Part shown: piece after piece, positions 1-64,000 of the stretch
Position numbering within the stretch: the stretch's first letter is position 1
Layout: every line of letters starts with the position of its first letter
Assembly (NCBI GenBank): GCA_026397315.1
Contig: JAPLVC010000006.1
Location: 1-64,000 of the forward strand
Direction: 5' to 3'
Origin: Candidatus Aenigmatarchaeota archaeon
GTDB taxonomy: Archaea > Aenigmatarchaeota > Aenigmatarchaeia > QMZP01 > QMZT01
DNA: 64,000 nucleotides
Translations under genes and position numbers: made by a program
Notes under the pieces: model-generated
The model's input: only the letters and a program-made list of their open reading frames with translations
Databases searched by the model: none
Told to the model about the DNA's origin: nothing

Positions 1-176
1 GCAGGCTTTTGCAAACTTTATTAATACGTTAGAATCAGATTTCACTGGGGACCCCCTCCTGTTTTTTCTCAACAATTAACAGTTGGGGACCATCCCCTCT
101 TATAAAAAATAGAAAGGATTTCTACACGGGTGTTTAAACATTATTTCGGCCATATTTTTTGACTTCCTGAGGCGAT

Positions 177-272
177 TCACAGTATCAAGGGGCTTATTAA
201 AAATCCAATTACGGCAATTATAGTCATGATTGCTAAAAGAATGATTGTATAAATTATCCAATTTAGTTTCAT
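177..272 (-). CDS. Putative 31-aa single-pass membrane peptide (MKLNWIIYTIILLAIMTIIAVIGFLISPLIL)
   Basis: Hand-translated ATG(272)..TGA(177); continuous hydrophobic stretch; below the ORF-track cutoff. Confidence 0.3.
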   Translation of the reverse strand: MKLNWIIYTIILLAIMTIIAVIGFLISPLIL

Positions 273-344
273 TATCCGCGCCTATTTCTTGACTTCCTGG
301 AGGACCAGATCGCCATTCGGATAGTCGGACCAGTCCAAGTCAAC

Positions 345-1904
345 TCACGCGAATTTCTTTATGATATTGCGCAGCAGCTCGATTCTCAGGCCGGTCTTCT
401 TTTCTATCGCTTTCAGTATGAGAATGTCATCCTTGCCCACGCCGCGCAGCACGAGCAGCAATAACGAGTATAGCGCTAGGAAGAGCACAAGCATCGTGCC
501 CAGTATGATTATGTTCAGAACCGGGAACAGGTATTTTGTTGCGTAGTAAACCAGGCTCATGGATGCGAGGCCTGCTGCGAACGCCTTGACTACGTCCTTG
601 TGGAACGGATGCGCTCTGCAGTAGTAGTATGCCTCAGCGATTGAAAGCGCTGTAAAGAATATGTAACTCAGCGTCGTCGCCACGGCCGCTCCCATTATGC
701 CGTAAGGTGGTATGAGCGTGTAATTTAGCAGCACCATCATGCCAAGCGATACGACGCCATTTACGAACATGAGTTTCGTTTTTTCAAAAAGGCTCAGTAT
801 GTTTATCGAGAACATGTTGAAATTGAGCATCAGAAAGCCGACGGCCAGGATGCCTAGTATGCTGCCTGCCTCTATGTATTCGTAGCCGAAAAGCGTGTTT
901 ATGACTGCATCCGGGAAGAACACGAGCACGAGGAACATGGGGAAGCCGAGATAGAACGACCACTTAGAAACCGTCTTGTAAGTCTCGCCGATTTCTTTCA
1001 TCCGCTTTTTCGAGAACATCTCAGATATGACCGGAAGGAAAACGCCGGCAAGCGCTAGGGACGGCATGCTGAGGAAATTGACCGTGGGCAGTGCAGTCTG
1101 GTATATGCCGACCTCGGCCGCGCTTCTCATTGCTCCCAGGAAGAGAGTGTCTATTTTGATAGCTGAAGACCACACCACGCCATAGAGCAGGAGGGGAATG
1201 GAATACTTCAACATCTTCTTCGTCTCGGATTTTGATTTGCTGCCTTTCTTCAATATAGGGAACAATTTCTTGTTCAGTATGTAAAAAGCGACGATAGACA
1301 TGCCTACATAGCCTATCGCGTAGCTCACGGTCGCTCCTGCCAGCCCAAGACCGTAGAAAAGCAGCACAAACATCATGGCGAGCGTGAGTATGGGCCTGAA
1401 AAAGTCCCTGGAGAACGCGCAGTAATCCATTCTCTTGAAGGCAACCAGCCCGGCTTCGGATATCTTGTACAGCGTGAAGAACGGCAACACGAACGAGAAA
1501 ATCTTAAGCACGTTGCTAAGCGCAAGGTCGTGGAAGAAAATGACCGCGATCTGGTCGGAAAAGAAAAACATTATGACAAAAGCAGTGATGCTCAGGGGTA
1601 TGGTTATCTTGATGGTGGACATGAAAACGCCCCTGATGCGCTTCTCGTCTTTTTTGGCTGCGTAAAATGGAACGTATCTGATTATCGCGGCAGGCAGCTC
1701 AAGCCCGGCGAAAAGCATGACTAGCGTAAGAATCGAAACGCCGAGATACATCAGGCCGTATTCATCGACACCCAGGTAGCGTGCAAGAACCAATCGATTG
1801 ACATATAATATCAGGTTCGATACGATGAGCCCGAGAAAGCTGATGCCGGCGCCCTTCGCCACCGTCCTCAGCGCGTCATCCCTTGCATCGCTCTCGTCTA
1901 TCAT
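345..1904 (-). CDS. Flippase, Wzx/MOP-family polysaccharide exporter
   Basis: About 14 TM segments; 'LARYLGVDEYG' and 'LIPPYGIMGAAVAT' motifs; start moved to ATG 1904 (MIDESD). Confidence 0.9.
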   Translation of the reverse strand: MIDESDARDDALRTVAKGAGISFLGLIVSNLILYVNRLVLARYLGVDEYGLMYLGVSILTLVMLFAGLELPAAIIRYVPFYAAKKDEKRIRGVFMSTIKITIPLSITAFVIMFFFSDQIAVIFFHDLALSNVLKIFSFVLPFFTLYKISEAGLVAFKRMDYCAFSRDFFRPILTLAMMFVLLFYGLGLAGATVSYAIGYVGMSIVAFYILNKKLFPILKKGSKSKSETKKMLKYSIPLLLYGVVWSSAIKIDTLFLGAMRSAAEVGIYQTALPTVNFLSMPSLALAGVFLPVISEMFSKKRMKEIGETYKTVSKWSFYLGFPMFLVLVFFPDAVINTLFGYEYIEAGSILGILAVGFLMLNFNMFSINILSLFEKTKLMFVNGVVSLGMMVLLNYTLIPPYGIMGAAVATTLSYIFFTALSIAEAYYYCRAHPFHKDVVKAFAAGLASMSLVYYATKYLFPVLNIIILGTMLVLFLALYSLLLLVLRGVGKDDILILKAIEKKTGLRIELLRNIIKKFA

Positions 1905-2039
1905 AAAATAGATTTGGTCGGCGTCGGAATAAATACGCAAAGAAAACGGCTGAATTAACAGGACAATCACGCAGTGTATTTATTTTACCGTTCCATATTG
2001 AAAGTATAACGCACGAAGGCATATGGCAATGTGAAGTGC

Positions 2040-2447
2040 ATGAAAATCGGAAATTTTTCCAAAGGCAGCACGCGACTTTTCCTAAATTATGTTATTTTAG
2101 CGGGCATCGCTACCGCCGTCGACCTATGCCTGCTCTATGCGATATCCGAGTTCGCCGGCGTGTGGTATTTCTATGCAGCCGCTGTATCATACGTCGCTGG
2201 CATGCTGACCAATTACATGCTAAACAAATATCTGAACTTCAGGAACAGCAGCAGGAAGATTGCACACCAGTTCACGGTTTTCGCAGCAGTTTCGCTCACC
2301 GGCCTGGCGTTTAACCAGATTATACTCTACTGTCTGGTGGAATTCGCAGGTATATGGTATATGTATTCTAAAATCACGGCCGTGTTCATAGTTTTGTTCT
2401 GGAATTTTTACGGTCACAGGAAGTTTACTTTTAACATTTTCAAATAG
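2040..2447 (+). CDS. GtrA family protein
   Basis: Small 4-TM protein with 'ATAVD..L', 'NYMLNKYLNF' and 'WNFYGHRKFTF'. Confidence 0.85.
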   Translation: MKIGNFSKGSTRLFLNYVILAGIATAVDLCLLYAISEFAGVWYFYAAAVSYVAGMLTNYMLNKYLNFRNSSRKIAHQFTVFAAVSLTGLAFNQIILYCLVEFAGIWYMYSKITAVFIVLFWNFYGHRKFTFNIFK

Positions 2448-2467
2448 CCATAGCTGCGTGACAGAAA

Positions 2468-3409
2468 TCACATCTGGGTGCTGAACCAGTCAATCGTTTT
2501 CTTCATGCCTGCTTCAAAACTGATTATCGGTTCCCATCCCAGTTTATCCTTGGCTCTTGTTATGTCCGGTTTTCTTCTGGTAGGGTCGTCCTTGGGCAGC
2601 GGATGGAAAGTTATTTTGGAGTTTGAATTGGTCATGTCTCTTATCATCTTGGCCACATCGACGACTTTGCGTTCGTCAGGGTTGCCCATGTTCACAATCT
2701 CGCCGGATTTTCCGGAGTTCATGAGTCTGGTCAGGCCGTCAACCATGTCGGTAATATAACAGAAGCTGCGTGTCTGGCTGCCGTCGCCGTATATGGTTAT
2801 GTCATATCCTTTAAGCGCCTGCATGACGAAATTGGGAATGACTCGGCCGTCATTCGCCCTCATGCGCGGGCCATAAGTGTTGAATATCCTGGCTATCTTG
2901 ACATCGACGTAATGCATCTTGTTGAATGCCATGGCCAGCGCCTCGGCAAAGCGCTTCGATTCGTCGTAGCACGAACGAGGGCCGATAGGGTTCACGTGAC
3001 CCCAATAGTCCTCGGTTTGAGGATGCTTTTCTGGGTCACCATAGACTTCAGACGTCGAAGCGAGCAGTATCCTGGCGCGCTTCTCGTTCGCCATGTCGAG
3101 CATGTTCTTCGTGCCGAGCGAGTTGACCATCATGGTCTCGATGGGCAGCTTCTGGTAGTCGATAGGCGATGCCGGTGACGACATGTGGTAAATCTGGTCC
3201 ACGGGACCGGCGATTTTTAAGCCTCTTGAAACGTCCTGCTCCATGAAAGTGAAATTCGGATGGCGGAGCAGAAGCTTGATGTTGTCCTTCTTCCCTGTGA
3301 CTAAGTTGTCGACGCATACCACTTTATCGCCTTCGTCGATGAGCCAGTCGCAGATATGCGAGCCTATGAAGCCCGCGCCGCCGGTAACAATGATTGTTTT
3401 ATTTGCCAT
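2468..3409 (-). CDS. UDP-glucuronate decarboxylase-like extended SDR (NAD-dependent epimerase/dehydratase)
   Basis: TGGAGFIG, SPASP, STSEVYG, YDESKR, RIFNTYGPRM, DDPTRRKPDI. Confidence 0.9.
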   Translation of the reverse strand: MANKTIIVTGGAGFIGSHICDWLIDEGDKVVCVDNLVTGKKDNIKLLLRHPNFTFMEQDVSRGLKIAGPVDQIYHMSSPASPIDYQKLPIETMMVNSLGTKNMLDMANEKRARILLASTSEVYGDPEKHPQTEDYWGHVNPIGPRSCYDESKRFAEALAMAFNKMHYVDVKIARIFNTYGPRMRANDGRVIPNFVMQALKGYDITIYGDGSQTRSFCYITDMVDGLTRLMNSGKSGEIVNMGNPDERKVVDVAKMIRDMTNSNSKITFHPLPKDDPTRRKPDITRAKDKLGWEPIISFEAGMKKTIDWFSTQM

Positions 3410-4241
3410 TCTCTTCCTCGTGTTTCTTTATCTTCTCCATCATGCGCTCGCGCTCCTCGTATTGTTTGTCGACGTTCATCGTGGCGCCGAGGAATTTTTC
3501 CGTTTCCTTGACCGTGTTCCATTTGCCTATGTCCAGATACTTCCCCTTTAGCACGAAACCGTTTATCTTCTCGCCGCTCTTGATGGCGAGCGCCATCGCG
3601 TCGGTGAGCTGCACCTCGTTCTTCATGCCGGGCTTCGTTTTTTCAATGTATTTGAAAATCTTCGGGTCGAAAACATACGCGCCGCACAATGCATAATATT
3701 TGCCGCCGGTCGCCAGCTTTTTCGCCGCGTCTTTGGACGGCTTCTCCATCATGCTCTCCACATGGCCGACGCCATTTTTGAGATTTTCGAATTTCGCTAT
3801 GCCGTAGCCGCTGACGTCGTCGACTTCGAAAAGCATGATCGTCGCTATCGGTCGCTCCTTTTTGTGATAGCTGATAAGCTCGCGTATCTCTTCCTTGGGC
3901 TCTATGAAAGAGTCGCCGAGAAGCGTGACGAATGTCTTGTCTATCCAATCCTTGCCCTGCAGTATGCTGTGGCCGAGACCGCGCCTGGTCATCTGGTACA
4001 GATAAACGACGTTCACTCCGAAGAAAGAGCCGTCGCCCACGTAGTCCATGAGCGCTCCTTTCTGGTAGCCCACTATCATGTAAATCTTGTCCACACCGCC
4101 GACTTTCAGGTTCTCTATGGTGTGTTCTATGACGGCCTTGCCGAATATGGGATACATTTCCTTTGGTACTGCGCGCGAGAAGGGATACAGCCTCGTCCCT
4201 ATGCCCGCAGCAGGTATGAGTCCTACAATATCATGCATCAT
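3399..4241 (-). CDS. Sugar-1-phosphate nucleotidyltransferase (RmlA/GalU-like)
   Basis: PAAGIGTRLYP..PKE, EKP, EVQLTDA, YLDIG. Confidence 0.9.
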   Translation of the reverse strand: MMHDIVGLIPAAGIGTRLYPFSRAVPKEMYPIFGKAVIEHTIENLKVGGVDKIYMIVGYQKGALMDYVGDGSFFGVNVVYLYQMTRRGLGHSILQGKDWIDKTFVTLLGDSFIEPKEEIRELISYHKKERPIATIMLFEVDDVSGYGIAKFENLKNGVGHVESMMEKPSKDAAKKLATGGKYYALCGAYVFDPKIFKYIEKTKPGMKNEVQLTDAMALAIKSGEKINGFVLKGKYLDIGKWNTVKETEKFLGATMNVDKQYEERERMMEKIKKHEEENGK

Positions 4242-4242
4242 G

Positions 4243-4863
4243 TCACCTTTTCCCGGTGCGCTTTGGGGATTTACTCCTCGTTTCGCGCCTTCTTGGTTTA
4301 ATTAATTTGCGGGGACGTTTTATAAGCATTGTTTTGCATGCGCAAAGAGAACACCTTATTTTTCCGGCCCAGACAAGCCAGGCTACCCATGTTAATAACA
4401 CCAGCGCTATAAGGCCAAACTGCCAGAAAATGTCGTGTATCAGGTTCGCCGTTCCTATGCCATACGCCTTCCAAACGAGCACGACCACCATTATTCTGGC
4501 GAGGTTGCCCAGATAGATTACCATCAAGCCAGCCGCGATACCAGCGAATCTCCTCTTCCATGCGATGCGCGGCACCGCGCACACCAGCGCGGCCAGCAGC
4601 AGCATGCTTTTCCACCCGGTGCAGTCCTCCGAAACGATGAAGGCGATGCCATCAGCCGCTATGAGAAACCCGCTCCTGTAGGCGCTGAAACCGAACAGCT
4701 GGAGCAGCGAAACGACATTCGCGCTCACTATCTCTTGCAGCGGCAGCAATATGTTCTGCAGCTGCATTATCACATAAAGCGGTATCGAGAAAACAAGTAT
4801 CTTTATCAGAAACAGCAGTGTTTCCAAAAGCCTCTTCTGCGTCTGGTCGAGCCGGACCTTCAT
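4243..4863 (-). CDS. Archaeosortase/exosortase family protein
   Basis: Multi-TM with candidate Cys-Arg-His triad: 'SEDCTGW', 'GNLARI', 'LIHD'. Confidence 0.8.
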   Translation of the reverse strand: MKVRLDQTQKRLLETLLFLIKILVFSIPLYVIMQLQNILLPLQEIVSANVVSLLQLFGFSAYRSGFLIAADGIAFIVSEDCTGWKSMLLLAALVCAVPRIAWKRRFAGIAAGLMVIYLGNLARIMVVVLVWKAYGIGTANLIHDIFWQFGLIALVLLTWVAWLVWAGKIRCSLCACKTMLIKRPRKLIKPRRRETRSKSPKRTGKR

Positions 4864-4922
4864 AATTATTAATTTGTTTTCTGGTTAAAAGCACGCTTAG
4901 AATTATAAAACCGGGCGGCATA

Positions 4923-5525
4923 ATGAAAGACATGAGCGGTTTCAGGTTTGAGCTTTCAAGGCAGATTGTTCACATTTCAGGCATACTTTTCATAATATTC
5001 GCCCAGTTCATAGGCAGGGAGACGACGATTCTGTATTTCAGCCTCATAGCCGCTTTTTTCTTCCTTTATTCCTGGTATATCAGAAATCAGGAGAAGCGCG
5101 TGCAAAACATGCTCAGCAGGATGGAATCGAGGTTCAGGGACTTCACTCTCAAATTCGAGAGAAAGGATGCGAACCCGTTCATGGGAGCGATGTTCTTCTA
5201 CATCGGGTGCACCATTGCTTTCATTGTTTTCCCTTTCAACATAGCTTCAGCAGCAGGTGCCATGCTGGCAGTCGGCGACTCACTTTCGACGATCGTAGGA
5301 ACGAGGCTCGGCAGGCACAAAATAGGCAAGACTAATAAAAGTTTCGAGGGCTCGGCAGCCTGCTTTGTCGGCTCGTTGTTGGCGGGCGTCATTTTCGTCG
5401 CGCCGCATATTGCGGTGCTGGGCGCGATCGCAGCGGCTGCGGCTGAACTGCTGCCTAAAATAAATGATAACCTTTCGATACCTGTAGTATCGGGCCTGGT
5501 AATGTTAATCCTTACCATGTTTTAG
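4923..5525 (+). CDS. Dolichol/phytol kinase-like protein (SEC59/DGK1/VTE5 family)
   Basis: 'RQIVH', 'GDSLSTIVG..LG', 'KSFEGS', 'NDNLSIP'. Confidence 0.85.
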   Translation: MKDMSGFRFELSRQIVHISGILFIIFAQFIGRETTILYFSLIAAFFFLYSWYIRNQEKRVQNMLSRMESRFRDFTLKFERKDANPFMGAMFFYIGCTIAFIVFPFNIASAAGAMLAVGDSLSTIVGTRLGRHKIGKTNKSFEGSAACFVGSLLAGVIFVAPHIAVLGAIAAAAAELLPKINDNLSIPVVSGLVMLILTMF

Positions 5526-5535
5526 AATTAGCGCA

Positions 5536-5973
5536 TTAACCCGCGACTGATTTCTGGCCCTGCTTTTTGGATGCCATGAAAAGTTCGGTTATCTGCTCGA
5601 CGAGTTTGGGCTCTGCCGCCATTATCTCCATTGCGGTCACGACTCCGATAAGAACGTTGTTCTCGACTATGGGCAGCCTCTTTATGTTGTGCTGCGTCAT
5701 TATTTCCGCGGCTTCGCTGACTTCTGTCTCGGGCCCGACGACTATGACCTTTCTGGTGACTATTGTGCCCAGCTTGGCATCAAGAATGCCCTTTTCGTTC
5801 TTGGCGACTTTCTTGACGAAATCCCATTCGGTCACGATGCCTATAAGCTTCTCCTTGTCCGTGACTATGAGAAACTTAGTGTCTTGTTCGACCATCTTCT
5901 TGGCCGCGTCGTGAAGCGTGATGTTGGGGCTGACGGTCACCACGTTCCTGTTCATTATCTCCTTAACCTGCAT
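5536..5973 (-). CDS. CBS-pair domain protein
   Basis: Two CBS repeats ('LIGIVTEWD', 'IKRLPIV..LIGVVT'). Confidence 0.9.
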   Translation of the reverse strand: MQVKEIMNRNVVTVSPNITLHDAAKKMVEQDTKFLIVTDKEKLIGIVTEWDFVKKVAKNEKGILDAKLGTIVTRKVIVVGPETEVSEAAEIMTQHNIKRLPIVENNVLIGVVTAMEIMAAEPKLVEQITELFMASKKQGQKSVAG

Positions 5974-6106
5974 GAATAGTTATTGGAAGAACTGGTATAA
6001 ATTAGAAAGAACACTGAATAAGGCGATGTCAAATTAACCACTAATAACTGGTAAAAATGCTTTTATAAGCATAATTATTCTATAAAAAATAAACACGTGA
6101 GATATT

Positions 6107-6847
6107 ATGGCTTTCGGATTACAATCATCCATAAATGCCCTTTACAGTGAACCGGGAATGGAGGCTCTGAAAAAAGCAGTCGATGTTACGTCAGCGCATG
6201 GCATAGCGGTCAATAACGTCATTTCGAATAACGCTGGCATACCCATTCACTACTTTTCGAATGGCCCCGACGGCATATTTCTTATGCAGGAGCCTGAGAA
6301 TGAAAATTACATAAATCTGGGCCTTGGCAACATGCGGTACAAAATACCGAACCTGTTTCTTGGCGGGGCGCTTGGCGTTTACGGAAAAACAAAAAATGGC
6401 GACAGGGTCATAGGCATAAAGCCCAAGTTCATAGAAGGACCCTACAACAGGGAAAAGCTCGCCGAGTATGAGCAGGCCGCGGACATAGCCAGACTTTTGC
6501 TTAAAAAAACGGCAAGAGGTTCGGAAGAGCGCGCTTTTCTGGAAGATTACACAAGGACAGCCGCAAATGAGATAAGCCTCATGAAAAATCCCAGAAAAAC
6601 TTCGAGATATATATTGACACACGAAAGCACGCACAGGGCCCTCGACGACATAAAGGCTTCATCCAAACTCAGCACCGAGATGGAAGAAGGCATAACAGAA
6701 AACATAGCAGAGGACGTCGTCGGTTATTCCTTGCTTGGTCCGAAGGCATATTATACAGCGCTAAAACAATGGGTAAAAAACATATTTGGCGGCAAGAGCG
6801 GCGTATATGGCAAAGTAAGAACTATGGCCATGTCTCCCGGTTATTAA
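6107..6847 (+). CDS. Hypothetical protein with HExxH...E zincin-like motif
   Basis: 'LTHESTH' followed by 'EEGITE'. Confidence 0.55.
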   Translation: MAFGLQSSINALYSEPGMEALKKAVDVTSAHGIAVNNVISNNAGIPIHYFSNGPDGIFLMQEPENENYINLGLGNMRYKIPNLFLGGALGVYGKTKNGDRVIGIKPKFIEGPYNREKLAEYEQAADIARLLLKKTARGSEERAFLEDYTRTAANEISLMKNPRKTSRYILTHESTHRALDDIKASSKLSTEMEEGITENIAEDVVGYSLLGPKAYYTALKQWVKNIFGGKSGVYGKVRTMAMSPGY

Positions 6848-6986
6848 TTTTTAAGAAAAAGGACCATGTTTAAACATAAAATGAGGCATCGTTACCTATT
6901 TCTATAGGCTCTGCCAAATAATTAACAGGAAGTTGGCCGATATGCTTATTCGAAAGAAGAGCCTTAAAATACAGGAACGGCTAGGG

Positions 6987-7820
6987 ATGAGAATAGGCAT
7001 AGCCTACGGCAGCGCAAAGACGCCTATCGTGAAAAAGCCTTCCGAAGCTTTGAACGTGTTGGAAGACCTGTATCGCGTCGGCTTCCGCGCATTCCTCCTG
7101 CCGAAGGAGCTGTTCGCCAACATAAAGGACGTCTCGGACCTTTACAAGGAGCAATACACCAGCCTGCTCAAAATCAAGACCATCGCCTCCAAATACAACA
7201 TCGAGCTCGCGATACACAACAACTCGCTGCCGGAAGAGCCGGCGCTGGACAACGTTTTCAAGATTTACTGCAACATCGCAAATGTCATGGATGCCAGGGC
7301 ACTAATCATACACCCGAATTTCTACGGCCGCATGCCGCACAGCCAGGCGCTGAAACTGAGCGTCTACAAGATAAACGAGATAGTGAACGAGATGCGCATA
7401 CGCTCGAAGGTCGGCATAGAGACCACGGGACAGGTGAACGATTTAGGCAGCATCGAGGACGTAATAGACATGGTGAAGCGCACGACGAGAACCGAACCAG
7501 TCCTGAACTGGGCGCACATACACGGCAGGGATAGGGGCGTGCTCACACATGACACTGATTTCAGGAAAATCGTCGACAAGGTGCGCGCCGAGGTAGGGCA
7601 GCACTGGATTAACGACGCGTATTTCATATTCTCAGGCGCTGATTACGACAGGAATGGCGCCGGAAAGCACAAGTCCATCGCCCGCTCGGACATGAAGCTC
7701 GAGCATCTCATAAAGACCATACAGGCCCTGAACATTAAGGGCACGCTAATATTCGAAACGCCGAATCGCGAGAAGGACATCGTCGACATCCTGCAGGACC
7801 TCGCGGACATGGTCAGGTAA
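6987..7820 (+). CDS. Endonuclease IV / AP_endonuc_2 TIM-barrel homolog with degenerate metal ligands
   Basis: 'IETTG....GS..D', 'WAHIHGR', 'GTLIFETP..E.D' follow the archaeal Nfo layout; start may be 6942 or 6987. Confidence 0.7.
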   Translation: MRIGIAYGSAKTPIVKKPSEALNVLEDLYRVGFRAFLLPKELFANIKDVSDLYKEQYTSLLKIKTIASKYNIELAIHNNSLPEEPALDNVFKIYCNIANVMDARALIIHPNFYGRMPHSQALKLSVYKINEIVNEMRIRSKVGIETTGQVNDLGSIEDVIDMVKRTTRTEPVLNWAHIHGRDRGVLTHDTDFRKIVDKVRAEVGQHWINDAYFIFSGADYDRNGAGKHKSIARSDMKLEHLIKTIQALNIKGTLIFETPNREKDIVDILQDLADMVR

Positions 7821-7842
7821 ATCTTATAATTTCTCTGGGGAA

Positions 7843-8409
7843 ATGAAGAGCATGATAATAACCATTTCCGGCATGCCCGGCTCCGGCAAGAGCACGGTTG
7901 CAAAAATACTCGCACGACGCCTGCGCATGAAGCGCTATTACGTCGGCATGATGAGGCGGAAGATGGCGAAGGAAATGGGCATGACGCTTGCCGAGTTCAA
8001 TAAACTTGGCGAAAAAGAAGACTGGACCGACAGGAAAGTGGACGATTACCAGAAAAAGCTCGGCGAGAAAGAAGACAATTTCGTCATAGAGGGCAGGACC
8101 AGTTTTTTTCTGATGCCGCAATCAGTGAAGGTTTTTCTCGACGTTGACATGAAAGTCGGCGCGAAAAGGATTTTTGACGAATTGAAAAAGGGCGAGTGCG
8201 GCAGGAACGAGGGCGAGTTCAAAACGCTGAAAGAGGCTGAAAAAAGCGTTATAGAGCGGCACACCAGCGACGTCAGGAGATACAAGAAATACTATGGTGT
8301 CGACATAACGGACAAGAGCCAATACGACATGATCATAGACACGACCAGGCTTTCTCCAAAACAAGCCGTGGAAAAAATAATTGCAGAAATAAAAAAACTG
8401 AAAAAATAA
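7843..8409 (+). CDS. cmk: Cytidylate kinase (archaeal type)
   Basis: ITISGMPGSGKST, VIEGR, RYKKYYGVD, YDMIIDT. Confidence 0.9.
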   Translation: MKSMIITISGMPGSGKSTVAKILARRLRMKRYYVGMMRRKMAKEMGMTLAEFNKLGEKEDWTDRKVDDYQKKLGEKEDNFVIEGRTSFFLMPQSVKVFLDVDMKVGAKRIFDELKKGECGRNEGEFKTLKEAEKSVIERHTSDVRRYKKYYGVDITDKSQYDMIIDTTRLSPKQAVEKIIAEIKKLKK

Positions 8410-8418
8410 ATCAGCGGC

Positions 8419-9663
8419 TCATGCCTTTGCTTGACCTTTCAGTATCCTGCCTGCTTCCTTGATGAACTTCCTGACGTATTCCCTGTGCATGAGTATGTCA
8501 TTCTTTTGGAGATCGAGAATCTTGCCGTCCTTGACGAGTTTCTTCATCTTGCTCAGCTCGTTGAAGACCTCGAGATATGTGTCGGCCACGAGGCCGGGCT
8601 TGACGACGTAAGTCTCGAAATACTTGCTTAACTCATCTTCTTTTTCAGGCGTCTTGTCCATCGACTTGAGAATCGTCATTATCGTTTCCGCCATGATGGC
8701 ATACGACTTTTCGATGAGGTTCTCGCGCTTCAGCACCTCGACGCGGACCAGCGTTTTTTGCATCTCCTTGACGAACTTCTTCGACTTGTCTATCCAGTCG
8801 TCAAGTTCCTGTCCGGATAATGCCTTGAGATGCTTGTGCTCTATATCCTTGCGCCTCTTTATCACGCCATCCAGCCAGTCGGCGAATTCGGGTTTGACTA
8901 ACTTCATGTCGACCAGTGTCTTGCGCATCGCTTCCGGCGCGTCGCTCGGTCTCGGCGGGTTCTTGCCCAGGAACATCAGCACCGCCTGCAAGCTCTCGAG
9001 CATCGCGTAGTAGCAGTCTTCCGCGACCATGTACATCTTCGCGGTCTCGATTCTCTTTATCCTGCCGGGTGCGCGCTCGATGTATTTCTCGACAGCTTCT
9101 TTGGACGGCTTTATCTCGCCCATTTGCAGAAGCCGCTTTATCGGCAGGAATATGTCCCTGTCGAATACTGGTACGCCCTCTCGGATGAAGTTGAAAACGA
9201 TGGGATGCCCTATCCGCACCATGTTCCAGAACTCGGTCAGCAGGTAAGGCTGCTGCACTGACAGCTTGTCGGAAAGTTTCTTCGCTATCACGTCCAGCTC
9301 TTCTTCGACCTGCTCCTTGAACGCCGGTGTGATTTTGTGTTTCGTGTCGTCGAGAATTATGAACACGTCGATATCGCTGTCTTTATGCCACGAGCCGCGC
9401 GCGCTCGAGCCGAACAGGACGACAGAGCGTACGAGAGAACCGTATTTCTTCAGCACTTCTTTCGTGAACTTCTTGAGAATGAGCACGCGCTTCTTCTCGT
9501 CCTCGGCTTTGTTGAATTCTTCCTTCTCTTTGGCGCCTGCCTTGGAATCTTTTGGTTGTTCCTCTTCGTCGTGTGGCATTTTCAGAGAGCCTTCGTCGTC
9601 CGCGAAATCTTCATGCTGCGGCTCATTGTCAGGTTTCGTTTTGGTGAGCTTTCCTTTCGCCAT
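8419..9663 (-). CDS. Minimal nucleotidyltransferase (MNT) fused to HEPN domain(s)
   Basis: 'LFGSSARG....DSDID' (Pol-beta superfamily); 'CYYAMLESLQAVL' and R-x4-H 'RKDIEH'. Confidence 0.8.
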   Translation of the reverse strand: MAKGKLTKTKPDNEPQHEDFADDEGSLKMPHDEEEQPKDSKAGAKEKEEFNKAEDEKKRVLILKKFTKEVLKKYGSLVRSVVLFGSSARGSWHKDSDIDVFIILDDTKHKITPAFKEQVEEELDVIAKKLSDKLSVQQPYLLTEFWNMVRIGHPIVFNFIREGVPVFDRDIFLPIKRLLQMGEIKPSKEAVEKYIERAPGRIKRIETAKMYMVAEDCYYAMLESLQAVLMFLGKNPPRPSDAPEAMRKTLVDMKLVKPEFADWLDGVIKRRKDIEHKHLKALSGQELDDWIDKSKKFVKEMQKTLVRVEVLKRENLIEKSYAIMAETIMTILKSMDKTPEKEDELSKYFETYVVKPGLVADTYLEVFNELSKMKKLVKDGKILDLQKNDILMHREYVRKFIKEAGRILKGQAKA

Positions 9664-9724
9664 GTTAATTATAAGCCAGCCGGAAATTTATAAGTTTAAA
9701 ATTGCAGGCGGCCAAATAATTAAG

Positions 9725-20366: not shown

Positions 20367-21350
20367 ATGATTGAAGAAGTCGAGCGCATCCTTAGGATGA
20401 AGGGGAAAGCGATAGAGAAAGAGCTCGAGAAGGCAATCCCTAGAAAAGGGACGCCCAACCTGAATGACGCGGTCTGGTATCACATGGACTCCGGCGGCAA
20501 GCGCGTGCGCCCGGTGCTGGCGATTCTGACCTGCGAAGCTTTAGGCTGCGACACGAACAAGGTCATGCCCTTCGCTGCCGGGTGCGAACTGCTCCATAAC
20601 TGGCTGCTCGTGCATGATGACATAGAGGACGGTGACCATGTGCGCAGGGACAAGCCTGCATTATGGGTCAAATACGGCATATCCCATGGCATAAACGTGG
20701 GCGATTTCATGTCACTGAAAGTAGTAGAACTCATACTTAATTCATCACTGGACGACAAGACGAAGCTGGCGCTTTTTGGAGAGACTGCAGAAACGTGCGT
20801 AAAGACTGCCGAAGGCCAGACCATGGACATGAACCTGCGCGGCCAGCGGAACCCTAGCGAGAAAGACTACATGAAGATGATAGAACTAAAGACGGCCTGG
20901 TATCTCACGCTTCCCATGGTGGGCGGTGCCATAATTGCGGGTAGGACAGACCTCGTGCCCAAGATAAAGGAATTCGGCATGAAAGTCGGACCTGCGTTCC
21001 AGATAGCCGACGACCTGCTGGACCTGACGGAAGGCAAGGGGCGCGGCGAGATAGGCTCTGACATAAAAGAGGGGAAGCGCAGCATCATGGTTGTGCACTG
21101 TTCATCCAAATGCAGCTCAGGCGAGCGCAAGCGCATGTTCGAAATCCTTGACAAGCCGCGCGAAAAAACGACGAAAGAAGACATAGGATACGTGAAAGCG
21201 CTTTTCGAGAAATACGGCTCGCTTGATTATGCCAGGCAAAAGGCGCGCAGCCTGGTGGACGAGAGCGCGCAGACGACGTCTTCGATGCCAGCCGAGCTGC
21301 GCAGCATGCTGGACGACTTCGCGCGATACCTGATAGAAAGGAAAAAGTAG
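20367..21350 (+). CDS. Polyprenyl (geranylgeranyl) diphosphate synthase
   Basis: GGKRVRP, first Asp-rich motif HDDIED..RR, GQTMD, KTA, second motif FQIADDLLD. Confidence 0.9.
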   Translation: MIEEVERILRMKGKAIEKELEKAIPRKGTPNLNDAVWYHMDSGGKRVRPVLAILTCEALGCDTNKVMPFAAGCELLHNWLLVHDDIEDGDHVRRDKPALWVKYGISHGINVGDFMSLKVVELILNSSLDDKTKLALFGETAETCVKTAEGQTMDMNLRGQRNPSEKDYMKMIELKTAWYLTLPMVGGAIIAGRTDLVPKIKEFGMKVGPAFQIADDLLDLTEGKGRGEIGSDIKEGKRSIMVVHCSSKCSSGERKRMFEILDKPREKTTKEDIGYVKALFEKYGSLDYARQKARSLVDESAQTTSSMPAELRSMLDDFARYLIERKK

Positions 21351-21457
21351 GCGTCCGACGAAGCCAACCGGTGAGTTCCAAATTCTGCCGCGATGTTTTA
21401 CACTATAGAGAAAAACCTTTAATCATAAATATAAGGGAACTGCATCAAAATAATATT

Positions 21458-22186
21458 ATGCCAAGAAAGACTGATTCTGGTTCAAAGGTTCCTGTCAGTT
21501 CTGCTGAGAGGGTTTCAACAGGCATACACGGCCTCGACGAGCTCATCGAGGGTGGCTTCGTCAAAGGGGCGACTATACTCATAACCGGAGGAACAGGCAC
21601 TGGAAAAACGACGTTCTGCTGTCAGTTCATATACGAAGGCTTGAAAAATGGCGAGCCGGGCGTTTACATCACGCTTGAGGAGGACCCGGAAGACATAAAG
21701 GAAGACGTGAAGCGCTACGGCTTCGAGTTTGAGAAATACGAAAAGGAGGGCATATTCAAGTTCGTTTACCAGAACCCCTTCGAAGTTTCTGACATAGCAT
21801 CCACAGTCGTGAACGCCATAAATTCGATAAACGCCAAGCGAGTCGTCCTAGACCCGATCTCGCTGGTCGGCATGTACATGAAGGATCCTGCTGTCCTCAG
21901 AAAGCGCCTGTTCGATATCATAAGAATGCTCAAGAAGACAGGCGCAACGACAATCGTGACGTCCGAGATCCTGGACAACGAGATAGGCGAGCATGTCGGA
22001 GGCAGTCTTTCGAGAGATGGTGTTAGCGAATTTATCGCCGACGGCGTCATCGTTTTGAGCATATTCGGGATAGGCGAAGGTATCTCACGTTCCATCATTA
22101 TCAGAAAAATGAGAAGGACCAAGCATAGCACCGATACCAATCCCATGGAAATGGGGGGGAATGGCATAACCATAAGTAAACAATAA
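21458..22186 (+). CDS. KaiC-like / RAD55-family single-domain ATPase
   Basis: STGIHGLDELIEGG, Walker A GGTGTGKT, ITLEE, RVVLD, RKMRRTKH. Confidence 0.9.
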   Translation: MPRKTDSGSKVPVSSAERVSTGIHGLDELIEGGFVKGATILITGGTGTGKTTFCCQFIYEGLKNGEPGVYITLEEDPEDIKEDVKRYGFEFEKYEKEGIFKFVYQNPFEVSDIASTVVNAINSINAKRVVLDPISLVGMYMKDPAVLRKRLFDIIRMLKKTGATTIVTSEILDNEIGEHVGGSLSRDGVSEFIADGVIVLSIFGIGEGISRSIIIRKMRRTKHSTDTNPMEMGGNGITISKQ

Positions 22187-22199
22187 TGCTTATTTACGA

Positions 22200-23117
22200 T
22201 CAGGTCTTCTGTCCTATCCCATACGAGAAATACCCATATGGATCCAGATAGATTTCTTTTACCTCAAAGCCGGCTTGTTTCATCATTTTTTCAAGCTCTT
22301 CTGGTGTTCTGTTACGTAGTTTCCAACCGGCACTGTCTAAAAAGTTTTTCAGGGGGTGAGGCCCCATCGCGCACGTGTAAAATTTACCGCCCTCTTTGAG
22401 ATTTCTTAATGTACCATCGAAAATGTCCAGTGTTGTTTCGTCTGACAGTGGACATATCAATCCTATGGCCATTATCAGGTCAGTGCCTTTTCCGGTATCC
22501 CTCTTTATTGTATCTCTTTTCAGGGCAAATGCTATATTGCCATGTTTGTAAGCAATATGGTCACCAACACATGCCTCTTTCGCCAGCACACTACCTCTTT
22601 CCAAAGCCTCAGGATTTGTATCGATGCATGTGGCATGCGGTAACTGTTCAAAATGGCGGCCGTTACCACTTATAATCTTTGAGAATGCTTCAACTGTATA
22701 ATCACTGGGGCCAGAACCCAAGTCATGGATGTTCATTCCTTCTCGACCTTCAAAATCTTTGAATAATTTTATAAGTTGCTCCCTGACAATATGTTTTCTG
22801 GTGTGCACGGATCTGCACGAACTCATATTATAAATAAGCCTGTCCAGCGGTGTTCTAGGATTGTCCTCATAAAGCCGGTCAGTGAAGCAAAATCCGCCCT
22901 TTTGTCCCATCATCACTCTATAGAGATCGCTTAATTCCGTCATTTTGTCATGACCAAGGCTTTCGATGTATTTTATTACTTCTTTTTCTGAATCGAACTG
23001 GCCATAAGGTTTTTCACCAATCAAAGGTTTGACTGGCGCAAGATCAGTTACAGGATAACTTTTCTGTATTTTTAAACCAACAGGTTCTGCCGCTACTATT
23101 AAATTTCCATTTCTCAT
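22200..23117 (-). CDS. Class I SAM-dependent methyltransferase (YnbC/PhcB-like layout)
   Basis: 'DLGSGP' motif I, 'CIDTNPEAL', 'DLIMAIGL..PLSD', 'GWKL..RTPEEL'; N-terminal 'DRLYE..P...LD......RSVHTRK'. Confidence 0.75.
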   Translation of the reverse strand: MRNGNLIVAAEPVGLKIQKSYPVTDLAPVKPLIGEKPYGQFDSEKEVIKYIESLGHDKMTELSDLYRVMMGQKGGFCFTDRLYEDNPRTPLDRLIYNMSSCRSVHTRKHIVREQLIKLFKDFEGREGMNIHDLGSGPSDYTVEAFSKIISGNGRHFEQLPHATCIDTNPEALERGSVLAKEACVGDHIAYKHGNIAFALKRDTIKRDTGKGTDLIMAIGLICPLSDETTLDIFDGTLRNLKEGGKFYTCAMGPHPLKNFLDSAGWKLRNRTPEELEKMMKQAGFEVKEIYLDPYGYFSYGIGQKT

Positions 23118-23123
23118 ATCATA

Positions 23124-23666
23124 TCACCATTTAGATTCCCATTCACAATAAGGGTCTCCTTTGCATACACACTTGTTTTCTTTGAAAACGACATTTTTCA
23201 GTCCCAGTTCCGTTTCACCGTGTGCTGCATATACGCCTCTAAACCAAGAACATACCATTGATTTTTCACCGAACATTTTTCTGGCTTGGTCCGTTACAGG
23301 ATGATCTATTACGTGAAGTATTATGTGATGATGTCCGTCGCTTTTAACATCATTTTTCATGAATTTTAACATACCGAAACCTATGAAATCCAGGGTTGCG
23401 ATAACTGCATTCTGCGCTATCCAGCCGCTTCTGGGTTTCATACCCATTGAATTCAGCATCTCGAGCGCTATCTTATTACCCTGGTCGTAGCCTAGATCAT
23501 ACAAATACTTCTCTCCTTTCAATTCACCTAACTTTTGCAGAAGGTCACCAAAGACCCACGATGGTATTAGTGACCAATCCATCTTGTTGTATAACCGTAT
23601 TCTGCCTTTTTCGTTGGTGAATGCCCTGGCAATGAGCATTTTTTTCAAAATGGTCGACAATACCAT
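23124..23666 (-). CDS. V4R domain ligand-binding protein
   Basis: 'LYDLGYDQG', 'IGFG', 'VCSWFRG', 'ENKCVCKGDPYCEW'. Confidence 0.8.
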   Translation of the reverse strand: MVLSTILKKMLIARAFTNEKGRIRLYNKMDWSLIPSWVFGDLLQKLGELKGEKYLYDLGYDQGNKIALEMLNSMGMKPRSGWIAQNAVIATLDFIGFGMLKFMKNDVKSDGHHHIILHVIDHPVTDQARKMFGEKSMVCSWFRGVYAAHGETELGLKNVVFKENKCVCKGDPYCEWESKW

Positions 23667-23667
23667 G

Positions 23668-23919
23668 TCATTCCACTCTCATCAGTTCGTATATTGTTCT
23701 CAATCTCTCCATGTCATGAGGCCAGGCGATCAGCGCTTTGCCGATTCTTTTCGTCCTGACCTTCTCCAATCTTTCCAGCTCTTTTATATGGTAACTGATT
23801 TTCTTTATGTTGGCATTGTTTACTTCAAGGCCGAGATCTCTGACAAGCTCCTTTATGTGAACGGGCCAGTGATGTTCGACCAGCTCGAGGACACTCATCC
23901 TCAATTCCTTGCCTTTCAT
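23668..23919 (-). CDS. Winged-helix HTH transcriptional regulator
   Basis: 'PVHIKELVRDLG......ISYHIKELER..KV...RIGK'. Confidence 0.8.
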   Translation of the reverse strand: MKGKELRMSVLELVEHHWPVHIKELVRDLGLEVNNANIKKISYHIKELERLEKVRTKRIGKALIAWPHDMERLRTIYELMRVE

Positions 23920-23929
23920 ATTTTATTAT

Positions 23930-23966
23930 ATAAGTGAGAAATCTTTAAATAAATATTATCACTTAT
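23930..23966 (-). promoter_or_regulatory. TATA-like box flanked by 8-bp inverted repeat (ATAAGTGA-N21-TCACTTAT), candidate operator
   Basis: Half-sites at 23930-23937 and 23959-23966; TTTAAA about 30 nt upstream of the wHTH ATG. Confidence 0.4.
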
Positions 23967-24024
23967 GTGAAATAATTTATATCATTTTAACGATATTACT
24001 TCTGAAAATAGTTCTGATACAAAA

Positions 24025-25806
24025 TCAGGTATCATCCGAGTATAAACCTTCAAGGTATTGTCTCAATGCAATTCTTTTTATTTTTTTTGTAGGCGTTACG
24101 AAATCTCCAGGTATATCTCCATCAATTATATGTGTATTATTTCTTGTTATCATTTCCCATGTATTCAATTCTCTATTCGCTTCTTTAACGGCTTCAGACA
24201 TAGTTTCATCACTGACGCTAGAGTTCCCTTTGAAAACATAAATAACTGGCCTTGATTTACCATCTGCAGTAACGAAAATTTCATTACTTGGAAGATATTT
24301 ACCCAGTTCCGCTTCAATTCTTGGCGGAAACACATTTTCACCGCTTGAAAGCACTTCTTTTTCTTTCAATCTCGCATTGAAAAAAATTACCCCGTTTTTA
24401 TCCATGTTCGCCAAATCCCCCGTGTGCAACCACCCGTCTTTCAAAGCCTCCCGCGTCTCTTCTGGTTTATTTTTATAACCTCTCATAACGGTTGGTCCCC
24501 TGACCAGTATCTCACCATCTTCCGTTCTGCGTACTTCCAGTGGACCATATTTATTTCCACGCTCATCATAAAAGACGGAATCGAGAGGCCTGCCTATACT
24601 GCCATGGATTGTTCCCCGTGACTTGTTTACACCACGTGGCATGTTCACGCTTATCACAGGCCCATTTTCCGTCGTGCCATATCCTTCCGCGACTTCCAAG
24701 CCCCACGCTTCCATATCTTCGCTTATGTCTGGACGGAGCTGTGCGCCGCCTGAAACAAAAACTCTAACCTTTCCGCCCGTTTTTTTGCTTATTTCCCTGT
24801 AAACAACTTTTCTTGCGAGCCAGTCAAGCGGCGCTAGTGACGAGAATCCATTATCCTTTCTTTGACGATGATAAGCTTTGCTAATTTTAGTTGCATATTC
24901 AAAAGCTTTCTGTTCAACTCTCGGTTTGCCATTTACGATATCCATTATACCTTTATGCATTTTCTGGAAAAAGAGAGGTACAGCAGGAACTATGGTCGGC
25001 TTGGCAATTTTCATATCATTTTTCGCTGTCATTGGACTTGATATATAAACCGACGCTCCATTCACAAGAGTGAAATAAAGATCGTTTCTTTCAAAAGAAT
25101 GTTCCGGCGGCAGCAGGGAAAGCAAAACATCATTTTCGCTTATGCCTATCCTTTCGCCGCAGGCGAGCGCATTATAGGCCAGGCTTAAGTGGGGAAGAAT
25201 TACACCCTTTGATACTATGCCTTTTTCTGGATCCGACGTGGTACCAGAGGTGTATATTATTGTTGCCGGATCTTGCAGAGAAATCTGCCTTAAAAGTTCA
25301 TTGAATCTATTTCGTGAGCGTGGGTCACCTTTACCCAATTCCACAATATCGTTAAATGATAATATATTTTTTGCATGATCACTTTCACCATCGAGCGTTA
25401 TTATGTAGCCATTCCTCAATTCCGGCAGCGATTTTCTAATATCCATTACTTTCTGCAATTCTTTTCCTGAAACTACAATAGCCTTTGCTCCCGAATCATT
25501 CAGAACATATTCCACATATTTTACAGGTTGACCATTGTAAATCGGTACGTCCCTTCCCTTTATGGACATTATACTAAGACTTGACGTGGCCCACTCCCAA
25601 CCATGATTGCATAAAATTGCTATCTCGGAATCTTCAAGACCTAGATTCACAAGACCGGCAGAAACATTTTCGACTCTTTTACCTAATTCCCCATACGTAA
25701 AAGGCGAGTAGTCCGTGCCTGTTTTGCAGTAAATTGCAGGTTTTTCAGGTAATCTTCCTGATGTTTCAAAGAAAAGGCGCGGCACTGGTTTTATGATTCT
25801 TCCCAT
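24025..25806 (-). CDS. Long-chain fatty acyl-CoA synthetase-like AMP-dependent ligase
   Basis: IIYTSGTT...KGV, LPPEHSFE, SGGAQL, EGYGTTE, GWLHTGDL; start placed at MGRIIKP. Confidence 0.85.
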   Translation of the reverse strand: MGRIIKPVPRLFFETSGRLPEKPAIYCKTGTDYSPFTYGELGKRVENVSAGLVNLGLEDSEIAILCNHGWEWATSSLSIMSIKGRDVPIYNGQPVKYVEYVLNDSGAKAIVVSGKELQKVMDIRKSLPELRNGYIITLDGESDHAKNILSFNDIVELGKGDPRSRNRFNELLRQISLQDPATIIYTSGTTSDPEKGIVSKGVILPHLSLAYNALACGERIGISENDVLLSLLPPEHSFERNDLYFTLVNGASVYISSPMTAKNDMKIAKPTIVPAVPLFFQKMHKGIMDIVNGKPRVEQKAFEYATKISKAYHRQRKDNGFSSLAPLDWLARKVVYREISKKTGGKVRVFVSGGAQLRPDISEDMEAWGLEVAEGYGTTENGPVISVNMPRGVNKSRGTIHGSIGRPLDSVFYDERGNKYGPLEVRRTEDGEILVRGPTVMRGYKNKPEETREALKDGWLHTGDLANMDKNGVIFFNARLKEKEVLSSGENVFPPRIEAELGKYLPSNEIFVTADGKSRPVIYVFKGNSSVSDETMSEAVKEANRELNTWEMITRNNTHIIDGDIPGDFVTPTKKIKRIALRQYLEGLYSDDT

Positions 25807-25832
25807 ATTAATCACTTCATTATGCATGCACG

Positions 25833-26009
25833 CTATCGATTGTCGTGATGTGTATATGCCTCGGCCCACTTGGCGGCGCTCTTGCCCATCTCATCCTGCA
25901 TGTACTTCGTGAATTTTTTGTAACCTTCGTTGGCGGCTATTGTAAGGGCAGTGGCCAGAACTATTCCGACGCCCCACTTCAATGCGCTTTTCTTGAATTC
26001 CGGATTCAT
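25833..26009 (-). CDS. Small single-TM hypothetical protein
   Basis: MNPEFKKSALKWGVGIVLATALTIAA...; ATG just after the upstream gene's stop. Confidence 0.5.
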   Translation of the reverse strand: MNPEFKKSALKWGVGIVLATALTIAANEGYKKFTKYMQDEMGKSAAKWAEAYTHHDNR

Positions 26010-26013
26010 TTTC

Positions 26014-26403
26014 TCATCTTTTATGATAAACCTGACACCATTTTCTTTTGGTCCAGCCGCTAATCTCTTTTTCAAAATCGTTCCTGTTTTCATCATGTTT
26101 AAATTTAAATCTCAAACGGTCTCCTGCATGAGCACATTTTATCGGCGTTCTCGAAGCGAGCACAAGATTCACTGGAGCTTCTGTAGGAGACGGGAGCATC
26201 AAAGGAGGCATCTCAAAATAATCTCCCATCTGGCGATTTATATTTATTCTCAAAACTTGGACTCCGTTTCTATATTCAACTCCGGAAATACTGCCTTCAC
26301 CTTTGTATCTTCCATCAAAAATTGTATTTTCACAGGCCGCAGTACCAAGAATAGTTGCGGCAGCGAAACCGACTCTTAGGTAATTGCCAATTTTCATACC
26401 CAT
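26014..26403 (-). CDS. Putative lipoprotein
   Basis: Signal peptide ending in lipobox-like 'GTAA|C'. Confidence 0.55.
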   Translation of the reverse strand: MGMKIGNYLRVGFAAATILGTAACENTIFDGRYKGEGSISGVEYRNGVQVLRININRQMGDYFEMPPLMLPSPTEAPVNLVLASRTPIKCAHAGDRLRFKFKHDENRNDFEKEISGWTKRKWCQVYHKR

Positions 26404-26511
26404 CTATTTATTATTAAAAAGTGAAAACTTTATAAACATTCCTGGTAAGCATAGTGAAAAATGCATTTGCACATTTTTTGATTTTTATAACAGGGAACAG
26501 AATATATTATC

Positions 26512-27150
26512 ATGAAGCTTGGGACCATGGGGACTGGTAGAAAAGCTCAGACGGAAGCTGTGACTCTCGTTCTTGTTACCGGCATAATAATCGCGCTGGT
26601 CGGCTCGGCATACATGTGGGGCAAGCCCATGATAGACAAGCGGTCCGTAGTGACCCAGTTCGCGTCGGCAGTGAAGTTCATGGAAGATCTGGACGCGAAG
26701 ATAGTGAACATGGCCGGAACGTGTTCGTTCGAAGGCGCCTGCGAAGAGTCGCTCGACATTCCTGTTGCAGGCATTCTATACCTCGATGAGGCCAATAACG
26801 CCATAATATACACGATCACCGTCAACCAGCCCCTGATATTCGGGGATGGCGAAGTCCTGCTCAACACTGCGGATAATGGAACCGTCGCTAGGTATGGCGA
26901 GAAGCCCGGCGTCATAAGCCTGCGCGGCGAGAGAGCCGAGGGCTTATACAATCTCATATTCAGGCTGCGCTACCGCGAGCTCGACAGCCAGGAGCCATGG
27001 AAAGGTTACAAGATTGAGCTGAAAAAAGAGGGCAAGGACACGGGCTCGAGCAAAGTGCTCATTTCTTATGGCGGCCCATACACAGCGCAGGGAGGGGCTT
27101 ATAACAACGGGGATCTCGTGCTTTCGAGAATAAAAGTGCAGCCCATATGA
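26512..27150 (+). CDS. Type IV pilin-like protein
   Basis: Class III signal RKA|QTEAVTLVLVTGIII. Confidence 0.75.
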   Translation: MKLGTMGTGRKAQTEAVTLVLVTGIIIALVGSAYMWGKPMIDKRSVVTQFASAVKFMEDLDAKIVNMAGTCSFEGACEESLDIPVAGILYLDEANNAIIYTITVNQPLIFGDGEVLLNTADNGTVARYGEKPGVISLRGERAEGLYNLIFRLRYRELDSQEPWKGYKIELKKEGKDTGSSKVLISYGGPYTAQGGAYNNGDLVLSRIKVQPI

Positions 27151-27602
27151 AACGCGAGCCAGTTGTGCGACGGCGAAAAGGCCAGATGCTTGTTTTCGAA
27201 CAGGTCCTGATGTTCACCATCGGCGTCACCATCATGATAATGGCTTTCGCGTTGTTTACCATGTACCAGAACTATTATACTTCGTCGACTGCCAGCGACC
27301 AGATGACAGAGGTGAAGGAATACGTCCTGTCCAGCATCATAAAGGCGTGCGAGAACAGGGACGCCAACGTCACCATGATACTCACGATACCCAAGACCGT
27401 GAGCAACAGCTTCTACAAGATAAGCCTTTCCAACGCTGGTCTCAACGTCACGCTTGAACCGTCCAGCGGTTCTGGCGATTTCTCGCCGCTCTATGGCCTG
27501 AACGAGACCTTCGTATTCAGCGGCATGGCCATAAGCGACCTGGGCAAGGTGGTCGTATACAAGAACGGCAATCTCGTCTCGTTAGACAGAAGAGTGGTGT
27601 GA
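27147..27602 (+). CDS. Type IV pilin-like protein
   Basis: Class III signal RRKG|QMLVFEQVLMFTIG. Confidence 0.75.
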   Translation: MKREPVVRRRKGQMLVFEQVLMFTIGVTIMIMAFALFTMYQNYYTSSTASDQMTEVKEYVLSSIIKACENRDANVTMILTIPKTVSNSFYKISLSNAGLNVTLEPSSGSGDFSPLYGLNETFVFSGMAISDLGKVVVYKNGNLVSLDRRVV

Positions 27603-27672
27603 TGCGCCTTTTATTCTAATAAATATAAGAAACGGAGCCCAATTATTATACATTACGGGTTAGAGGGTTTCT

Positions 27673-29499
27673 ATGGCAGTCAGATTAAGGAAGATGCGCA
27701 TCCCTAAAGAAGCGACACAGGCGAGTTCTGACAAAAACGCTAAAGTCGAGAACGTCGAAGCGAGCGTTCAGACCAAGAAGATAATAAGGAAGCTGAAATA
27801 CGGCCTGCGCTCGCTCAGGGAATCTCGCCGCGCAGGCTATGGTCCTGGCGGCAGGGACAGCATGTTCTTTTTCGACCGCGAGCGCATCCCTTCGACGCCG
27901 ATAGTGACTGAAAAAATCATAGTCAAGGAAGCGCCCGGCATAGAGATGGAAATTTCTAAAGCCCCGGCGCCGCTCACGACTCCGCTTTCCAGCGAAGAGA
28001 AGGAGATGCTGCGCAGCATAAACATCTCATATCCGCTGATACCTGAGGCGCCGCAGAGGAACGAGAGAGTCTATGCGTACGCTAGGATAAGATGGGACAA
28101 CGAGCAAAATGAGCTCGTGTATTCCGTCGTCGAGCCCCAGATAAGCGACAGGGAAAGGGAGATAATAGAGTTCGTGAAAAAGGAGCTTGAGGAGCGTCTG
28201 GATATCGACTTCATGAAGCTGGGCGAGATACGCGCGAAAGAGCTGCTGACCGAGGAGATAAAGAGCATAATCCTGAGGATACGCGGCATGGACCCCGGCA
28301 AGAGCGACGTAATCCGCTACTACGTGCAGCGCGACATCATCGGCCTGGGCAGGATAGAGCCGCTCATGAGGGACAAGAACATCGAGGAAGTATCGTGCGA
28401 CGGCGAGAAGATTCCGCTTTACATCTACCACAGGAATCCGCTTTTCGGCTCGACCGTGACCAACACAGTTTTCGACGACGCTGACGATCTGGACACGTTC
28501 GTCATGAAGATGTCGCAGAAATGCGGCAAGTCGATTTCCGTCGCGGATCCCATGATAGAGGGTTCGCTGCCGGACGGTTCCAGAGTCCACGCTACGCTGG
28601 GAACGGACATAGCAAGGCGCGGCTCGAACTTCACGATACGCAAGTTCACCAAGACCCCGCTCACGCCTATACACATGCTGGAATACGGCACGCTCGACTC
28701 GACGCAGCTCGCATACCTTTGGCTCGCGATAGAGAACCGCAAGTCCATGCTCATCTCGGGCGGGACGGCATCGGGCAAGACGTCGCTTCTCAACGCGCTG
28801 TCGCTTTTCATCAGGCCCAGCATGAAAATCGTTTCCATAGAGGACACGCCCGAGCTGAGCCTTCCGCATCCTCACTGGGTGCCGGAAGTCGCTAGAACTC
28901 CGATATCCGAGGGTAAGAAGTCCGGCGAAGTCAGCCTTTTCGACCTGCTCAAGTCGTCGCTGAGGCAGAGACCGGACTACATAATAGTCGGCGAGGTGAG
29001 AGGCACGGAAGCGTACGTCCTGTTCCAGCAGATAGCGACCGGCCACGCGGGCATCGCGACAATCCATGCGGCGAACCTGCAGCAGCTCATAGACAGGCTC
29101 ACCACGCCGCCCATCAACCTGCCGTCGAGCCTTATACAGAATCTGGACATCATAGTGTTCATAATGCAGGTCAAGTCGCGCGATCGCTACGTGAGGAGAG
29201 TCAACCAGATTCTCGAGGTCACGGGAGTCAAGGGCGACAAACCCATGACAAGCGAGGTCTTCAAATGGAAGCCCATCGATGACAAGTTCGAGCTTTCCGA
29301 GAGGAGCACCATGCTGGAGCACATCGCCAGGTCGCTCGGCCTGACAGAAGTCACGCTCAAGGAAGAGATGCGCACCAGGAAGAGCATACTCGAGTGGATG
29401 TGGGAAAAGCGCATGTTCGACTACAGGGAAGTGTCTAAAATAATAACCGGCTACTATTCCAACCCTGAAAGGATAATCGGCCTCGTCGAGGGCATATGA
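27673..29499 (+). CDS. Type IV pilus assembly ATPase (FlaI/TadA/VirB11 family)
   Basis: FTIRKF, Walker A GGTASGKT, SIEDTPE, LRQRPDYIIVGEVRG, TGH..TIHA. Confidence 0.95.
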   Translation: MAVRLRKMRIPKEATQASSDKNAKVENVEASVQTKKIIRKLKYGLRSLRESRRAGYGPGGRDSMFFFDRERIPSTPIVTEKIIVKEAPGIEMEISKAPAPLTTPLSSEEKEMLRSINISYPLIPEAPQRNERVYAYARIRWDNEQNELVYSVVEPQISDREREIIEFVKKELEERLDIDFMKLGEIRAKELLTEEIKSIILRIRGMDPGKSDVIRYYVQRDIIGLGRIEPLMRDKNIEEVSCDGEKIPLYIYHRNPLFGSTVTNTVFDDADDLDTFVMKMSQKCGKSISVADPMIEGSLPDGSRVHATLGTDIARRGSNFTIRKFTKTPLTPIHMLEYGTLDSTQLAYLWLAIENRKSMLISGGTASGKTSLLNALSLFIRPSMKIVSIEDTPELSLPHPHWVPEVARTPISEGKKSGEVSLFDLLKSSLRQRPDYIIVGEVRGTEAYVLFQQIATGHAGIATIHAANLQQLIDRLTTPPINLPSSLIQNLDIIVFIMQVKSRDRYVRRVNQILEVTGVKGDKPMTSEVFKWKPIDDKFELSERSTMLEHIARSLGLTEVTLKEEMRTRKSILEWMWEKRMFDYREVSKIITGYYSNPERIIGLVEGI

Positions 29500-29558
29500 G
29501 GTGTGACTAAGGCCGCGGAGTTCTGCGACATCCAGACCTGCCTTGGCAAGGAAAATTT

Positions 29559-30407
29559 ATGTTGGGAAAAATCGCCTACAAACTTTTCGGGAGGGTAGTG
29601 GAATCATACGCCGAATATTTTGATTCTCTCAGCCTGCAGCTGAAGCAGGCCAAGATGAAATACCCGGTCGAGGAATACGTTTCGCTGCTGATGCTGATAT
29701 CGCTCATAACCTTCGCCGCCGTGTTAATGGCGGGTTCTTTCTACATCACCATAACAACGGCGCGTGCCTTCTATTCATACACGTTCTCCATCATAATCTC
29801 CTGCGTCGCGGCCGTCGGCGTGTTCTTCCTGGGCATGTATTATCCGACCATGAAGGCGAAGGGCATACAGAGCGAAATAAACAAGTCCATCCCTTTCGCT
29901 ACGATTTACATGGCGACAGTCGCATCGTCCGACACGAATGCGGCGCAGCTGTTCAAGATAGCTTCGCTCAGGGGCGGCCACATAGGCAAGGAGTGCGAAA
30001 AAATCTACCGCGACATCCACATGCTCGGCATGGACGTCTCGACCGCGATAACGAAGGCTGCGAACCGCACGCCTTCAGCGAAGTTTTCGGAGCTGCTCTG
30101 GGGCATGCTTTCCGTGATAAAGCGCGGAGGCGACCTGGGCGAATATCTCGCGGACAAGTCCAAGGAATACATGAACGATTACAGGCGCTCTCTGGAAGAC
30201 TATTCGAAGCAGATAAGCTTCTACACTGAGATTTACATAACGCTCATAATCGTGGGCACGCTGTTCTTCATCGTGCTCTCGTCGATAATGTCGCCGCTCG
30301 TGGGTGGCGATATACTCATGGTGCAGACATTCCTGGTGTTCTTCTTCATACCTCTCATATCCGCGGGATTCCTGGTATTGATGAAGAGCCTGTCGCCTTC
30401 AAATTGA
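29559..30407 (+). CDS. Type IV pilus platform protein (TadC/T2SS-F)
   Basis: 'GMDVSTAI..AA.RTPS..FSELLWG....K.GGD'; follows the ATPase. Confidence 0.9.
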   Translation: MLGKIAYKLFGRVVESYAEYFDSLSLQLKQAKMKYPVEEYVSLLMLISLITFAAVLMAGSFYITITTARAFYSYTFSIIISCVAAVGVFFLGMYYPTMKAKGIQSEINKSIPFATIYMATVASSDTNAAQLFKIASLRGGHIGKECEKIYRDIHMLGMDVSTAITKAANRTPSAKFSELLWGMLSVIKRGGDLGEYLADKSKEYMNDYRRSLEDYSKQISFYTEIYITLIIVGTLFFIVLSSIMSPLVGGDILMVQTFLVFFFIPLISAGFLVLMKSLSPSN

Positions 30408-30426
30408 AAATATGTGAAGTGACCAT

Positions 30427-31353
30427 ATGGACAAGGAAAGGAGAGTGCTACTGGTTTCGATGATAATAGCTGTCGTGCTGGTCAGCGTTTTCGCCATCCT
30501 TACGCAAGACGTAGGTATCATCGTTAACGTGAGCGTAATAGCGCTGTTCATCGTCATCACTCCGCTCTTCCTGATAAAATACACGGAATTCCTCTGGCTG
30601 AAGTCGATTGAGAAGGAGTTTCCTGCATTCATCCGCGACCTTGCCGGCTTAAAGCGCTCTGGTATCACGCTTTCAGAAGCCATAAAGATGACGACCAAGA
30701 ACAACTACGGCAAGCTCACGCCGGAAATCCAGAAGTTTTCCAACCGTTTGTCCTGGGGCGTGCATTTCATCAGGGCGCTGGAGATTTTCGGCAAGCGCTT
30801 CCGGGCCTCGAAGCTCGTAACGGAGATACTGAGCATAGTGAGGGAAGCGTACGTCTCAGGCGCTAATATCTCGGTCACTCTCGATTCGCTTTCCAGGGAC
30901 ATGGTCACACTCAAGGAGATCGATGAAGAGCGCAAGGCAGTCGTTCGTCAACACGTCATGATAATGTACGGCATATTCTTCATGTTCGTCGCTATTTCCA
31001 TTTCCATAATCTACGTCCTCGTGCCCATGATGAGCCAGACGCAGCAGACGTCCGTTGCGAATTCGCCGCTGGTCATGTCATTCGCCGACCCGTGCCAGAG
31101 GATGAATATACCGTTCCCGTGCGCGTATTTCGGCGTGGTCTGCGAGTCGTTCTCAGTAAACCAAGGAGTGGGCTGCTATTATTTCTCGCTGTTCTTTACA
31201 GTGCTGGTTATCCAGGCGATATTCATGGGCCTGATATCAGGGCAGCTCGGTGAGAATTCGATCGTCGCTGGCGTTAAGCACTCGCTCATAATGCTCGCTT
31301 CCGTGTTCATGATATTCATGTTCGTGGTCAGGAGCGGCTTTCTTCCGGTTTAA
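30427..31353 (+). CDS. Type IV pilus platform protein (TadB/TadC/T2SS-F)
   Basis: 'FP.FIRDL....SG..L..AI....YG.L..E...LSWG'; 'GLISGQL.E.S..AGVKH'. Confidence 0.9.
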   Translation: MDKERRVLLVSMIIAVVLVSVFAILTQDVGIIVNVSVIALFIVITPLFLIKYTEFLWLKSIEKEFPAFIRDLAGLKRSGITLSEAIKMTTKNNYGKLTPEIQKFSNRLSWGVHFIRALEIFGKRFRASKLVTEILSIVREAYVSGANISVTLDSLSRDMVTLKEIDEERKAVVRQHVMIMYGIFFMFVAISISIIYVLVPMMSQTQQTSVANSPLVMSFADPCQRMNIPFPCAYFGVVCESFSVNQGVGCYYFSLFFTVLVIQAIFMGLISGQLGENSIVAGVKHSLIMLASVFMIFMFVVRSGFLPV

Positions 31354-31407
31354 GCGTGAAATCGCGCGCCCAGCGAAATATTATAAGAAAGCACGTCAAT
31401 AAAGAGT

Positions 31408-32265
31408 ATGAACTTCATCAGCGAATACTTTCTGAATCCAATCCTCTCGAATGGCTGGTTCAACCCCGTCAATTCACTGGTTTATGGCATCATACTCGTG
31501 GTTGCGGTATACTTTGTTTTCAAGCTTCTGAAGCGCATGCACATACACATCGACCGGCATTTCCTCTATGCGATAACGCCGTTCATCTTCTGGGCGGCCA
31601 TAACGCGCGTTCTCCACGATGCGGCGTTTTCAGGCGCGCTCAAAGGCGATATAGGCGCTTTTTTTTCACTGCCTATATTCCCGACGCCCGGCTCGTATTT
31701 CATTACGTTTACGCTCGCGCTAGGCGTTCTCGTCGTCTCGCTGGCAGTTCAGAAATACGCAAAGGCCAGATTTCCATATTGGAAAGTCATGGCTGGCATA
31801 GGCGTGGCGCTGTCAATAATAGAGCTTGCATTCATGCCGAAATTCGACCTCATTCCGGTCGCCATGATTCTGGGCATCACTGGCCTATGGACTCTGCTGT
31901 TTTTCCTGCTCCACAAGTTTTCCGTTTCCTTAAAAAAAGATTCCGTGCTGAAGACGCTTAAGCAGATATTCACGCTCGATAACTCAGCCATACTTTCGGC
32001 GCACATGCTCGATGCCAGCGCGACTTTCGTGGCGCTAGCGTTTTTCGGTTACGCTGAGCAGCACCCGCTGCCACGCACGCTTATCGAGTTCTCCAACCCG
32101 GCCGCCATGTTCCTGCTCAAGCTCGTCGTGCTGATACCTGTTTTATACATAATCGACCGTTACGCTGAGAAAGGAGAATTCAAGAACTTCATGAAAATAG
32201 TGATATTCATCCTCGGACTCGCGCCCGGCCTGCGCGACATGATAAGGCTGATGGCCGGCGTCTAG
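31408..32265 (+). CDS. DUF63 family membrane protein
   Basis: 'FNPVNSLVY', 'AHMLDASATF', 'YAEQH', 'LGLAPGLRD'. Confidence 0.85.
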   Translation: MNFISEYFLNPILSNGWFNPVNSLVYGIILVVAVYFVFKLLKRMHIHIDRHFLYAITPFIFWAAITRVLHDAAFSGALKGDIGAFFSLPIFPTPGSYFITFTLALGVLVVSLAVQKYAKARFPYWKVMAGIGVALSIIELAFMPKFDLIPVAMILGITGLWTLLFFLLHKFSVSLKKDSVLKTLKQIFTLDNSAILSAHMLDASATFVALAFFGYAEQHPLPRTLIEFSNPAAMFLLKLVVLIPVLYIIDRYAEKGEFKNFMKIVIFILGLAPGLRDMIRLMAGV

Positions 32266-32273
32266 AACAAGGA

Positions 32274-35200
32274 TTAGCTTGCCGGCGTTGCCTGTACTTG
32301 GCTTCTTATGCTGGGAATATTTGTGAGCCAATTTGAGCATGGCCCGTTTTCCCAGCAATAACAATGTGTTTCGTAGCCAGAGGCAGGCGCGCAACCGATC
32401 CTGTCTACTGTATTTTGGCCGTTATTTACGTATTCGCTTCTTATCAATTTGCAGAACGCGTCTATACTTTCTTCTGGTTTGCTGTATTTAACGAATTGTC
32501 CTGAAGATTTAATGCCAAAAAGATTATACCCTTCCTCCTTGGTTCCGGTGCCGGTTTTACCTATCTGGGTCTCTGCCTGCGCGACTGCTACTGCGAATGC
32601 CGGGTCTATGTTGCTGCTTACGCATGCGCTGTAAAAAGTTGAAGCCAAATTGGCATTGAAACCATTGGTGCTCAGATAATTATTTATGTTCCCTGCCGTT
32701 AGCGTATAACCGGATTCCTGGAGTTTGTCCAACTCTACGGTCTCGCTGACTGACATTTCCGTGACACCTTTCCTAGGCATACAGACGTCCTTGAAGTTTA
32801 TCAGCGTGTCCATGCTTTCCCACTTGGCAAATTTGTAAATCGCATCTGCCGTGACAGTATAAGTCTTTTTCGGGACTGTTATTGACGGCGCTCTGGTGTA
32901 GCTGCAGAAAGCGGACATCGAATCGCTTTTTTCCAAGTTGAAAGTGCAGTTGTTATCATCTTTTGTTGTCGCGCATGACGGTTTTCCAGTACATGTTATA
33001 TCATTTGACGTCATGCCGAATTCTGATGGCAGGTTGAGATTTACCTTCCCTCCGATTATGGCGGTTTTCTGCGGCCACGTCGTAGTCAGGTTGAATCCCA
33101 CGAAAAACGGCGACCCTGCCTTTATAGGCTGGTCCATGCTTCCGAGATTGAGGTTCGCAGGCGAGCTGGAAATTATTGAAAGTTTCGGACCCCTTACCAG
33201 TTTATCTTCAGCGGAAAGGCGGTTCCATTCCTCGTTTGATATGATGTCTATCTGAAGATTGGACGTAGATTCGTAATCGTAACTTATGTTCACAATGAAT
33301 GGTATGTACATCGATCTTTTTTCGGTTTCTTCGCTCATACCTAAGCTACTCCACGCTTTTGTCTGAAAGTCCGCACAACTCATTTTACCCACCAAAAATA
33401 TCGGTAATGCGTCCTGCCTTTCGATGTCGTTCAGCTTTGTACCGTTTATTGTCACCATGTATTTGTACCACAACTTTTCGTATTTATCCTTATATGCGTA
33501 TTTCATTTTGCTTGATTCGCTTTCCAAACTGTCTGCATCCTTGCCTATTCTGAAGAATGGAATGTATGTCATCAGTTCAACATTTATGTTTCTAGCCTTG
33601 AATACACCCTTATTTTCAAGCTCTATCTCTATCATGAAAGGCTCATCGAGATATATCGACTGCACGTCGAACTTTCTTATTTCGAGACCATACGCCCCCG
33701 TAACGCCTAGTTCGTTTTGGGCATAGGTTCCCTGCGTTATTTGCTGGGCATACCCCACCGGGTTGGCGAACAGCAGCCATCCCTGGCCGAATGTGTTCTG
33801 GAACTGTCCGAACATGTCCCCGATCGGCGAAAGCGCTTCAGTCAAAGTGTTATGCACGGTTGGCCACCACTGGCCGAAGAAAGCGGAGCCCACATACTGG
33901 TCTCCCATTCCGAGGCCGAAGACGACAAACCCTATCACGAGAAGCACTACGCCCATCCACGGCCTTGTTTCAGCTGGTGTGGTGAGTCCGGCAATGACAC
34001 CAATTATCCAAACAGCTAGAAACACTGTCCCACCCGTTCCTGTGAACAATCCTGTTGCGGTAAAGACGCCATAGCCTATGGCAAACCATAACATTAATCC
34101 CATGAAAATTATCTTGTCAATCATCTCGTAGCTCATTCCCGAGCCTTTGCCGGCCAGCCCAAGCGCTCTAGCGATGTTATTTTTCTCAGTCGCGACCGGC
34201 AAGACTACAAAGAACGCAAGCGTGATATAGCCAAGTTCTGGTGAGTGGAATATACCTCCAGTTTTACTCAGGCCGAATATCGTTATGGCTATCCATAAGC
34301 CGAACAGCGCCCTGAAGATTGAAAGTATGAAATCGTAAGGTTTCGAAGGCTCGAACTCTATCGGCATGCTGAAATAAAAGAAAAACACCAGCAACAGCAG
34401 TATAAGGTTTGACATGGGGAAAGGGTAGTTATAGAGTCCGAGCACGAAGCAAACTATAAAACCTATTCTGCAGACGGCTTTAATGAAAGATATGCCGACG
34501 TTCGTCCTGTTCTCCCTGGTTGCTAAAAAGCTTCCAAAAACATAATTTTGATGATCTTCGACCATCTTGTTCTCGCTCGGATTCGGAAATATGATATACA
34601 GCGACAAAAACACGAAGCCCCACATGAACAGCTGGTTGCCAATCATAACAGATGCAGCGATGCCGACAGTCAGCAGGAACAGCGAGAATACGACAGTCTT
34701 TATGTGATGGCCAGTTTTGCTGGCAATGCGGCCAAACGACGCTTCATACGCCTTTCCAAGTTTGGTTTTAGACATTTCTTCGGATTTTTTAACAGCATCC
34801 TTTTCAGCTTTTTCCTCCACTTCTCCTGTTGCTTTGGTCCTGCTTTCTTCATGACGCGCTCTGTCTTCAGCTGAAAAATAACCCATCTCGCTTTTGGAAA
34901 AACCATACTTTTTTAACAGAGCATCCGTTACTTTGTCTGATTTGAAGTTTTCTGTGTCGACGTTTGCCCCGCCAGTGTTTGCTATAACAGATTCAAGCCT
35001 CTCAAACTCATGTTTTGCATTATTAAATTCTTCGCTGAATTTACTCTTTTTGCCAATAGGAATCTTGAATTTTTTCTTTGTGCTATCATATTCGACGTTG
35101 TATTTAACTTCTATCTGTTTCAGAACATCTTTTTTCATTTCTTCCAGATTGTGTAGTTTTACTGGTTTTCTTTGTTCAAGCCACTGCATATAATCTGGTT

Positions 35201-35762
35201 CGGGCAAATCTTGTCTGTACCCGCAGCCTTCTGGTGTAGGGCACATGAGTCTGTATATTGCACCTCTGTCTGGGGTCTGGAACTTTTCTATTCTCATGGT
35301 ACTGTTCTTGCATTTTGGGCACCGTAGTTCGCGTTCTATAGTCTGTGAAGTTCCTCCTGGTCCGGTAATAGCATCGGGTCTTTTTATGGTTACTGGCATG
35401 AGATTTTGATCTACAAATGCAAACCTAGTGTTGCATTTTGGGCATCTGAAGTTGTTCACTTTATCAATTGGAAAAAGTTCAATTTTACATGACGGGCAGA
35501 GGAATGTCACATTTTTAAAAACAAATTCAATTTTCCTACTTGTTGCACCGACGTTGAATTTTTGAACGATTTCATAACCCTGATATTCAGCCCTTACCCT
35601 GTAATTATTGCCTGATGGAATGTTGGCATTGAAAGTTGTGGAAGGCGCTCCGGTAATGCCTGTCGATGGCCCACCTGGAATCGGAAAGTCTTCTATCAAG
35701 GCTCTTACTTTTGTTTTTTCATTCGGAACTTTCACGTAGGCTACGAATGTTACAAACGGCAT
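32274..35762 (-). CDS. Polytopic membrane protein: N-terminal Zn ribbons, ~10 TM, Ig-like domains, C-terminal GH73/glucosaminidase-like domain
   Basis: CPSC/CPKC/CPKC/CPTPEGC; long hydrophobic block; 'IDPAFAVAVAQAETQIG...YNLFGIK....KYSKPEESI'. Confidence 0.75.
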   Translation of the reverse strand: MPFVTFVAYVKVPNEKTKVRALIEDFPIPGGPSTGITGAPSTTFNANIPSGNNYRVRAEYQGYEIVQKFNVGATSRKIEFVFKNVTFLCPSCKIELFPIDKVNNFRCPKCNTRFAFVDQNLMPVTIKRPDAITGPGGTSQTIERELRCPKCKNSTMRIEKFQTPDRGAIYRLMCPTPEGCGYRQDLPEPDYMQWLEQRKPVKLHNLEEMKKDVLKQIEVKYNVEYDSTKKKFKIPIGKKSKFSEEFNNAKHEFERLESVIANTGGANVDTENFKSDKVTDALLKKYGFSKSEMGYFSAEDRARHEESRTKATGEVEEKAEKDAVKKSEEMSKTKLGKAYEASFGRIASKTGHHIKTVVFSLFLLTVGIAASVMIGNQLFMWGFVFLSLYIIFPNPSENKMVEDHQNYVFGSFLATRENRTNVGISFIKAVCRIGFIVCFVLGLYNYPFPMSNLILLLLVFFFYFSMPIEFEPSKPYDFILSIFRALFGLWIAITIFGLSKTGGIFHSPELGYITLAFFVVLPVATEKNNIARALGLAGKGSGMSYEMIDKIIFMGLMLWFAIGYGVFTATGLFTGTGGTVFLAVWIIGVIAGLTTPAETRPWMGVVLLVIGFVVFGLGMGDQYVGSAFFGQWWPTVHNTLTEALSPIGDMFGQFQNTFGQGWLLFANPVGYAQQITQGTYAQNELGVTGAYGLEIRKFDVQSIYLDEPFMIEIELENKGVFKARNINVELMTYIPFFRIGKDADSLESESSKMKYAYKDKYEKLWYKYMVTINGTKLNDIERQDALPIFLVGKMSCADFQTKAWSSLGMSEETEKRSMYIPFIVNISYDYESTSNLQIDIISNEEWNRLSAEDKLVRGPKLSIISSSPANLNLGSMDQPIKAGSPFFVGFNLTTTWPQKTAIIGGKVNLNLPSEFGMTSNDITCTGKPSCATTKDDNNCTFNLEKSDSMSAFCSYTRAPSITVPKKTYTVTADAIYKFAKWESMDTLINFKDVCMPRKGVTEMSVSETVELDKLQESGYTLTAGNINNYLSTNGFNANLASTFYSACVSSNIDPAFAVAVAQAETQIGKTGTGTKEEGYNLFGIKSSGQFVKYSKPEESIDAFCKLIRSEYVNNGQNTVDRIGCAPASGYETHCYCWENGPCSNWLTNIPSIRSQVQATPAS

Positions 35763-35833
35763 AGTAATTAATTATTGGAGCAGAAGGTTAAAAAATAATA
35801 GAAAAAGCGGGATTGGTCGGATTTACCAATTCT

Positions 35834-36265
35834 TTATTTGCCGAACCAGAGCTTGAGTTCGACTTTCGCTTCCTCTGGTGTGCCGGAGGCATGGATGACG
35901 TTGTAGATAGAGCGATGCTCTGCATCGGCTTTCTCGCGCGAATCGTTGCCCAGATCGCCTCGTATCGTGCCCTTGTCGGCTTTGCTGGGGTCGGTGGTGC
36001 CGACGATTTTTCGCACGAGTGCGACCGCGTCCTTACCTTCGAGAACCATCGCTACCACCTGTCGATTGGCCAGGTATTTGATGAGCAAGTCAAAGAACGG
36101 TTTGCCCTTGTGCATGGCGTAGTGGATTTCGACGAACTCCTTTTTCGGTGCGACCATCTTCATGTCGCGTACCTTCAGTCCACCATTTTCAAAGCGTTTT
36201 ATTATCTCGCCTATGAGGTTTCTGTCGACTCCGTCCGGCTTTATCAGGACCAAAGTTCTTTCCAT
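35834..36265 (-). CDS. ndk: Nucleoside diphosphate kinase
   Basis: MERTLVLIKPDG, GTIRGD, NVIHAS. Confidence 0.95.
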   Translation of the reverse strand: MERTLVLIKPDGVDRNLIGEIIKRFENGGLKVRDMKMVAPKKEFVEIHYAMHKGKPFFDLLIKYLANRQVVAMVLEGKDAVALVRKIVGTTDPSKADKGTIRGDLGNDSREKADAEHRSIYNVIHASGTPEEAKVELKLWFGK

Positions 36266-36269
36266 AAAA

Positions 36270-36920
36270 TCATTCCTCCGTAAGCTTGTTTTTCTTGATA
36301 TAATCATTAACGGATTTCCACACCCCGCGCTTCACGTCTTCGATGCTGCCGCTCACGTTTATCTCCAGCAGCATGCCTTTCTTCTTGTAATAATCCACAA
36401 GCGGCCTGGTGAGCTTTTCATAGACATCAAGGCGTTTTCTTACGACGTCTGCTTTTTGATCCTCGCGCACATAAAGCTGGCCGTTGCACTTGTCGCACGT
36501 GCCGCTCTTCTTCGGCTTTGCGAACTTGTGGTGGTATATCTCTCCGCAATACCCGCACGTCAGCCGGCCGGTCACCCTTTCCATTACCTCTTTATTGGGC
36601 GCGACGAAGTTGATGACCATGTCGATAGCGAATGTCTTTTCTAGACTTTTTGCCTGGGCCAGCGTCCTGGGGAAGCCGTCTAGAATGAAGTCCTTTCTGC
36701 CATCGAGAGCGTTTTCCATTATTTCCAGAACAACGCTGTCAGGGACAAGATCTCCGCGGTCCATGTAAACCTTCGCCTTCTTTCCTACGGCCGTGCCTTT
36801 TTTCGTTTCACTGCGCAGCATGTCGCCTGTGCATATTTTCGGTATTTTCAGCTTTACCGATAGCATGTCGCCATGCGTCCCCTTTCCTATGCCAGGTGCA
36901 CCAAGAAGAATTATTTTCAT
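36270..36920 (-). CDS. adk: Adenylate kinase (bacterial-type, Zn lid)
   Basis: LLGAPGIGKGT, TGDMLR, LDGFPRT, CGYC..CDKC. Confidence 0.9.
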   Translation of the reverse strand: MKIILLGAPGIGKGTHGDMLSVKLKIPKICTGDMLRSETKKGTAVGKKAKVYMDRGDLVPDSVVLEIMENALDGRKDFILDGFPRTLAQAKSLEKTFAIDMVINFVAPNKEVMERVTGRLTCGYCGEIYHHKFAKPKKSGTCDKCNGQLYVREDQKADVVRKRLDVYEKLTRPLVDYYKKKGMLLEINVSGSIEDVKRGVWKSVNDYIKKNKLTEE

Positions 36921-36962
36921 AGAATTACCTTTCTTTTAATGAGAATGTAAACTTTCGCACCA

Positions 36963-38681
36963 TCATGCTCTAGTTTCTATCTCTTTCCTTATATTGGTGA
37001 TGAAATCCTCCAGCTTAATGCCAAATTTGACTTTCTTCTCACCGCGGGTTCTCAGTGCAATGGTCTTGGCCTGCTCTTCTTTGTCGCCAATCACTATTAT
37101 GTAGGGGATTCTCTGGATCTCCGCTTCCCTTACCTTGTATTCGAGGGTGTTTGATTTCAAATCGCATTCCACCCTTATCTTCGCCTCTTCAAGGCTTTTC
37201 GCAATTTCACTGGCTGCCTTGTTGTTTCTGTCTGTGAAGGACAAGACGCGCACCTGGACCGGCGAGAGCCAGACGGGAAGGTTGCCGTCAAGATGCTCGA
37301 GAAGTATGCCTATGAACCTCTCAATCGCGCCGTAAATGACCCTGTGCAGCATGACCGGTCTGTGGTCTTCGTTGTCTTCCCCCTTGTACGTGAGGTCGAA
37401 CCTTTCTGGCATGGCGAAATCAAGCTGTATGGTCGCGCACTGCCAGGTCCTGCCTTGACTGTCCTTGATGTGGTAATCTATTTTCGGGCCGTAGAATGCG
37501 CCATCGCCCTTGTTGATTTTGTATGCCATTTTTTTGTGCTTGAGGGTTTCCTCGAGTTTCGCTTCTGCCTTGTCCCATATCCTGTCGTCACCTATCCTCT
37601 TCTCTGGACGGGTTGAAAGTTCGACATGATAAGTGAGTCCGAACTTCTTGTAAAACATGTCGACTAGGTCCATTATGCGTCCTATCTCACCCTCAAGCTG
37701 ATCTTCGGTGCAGAAGATGTGCGCGTCGTCTTGAGTGAAGCAAATTACCCTGAAAAGCCCCGTGAGCACGCCGGACAGTTCCTGGCGGTGGACGATGCCA
37801 AGCTCGCCGACGCGAAGGGGGAGATCTTTGTAGGACTTGGGCCTGTTCTTGTAAACCATCATCCCTCCAGGGCAGTTCATGGGCTTGACGGCAAAGCTCC
37901 TGCCCTCGTAGTCGGTTATGAAATTGTTCTGGTATTTCTCCCAATGGCCTGAAATCTGCCACAGCTTCTTGTCCATGATTTGCGGAGTCGAAATCTCCTG
38001 GTATCCCGCCCTCCTGTGCTGCTCCCTCCAGAAGCTGATTAGTTCGTTATATATGGTGAGACCCTTATCATGCCAGAACACCATGCCCGGCGCAACCTCG
38101 CTGAAGCTGAAGAGGTCCATCCTCTGACCGAGTATGCGGTGGTCGTTGTCTTTCAGATTATCCTTGTCCAGCCTCGTTTTCGAAATGTCCCTTAGAAGCT
38201 GCTTGTAGTCGAAGCCCCCTTCTTTTGTTTCCTTGGTTTTTGCTTTGGCCCTCTCGACCCCCTCGGGCAGGATGTCCCTGCTGAGCTCCGAAAGAGGATG
38301 TCCCTTGCACTTTATGTCGAAGGCCTTGTACCAGCCGAAGGGGGCGCGCTTCACCGGGACTTTCGCTTCGATTAGCGCTTTTTCCACGCCTTTGAGTACG
38401 TAGAGAGCGGAATCGGGGGAAGACAGATCACTGGATAGGTGGGCGTACGGATAAACGACTACGTTTTTGGCGTTTACCTGGTTTCTGACGGATATGATCT
38501 CCTTGGCGGTTTTTTTGACCACATCATCGAGGTTTGCCTGGTCCGACTTCTCGACCGCGCTGAACACTACAAGCGCGTCTTCGACCCTTACGGGTTTCTT
38601 CTCGATTTCCTCTGCGCTTGGAATAGCCTTCTTCTTAGGCTCCCACTCTATGAAATCCGAATGCAGCAATAATATCTTCAT
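36963..38681 (-). CDS. thrS: Threonyl-tRNA synthetase
   Basis: Archaeal editing domain (YPYAHLS, APFGWYK, CKGHPLSELS) plus KPMNCPG, FTQDDAH, AFYGPKID, HRVIYGAIERF; SD AGGTGAT upstream. Confidence 0.97.
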   Translation of the reverse strand: MKILLLHSDFIEWEPKKKAIPSAEEIEKKPVRVEDALVVFSAVEKSDQANLDDVVKKTAKEIISVRNQVNAKNVVVYPYAHLSSDLSSPDSALYVLKGVEKALIEAKVPVKRAPFGWYKAFDIKCKGHPLSELSRDILPEGVERAKAKTKETKEGGFDYKQLLRDISKTRLDKDNLKDNDHRILGQRMDLFSFSEVAPGMVFWHDKGLTIYNELISFWREQHRRAGYQEISTPQIMDKKLWQISGHWEKYQNNFITDYEGRSFAVKPMNCPGGMMVYKNRPKSYKDLPLRVGELGIVHRQELSGVLTGLFRVICFTQDDAHIFCTEDQLEGEIGRIMDLVDMFYKKFGLTYHVELSTRPEKRIGDDRIWDKAEAKLEETLKHKKMAYKINKGDGAFYGPKIDYHIKDSQGRTWQCATIQLDFAMPERFDLTYKGEDNEDHRPVMLHRVIYGAIERFIGILLEHLDGNLPVWLSPVQVRVLSFTDRNNKAASEIAKSLEEAKIRVECDLKSNTLEYKVREAEIQRIPYIIVIGDKEEQAKTIALRTRGEKKVKFGIKLEDFITNIRKEIETRA

Positions 38682-38720
38682 CCGCCATCACCTTTACCTT
38701 TATTTTTTACCATCATGGTT

Positions 38721-38825
38721 AATTAAACTCCCGGCTGGCCGGAGACGAATCAAAATCAGCCCGGCCGCAGACCAAGGACTAACACGTCGTTGTCGTTGTG
38801 ATGGTTGTAGTCGTGGTCTTGCCGG
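38721..38825 (-). promoter_or_regulatory. Candidate attenuator RNA: alternative hairpins 1:2, 2:3 (antiterminator) and 3:4 (terminator-like, then UUUAAUU)
   Basis: Segment 1 (38808-38825) pairs with segment 2 (38761-38781); GGCCGG (38761-38766) pairs with CCGGCC (38737-38742); CUCCGG-CCAG-CCGGGAG hairpin at 38728-38744. Confidence 0.7.
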
Positions 38826-38832
38826 AATACAT
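38779..38832 (-). CDS. Thr-rich leader peptide of thrS (MYSGKTTTTTITTTTTC)
   Basis: ATG TAT TCC GGC AAG ACC ACG ACT ACA ACC ATC ACA ACG ACA ACG ACG TGT TAG; 10 of 17 codons are Thr; ends 97 nt before the thrS ATG. Confidence 0.85.
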   Translation of the reverse strand: MYSGKTTTTTITTTTTC

Positions 38833-38852
38833 GAGATGTATTTGTGGCGGAA

Positions 38853-38868
38853 AGTTTAAAAGTTTTTC
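38853..38868 (-). promoter_or_regulatory. BRE/TATA-like promoter for the leader-thrS transcript
   Basis: Minus strand GAAAAAC-TTTTAAAC, about 29 nt upstream of the leader ATG, consistent with a leaderless transcript. Confidence 0.55.
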
Positions 38869-39704
38869 AGGAACGCGTAAACGCATTCCGGCAGCTTTTC
38901 GCTGTAACCGCCTTCCAGCACTGCGAATCTTGGCAGGTTGAGACCGGCTATCATTTTGGCGATTTTTGAATAAGTGCCTACGCTAAGCCTCAGCCCGCCA
39001 ATCGGGTCGCCGTCCAACGTGTCGAAGCCCGCCGATATCGCTAGCGCATCTGGCTTGAAATTTTCTATGGCTTCCATCGCAGCTCCGAACCTGTCGAGAT
39101 AGAGCGTTTCTTCCGTTCCTGTGTCCAGCGGGAAGTTATAGCAATTCGCTTCAGAATGCTTGCCGGTTCCGGGATAGAAGAAGGCGCCGAACTGGTGAAG
39201 CGAGACTACTATCACGTTCTTTTTTCCCAGGAAGATTTCCTGCGTGCCGTTGCAGTGATGGACGTCGATGTCGAGAATCGCGACCTTTTTACCGTGCTGG
39301 AGCAGTCTCGAGACGGCAAGCGCGATATTGTTGAAATAGCAGAACCCCTCGAACGTCGCTTTGCCCGCATGATGGCCGGGTGGGCGCATTAACGAGAACG
39401 CTTTTCCTTCCTTGGACGCTATATCAGCGGCCAGCATCGCCGCCCCTGCAGCGAGCTTTGCGTGGTCGTAAATGCCCGGAAGCGCCGGGGTTTCGGGATT
39501 GTAGAACTTGTCGTGCTTTATTTCGTCTACCATCGTCTTGGAATGAACGAGCAACAGTTCTTGCCGCTCGCACGGTTCTGGCTGGACGAACTCGAAGCCC
39601 TTGAAATTCTGCAGGAACTCGTAAGTCCTGCGAACCCTTTCGCTCGATTCGGGATGGCCGGGTGCGTCGTACCCGAGGCATTTGGGCGAGAATATTATCT
39701 TCAT
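38856..39704 (-). CDS. Histone deacetylase family (AcuC/HDAC) amidohydrolase
   Basis: HPES, RPPGHHA, GFCYFNN, DIDVHH.NGT, SAGFD, LEGGY; start MKIIFSP. Confidence 0.9.
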   Translation of the reverse strand: MKIIFSPKCLGYDAPGHPESSERVRRTYEFLQNFKGFEFVQPEPCERQELLLVHSKTMVDEIKHDKFYNPETPALPGIYDHAKLAAGAAMLAADIASKEGKAFSLMRPPGHHAGKATFEGFCYFNNIALAVSRLLQHGKKVAILDIDVHHCNGTQEIFLGKKNVIVVSLHQFGAFFYPGTGKHSEANCYNFPLDTGTEETLYLDRFGAAMEAIENFKPDALAISAGFDTLDGDPIGGLRLSVGTYSKIAKMIAGLNLPRFAVLEGGYSEKLPECVYAFLKNF

Positions 39705-39764
39705 ATATAATACATAGAGAGGCGTATCAAATAATTTAACCCCTGCCCCCAATCTATAGGTATT

Positions 39765-41075
39765 ATGATGGACTTGAGAAAGGTTCACGAGTATTATGCA
39801 AGGGAAGACGTGCAGAACTTCCTGCTGGAATTCGGAAAAGACAGGGAAGTGGTCGGCGTCTTCAGGAACGGCAGTTTCTCTCAGAGGCCTAACGTCGTTC
39901 TCTACCCGAATGACGTTCTCGCGATGGTCAAGACGGGCGTCGTCGAATTCCACTCGTCGCTAGAACGATGGACCCAGCCCATGAGTCTGAAGCAGGACAA
40001 CCACGACCAGCTGCGCAAGGGATGGGACCTCATAATGGACGTCGACTGCGACCTTTTCGAGCACGGCAAAATCGCCTCGGAGGCGTTCATCTGGGGCCTG
40101 CGCAAACACGATATAAAAAACGTCTCCATAAAGTTCACGGGCGGCACGGGTTTCCACATAGGCATACCTTGGGAGTCGATACCAAACGTCATAGACTACA
40201 AACCAGCGGCCTCCCTTTATCCCGAGCTCGCTCGAAAGATGGTGCTATATCTGAAAGATTATGTTTTTGAAAGGCTGGAAAAGAACCTGTTTAAAAAATT
40301 CTCGGCCGAGGAAATGGCACAGCAGGTGAACAAGCCTCTCGGCAAGATACTCACCGACGACGGCCTGAACGCGTACGCGGTGGTCGACGTAGACCCGGTC
40401 CTCATATCTCCGCGGCACCTATTTCGAATGCCTTACTCGCTAAACGCGAAAACTTTTCTCGTTTCGTTGCCCATAGACCCTGACAGGCTCGACAGATTCG
40501 AACGCATGCAGGCGAAAGCAGAGCGCGTCCGCGTCCTGACACCGTTCCTCGCCAGCGACGGTAGCGACGGCGAAGCTGACATGCTCATAGCCGAGGCGCT
40601 GGACTGGAACGCGCGGATGCGCAAGAAGGAGGAGAAACGTCTTGAGCACAGGAACGAAATAACAAGACCCGTCCCTATCGAGCGTTTTCCGCCGTGCGTC
40701 AAAAACATTTTCAATGGTCTCGCAGACGGTAGAAAACGCTCTATATTCATCCTGATGAACTTCCTGCGCTCTTCGAAGTGGACGTGGGACGATATAGAGA
40801 AATTCATAGTCGAGTGGAACAAGAAGAACAGGCCACCGTTGCAGGAGAGCTACATCCGCGGCCAGGTAAGGTGGCACAGGACGAGGAACAAGGAAGTTCT
40901 GCCGCCAAACTGTTCAAATGAGGGATGGTACAAGAACTTCGGCGTGTGTGTGCCTGACGAGAAATGCGCCAAGGTAAAGAATCCGGTCAACTACGCGCTC
41001 CGCGGCATGAAAGAAGATGAAGAGAATAAGGGCAAGCCAAAAAGCAAGGCGAAGAAGCGCGCCCGTCAGATGTAA
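39765..41075 (+). CDS. Fused archaeal DNA primase (PriS catalytic domain + PriL C-terminal Fe-S domain)
   Basis: WDLIMDVD, KFTGGTGFH, RMPYS; then FPPC...PPNC...C.PD..C...KNPVNY. Confidence 0.9.
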   Translation: MMDLRKVHEYYAREDVQNFLLEFGKDREVVGVFRNGSFSQRPNVVLYPNDVLAMVKTGVVEFHSSLERWTQPMSLKQDNHDQLRKGWDLIMDVDCDLFEHGKIASEAFIWGLRKHDIKNVSIKFTGGTGFHIGIPWESIPNVIDYKPAASLYPELARKMVLYLKDYVFERLEKNLFKKFSAEEMAQQVNKPLGKILTDDGLNAYAVVDVDPVLISPRHLFRMPYSLNAKTFLVSLPIDPDRLDRFERMQAKAERVRVLTPFLASDGSDGEADMLIAEALDWNARMRKKEEKRLEHRNEITRPVPIERFPPCVKNIFNGLADGRKRSIFILMNFLRSSKWTWDDIEKFIVEWNKKNRPPLQESYIRGQVRWHRTRNKEVLPPNCSNEGWYKNFGVCVPDEKCAKVKNPVNYALRGMKEDEENKGKPKSKAKKRARQM

Positions 41076-41230
41076 AAGCTTGTCCAGCAGAACTTCCAGT
41101 CGACGCAGTTGCTGAAACCGCCGTTCTCTTTCGTGCAACAATCCCTGCATAGCGGTTTCTGCGTTTTCTTGCACACCACGACTTTCAATGTTTTAGTGCA
41201 TTTTTCGCACGCGCGCTTTTCGCTTTCCAT
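41066..41230 (-). CDS. 54-aa Cys-rich (8 Cys) zinc-finger-like protein
   Basis: Hand-translated MESEKRACEKCTKTLKVVVCKKTQKPLCRDCCTKENGGFSNCVDWKFCWTSFYI. Confidence 0.6.
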   Translation of the reverse strand: MESEKRACEKCTKTLKVVVCKKTQKPLCRDCCTKENGGFSNCVDWKFCWTSFYI

Positions 41231-41314
41231 CAGAACACTGGTGATTTTTAGTTTAGAACTGTAGTTAGTTGGATTACTAATAAACTTAACTGGCTGTTTT
41301 CCAGAAAAAGCTGC

Positions 41315-41434
41315 TTAGCCCCTCTTCAGCTTCTCAAGCCTGACAGAACCGCATTTGGGGCAGACTTTCGTCGCCGGCTCCATTATAACGGGCTTGACGT
41401 CCTTCCCGCACTGCAGACATCTGTATTTTGCCAT
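41315..41434 (-). CDS. 39-aa zinc-ribbon protein (FmdB/Rpo12-like CxxC..CPxCG)
   Basis: MAKYRCLQCGKDVKPVIMEPATKVCPKCGSVRLEKLKRG. Confidence 0.7.
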   Translation of the reverse strand: MAKYRCLQCGKDVKPVIMEPATKVCPKCGSVRLEKLKRG

Positions 41435-41477
41435 GATTGTTATTCGTGCAGACAGAATTTAAATTAGTTCGCTAGCG

Positions 41478-42554
41478 CTAGTCCATGTGCAACTCGACGA
41501 TGTCGCCGTCCCTGAGAAGATGCTTTATGCCGACCTTCTGTCCATCAAATCTTGCCGACGGTCCCCATATGCGCGCGTGGTCAAGATTCCTGGCGAACTC
41601 CCTGTGTATGCGTTCCGCAGCGTCGTAAACGCTCACGCCCTTCTTCATTATGAGCGGCTTTTCCATGTCAGGCGGCTTACCGATTTTCTTCAAGTATATC
41701 CTGATAAGTTCCAGGCGGTTCCATATCGCCTTCTTCATCTCTTCCATACCCTCGCCCTTCAGAGATGAAATTTTCATATAATCCTTCGGAACCGCTTTCC
41801 TCCGCTCGTCCGTCAGCAGGTCGGACTTTGAAAAAACGATCAACACCTTGACATATGCCCTGTTGCCTGATGTCGCATCGATCAGCCTGTCGAGCGTGAC
41901 GTCCTCGCGTATTATGACGTCGGCATTGTGTATGCCGCGCTCGTTCATGATGAGCCTGACCATCTTCTCGTCCACATGCCGCAAGCGTACGCCTGCGCTC
42001 ACTTTAACCCCGCCCCTGTCGGTCTTTTTTATCACGACGTTCGGCGGCTTTTCGTTTAGCCTGAATCCCGCTTCGTAAAGCTCGCGCTGTATAACTTGCA
42101 GCTGCTGCGCGCTTTCTATCATTACCAGAATCAAATCGGCATTCCTTACGACTGAGAATATCTCCTTACCACGCCCGCGACCGGCTGAAGCGCCGGTCAC
42201 GATGCCTGGGATGTCCAGGACCTGGATTTTTGCAGAGTTGTATTCCATTACTCCAGGTACGACGTCAATGGTGGTGAAGTCGTAATCACCGACTTTCGAA
42301 TCCGCGGAAGTTATCTTGTTAAGCAGCGTCGATTTGCCGACGGAAGGGAAGCCAACCAGCAGCACGGTCGCATCACCGCTTTTCTTGACAGAAAAAACCT
42401 TGCCGCCCACACCAGACTTGCTTCCGCTTTCAATTTCCTCTTTCAATCGCGATAGTTTACACTTGAGCTGGCCGACGTGGTATTGCGTGGCCTTGTTGTA
42501 TTTGGTTTTATGTATCTCCTCTTCCACTCTCTTCATTTCCTCTTCTCGGCCCAT
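41478..42554 (-). CDS. DRG/OBG-family GTPase with TGS domain
   Basis: NKATQYH, GFPSVGKS, YDFTT, DIPG, H.L.DGDIVE. Confidence 0.95.
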   Translation of the reverse strand: MGREEEMKRVEEEIHKTKYNKATQYHVGQLKCKLSRLKEEIESGSKSGVGGKVFSVKKSGDATVLLVGFPSVGKSTLLNKITSADSKVGDYDFTTIDVVPGVMEYNSAKIQVLDIPGIVTGASAGRGRGKEIFSVVRNADLILVMIESAQQLQVIQRELYEAGFRLNEKPPNVVIKKTDRGGVKVSAGVRLRHVDEKMVRLIMNERGIHNADVIIREDVTLDRLIDATSGNRAYVKVLIVFSKSDLLTDERRKAVPKDYMKISSLKGEGMEEMKKAIWNRLELIRIYLKKIGKPPDMEKPLIMKKGVSVYDAAERIHREFARNLDHARIWGPSARFDGQKVGIKHLLRDGDIVELHMD

Positions 42555-42593
42555 GTGTCCTCTTTTATTATGGAGTTTTCAGAATTATATTAT

Positions 42594-44240
42594 ATGGCTT
42601 TGCCTATTTTATTCGACATCGGCCTGATTATAGTCATTTCAGCGATTCTCGCATACGTCGCCAAGTTCCTCAGGCAGCCGATACTGGTCGCATACGTGAT
42701 TGCCGGCATTATCGTCGGACCCATGGGTATGGGTATAATAACTAACACGGACGAGATAGCTTTGCTTTCGGAACTGGGCATCGTTTTCCTGTTGTTTTCC
42801 GTCGGACTCGAAATCGATTTCCGCAAGCTCAGGCACGTGGGCTTCGCTTCCCTGGCGGGCGGCGCGATACAGATAGCGCTCATGTTCTGCCTCGGTTTCG
42901 TCGTCGCCGGCGTTTTCGGCCTGGACTCGATGCTTGCCATTTACATTGGTCTGTTGCTCGCCTTCTCGAGCACCATGATAGTCGCCAAGATACTCGCTGA
43001 CAAGGACGAACTCAACACCATGCATGGCAGGATAATGCTGGGCATACTGCTCTTGCAGGACGTCATCGCCATAATCGTTCTTCCGCTGATGGCGAACATG
43101 ACGGCAGTAACGTCGCTTGATTTTACTCTATCCATCACCCTGCGCGGCCTGGGGCTTTTCGCCCTCGCCATAGTTCTGAACAAATTCTTCTTCCCGCGCA
43201 TACTCGATTACGCCGCAGAGAGGCACGAAGTCCTGTTCGTGACGGCGGTAGCGAATTGCTTCTTCTTCATAGGCGCCTCGTATTTTCTCGGCTTTTCGAT
43301 AGCGATAGGCGGCTTCATAGCCGGCATATCGATGGCAAACTTCCCATACAATATCGAGATAGCCGGCGAGGTCCACGCATTGAGGGATTTCTTTTCGATA
43401 CTGTTCTTCTCGACTCTCGGTATGCAGCTCAACTTTATGGTGATACAACATTCACTCCCTCTTTTCATAACGCTCATGCTCTTGCTGGTGATGCTAAAGC
43501 CGGCGCTACTGTCGATGATATATCTCCTGCTCGGATACGGCGGCAGGACGTCCGGATATGTCGGCCTTGGGCTCGGGCAGTCCAGCGAGTTCATATTCAT
43601 ACTGGTCGCCGAGATGCTCGTCATAGGCTCCATAACGCGCGAGTTCTATTCGCTGCTCATAAGCGTCGTCGTGCTTTCGATAGTAATCACTCCATATGCC
43701 ATGAACGCCAGGGGCGGTTTCTACAATCTGTTCTCGCGCTTCAAGTTTTTCAGAGGCCACAGCCTACTGCACCCGAAAAACATCCACGTCATAGAGAACC
43801 AGCCGAAAGACCAGATGGAGGGGCATGTCATAGTTTTCGGAGCGCACAGGATGGGAGATAAAATAATAAAATACCTGGCCAGCATGAAAGAGAAGTTCGT
43901 GGTTATAGAACGCGACCCTGAGATAGTCAAGGAGCTTGGCAGGCAGAACGTCTACATAAAATACGGAGACGCGGAGAACGAGGAGATACTCGAAAAGGTT
44001 GGCCTCGCCAAGGCAAGACTGGTAATACTCACCATACCCTATGCCGACACGTCGTCTTTCGTGATAAGAAGGGCCAGGAGGCTAAATCCAGGCGTCAGGA
44101 TCATAGCCCGTGCCCAGAGCGAGCAGGATGCCGAAAGCCTGTATCTCGCCGGCGCGGACGCGGTCATAATACCCGAGCTCGTTTCGGCGGAGAAAATAGT
44201 CAAGAAAATAGACCATTTTCGTAAAGAGAAAAAACTATGA
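42594..44240 (+). CDS. CPA2 (Kef-type) cation:proton antiporter with TrkA-N/RCK domain
   Basis: LLF.VGLE, SST.IV.K, LLLQD, LRDFF..LFF; C-terminal 'VIVFGAHRMG', 'YGDA'. Confidence 0.9.
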   Translation: MALPILFDIGLIIVISAILAYVAKFLRQPILVAYVIAGIIVGPMGMGIITNTDEIALLSELGIVFLLFSVGLEIDFRKLRHVGFASLAGGAIQIALMFCLGFVVAGVFGLDSMLAIYIGLLLAFSSTMIVAKILADKDELNTMHGRIMLGILLLQDVIAIIVLPLMANMTAVTSLDFTLSITLRGLGLFALAIVLNKFFFPRILDYAAERHEVLFVTAVANCFFFIGASYFLGFSIAIGGFIAGISMANFPYNIEIAGEVHALRDFFSILFFSTLGMQLNFMVIQHSLPLFITLMLLLVMLKPALLSMIYLLLGYGGRTSGYVGLGLGQSSEFIFILVAEMLVIGSITREFYSLLISVVVLSIVITPYAMNARGGFYNLFSRFKFFRGHSLLHPKNIHVIENQPKDQMEGHVIVFGAHRMGDKIIKYLASMKEKFVVIERDPEIVKELGRQNVYIKYGDAENEEILEKVGLAKARLVILTIPYADTSSFVIRRARRLNPGVRIIARAQSEQDAESLYLAGADAVIIPELVSAEKIVKKIDHFRKEKKL

Positions 44241-45058
44241 GGCGCAAAACCACTCGCTCTGCAGAACCAATTCCTTCGCAGGACCAGCATCTCATGACGA
44301 ATCCGGAAACCGTGGACAAATTAGTGGCAGCTGCCGGCATAAAACGCGGAGATTATGTTCTTGAGATAGGCGCTGGCTCGGGTCTGCTGACGGTCAGGCT
44401 GGCGAGAACAGTGGCTAGAATACTAGCGATAGAGATGGACAAACGCTTTGCAACGATGCTGGGCAAGATAGAGGCGGCGAACGTGGAGATAATATACGCC
44501 AACGCCATCGACCTGATTGAAAAAATAAAGTTCAACAAGGTCGTGTCCAACATACCGTATGCCATATGCGAACCGCTCATCAGCAAGCTGATGAAAAAAG
44601 AATTTGAGCTCGCGGTTATCAGCGTGCCAGAGAGCTTCTATAAAATACTCTCTTCAAAACCAGGAGAAAAAACACATTCCATACTTTCGCTTAAAGCGCA
44701 GAGCTTTTTCATCACAGAACTCCTTTTCGGGATAGAAAAAAGCGACTTCTCGCCGCCGCCAAAGACGGAGTCAGTCGCCATATCCATAAGACCGCTCTCG
44801 AAGAGCGACTATGAAAAAAACCCGCGGGCGTTCGTTTTCAGGGAGCTTTTCCTGCAGAAGACGAAGAAGCTTGGCAACGCCCTGGCGGAAGCGCTCATAA
44901 ACACGGGTCGCATGTTTTGCGGAGAGCAGCTAACCAAAAGAACGGCCAAAGCGAAAATAAAGGAAATGGATCTCGGTAAACTGTTGCAAAAGAAAATTGA
45001 AGAGATGCGGCTTGATGATTTCATGGCCGTGGAAAAGAAGCTCAGAATTTCTTCATGA
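44237..45058 (+). CDS. rsmA: 16S rRNA adenine dimethyltransferase KsgA/Dim1
   Basis: DQHL, VLEIGAGSG.LT, VVSNIPY, FSPPPK.ES. Confidence 0.85.
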   Translation: MRRKTTRSAEPIPSQDQHLMTNPETVDKLVAAAGIKRGDYVLEIGAGSGLLTVRLARTVARILAIEMDKRFATMLGKIEAANVEIIYANAIDLIEKIKFNKVVSNIPYAICEPLISKLMKKEFELAVISVPESFYKILSSKPGEKTHSILSLKAQSFFITELLFGIEKSDFSPPPKTESVAISIRPLSKSDYEKNPRAFVFRELFLQKTKKLGNALAEALINTGRMFCGEQLTKRTAKAKIKEMDLGKLLQKKIEEMRLDDFMAVEKKLRISS

Positions 45059-45752
45059 AGGCTTCGTCAGCGGACTGTACTGTTACCCCTTTCTCAGTTA
45101 TCTTGTACGGGTGGAGTTTTTTCGAATGGTCGGAACCGCTCATCTTCCATATCTGTATGGCGCGGTTGAAGGCGAATTCGTTCCTCTCGTAATAAAGCAC
45201 GACCACGCTGTCGGTGACGAACTCTTCTACGCCATAGCGCGAAATCTTGCCCGTGCTGCCTGGGACGATTTCAGAGACCAGAAGCGCCGTGCATCCCAAC
45301 TTGCGCAGGATGACGGAAAGGTTGAATATCATGCGTCGCAGTTCGGCCTTGTCGCGTACGTGGATGCCGAGAGCGGAGACAGAGTCGATTACGACGCGCT
45401 GGGCATTGGTGTCGCGTATGGAGTTCTCAAGTATCTCGAAAACTTCTTCTATGTGATAAGGGTCGTATTTTATGAAAGAGAACTTGCCGGCCTTTTCGTA
45501 AGGCTCGAAGTTTATGCCGAACTGGCTGACGTTGTTCTTTATGCTCTGGGGCATTTCCTCGAACGACAGGTAAATGCCGTTCTCCTTGAACTTGGTCAGG
45601 CCGTTGTATATGTATTGCGTGCATATGGTCGTCTTGCCAGTGCCGCACGTGCCCGAAAGCAGGACGAGCTGCCCTTTCGGTATGCCTCCGTTCATTATTT
45701 CGTCAAGGCCTTCTATACCCGTTTTTATGCGCTCCAACATCAGACCATCCAT
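45042..45752 (-). CDS. KaiC-like / RAD55-family single-domain ATPase
   Basis: TGIEGLDE..GG.P, GTCGTGKT, SFEE, RVVIDS, SRYGVEEF. Confidence 0.9.
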   Translation of the reverse strand: MDGLMLERIKTGIEGLDEIMNGGIPKGQLVLLSGTCGTGKTTICTQYIYNGLTKFKENGIYLSFEEMPQSIKNNVSQFGINFEPYEKAGKFSFIKYDPYHIEEVFEILENSIRDTNAQRVVIDSVSALGIHVRDKAELRRMIFNLSVILRKLGCTALLVSEIVPGSTGKISRYGVEEFVTDSVVVLYYERNEFAFNRAIQIWKMSGSDHSKKLHPYKITEKGVTVQSADEAFMKKF

Positions 45753-45832
45753 GAAAAATTTATAGTGTTATTATTTTTCCGAGGCAGTATATATTGTTAT
45801 TTGTTGCCCGATTCTTAAAAACGATTTTGGCA

Positions 45833-46858
45833 CTACTTCGAAAGCCACCTGTTCAGGCTGTCGCAGCTTTTGGCGCGGTTTGAGCAGATGCGCTCTATGG
45901 TCTTGCCCACGCGCTCTTCAGAGAAATCGAAGTCTAGCATGAAATCCCTGAGCGTCGCCATGTCCGGTTTCACGTGCTTTATTTCCACGTCGCTCACAGG
46001 CGGTTTCATGAAGAAGTCGAATATTTCCTGCGCGCTTGTCTCGTTATCCCAGGTGACGTGGGAAATCACGCCGTCCAAGCTCCCGTGCTCCTTCACCAGC
46101 TTCAGCGCGGTCTTGGGGCCAACGCCTTTGACGCCGCCTGGGTTGTAGTCCGTGCCTATGAGAATCCCGGTTATTATCATCTGCTCGCGGCTCAGGCCGA
46201 GTTTCGCCAGCACTTCCTTTAGCTCGATAATTTCCGGCATGACTTCGACGTAATCCTCCTTGCGCGCGACTTTCCTGCGCCCGCTCACGGTCAGGTTCTT
46301 GATCATCCTGTTCGCTCCGAAAAGCAGCGAATCCCAGTCCTGCGAGCCGCTTGCCCAGACGACTCCGGTGTTTGCCATGTAAGCAGCCTGCGCCTCGCCC
46401 TCGCTCGGTGCCTGAATGACAGGTATCCCCATGAGCTCAAGCAGTTTTTTCGCATCGCTTACCATATCGCCTGTCAGTCTCGAGGTGGCCTGGGCGTATC
46501 GCCTTACAGCCTCGATATCGCCATCGTCCCTCGCTTTCTCGAGCTTCACCTCAGCGTTCTTCTTTATCGCGCTTCTTATTTCGGCAGTCCTGTGCTTGAA
46601 CGCGGGTGGTTTGCCGTCGAAGACGAAGATGGGGTCTATGCCGTTCTCTATCAGGTTGGTCGTGCGGTAGAACAGCCCTGAGAGATGTGAAGTGACGCGG
46701 CCCTTGGAGTCTTTCAGCGACTCGCCTGTGAAGCGGTCGCGTATTATGGAAAGGAACTGGTACATGGTGTTGTAAGCGTCTATCGCTATCATTCGCCCCT
46801 TCAAATCAACAAGCTCTATCTGCCTGCCCGTGACCAGCTCGGAAAGATTCACACCCAT
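45833..46858 (-). CDS. fen: Flap endonuclease 1
   Basis: MGV, IDAYN..YQFL, FVFDG, APSEGEAQ, SQD.D.LLFG, GTDYN.GG..GVGPK. Confidence 0.95.
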   Translation of the reverse strand: MGVNLSELVTGRQIELVDLKGRMIAIDAYNTMYQFLSIIRDRFTGESLKDSKGRVTSHLSGLFYRTTNLIENGIDPIFVFDGKPPAFKHRTAEIRSAIKKNAEVKLEKARDDGDIEAVRRYAQATSRLTGDMVSDAKKLLELMGIPVIQAPSEGEAQAAYMANTGVVWASGSQDWDSLLFGANRMIKNLTVSGRRKVARKEDYVEVMPEIIELKEVLAKLGLSREQMIITGILIGTDYNPGGVKGVGPKTALKLVKEHGSLDGVISHVTWDNETSAQEIFDFFMKPPVSDVEIKHVKPDMATLRDFMLDFDFSEERVGKTIERICSNRAKSCDSLNRWLSK

Positions 46859-46919
46859 GCTAAAAAATTACCTCTGTGTTTAATAAGCGCTAGAAAAATC
46901 AGCTATTATAAACATCTTC

Positions 46920-47261
46920 CTAACAGCTGGAATGAATTATGGCGACCGCTTTCTTTTTGTCAGCCAGGAAACCGTTGAACATCTTCGCCGCCTTGGGCGA
47001 AAGGTCATGATATATCTCGATTTTTTTGTCCTCCGCTGCCTGGGCGACTTCCGCGGGGATTGTGACGTGGCCTTCCATACCAGTGCCCAGAATAATCAGT
47101 TCAGGCTTTTTCTCCAGAAGCTTCAGGAACTCGTTTATGCCGAACTCGTGCGATTTCGTCCTGAATTCGATTTTGCCATCCCACCACACGATCATGTCGG
47201 AAAAATAGGTCTTGCCGTCTATATCGACTTCGTCGAACCTGACATCAGTTATCTTCACCAT
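46920..47261 (-). CDS. Mth938-like domain protein
   Basis: 'PELIILGTG', 'A.KMFN', C-terminal 'IHSSC'. Confidence 0.8.
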   Translation of the reverse strand: MVKITDVRFDEVDIDGKTYFSDMIVWWDGKIEFRTKSHEFGINEFLKLLEKKPELIILGTGMEGHVTIPAEVAQAAEDKKIEIYHDLSPKAAKMFNGFLADKKKAVAIIHSSC

Positions 47262-47307
47262 ATTTTATAATGGCCCCCGTCAGAATAAAAATCACTTTCG
47301 CTGGTCA

Positions 47308-47428
47308 TAGCCCCGGGCGGATTCGAACCGCCGTCAACCGGTTTCCCCCGAATTGGGTTTTTGCTGAAGCTTTTTACTAAAAAGCTTCGTCCAGAGCCGG
47401 TTATCCTTGGCCACTAGACTACGGGGCT
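47308..47428 (-). tRNA. tRNA-Gln(CUG) with 48-nt intron at 37/38 (47343-47390); CCA not encoded
   Basis: Acceptor AGCCCCG/CGGGGCU, anticodon arm ACCGG-CU-CUG-G|A-CCGGU, T arm GGCGG-UUCGAAU-CCGCC; bulge-helix-bulge CUCU/GGGG plus CGAA/UUCG; exons total 73 nt. Confidence 0.93.
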
Positions 47429-47574
47429 GTTGCTGTCAATCTACTGTCGTGGTAATAGTTATAGTGTGTTATTTTATATATTTAGGGATTTACACCAAAA
47501 TATAACGACTTTTAAGTGATAAAATGATTTATAAATAAAAAATACAAGTATTTACAATAGAAAGGGTGAAAGGT

Positions 47575-48957
47575 ATGGACTTCGGTTTCGAGAGTTTCGA
47601 TACCGGTTTTGCGGGCTTTGACGTAGATGTGGAAGACTTCCATATCAGCAAAAAGAAGAAATATGACAGGATATGGAAGGTCGGCGTTGGCGGCAGCGTG
47701 TGCTCCAAGCCGGTCATTGATGGCAATATAGCTTACTTCGGTTCGCTTGACCAAAACGTTTACGCCGTTGATTTGAGAACGGGAAAAGAGGTGTGGAGAT
47801 TAAAGACTAACGGTCTTATCCTCGACTCTTCGCCGTCGCTGCATGACGGAGTATTGTTCATCGGAACTTTCGGTCACGACGTTCATGCCATAAACGCTTC
47901 TGACGGGACTGAGTTGTGGAAATTCCGTACCGGGGCTGAGATAAACTCCAGGCCACTTGTTTTCAACGACATGGTATTTTTCACGTCAAAGAACGGCTAC
48001 ATGTATGCTGTGAGCGAGTCTTCTGGTAAGGAAATCTGGAGATTCAAGACTGGTGCGGAGATGGTTTCAGCTCCGACCCAATATGATGGCAAGATAATTA
48101 TCGGCTCATATGACGGATACCTTTACTGCGTCAGCCTTGATGGCAAGGAAATCTGGAGATTCAAGACCGGCGCTGAGATAGAGAACGACGACCATTTTCT
48201 TATACATGACGGCGTGGTTTATTTCGGCAGCTTCGATAACTACTTGTACGCGGTCGATGTCAGGACCGGGAAGGAGGTATGGCGCTTCAGGACCGGCAAA
48301 TACGGCAACTGCGGGGTGCCGAGGATGCACGGGAATGTCATTTATTACGGCTCAAGGGACGGCATATTTTATGCCATTTCAATGGATGGCAAGGAGCTTT
48401 GGAGATTCAACACGGGAAAAGAGATAATAGACAAGGGTCCCTTGGTCTACAAAAACAAAATCTATTTCGGCGCCGGCGACAACAACGTTTATTGCCTTAG
48501 TCTCGACGGAATGGAACTCTGGAGATTCAAGACGAACGGAGGCGTTTACACGTCAGTCGTTGAACACGGAGGGACGCTTTATTTCGGCAGCTGGGACTGC
48601 CATCTTTATGCAGTTGATGTAATCACGGGCAAAGAAGTGTGGTGCTTTGCGACTAGCTCGCTTACGCCAGCGCCGTTGCCACCTGCATACGAATGCTTTG
48701 AAGTGGAAATCAAAAAAGGCATGCACGTAGATGATGCGATATCCGAAGACAAATATGCCAGCAAAAAACACGATCACGTTTCCCTTTCAAACTACCAGAT
48801 AACGAGCGAGTATTCGACTAAGAGCGAATACAAGCAGAAAAGCGATTACGATGTAAACCTTATCATGTTTGAGGAAACTTTAGAGTGTGAGAAAATATGG
48901 ACTTCGGATTCGAGGGCTTTGAATCTGCCGGTTTCGACGTCGATGTCGAAGAAGTGA
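47575..48957 (+). CDS. PQQ-like 8-bladed beta-propeller repeat protein, copy 1
   Basis: Repeated 'YFGS.D..LYA....G.E.W.F.T'; no signal peptide. Confidence 0.85.
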   Translation: MDFGFESFDTGFAGFDVDVEDFHISKKKKYDRIWKVGVGGSVCSKPVIDGNIAYFGSLDQNVYAVDLRTGKEVWRLKTNGLILDSSPSLHDGVLFIGTFGHDVHAINASDGTELWKFRTGAEINSRPLVFNDMVFFTSKNGYMYAVSESSGKEIWRFKTGAEMVSAPTQYDGKIIIGSYDGYLYCVSLDGKEIWRFKTGAEIENDDHFLIHDGVVYFGSFDNYLYAVDVRTGKEVWRFRTGKYGNCGVPRMHGNVIYYGSRDGIFYAISMDGKELWRFNTGKEIIDKGPLVYKNKIYFGAGDNNVYCLSLDGMELWRFKTNGGVYTSVVEHGGTLYFGSWDCHLYAVDVITGKEVWCFATSSLTPAPLPPAYECFEVEIKKGMHVDDAISEDKYASKKHDHVSLSNYQITSEYSTKSEYKQKSDYDVNLIMFEETLECEKIWTSDSRALNLPVSTSMSKK

Positions 48958-50261
48958 CGATGAAGAAGACTAAGAAGTTCGACCGTGTCTTCCGCGTAAG
49001 CTTCGGCGGCAGCATAAACCAGAGGCCGCTTGTTTTTGGAGACCTTATCATATTCGGATCAATGGATCATTTTCTCTATGCGATTGACTCCAAAACAGGC
49101 ATGGAAGCATGGAGAACCAAGGCAAATGGCATATTTTTTGAGTCATCCCCGATAACTGACGGGAAAACCATATTCATAGGCAATTACGATTACAATCTTT
49201 ACGCTGTCGACGCGAGGAACGGTAAAGTTTTGTGGAGATTCAAAACAGGCGGTGAGATACTTGGCACGCCCGCGTTGGACGAAAAAAACGTTTACATAGG
49301 TTCCAGGGACGGAAACCTTTACTGTGTTGACAAAATGACCGGCAGTGAAAAATGGCGTTTCAGAACAGGAGACTGGGTCGTAGCGACGCCGCTTGTCAAC
49401 GAAGGGAAGGTGTACATAGGCTCTTTCGACTGCAATTTTTATTGCCTAAACTCAGGAGATGGCAAGGAAGTTTGGCGCTTCAAGACAGGTGCGGAGATAT
49501 ACGACGTTTATCCTGGCAGCATCATCAACGGAAGGATTTTCGTGCCGTCTTTCGATAATAACCTGTATTGTCTCGATTCACGCACAGGCAAGGAAATCTG
49601 GAGGTTCGCGGGCTGCAAATACGGAACCGCTGCCGCCCCGATTTTTTACAAAAACATTCTTTATCACGAGACAAGAGACGGCATACTTTACGCCCTTTCA
49701 ATGGACGGCAAAGAAATATGGAGATTCAAGGCAGGAGGTCTCATAGGCATGCCGGTATTCAGGGGTAGCAGAATGTATGTAGGTTCAGCAGACAAGAACC
49801 TTTACTGTCTTGACATGAACGGCAAGGAGGTCTGGAGGTTCAGGACTGATGGCGACGTCTTCTGGCAGCCGGTGATAAAAGATGGCGTGATATACTTTAC
49901 GTCGTGGGACTGCCATCTTTACGCTGTGAATGTCGAAACCAGAGAAGAATTATGGAGATTCGCCACCAGCACAAAGACGCAGGCAGAATGGCCGCCTGCA
50001 TTCGAGGGATGGGAAGCGGAGATAAAGAAGGCGACGCACATAGAGGACGCAATAAGCGAGGACCGCTACAAATCAAAACACGAGAAAAGCGTGTCGCTTT
50101 CCGATTATCACGTCAAGAGCGATTATGCCACGACCAGCGAATATAAACAGAAAAGCGATTATGATACTCAATGGGTCATGTTTGAAAATGTAATGGAGGA
50201 CGAGGAAATATGGACTTTGGATTTGAAAGTATTGACTCCGGATTTTCGGACTTCGATGTAG
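48897..50261 (+). CDS. PQQ-like beta-propeller repeat protein, copy 2
   Basis: Same architecture; overlaps copy 1 by 61 nt. Confidence 0.85.
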   Translation: MDFGFEGFESAGFDVDVEEVTMKKTKKFDRVFRVSFGGSINQRPLVFGDLIIFGSMDHFLYAIDSKTGMEAWRTKANGIFFESSPITDGKTIFIGNYDYNLYAVDARNGKVLWRFKTGGEILGTPALDEKNVYIGSRDGNLYCVDKMTGSEKWRFRTGDWVVATPLVNEGKVYIGSFDCNFYCLNSGDGKEVWRFKTGAEIYDVYPGSIINGRIFVPSFDNNLYCLDSRTGKEIWRFAGCKYGTAAAPIFYKNILYHETRDGILYALSMDGKEIWRFKAGGLIGMPVFRGSRMYVGSADKNLYCLDMNGKEVWRFRTDGDVFWQPVIKDGVIYFTSWDCHLYAVNVETREELWRFATSTKTQAEWPPAFEGWEAEIKKATHIEDAISEDRYKSKHEKSVSLSDYHVKSDYATTSEYKQKSDYDTQWVMFENVMEDEEIWTLDLKVLTPDFRTSM

Positions 50262-51586
50262 ACGTCGAGGAAGTCGTGATGAAGAAGACGAAGAGCTACG
50301 ACAGAGTCTGGAAGACCGGCGACGGAGGCAGCGTACAGGGTAATCCGATAATTCATAATGGCATGATATATTTCGGTTCTCATGACGGCTATGTTTATGG
50401 TGTAAATGATAAAGGCAAAATAACATGGAGATTCCAGACTAACGGAGCTATTCTAGGTTCACCTGTCATTTACAAAAATTCCATATTAATCGGCTCATTC
50501 GATGGCAGCATGTACAGGATAGACGTGGAAGAAGCGAAAGCTGTGTGGATTTTCAAGACTTCTGACAAGATATTCAGCGCTCCGTTCGTTTACAATGATA
50601 TTGTGTACTTCGGCTCAAAGGACGGCAACGTGTATGCTGTGGACTGCGAAAATGGAAAAGAACTCTGGCGCTTCAGGACAGGCGGCGATGTAGCATGTTC
50701 TCCTGTAACTGAAAAAGGAAAGGTTTACGTAACTTCATATGATCACAACATGTATTGCCTGAATGCAAAGACCGGAAAAGAAATATGGCGTTTCAGAACC
50801 GGAGATGAGATGTTAAACAACATACCTTTTGTCATAAACAATGGTGTGATATATTTCGGAAGCTTCGACTGCTATATTTACGCAGTCAACTGTGATACTG
50901 GAAAGGAATTGTGGCGTTTCAGGACAGGCAAATACGGCATAGGAGGCAGCACACCAAATGTATATAAAAACAAAATTTATTTCGGTTCCAGGGACGGCGA
51001 TTTCTACGCACTTGCCATGAACGGCAAAGAGCTCTGGAGATTCAGGGCGGGCGGTCCGATAATAGGTCAGCTGGCTCAGTTTTATGAAGACATGATAATT
51101 TTCGGCTGCGAAGACGGTAACATGTACTTTCTGGACATGGACGGCAACGAGATAGGCCGCTTCAAAACAGGAGGAAGGCTTTACGGAAGATTTCTTTTGC
51201 ATGAAGGCAGAATCTACTTCGGCAGCTGGGATTGCTATTTTTATGCCGTTGATGTGACGAGCAAAAAGGAGCTTTGGCGCTGCCCGACCAGTAGCATGGC
51301 TCCCTCAACCATACCGCCTGTGCATGACGTATTCAGTGCGGAAATCAAAAAAGGGACGCACATCGAAGACACGATAACAGAGGACAGATACAAATCCAAG
51401 AAGAAGGAAGAAGCGGTTTCTTTGTCCAGTTATCAGATAAGGTCGGAATATGCCAGCACATCTGAATACAAACAGAAGTCCGACTATAACGTTAATCTAG
51501 TCGTATTTGAAAGTGTGTTAGAAGGTGAGGATATATGGACTTCGGATTTGAAGGTTTCGACAACTCCGATTTTGAAACAGAATTAG
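50210..51586 (+). CDS. PQQ-like beta-propeller repeat protein, copy 3
   Basis: Same architecture; overlaps copy 2 by 52 nt. Confidence 0.85.
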   Translation: MDFGFESIDSGFSDFDVDVEEVVMKKTKSYDRVWKTGDGGSVQGNPIIHNGMIYFGSHDGYVYGVNDKGKITWRFQTNGAILGSPVIYKNSILIGSFDGSMYRIDVEEAKAVWIFKTSDKIFSAPFVYNDIVYFGSKDGNVYAVDCENGKELWRFRTGGDVACSPVTEKGKVYVTSYDHNMYCLNAKTGKEIWRFRTGDEMLNNIPFVINNGVIYFGSFDCYIYAVNCDTGKELWRFRTGKYGIGGSTPNVYKNKIYFGSRDGDFYALAMNGKELWRFRAGGPIIGQLAQFYEDMIIFGCEDGNMYFLDMDGNEIGRFKTGGRLYGRFLLHEGRIYFGSWDCYFYAVDVTSKKELWRCPTSSMAPSTIPPVHDVFSAEIKKGTHIEDTITEDRYKSKKKEEAVSLSSYQIRSEYASTSEYKQKSDYNVNLVVFESVLEGEDIWTSDLKVSTTPILKQN

Positions 51587-52893
51587 AAGAGTTTGAAGTC
51601 AAGAAAGTCAGGAAATTCGACAGGATGTGGAAAATAGGCGAAGGAGGCAGCATCGCTTTTTCCACAATTTACGATGACAGAATTTTATTCAGTTGTGCGG
51701 ACAAACATGTTTACTGTGCCGACATTAAGACGGGCAGAGAAATTTGGAGATTCAGGACCGGAAAAATAGTGATGTCGAAACCCGTCGTAAAGAATGATGT
51801 GGTCTATTTCGGTTCATATGACGGTAAGTTTTATGCAGTTGATGTGAATTCCGGAAAGGAACTTTGGAAATTCAATGCCGGCAGCGAGACATTCATCGGT
51901 TCTTGTGTTAGCGACGATACTGTTTTTTTCGGTTGCCGGAATGGATATCTTTATGCTCTGAGTTTTAATGGAAAAGAAAAATGGCGTTTCAGAACTGGAG
52001 AAGAAATTGTATCGGTCCCTATTGTACATGAAACCAGAATCTTCATCGGCTCTTTCGACAGCAATTTTTATTGTATCGACACGAAAAACGGTAAAGAGAT
52101 TTGGCGCTTCAGGACGGGTGATTGCATTCACGTTGACTGGCCTCCGCTGATAAATGAAAACAAGATACATTTCGCTTCTTTCGATAATTACCTTTATTCC
52201 GTGGACATAGATACAGGTAAGGAAGTCTGGCGTTTCAGGACCGGTAGATATGGCAATTCATCAAGTCCAGTGCTGTATAATAATGTGATTTACTATGGCT
52301 CGAGAGATGGCATACTTTTTGCCCTCACACTTGACGGAAAGGAAATATGGAGATTTAAGGCAGGTGGTATGATAGAAGGCAAGCCTTGTGCCCATGATGA
52401 TAGAATTTACTTTGGTGCCGAAGATGGTAACATGTATTGCTTGGATATGAACGGAAAGGAGATCTGGAGGTTCAGAACTTCAGCGGCAATTTATGATTCG
52501 CCAAAAATTCATGATGGTATTTTGTATTTCGGTTCTTGGGATTGTCACCTGTATGCAATAAAGCTTAACGGTGAAGAATTGTGGAGATTCAACACCAGTT
52601 CAAACGTGATAGCACCGGCACCGCCGGCATACGATTCTTTCAAGATGGAAATCATGAAATCAGGTTTAGCGGAAGACGTAAAAACAACGGGCAGATACAA
52701 AAAATCCAAGGAAGAAATAATCTCACTGTCTGATTATAACGTTAAAAGCGACTACGCGACGACGAACGAATACAAGCAAAAATCGGATTACGACACCCAG
52801 TGGGTAATGTTTGAAGGTATTCTGAATGAGGAGGAACTGACATGTCTTTCGAATTTGGCGGATTCGAGTCCGCGGACTTTGATGTTGAATTAG
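51535..52893 (+). CDS. PQQ-like beta-propeller repeat protein, copy 4
   Basis: Same architecture; overlaps copy 3 by 52 nt; SD GGTGAGG upstream. Confidence 0.85.
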   Translation: MDFGFEGFDNSDFETELEEFEVKKVRKFDRMWKIGEGGSIAFSTIYDDRILFSCADKHVYCADIKTGREIWRFRTGKIVMSKPVVKNDVVYFGSYDGKFYAVDVNSGKELWKFNAGSETFIGSCVSDDTVFFGCRNGYLYALSFNGKEKWRFRTGEEIVSVPIVHETRIFIGSFDSNFYCIDTKNGKEIWRFRTGDCIHVDWPPLINENKIHFASFDNYLYSVDIDTGKEVWRFRTGRYGNSSSPVLYNNVIYYGSRDGILFALTLDGKEIWRFKAGGMIEGKPCAHDDRIYFGAEDGNMYCLDMNGKEIWRFRTSAAIYDSPKIHDGILYFGSWDCHLYAIKLNGEELWRFNTSSNVIAPAPPAYDSFKMEIMKSGLAEDVKTTGRYKKSKEEIISLSDYNVKSDYATTNEYKQKSDYDTQWVMFEGILNEEELTCLSNLADSSPRTLMLN

Positions 52894-54218
52894 AGGATTT
52901 GGTTATAAAGAGGACGAAAAAATTCGACAGGATGTGGGAAGTCGGTTTCGGCGGCAGCATAAACAACGGAGTAAGGCTTGTTGATGGCGTAATATATTTC
53001 GGAGCCATGGACGGTTACGTTTATGCCGTCGATGCATCTACCGGAAAGGAAAAATGGAAATTCAAAACGAACGATGGCATTTGCGAAAGCACGCCAGCCG
53101 TCGCTGACGGAGTTCTTTACGTCGGTTCTTTTGATCACAACCTTTATGCTATTGATGCTAAAACAGGAAAATTCAAATGGTCGTTTAGGACTGGCGGGAT
53201 GATTGACGTTTCGCCTGAAGTTTCTGATGGCATTGCTTACGTCGGTTCGAGGGACGGGAATGTATACGCACTTGACTGTAAAACCGGAAAGGAAGTATGG
53301 CGCTTCAGGACTGGTGACGAAATAGCTTCGGCTCCGACAGTTTATGACAACATGATATTTAACGGCTCTTTTGATAAGAATTTTTACTGTCTCGACAAGA
53401 AGACGGGAAAGGAAATCTGGCGCTTCAGAACCGGCGGGGAAATACACAACGACAGGCCTTTCCTCGTGGTTAATGGAAGCATATATTTCACGTCATTCGA
53501 CAGCTATCTTTACTGCATTGACATAAAAACAGGAAAGGAAATATGGAGGTTCAGGACCGGCAGATATGGCAATGCCGGAAGCCCCGCTTTCCACAACGGC
53601 GTCATTTACCATGCATCTAGGGATGGCATTCTCTACGCCATTTCACTCGAAGGGAAAGAGCTGTGGAGGTTCAGAACTGAAAGGGAGGAATCGACGGATG
53701 CAATACCCCTGATATACAAGAACAGGATATATTTCGGGGCGGGAGATTCCAATCTCTACTGCCTGGATTTGAATGGCAAGGAGTTATGGAGATTCAGGGC
53801 TTCATACTGCATATACACTTCGGCAGCGGTCTTAAACAACGTGATATTCTTCAACTCGATGGATTGCCACTTATATGCGCTGGATGCGGACACCGGAGAG
53901 GAAGTGTGGAGATTCGCTACGTCGACGATGACAATATCACCTCTGCCGCCACCTTATGCATCCTTCAAACTCGAGGTCAGCAAGTCACAGGTATCTGAGC
54001 ATTTTGATATCAAAGAAAAATATAAGAAAGGCAAAGAAGAAACAGTATCGCTGTCTGATTATCACATCAAGAGCGATTACGCGACTACCAGCGAGTACAA
54101 GCAGAAAAGCGACTATGACACTCACTGGGTAATGTTTGATGAGGTCTTTGTCGATGAACCGGAAATTTTCTGCGGGATGCTTGGCGAAAGCGAAATACTG
54201 AAGACGCAGAAAGCCTGA
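52842..54218 (+). CDS. PQQ-like beta-propeller repeat protein, copy 5
   Basis: Same architecture; overlaps copy 4 by 52 nt; SD GAGGAGG upstream. Confidence 0.85.
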   Translation: MSFEFGGFESADFDVELEDLVIKRTKKFDRMWEVGFGGSINNGVRLVDGVIYFGAMDGYVYAVDASTGKEKWKFKTNDGICESTPAVADGVLYVGSFDHNLYAIDAKTGKFKWSFRTGGMIDVSPEVSDGIAYVGSRDGNVYALDCKTGKEVWRFRTGDEIASAPTVYDNMIFNGSFDKNFYCLDKKTGKEIWRFRTGGEIHNDRPFLVVNGSIYFTSFDSYLYCIDIKTGKEIWRFRTGRYGNAGSPAFHNGVIYHASRDGILYAISLEGKELWRFRTEREESTDAIPLIYKNRIYFGAGDSNLYCLDLNGKELWRFRASYCIYTSAAVLNNVIFFNSMDCHLYALDADTGEEVWRFATSTMTISPLPPPYASFKLEVSKSQVSEHFDIKEKYKKGKEETVSLSDYHIKSDYATTSEYKQKSDYDTHWVMFDEVFVDEPEIFCGMLGESEILKTQKA

Positions 54219-54300
54219 CAATGCTTTTTAAGCAAAGGCCCGTTAAATTTATCTTAGCTTTTATGGCTCTTATTTAACAAAATAAGACAAAGTGATAAAT

Positions 54301-55518
54301 ATGGTGAACGAGGACATTCGAAAGAGACGACTGAAAGACTTAGTCGAAGAACTCGACAACTTCCGCGGACGGCACACGGAACTGGTTTCCGTCTACGTGC
54401 CGGCCGGTTTCAACCTTTTCAAGGTCGCCGAGCAGATAAACAACGAGAAGTCGACCGCTCAGAACATAAAATCCAGGACCGTGCGCAAGAACGTCATATC
54501 CGCGCTCGAGCGCATAACCCAGCACATCAAGCTCTACAAGCAGACGCCGCCGAACGGGCTGGTCATTTTCGCAGGCAACATCTCGGAACGCGAGGGCGTA
54601 TCGGACGTCGAGATATACGCGCTCGAGCCGCCGGAACCGCTGAACCAGCGATTGTACCGATGCGACCAGAAGTTCGTGCTCGACCCGCTCAAGGAAATGG
54701 TACGCGAGCGCGAGATATTCGGCATCGTGCTCATAGACAAATCAGAGGCCGACGTCGGTCTGCTTCATGGCAAGAAGGTCAAGCCGCTCAAGCACATGGA
54801 CTCGATGGTCCCTGGAAAGACGGAGGCAGGCGGCTGGTCCCAGGCCAGATACGCTCGTGTGCGCGAAGGCCTGCTGAACGATTTCATGAAGAAGGTCGGT
54901 GAAATCGCCTCGCAGCATTTCAACGAGCAGAAGGATTTGTTGGGTGTGATTGTGGGAGGACCCGGCCCGATAAAGGAAATGTTCGCTAGCGGCGATTTCC
55001 TGAGATACGATTTCAAGAAGAAAATAATCACGGTGGTTGACACGTCTTACATGGGCGAATACGGCCTTGAGGAAGCGGTCAACAGGGCCGAAGAGGCGCT
55101 CAAGGAAGCGAGCGTCATGAAAGAAAAGAAGCTGCTTATACGCTTTTTCAACGAGCTCGGCAAGGATTCAGGACTAGCGATATATGGCCTTAAGGAGACT
55201 GTGGAAGCGCTTAAATCTGGGATAGTCGAGATGCTTATGGTTTCAGAACATTTCGACTGGGTTAAAGCAAACATAAAATGCCCCGATTGCGGCGAGGAAA
55301 AGGAAGTCGTAATGCTGAGGGACAAGCTGGAGAGCCTGAAATGCGAAAAGTGCAACGAGCTTTACGAGATTCTTGCCGAGAAAGACCTCACGGATGAAAT
55401 AATCAAGATAGCCGAGGAAATGAACACGAAAGTCGAGATGGTTTCCGCCGACACGAAGGAAGGCGCGCAACTGAAAGACATGGGCGGAATCGGAGGGATT
55501 CTCAGGTATAAGGCTTAG
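54301..55518 (+). CDS. prf1: Peptide chain release factor aRF1 (GGWSQ variant)
   Basis: TELVSVY, NIKS, YRCD, GGPG..K, C-terminal Zn knuckle, GGIGGILRY. Confidence 0.92.
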   Translation: MVNEDIRKRRLKDLVEELDNFRGRHTELVSVYVPAGFNLFKVAEQINNEKSTAQNIKSRTVRKNVISALERITQHIKLYKQTPPNGLVIFAGNISEREGVSDVEIYALEPPEPLNQRLYRCDQKFVLDPLKEMVREREIFGIVLIDKSEADVGLLHGKKVKPLKHMDSMVPGKTEAGGWSQARYARVREGLLNDFMKKVGEIASQHFNEQKDLLGVIVGGPGPIKEMFASGDFLRYDFKKKIITVVDTSYMGEYGLEEAVNRAEEALKEASVMKEKKLLIRFFNELGKDSGLAIYGLKETVEALKSGIVEMLMVSEHFDWVKANIKCPDCGEEKEVVMLRDKLESLKCEKCNELYEILAEKDLTDEIIKIAEEMNTKVEMVSADTKEGAQLKDMGGIGGILRYKA

Positions 55519-56021
55519 CCGCCGCGGGGTTCGTATTCTTTTTTGTAAACAATCCAGAAAATTACAGGTATTGTGATTCCAAGCACAGCCCCGCCGATCA
55601 GATCTGCCGGCCAGTGGACGCCTAGGAAATATCGCGACGCAGCCACGAGCAATGCTAGCGCGTAAAGCGGCAGAAGCTGCTTCCTGCGCAGTGCCAGATA
55701 GAGCGAAGTCACGATTGCGAACATCGCCGTGGTGTGGCCGGACGGGAATGAATTGTCTATGTCGCAGTATGGGTTGCAGTCGGAAGCGACGACGCATGGT
55801 ATGCAAGGCCTTTCTATGATTATGAGGTTTTTTATCAGCAGCACTATGAGCAGCGATATCAGCACGCCGGGGATGTAGATGTAAAGAACCTTTCTGAAAA
55901 GCTTCCTTTTTTCTGACGATATCTTCTTCCTGAAAATGAAATACGTTAGCAAAAGGACTGCCGTCGAAGCGGCCCATATCTGCGGCTCGCCTATGTTGGT
56001 GACCAGATACCAAAAGTCCAT
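55515..56021 (-). CDS. PAP2-family membrane phosphatase
   Basis: K.....RP, SFPSGH, SRYFLGVHWPAD. Confidence 0.9.
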   Translation of the reverse strand: MDFWYLVTNIGEPQIWAASTAVLLLTYFIFRKKISSEKRKLFRKVLYIYIPGVLISLLIVLLIKNLIIIERPCIPCVVASDCNPYCDIDNSFPSGHTTAMFAIVTSLYLALRRKQLLPLYALALLVAASRYFLGVHWPADLIGGAVLGITIPVIFWIVYKKEYEPRGG

Positions 56022-56068
56022 AAGAACCAATTATGATTTGGTAAAACCTGATTAAATAACCAGCGAGC

Positions 56069-57070
56069 TTACTGCTGCGAGCCCGTGTGCACGTGTTTTA
56101 TTTCCATCGCTTCTTTCGGGCTGAAGTTCCTGAAAGACCTGCGGAAGAAAACCAGTCTCTTTTTCGCACCAGGGACGGAGCCCTCTATGAATATGTAATT
56201 GCCCCTGACCTCGCCGTAGTTGATGAAGCCGCCGTCGATTTTGACGCCTTCCTTGCCTATCTTGACGAGCCTCTTGTTGTATTCGGTCCTGGTCTGGAAG
56301 CCCATCTGGCCTGCCTGCGCTATCTTGCCGGGAAGGACTCTGCTCGGCGTGACGGGGCCCATTGTTCCAAGGTGGCGCATCTTCAGCTTGTTTTTCCTGC
56401 TCCTGATCTTGATACCGAACCTCTTGACAGGACCCTGGTAACCCTTGCCCTTCGACACGGCTTTAACATCGAGAAATTCGCCTTCGGCGAAAACCTCGGA
56501 AACATCAAGCTCCTTGCCCAGCTTCTCCTTCGCGTATTTCCATTTATCTTCCACGGAGCCTGAAAGGTCGAGCTCGAAGACTTCAGGCTTCTTTTTCTCT
56601 ATTGCAGTGTCTCTAGGCTGCGTATGAACAAGAAGACGAACGTCTGCGAAGTCGTTAAGCCTGCCGTCGAAATCAGAAACCTGTTTTGTCGCTTTTTCGG
56701 GCAGGTTGAGTTTTCTGGCAAGGTCCTTTTTCTGGTCCTTGGCCCATATCATGCCCATGTTGGTGTAGGTGTTTATGTACTTGCCGTAGACCTTGATGCC
56801 GAAAACATAAAGCGGAGGGCATTCGAAAACCGAAACGGCCCTCGAGATTTCCATGCCGTGCGTCGGGCTCTTTTTCCTGCTGTCCATGAATATGACGTGT
56901 GTCATGCCCGCCTTGTAGCCGGCGAATTCAACGGGTTTCGTGGTCGCGCCCATTATCTTCTGGACACTCACGAGCTGCGGCGAATGCTTGAGCCTGGGAT
57001 AAATTCGCTTCGCCCTCTTCTTCGGCCAGAATGCCCTTGAACCAGCTCTTGGTTTGTGTCCTCTTGCCAT
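56069..57070 (-). CDS. rpl3: 50S ribosomal protein uL3
   Basis: PRAGS..FWPKKRA, GYKAGMTH, KGKGYQGPVKRFG, GQMGFQTRTEYNK. Confidence 0.97.
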   Translation of the reverse strand: MARGHKPRAGSRAFWPKKRAKRIYPRLKHSPQLVSVQKIMGATTKPVEFAGYKAGMTHVIFMDSRKKSPTHGMEISRAVSVFECPPLYVFGIKVYGKYINTYTNMGMIWAKDQKKDLARKLNLPEKATKQVSDFDGRLNDFADVRLLVHTQPRDTAIEKKKPEVFELDLSGSVEDKWKYAKEKLGKELDVSEVFAEGEFLDVKAVSKGKGYQGPVKRFGIKIRSRKNKLKMRHLGTMGPVTPSRVLPGKIAQAGQMGFQTRTEYNKRLVKIGKEGVKIDGGFINYGEVRGNYIFIEGSVPGAKKRLVFFRRSFRNFSPKEAMEIKHVHTGSQQ

Positions 57071-57080
57071 AAAGCATCAC

Positions 57081-57470
57081 TTAGACTCTGCGTCCTCCGC
57101 GTCCGCCCGGCTTCCTCGTGGTGTCGTGCGGGACAGGAGTCGCGTCCTCTATCCTGCCTATCCTAAGGCCCGCTCTGACCAGCGCTCGGATCGCAGGCTG
57201 TGCTCCAGCGCCCGGGATTTTCTTCTTGTGGCCGCCCTGTGCGCGGATTTTAAGATGAACTCCGACAAGGCCTTTTGATATCGCTTCCTCGGCTACTTTC
57301 CTGGCAGCTTTCATGGCGGGGAATGGCGAACCTTTGTCTTTGTCCCTGCTGGTTATCATGCCGCCTGAGCAGCGGGCGATGGTCTCGGAACCTGTAAGGT
57401 CGGTTATGTGGATGATGGTGTTGTTGCCTGAAGAATAGATGTGAGCGATTCCCCATTTTTCGTCTTTCAT
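57081..57470 (-). CDS. rps11: 30S ribosomal protein uS11
   Basis: [37 protein letters not shown]. Confidence 0.97.
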
Positions 57471-57928
57471 TGTTTACCACCCTCTGCGTTTATCAGGTTC
57501 TCCTTGTCGACCGGAACTATGTATGCCGGGAAGACCATTTTCCTTCCCTCAACAAAAATATGACCGTGCGTTATCCTCTGCCTCGCTTCCTTTACTGACG
57601 AGGCGAAGCCTTTCTTGAAAACGAGCGTCTGCAGGCGACGGTTAAGAAGTTCGCCAGCTTTCAGCTGCAGCACCTGGTCGAGGCCCTGGCCCTTCTGGAT
57701 AAGGCCCAGGTAAACCAGTCTGTCAAGCAGAATCTGGGTTTTATTCTCGTCTTTCACTGCGATAAGGCTCCTTGCCCTTCTCCTGAAGTTGCGGACGCGC
57801 TCTTCCGCGCTCCATATCTCTCTCTTTCTGCGAAGGCCGAACTCTTTCAGCAACTTGGTTTCATCTTCGAGTCTCGCTGAATCCCATGGCGCTCTCGGTC
57901 TTGAAAGTTTCTTTTTAAGTCTTCTCAT
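57467..57928 (-). CDS. rps4: 30S ribosomal protein uS4
   Basis: [27 protein letters not shown]. Confidence 0.95.
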
Positions 57929-57934
57929 AAATCA

Positions 57935-58504
57935 TCACTTCTTGCCTTTGTCTTCCTTTGAGCCGGCACCAGAGCCCGGTTTGGCCTTGCTCCTCTGCAC
58001 GCCTATCGTGCTGCCGCTTCTGAAAGAACTTCTTGTTCTCTGGCCGCGGACGGGCTGGCCAAGCGAATGCCTGACGCCTTTGTAGCATCTTATCTTCTTC
58101 ATCCTGTCTATGTCGTTCTTCTCCGTAAGATCGAGCTGAGAAGTCGTAAGATGGAAAGTATCGCCCTTTTCAGGGTCCTTTCTCCTGTTGAACATCCATG
58201 AGGGGATTTTATACTTCTCCGTGTTGTTTATGATATCCTCGAGCTTGCTGAGGTCATGCTCGCTCAACTCGGACAACTTCTTGTTGCCAAAACCTGATAT
58301 GTCGGCTATCGCGTGCGACAAAGAATATGATATGCCTGATATGCCCATGATGGCGTGCTGGACCTTCCTGTTGCCGTCGAGGTTCGTTTCGCCCAGCCTG
58401 ATTATGTTTTTTAACCTCTTGTCCGATCCGAATTCCTTCTTCTCTTCCTTCTTCTTGTCTGTCTTTTCGACCTTCTCTTTCTTTTGCGTTTTTTCATCAG
58501 CCAT
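57935..58504 (-). CDS. rps13: 30S ribosomal protein uS13
   Basis: IPSWMFNRRKD, YKGVRH..G.PVRGQRT. Confidence 0.97.
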   Translation of the reverse strand: MADEKTQKKEKVEKTDKKKEEKKEFGSDKRLKNIIRLGETNLDGNRKVQHAIMGISGISYSLSHAIADISGFGNKKLSELSEHDLSKLEDIINNTEKYKIPSWMFNRRKDPEKGDTFHLTTSQLDLTEKNDIDRMKKIRCYKGVRHSLGQPVRGQRTRSSFRSGSTIGVQRSKAKPGSGAGSKEDKGKK

Positions 58505-58593
58505 GAATACACCGATATATACAGTATGTCAATATGTAAAGACAATTATATAAATGAATATTTAAATATTACAGACCGGTTCATGCCATTCAT

Positions 58594-59415
58594 TTAATGG
58601 CCATTGTGCCTGATTTTTTCATGTAAAGTGCCCGGAGAAAGAAATAATTCCAATTCCCTGTTGACGACTGCAGGTTGCTCCGCGTGCACGATGTGACCTG
58701 CTTTGGGTACATCGATTTCGAAAATGCTGTGGCCGTTTGACCCGGGAAGATTTCTTTTGCCGCGTAAAACGCTTTCAGAGCCGTTTATGAAAAGTATTTC
58801 GTTGCCCTGGCCGGCAAGTTCCTCTATCATCTCACCAAGCTTCATTCCTTGACCTTTTAGTGCCTCAACGTAATCCCATTCATTTTTATTGGCTTCAACG
58901 AGATACAGCCCACCTTTGGTCCTTGTTATTTCCAGGACCGGTTCCAAAAGACGTTTGTATATCTCATTTCTCCGACCATAATTTGGATCGCTTTTGCCAA
59001 TCTTGTGATACATGTCGCTTAATTGCCAAGCAAGCAAACCTTTATTATCCGTCACTTTTTGAGCTAATCTTGGAGAAATTGATTTAAGCAAGTTAACGGA
59101 ACCCATTAGCATCTTTTCCCCCAAACCTTCCTCGCTATCAGACGCCTCTATGTATGCAATCTTACCAGTTTTCTTACCTTTGAACTTTCTGGCCGCGACT
59201 GTTGCCGGGTAAGCAGCGTTAGAGTGCGGCACCATGTTGTATGTTCCATCTTGAGCGATTGAGAGTCTATTTTTTATCTCGTCTTCATACGCGAAGAGCG
59301 AATTCCCGGGAACTATAGTTTCTGCTACAAGACCTTTTTCTTTCAAGTATTTTTCCGTTCCGCTGAGGCCGAAATAATTACCCAGTGTTGACGGTAGCAA
59401 TATTGTTGTTACCAT
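58594..59415 (-). CDS. Divergent alpha/beta-hydrolase-fold protein
   Basis: 'PHSNA' at the nucleophile elbow; C-terminal 'PKAGHIVHAEQPAVVN..L..FL'. Confidence 0.55.
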   Translation of the reverse strand: MVTTILLPSTLGNYFGLSGTEKYLKEKGLVAETIVPGNSLFAYEDEIKNRLSIAQDGTYNMVPHSNAAYPATVAARKFKGKKTGKIAYIEASDSEEGLGEKMLMGSVNLLKSISPRLAQKVTDNKGLLAWQLSDMYHKIGKSDPNYGRRNEIYKRLLEPVLEITRTKGGLYLVEANKNEWDYVEALKGQGMKLGEMIEELAGQGNEILFINGSESVLRGKRNLPGSNGHSIFEIDVPKAGHIVHAEQPAVVNRELELFLSPGTLHEKIRHNGH

Positions 59416-59486
59416 AAGGTAGTATTAATTTTAGTATTTAAATATGAAAATAAGGTCGAATCGGCCTTAAAATGGCCAGAAAAGGT

Positions 59487-60185
59487 CTAAAAAAGCTTTT
59501 TCGCCAGGGCTTCTGCTGTTCCCCGCATATCGCTTGCCTGGTACAGCGCCCGGCCTATGATGGCGTGCCATTCCCTTCCGGCCGCGCGCGCCGCGTCGCT
59601 GATGTCACCGCCCTGGGTTATCATGCCCGGTGAATAGAAAACTGGCTTTACACCTTTTGCCTCCAGCGTGCGCTTATACTCGGCTATGCGCTCTGGCTTG
59701 TTGCCTGGTACGACAAAGTCGCTTACGCCGAGCGACGCCGCAAGCTCGTATATCGCCTGGGGCGCACTGTTGAGTATGAAGCCGCCGTCGCTTTCTAGAT
59801 ATTTGGGGTGAGTCATCTCCCCGCCTATTATCACGCCAAGGCCCTCTTTCTGCGCGGCCTCGATCCATCGCCTCTCGGTTTCTGGCCCGGCCTGAGGAAA
59901 GAGGATGACAGCATCGACGCCTTTGCACGCCTTCATGAACTTCTCACCCGTGTCCGGTATGTCCGTGCCCGCTTTCTGATGATCGTAAATTATCGGCAGT
60001 TCCGTGTGCCTGCGTATCGTGTGTATGACGCTTTTCATGCCGAAAGGAATGACCAGCTCGAAGCCGATCTTGTAGCCGCCAATGCCTTTGACATCGCACG
60101 TTTCCCTGACCAGCTTATCGAGCGCCTCAAGCGTTGCGACGTCGCATGCCGGTATTATGCTCCTGTCAGATTTTATTATCTTCAT
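59487..60185 (-). CDS. pyrF: Orotidine-5'-phosphate decarboxylase
   Basis: IPACD, YKIG, YDHQKAGTDIPDT, SPG..QGG, IIGRA. Confidence 0.9.
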   Translation of the reverse strand: MKIIKSDRSIIPACDVATLEALDKLVRETCDVKGIGGYKIGFELVIPFGMKSVIHTIRRHTELPIIYDHQKAGTDIPDTGEKFMKACKGVDAVILFPQAGPETERRWIEAAQKEGLGVIIGGEMTHPKYLESDGGFILNSAPQAIYELAASLGVSDFVVPGNKPERIAEYKRTLEAKGVKPVFYSPGMITQGGDISDAARAAGREWHAIIGRALYQASDMRGTAEALAKKLF

Positions 60186-60213
60186 ATCATCACACCTTCT
60201 TCTGCACGTTGTC

Positions 60214-60861
60214 TTATTCGAAACCCATTTTCCTGCCCCAGTTCGGCGGATCCTTGTTCCATTCCAGTGCCTTGGCAGCTTCGTCGTGGCTTATGTACTT
60301 CATATCGCCTGCCACGCTTATTAGCGTCGTGAAGTCGCTCAGAGGTATTAGCTCGCATTTCGCCTGGCTGAAGGCGTTTTTCGCCTTGGTCATCTCGTAT
60401 GTGAATATCGCCAGGCAATGCTCGACAATACCGCCCTGGCTGCGCACGGCTTCGACGCCTGCGATGCTGGAACCGCCCGTCGAGATTAAGTCCTCAACTA
60501 TCAGGATTCTCTGACCCGGCTCCATCTTCCCTTCGATTAAATTCTCCTTGCCGTGGTCTTTCGCTTCCTTGCGTATGTAAATCATGGGCTTGCCCAGCTT
60601 CTCGGCCAGCCACGCTGCATGCGGAATGCCGGATGAAGCAATGCCTGCGACTATATCGAAGTCGAGCTTCCTATCTTTTACCACTTTTGCAAAATAATCG
60701 ACTATCTTGGCGCGCTTATCAGGGTAGGACATTACAAGACGGTTGTCGCAGTAAATCGGGCTGAGTATACCTGAAGCGTAACGGTATGGCTTCTGCGGAT
60801 TAAGCGTGACCGCCTTTATTTCAAGCAGGATTTTCGCAACATCTTTCGCTATATCACCCAT
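60214..60861 (-). CDS. pyrE: Orotate phosphoribosyltransferase
   Basis: SGILSPIYCD.R, RK..KDHG, VEDLISTGGS. Confidence 0.95.
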   Translation of the reverse strand: MGDIAKDVAKILLEIKAVTLNPQKPYRYASGILSPIYCDNRLVMSYPDKRAKIVDYFAKVVKDRKLDFDIVAGIASSGIPHAAWLAEKLGKPMIYIRKEAKDHGKENLIEGKMEPGQRILIVEDLISTGGSSIAGVEAVRSQGGIVEHCLAIFTYEMTKAKNAFSQAKCELIPLSDFTTLISVAGDMKYISHDEAAKALEWNKDPPNWGRKMGFE

Positions 60862-62044
60862 AAACTATCCCCCTCCCCTTGTTTTTCATGACATCACCAT
60901 CATCGAAAACTATTTTTCCTCTGACGATAGTTTTCACCGGCCAGCCGCGTACTTCGAAGCCGTCGAAAGGCGACCAGCCGCATTTCGTGCGCATCTCGTC
61001 GTTCCTGATTTTTTTCTGGGCCTTCATGTCCACTATCACGAAATCAGCGTCATACCCCTTTTTTATGAAGCCCTTGTTTTTGAGCCTGAAAATTTTTGCA
61101 GGGTTCTCGCACATGGTCTCGACCAAACGTCTCAACGTGAGCCTGCGTTTGTTGACCGCGTCCAGCATTAACGGAAGGCGGGTCTCGACGCCAGGCACGC
61201 CGTAAACGTCGCCAGAATCCTTTTCTTCAATTGTATGCGGCGCGTGATCGCTGCCTATCGTGTCTATCAATCCAGCGTTAAGCGAATCCCAGAGCGCGCG
61301 CCTGTCGCTCTCGTTCTTGAGCGACGGTTTCATGCGGATGAGCTTGCTCTGGTCGGTCTCGATCAGGAAAAGATGGTGCGGCGTAACTTCGGCGAAAACG
61401 TTTTTACCGCCGTTTTCCTTCACGTATTCAAGTTCGTTCTGAGTGCTTACGTGGCAAAGATAAAATTTCTTCTTCAGCTTTTCAGATATTTCTATCGCCT
61501 TTCTCGCGTTCCTGCCTTCTGCATGAATAGTGCAAATGCGCGAAGCGCCGATTATTTTGCTCACTATATCCTCGTCCTGTATCAGCATGTTGCCCGTGGA
61601 AGCGTCCATGAAAATTTTCGTGGATGCGATGTCCCGGGCCTTCTCGACCTCCTGCAGATTGTCAGCAGACGAGCCGAAGTGAAAGCCGAAATCAACTATT
61701 GATTTGCTCGCGGCGAGCGAGATTTTTTCTGCCAGAAGTTTTCTAGTGAGCGTAGGAGGTTTGGTGTTCGGCATGTCCAATACGCTAGTTACTCCGCCAG
61801 CTGCAGCTGCAAAGCTGCCTGTCCTGAAATCCTCCTTGTGCGTCAGGCCGGGCTCGCGGAAATGTACGTGCGGGTCTATCGAACCAGGAAGGACCAGCAT
61901 GTCGCTAGCGTTTATTTTCTCGTCAGCGACTGCCTTGCCGACGAATATCTTTTTGATGCTGCCGTTTTCAACGAGGATGTTTTTCCTAGCAATCCTTCCG
62001 TCGATATAAATCATGCCGTTCTGGATAAAAAGCGTGTCGCTCAT
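60854..62044 (-). CDS. pyrC: Dihydroorotase
   Basis: DPHVHFREPG, DMPNT.PP, EVTPHHL, SDHAPH; start MSDTL overlaps the pyrK stop (ATGA). Confidence 0.9.
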   Translation of the reverse strand: MSDTLFIQNGMIYIDGRIARKNILVENGSIKKIFVGKAVADEKINASDMLVLPGSIDPHVHFREPGLTHKEDFRTGSFAAAAGGVTSVLDMPNTKPPTLTRKLLAEKISLAASKSIVDFGFHFGSSADNLQEVEKARDIASTKIFMDASTGNMLIQDEDIVSKIIGASRICTIHAEGRNARKAIEISEKLKKKFYLCHVSTQNELEYVKENGGKNVFAEVTPHHLFLIETDQSKLIRMKPSLKNESDRRALWDSLNAGLIDTIGSDHAPHTIEEKDSGDVYGVPGVETRLPLMLDAVNKRRLTLRRLVETMCENPAKIFRLKNKGFIKKGYDADFVIVDMKAQKKIRNDEMRTKCGWSPFDGFEVRGWPVKTIVRGKIVFDDGDVMKNKGRGIVYG

Positions 62045-62838
62045 TGGCATCTCCATTTGGCGTAATCGCTTATGGCCACCTTTTCTCCGCTCTTCAGACG
62101 CGCGAAGGAGCCGAAATCCTTTATCTTCCTGAGATGCGCGCTCGGGAAGACTGGTCCGTCCTTGCACACACGTAAACCATCGGCTTCGCACTGGCCGCAT
62201 ACGCCGAAGCCGCATTTCATGAAACGCTCGAGGCTCGCCTCGCATTCGATGCCGTGGCGTTCGCATATTTCGAACACGCGCTTCATCATGGCCTCTGGAC
62301 CGCACGTGTAAACGATGCTGAATTTATTTTTTGCGAGTTGCGCTTCGAGAACGTCGGTGACGAAGCCCTTCGTCCCGGCAGTGCCGTCGTCAGTCGTTAT
62401 GCTAGCGCCTTTGAAGCGCCCTTTGAAAATTATCCTGTCTCGCGATCTCGCTCCCTGGATGATGAGCGGATTTTTCAGGCGCTCTATGAGATTCGCTAGC
62501 GGCGCGACGCCGCAGCCGCCGGCGACTACGCATGCATCCGCCTTCAGCGTGAACCCATTGCCATACGGGCCTCGAATGCCTATCTTATCACCGGCTTTCA
62601 TTTTGAAAAGCGCGCTGGTGAACTTTCCCTTCTCTTCGACGGTTATCGCCGTCTTATTGCCGGCGTAGGAGAGCGAAAACGGCTTTTCGTCCAGGTCCGG
62701 AAGCCATACCATGACGAACTGGCCGGGTTGCGCGTCGATTTTCCTGCCGATGAAAAAAGTCCTGACGTAAGGATTTTCGTATACAATTTTTGTTATCTTC
62801 ACCATCTCCGGCAGTTCCGTTTTTTTGTAGTTATCCAT
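62041..62838 (-). CDS. pyrK: Dihydroorotate dehydrogenase electron transfer subunit
   Basis: PGQF.M.W, RGPYG.GF, GGCG.AP, CGPE.MM, MKCGFGVCGQC, C.DGPVF. Confidence 0.93.
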   Translation of the reverse strand: MDNYKKTELPEMVKITKIVYENPYVRTFFIGRKIDAQPGQFVMVWLPDLDEKPFSLSYAGNKTAITVEEKGKFTSALFKMKAGDKIGIRGPYGNGFTLKADACVVAGGCGVAPLANLIERLKNPLIIQGARSRDRIIFKGRFKGASITTDDGTAGTKGFVTDVLEAQLAKNKFSIVYTCGPEAMMKRVFEICERHGIECEASLERFMKCGFGVCGQCEADGLRVCKDGPVFPSAHLRKIKDFGSFARLKSGEKVAISDYAKWRCQ

Positions 62839-63742
62839 GGGCAGCACCTATTATCCCGTCGAAGCTTTCGTATCCGTTCTCGTACATCCACTCGCTCATC
62901 TCTGAACAGATTTTTTTGAAAACATCCATACCCCTGTAATGCACGGCCGAGCCTACGCCTATCGCTTTCGCTCCAGCCATCATCATCTCAATCGCATCCC
63001 GTCCGGTCATGATGCCGCCGATTCCTATTATCGGGATTTTGACGCTTTCGTATATGTCATAGACGCAGCGGATTGCGACGGGCTTGAGTGCAGGGCCGGA
63101 AACGCCGCCCATCCTGAAGCCGAGCACCGGCTTTTTCGCGTCTATGTTTATTATCATGCCGGGGCCCATCGTGTTGACGGCGGTTATCGCGGACGCTCCG
63201 GCCTTTTCAGCTGCCCTGGCGACGTCACCTATGTTCCTCGTGATGGGAGAGAGCTTTACGAAAACGGGCAGCTTCGTTTTCTTTATTACAGCCCTGACTA
63301 TCTCGTGCGTCTTTTCTGGGGTGTCCTGTCCGGCGAGCGTGCCGAAGCCCGGCGTGTGAGGGCAGGAAAGCGGAATTTCTATCGCGGAGAACTCGAGACC
63401 GCCCAGTGCCTCGGCGACCTTCTCAAATTCGCTTGCGTCCTGCCCTATTATGCTCGCGAATACGGGAGCGCCCAGGCCTTTCAGGCCGGTGAATTCCTTT
63501 TTCGCGCCGGCGGTGCCTGGGTTGGAATAACCGACCGCGTTCATGAGACCGGCGTCGAAAGCGATTACGGTCGGGTTCTTGTGACCCTCCCTAGCTTCGA
63601 GAGAAATCGATTTGATGGTGACAGCTCCTGCGCCGTTCCTTATGACCTCGGAAAGAAGCGAACGTGAGACGCCAAGAATGCCGGAAGCAAGGATGACAGG
63701 GTTCGCGAGCTTTATGCCGCAGAGGCTCGTTTCAAGGTTCAT
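62831..63742 (-). CDS. pyrD: Dihydroorotate dehydrogenase family 1B catalytic subunit
   Basis: NPVILASG, SCPH, VKLSP, GGVSG.ALKP, PIIGIGGI. Confidence 0.95.
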   Translation of the reverse strand: MNLETSLCGIKLANPVILASGILGVSRSLLSEVIRNGAGAVTIKSISLEAREGHKNPTVIAFDAGLMNAVGYSNPGTAGAKKEFTGLKGLGAPVFASIIGQDASEFEKVAEALGGLEFSAIEIPLSCPHTPGFGTLAGQDTPEKTHEIVRAVIKKTKLPVFVKLSPITRNIGDVARAAEKAGASAITAVNTMGPGMIINIDAKKPVLGFRMGGVSGPALKPVAIRCVYDIYESVKIPIIGIGGIMTGRDAIEMMMAGAKAIGVGSAVHYRGMDVFKKICSEMSEWMYENGYESFDGIIGAAHG

Positions 63743-63753
63743 ACCTCTCTTCC

Positions 63754-64000
63754 CTATATCAGCTCTATATTTTCCTTGCCAATCACCCTTTCGCAATAAT
63801 GGCATTTTATTTTCAGAGGGTTCTTGTCCAGCACGTGGAAATTCGTCTTCGTTCTCTCAGCGTTCGTTATGCAGTTCGGGTTGGCGCATTTTATGATGCC
63901 GTTTATGGTATCCGGTACCTCAACCCTGAACTTCTTCGTGACTTCGAAATTCTTGATTATGTTTATGCTCGCCTCGGGAGCGAACAGCGCGATCGTGTCA
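63754..64000 (-). CDS. pyrI: Aspartate carbamoyltransferase regulatory chain (partial; 5' end outside the window)
   Basis: Hand-translated ...IALFAPEASINIIKNFEV.KK...CANPNCITN...KCHYCE... Confidence 0.9.
   Translation of the reverse strand, partial: DTIALFAPEASINIIKNFEVTKKFRVEVPDTINGIIKCANPNCITNAERTKTNFHVLDKNPLKIKCHYCERVIGKENIELI

Follow-up and report, generated by a model that had tools for sequence, protein, structure and literature searches.

In Escherichia coli, pheM-pheST carries a leader-peptide attenuator of an aminoacyl-tRNA synthetase gene, and thrL controls the threonine biosynthesis genes rather than a synthetase. Structured leaders that act without a leader ORF control thrS, the threonyl-tRNA synthetase gene, in response to tRNA-Thr or ThrRS: in Bacillus subtilis this is a T-box, in E. 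coli an operator that mimics the tRNA. In mycobacteria, leaderless poly-Cys short ORFs work through a stalled ribosome that keeps an RNA duplex from forming (Canestrari et al., bioRxiv 10.1101/834739). For archaea, no case of attenuation or antitermination was known according to PMC8448881. A sequence-only reading of the DNA studied here had remarked that, to its knowledge, leader-peptide attenuation is not an established archaeal mechanism. Our literature searches found no later published archaeal leader-peptide attenuation.

The locus that we compare with these systems lies in a 64,000-nucleotide stretch of DNA, analysed as a whole and called the window below, from the 1.05-Mb, seven-contig assembly of a Candidatus Aenigmatarchaeota (DPANN) archaeon. 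As in pheM-pheST, a short ORF rich in the cognate codon stands before a synthetase gene, amid alternative helices 1:2, 2:3 and 3:4. Unlike pheM-pheST, it belongs to an archaeal host, its ORF is predicted to be leaderless, the termination step is one that we infer, and stem 3:4 is followed not by a U-run but by an A/U box that is a predicted promoter. The resemblance to thrL lies in a Thr-run peptide with interspersed Ile (TTTTTITTTTT), proposed here to be a ribosome-read measure of Thr-tRNA charging; in contrast to thrL, the gene downstream encodes a synthetase, no sequence relationship is apparent and the Ile codon is not conserved in relatives. The mycobacterial ORFs likewise are short and carry a run of one codon, and are leaderless, which here is a prediction, but their unmasking of a ribosome-binding site has no counterpart at this locus, where the Shine-Dalgarno sequence of thrS is distant and unpaired. 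With the T-box leader and the E. coli thrS operator the locus shares a structured leader RNA ahead of thrS, but it matches no Rfam family and its ORF has features that point to translation. Overall, the cognate-codon ORF upstream and the helices 1:2, 2:3 and 3:4, whose segment 1 extends across the regulatory codons, are those of a classical attenuator; helix 3:4 is not the stable GC hairpin with U-run of an intrinsic terminator. Since it lacks such a terminator on the one hand and a masked ribosome-binding site on the other, the element is a member of neither the classical attenuators nor the mycobacterial type.

The ORF, MYSGKTTTTTITTTTTC, runs from 38832 to 38779 on the minus strand, as do all features of the locus described below, with its ATG at 38832 and its TAG at 38781-38779. 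Ten of its 17 codons encode Thr (ACC twice, ACG four times, ACT once, ACA three times), compared with a genome-wide Thr share of 5.3% of codons, and the gap between its stop and the thrS ATG at 38681 is 97 nt. The Thr-rich 17-codon ORF using all four Thr codons, 97 nt ahead of thrS, had already been described in the sequence-only reading and was recovered when we re-read the sequence. No other short ORF of the genome is so dominated by a single amino acid, which fills 9 of the 10 positions of its best-scoring span, and among about 4,800 intergenic short ORFs its score of 7/8 was equalled by a single acidic small ORF. The same set of about 4,800 yielded no other convincing cognate-codon leader ahead of a gene in this genome. 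The downstream gene, thrS (36963-38681), encodes a threonyl-tRNA synthetase of 572 aa with the archaeal ThrRS editing domain, the class II core and the anticodon-binding domain (Pfam PF08915, PF00587 and PF03129). Reading the sequence places its Shine-Dalgarno motif, AGGTGAT, at 38687-38693, where GGTG or GGGG motifs are kept in relatives. Upstream, an HDAC-like gene (39953-38856) ends in a TAA (38858-38856) that lies inside a TTTTAAA box, and the ATG of the leader ORF follows 22 bases past this box.

This box probably belongs to a promoter of the ORF itself, which we call P1. Across the genome, start codons without a Shine-Dalgarno sequence show a sharp peak of TATA-like motifs at -26, and a profile built from 136 such leaderless-type genes consists of an A-rich BRE, TTTTAAAA at -30 to -23 and CAA at -12 to -10. 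Predicted P1 (38855-38868) reproduces this arrangement: the A-rich BRE-like GAAAAAC precedes the TATA element TTTTAAA (38861-38855), overlapping the stop of the HDAC-like gene; the TATA centre lies 26 nt before the leader ATG, which is the leaderless geometry of the genome; and a proximal CAA at -12 to -10 (38842-38844) matches the genome-wide CAA peak and is conserved as CAATTAAC in relatives. When a promoter PWM trained on the other genes of this genome was scanned across a 230-nt region, the best start was the A of the leader ATG (38832), with a score of 12.0 in the top 0.06% of background. The best start also fell on this A in 16 of 21 loci, including those in which P1 lies inside a propeller gene. 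The BRE/TATA-like element proposed earlier on therefore gains support as the ORF's own predicted promoter from both the PWM and conservation. Given that the best PWM start falls on the A of its ATG, the ORF would be leaderless, and it is probably translated from a leaderless transcript.

The second-best PWM site in this region has its predicted start at about 38697 and is driven by TTTAATTAA (38727-38719) together with the proximal element TAAAAAATAAAG (element and start spanning 38697-38709; PWM 7.3, top 0.6% of background), which is conserved in relatives. The transcript predicted from this promoter, P2, would have a 16-nt leader carrying AGGTGAT. Its candidate TATA element is the A/U box UUUAAUUAA at 38719-38727, which is also the sole candidate for a weak-hybrid tract after stem 3:4. 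P2 is kept in the sequence-divergent leaders that we call type II, as TATATTA followed downstream by CAAAAAT, and its box is retained in relatives that lost the ORF. That the element after stem 3:4 could be a second promoter had been raised only as a caveat; the PWM match and the retention of the box in relatives without the ORF make it the likelier reading, and the A/U box very probably serves thrS as the TATA element of an additional promoter. With this predicted, conserved promoter placed after the proposed attenuator and ahead of thrS, the gene could do without P1.

Three further observations concern the same interval. A second mini-ORF, MMVKNKGKGDGG (38678-38716), has a TGA that overlaps the thrS ATG (ATGA); it was found in the window and in one relative (L002) and is missing in L029 and others, and, as it is situated ahead of the start predicted for P2, only RNAs reading through from P1 would carry it. 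Pairing of CCAUCAC in the leader ORF with GUGAUGG at the thrS ribosome-binding site, considered as an anti-Shine-Dalgarno device, is not kept in L002 or other relatives and was rejected. Finally, a bacterial-type scan returned no sigma-70-like site and, in the leader, three terminator-like matches against 1.4 expected, which is uninformative for an archaeon.

The sequence-only reading had proposed a scan for cognate-codon ORFs upstream of thrS and other such genes in DPANN and other archaea. We sought thrS in 40 related genomes and fetched more loci by protein and by DNA pattern; pattern scans with CCAGCCGNGAGTTTAWTTAA in metagenomes and genomes gave 8 and 14 loci, few of them new. This search returned about 16 distinct leaders. 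Of the 22 genomes that belong to the window's own family of Aenigmatarchaeota, 14-15 have a Thr-run ORF ahead of thrS, ending 83-117 nt before the gene, with peptides such as MNSGKTTTKTTTTTTTTC, MNSGFTTTTTTSR, MNSGRTTTTTTFC, MNSVTTATTGSKTTTTGTTTSL and MFTSTTTTGTTGSC. One genome of another family of the order (locus L023) has a Thr-run ORF, MYPGAMTTTTTGSC, that ends 271 nt before thrS, and the sampled thrS loci of other archaeal lineages showed none. At L023, a further ORF of about 65 codons (MKNKTDMNNVVLHTDW..., 1940-2136, minus strand) lies between leader and thrS, and its start resembles a ThrRS N-terminus.

The pattern of change among these leaders is that of a translated frame. All 21 leaders keep the ATG, an intact frame of 13-22 codons and the TAG stop, and the frame survives indels of 3n nucleotides. 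Across ten distinct six-Thr blocks, the first and second positions of the Thr codons are invariant and the third position varies in six of six columns; Thr codon usage resembles that of the genome. Taken together, the invariant first and second positions, the free third positions and the kept ATG, frame and TAG are the signature of selection on a Thr-coding frame, one that is probably translated, and not on a nucleotide repeat. That the run is no simple microsatellite, as had been argued from its mixed codons, is borne out by the restriction of variation to the third positions of the Thr codons. The neighbour upstream of the leader varies (HDAC-like gene, propeller gene, divergent TatD gene or an ORF of unknown function), and the gene downstream is thrS in every case.

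Some loci depart from this pattern. In L021 the Thr run has decayed to two Thr (MNSGFMIKTTMSR) and P1 has likewise decayed. In some relatives the ORF was removed by two different, independent deletions, both of which end just before CCAGCCGTGAGTTTAATTAA and retain the RNA segment D described below. One MAG contains two thrS loci (L056 and L095; WVZE01000032.1 and WVZE01000042.1), both with the leader MNSGFTTTTTTSR, one after the HDAC-like gene and the other after the propeller gene; the bin either mixes two strains or carries a genuine duplication. In the four-contig assembly G004 (L012:1451-1513), a frameshift breaks thrS after codon 20 (MKILLLHSDFIEWEPKEKAL*). Recombination at this codon was considered and rejected, as the apparent break is a single frameshift that probably stems from a homopolymer sequencing error, with the gene itself intact.

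In the RNA that would be made from P1, a set of short segments accounts for the alternative pairings. Segment A, UUCCGGC (38821-38827), covers codons 2-4 and forms the 5' part of segment 1; it pairs either with segment B in stem 1:2 or with segment D in the closing helix of the minimum-energy fold. The 5' arm of helix H1, AGACCA-C-GACUA (38808-38819), contains the first Thr codons, and its 3' arm, UAGUC-CU-UGGUCU (38769-38781), begins with the stop codon; both arms are supported by folding and by compensatory changes in relatives. Segment B, GGCCGGG (38760-38766), pairs with A (1:2) or C (2:3). It is followed by the U-rich linker or loop CUGAUUUUGAUUCGU (38745-38759), a candidate pause or termination tract that is U/C-rich in all type I leaders without conserved sequence. 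Segment C, CUCCGGCC (38737-38744), pairs with B (2:3) or with D (3:4), and segment D, GCCGGGAG (38728-38735), pairs with C (3:4) or A and occupies the position of the P2 BRE. In nearly all leaders, the first Thr codon lies one codon past segment A.

As the sequence-only reading had proposed, stems 1:2, 2:3 and 3:4 can all form in the leader RNA of the window. Folding in the order of synthesis yields 1:2 (A and the 5' arm of H1 with the 3' arm of H1 and B) together with 3:4 (C with D), and the global minimum-energy fold has 2:3. The further claim that the stems are mutually exclusive holds in part: 1:2 and 2:3 compete through GGCCGG, but the stem formed by AGACCA/GACUA and UAGUC/UGGUCU coexists with 2:3 in the minimum-energy fold. 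The window leader (114-121 nt) is more stable than its dinucleotide shuffles (z between -2.5 and -2.6; 3 of 200 shuffles equalled it), and relatives reach -3 to -6, for a span of -2.5 to -6.0 across leaders. The 14 type I leaders share one minimum-energy fold, a three-way junction of A:D, H1 and B:C that is closed by pairing of codons 2-4 with the segment just before the A/U box. The scheme of 1:2, 2:3 and 3:4 recurs in leaders of three kinds that diverge in sequence, namely type I, type II and L023; in the latter two the helices include GAACUCC:GGGGUUC, CUGGG:CCCAG and CCCAGC-GGAA-GCUGGG, and 3:4 again abuts an all-A/U box.

Covariation was found for part of this structure. H1 shows compensatory changes (GGUCU:AGACC, GGUUC:GAACC, GGUCC:GGACC), and in type II five pairs have changed on both sides. 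MAFFT misplaces the register of the Thr codons and thereby puts H1 pairs into gap columns. The CCGG-type helices show no covariation within type I, their columns being nearly invariant. Stem 3:4, with 6 bp in the window, has 3 bp in 5 of the 14 type I relatives (L016, L021, L056, L095 and L135). The tract after it reads UUUAAUUAA, or AAAUAUAUUA in type II, and is never a U-run; the U-tract of the sequence-only reading is thus better described, in the window and in relatives alike, as an A/U-rich box. Our attempt to calibrate terminators from gene ends found downstream regions dominated by the TATA box of the next gene, with runs of five or more T at 61 of 204 convergent ends.

Folding with a masked ribosome footprint, a check that had been suggested at the outset, yielded no clean switch by thermodynamics alone. 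Masking the first Thr codons removes the pairings of A, but 2:3 wins in every ribosome state, and in the equilibrium folds with A masked D often finds another partner. Since 2:3 wins thermodynamically in every state, a switch would have to rest on kinetic, co-transcriptional folding.

We infer transcription, translation, stalling and termination of the leader from these features and picture their sequence as follows. The P1 transcript would begin at the A of the leader AUG, leaving the ORF leaderless, and a ribosome would load onto it while the RNA is still being synthesised. When Thr-tRNA is plentiful, or when there is no translation, the first Thr codons would be cleared, and segment 1 (codons 2-9) could pair with segment 2, which consists of the stop-codon region and GGCCGG; this would leave CUCCGGCC free for GCCGGGAG. 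With D held in a helix before UUUAAUUAA, whether with C or, as in the minimum-energy fold, with A, RNA polymerase would stop or be released. When Thr-tRNA is scarce, the ribosome would wait on the first Thr codons, which start 4-6 nt after segment A, and would mask segment 1; GGCCGG would then pair with CCGGCC, D would be single-stranded and polymerase would read into thrS. The weaker P2, with the same A/U box as its TATA element, would supply basal thrS mRNA with a leader of about 16 nt and the Shine-Dalgarno sequence.

How firmly these steps can be held differs. A ribosome-read sensor of Thr-tRNA for thrS is likely, judging from the conserved sequence features. As to its output, regulated stopping of P1 transcription at the A/U box, with P2 basal, seems the most likely of the options. 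To the conjunction of the two, a cis-acting, ribosome-read sensor of charged tRNA-Thr that sets thrS expression through a regulated P1 stop, we would assign slightly less than an even chance. The original reading as ribosome-mediated attenuation accordingly stands in its sensing part, given the selected cognate-codon frame, the predicted promoter and the kept pairing scheme, and is weakened in its terminating part, where stem 3:4 is weak in five relatives and no U-run follows. Relatives without the ORF, which still have P2, evidently get by with no leader, and this too counts against an attenuator. In its favour, the genome encodes a homologue of FttA/aCPSF1 (624 aa, G000:C6; L147:1225-3099, minus strand) with KH_TffA, metallo-beta-lactamase, beta-CASP and RMMBL domains, and a second beta-CASP protein of 438 aa. 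As a general caution, no requirement for hairpins in termination is known for archaeal RNA polymerase (review PMC13675443). ARAGORN, with introns allowed, reported 29 tRNA genes only, including a single tRNA-Thr candidate with anticodon AGU and an 81-nt intron; the low count probably reflects under-detection of split or intron-rich tRNAs in an assembly that is 91% complete.

The same Thr sensor, read by a ribosome, could instead act through an output other than termination, an alternative that we consider unlikely though deserving of serious attention. The state of the leader might alter interference of P1 with P2, for example through polymerase paused or blocked at a TATA box bound by TBP/TFB, or it might change the cleavage or stability of the long-leader mRNA. 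The architecture at the end of the leader lends itself to such readings: the P2 BRE and TATA element fall on segment D and the A/U box, the box of type II leaders resembles a TATA box and not a terminator, and among the pairings of D in type I the closing helix A:D shows the highest conservation. In L012, moreover, a 23-nt insertion separates D-UUUA from the box TTAATTAA, and both are retained. We know of no precedent for such an output, and one variant of it, masking of the ribosome-binding site, is unlikely because the thrS Shine-Dalgarno sequence lies 45-60 nt past the last helix, in an A-rich stretch, and is unpaired in the fold.

A more radical alternative dispenses with the ribosome. The leader might bind ThrRS as a mimic of tRNA-Thr, or might bind tRNA-Thr directly in the manner of a T-box, in which case the ACN run would act as specifier and UGGU would base-pair with the 3' end of the tRNA. 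The strong conserved structure and the conserved UGGUC after the stop codon would suit an RNA of this kind, and both mechanisms regulate thrS in bacteria. Between 38000 and 39500, however, Rfam searches returned chance-level matches only, with no family, the T-box included, recognised at E values up to 10. Anticodon-like NGU triplets occur in the B-C loop of some leaders only, in a context that is not conserved, unlike the E. coli ThrRS operator, whose hairpin loops carry NGU in an anticodon-loop setting. An element made of RNA alone would also have no need for an ATG at the start site, for a frame maintained through 3n indels, for a fixed TAG or for free third positions in 6-12 Thr codons. 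We therefore hold a ribosome-independent element to be improbable and retain the translated sensor.

The history of the locus raises the question of whether the ORF is a functionless remnant. In at least eight relatives (about half), the Thr run forms, in frame, the C-terminal end of a PQQ-like beta-propeller gene of 460 aa situated between the HDAC-like gene and thrS, and the DNA of the window is homologous to the 3' end of that gene from about TTC..GAAA..TTTAAAC onward. A leftover propeller-gene 3' end after a deletion could explain this homology, and the loss of the Thr run altogether in some relatives would be in keeping with it. Against such decay, the stand-alone form occurs in at least nine distinct genomes and in three other contexts (downstream of the HDAC-like gene, in an intergenic region shared with the divergent TatD gene and after the ORF of unknown function), with ATG, TAG, Thr codons, promoter and helices intact and with synonymous sites turned over. 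Nor is the Thr tail a property of propeller genes, as it was found in none of the 11 propeller paralogues elsewhere in the window's genome, so that a remnant without function is, in our view, improbable. These paralogues, which encode PQQ-like beta-propeller proteins of 430-470 aa, comprise five in tandem at 47578-54143 (plus strand) and others at six further places; they share the motif ..SEYKQKSDYD..VMFE, which is followed by variable tails of 20-30 aa. With the paralogue tails variable and none of them Thr-rich, the Thr run goes with thrS and not with the propeller family. A functional Thr-rich micropeptide acting in trans, for which one might cite the conserved N-terminus MNSG, the short C-terminal end and the fact that some bacterial leader peptides act in trans (PMC7298713), is very improbable, given that its length of 13-22 residues and the number and spacing of its Thr vary, that the MNSG codons coincide with RNA segment A and that the element always adjoins thrS.

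The leader seems to be older than one feature of the synthetase that it precedes. The ThrRS of the window combines the archaeal editing domain with a core that matches bacterial ThrRS (Saccharibacteria, Chloroflexi-type) at 40-44% identity and the cores of most family members, which are of a type of about 635 aa, at 27-31%. Because both ThrRS types are preceded by the same Thr leader, the leader appears to predate the swap of the core.

If the reading of a ribosome-read sensor with a regulated P1 stop holds, the locus would be a true archaeal leader-peptide attenuator in a DPANN lineage. In it, a pioneer ribosome on a leaderless Thr-run ORF would gate a stop made of a helix and an A/U box, the stop would double as the TATA box and BRE of P2, and the sensor would sometimes be the C-terminal tail of a protein gene; we find this picture credible while stopping just short of expecting it to be right. 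Two design features would place it outside the bacterial textbook cases: a predicted leaderless sensor with a promoter overlapping the proposed stop site, and the option for a long gene to carry this sensor as its tail. The leader before thrS may thus serve as a mutable test case for whether coupled transcription and translation are used for regulation in archaea and for how an RNA polymerase II-like enzyme responds to the structure of nascent RNA. It may also show how host-dependent archaea with very small genomes, in which uptake of amino acids is expected instead of synthesis, adjust their synthetase levels to the supply.
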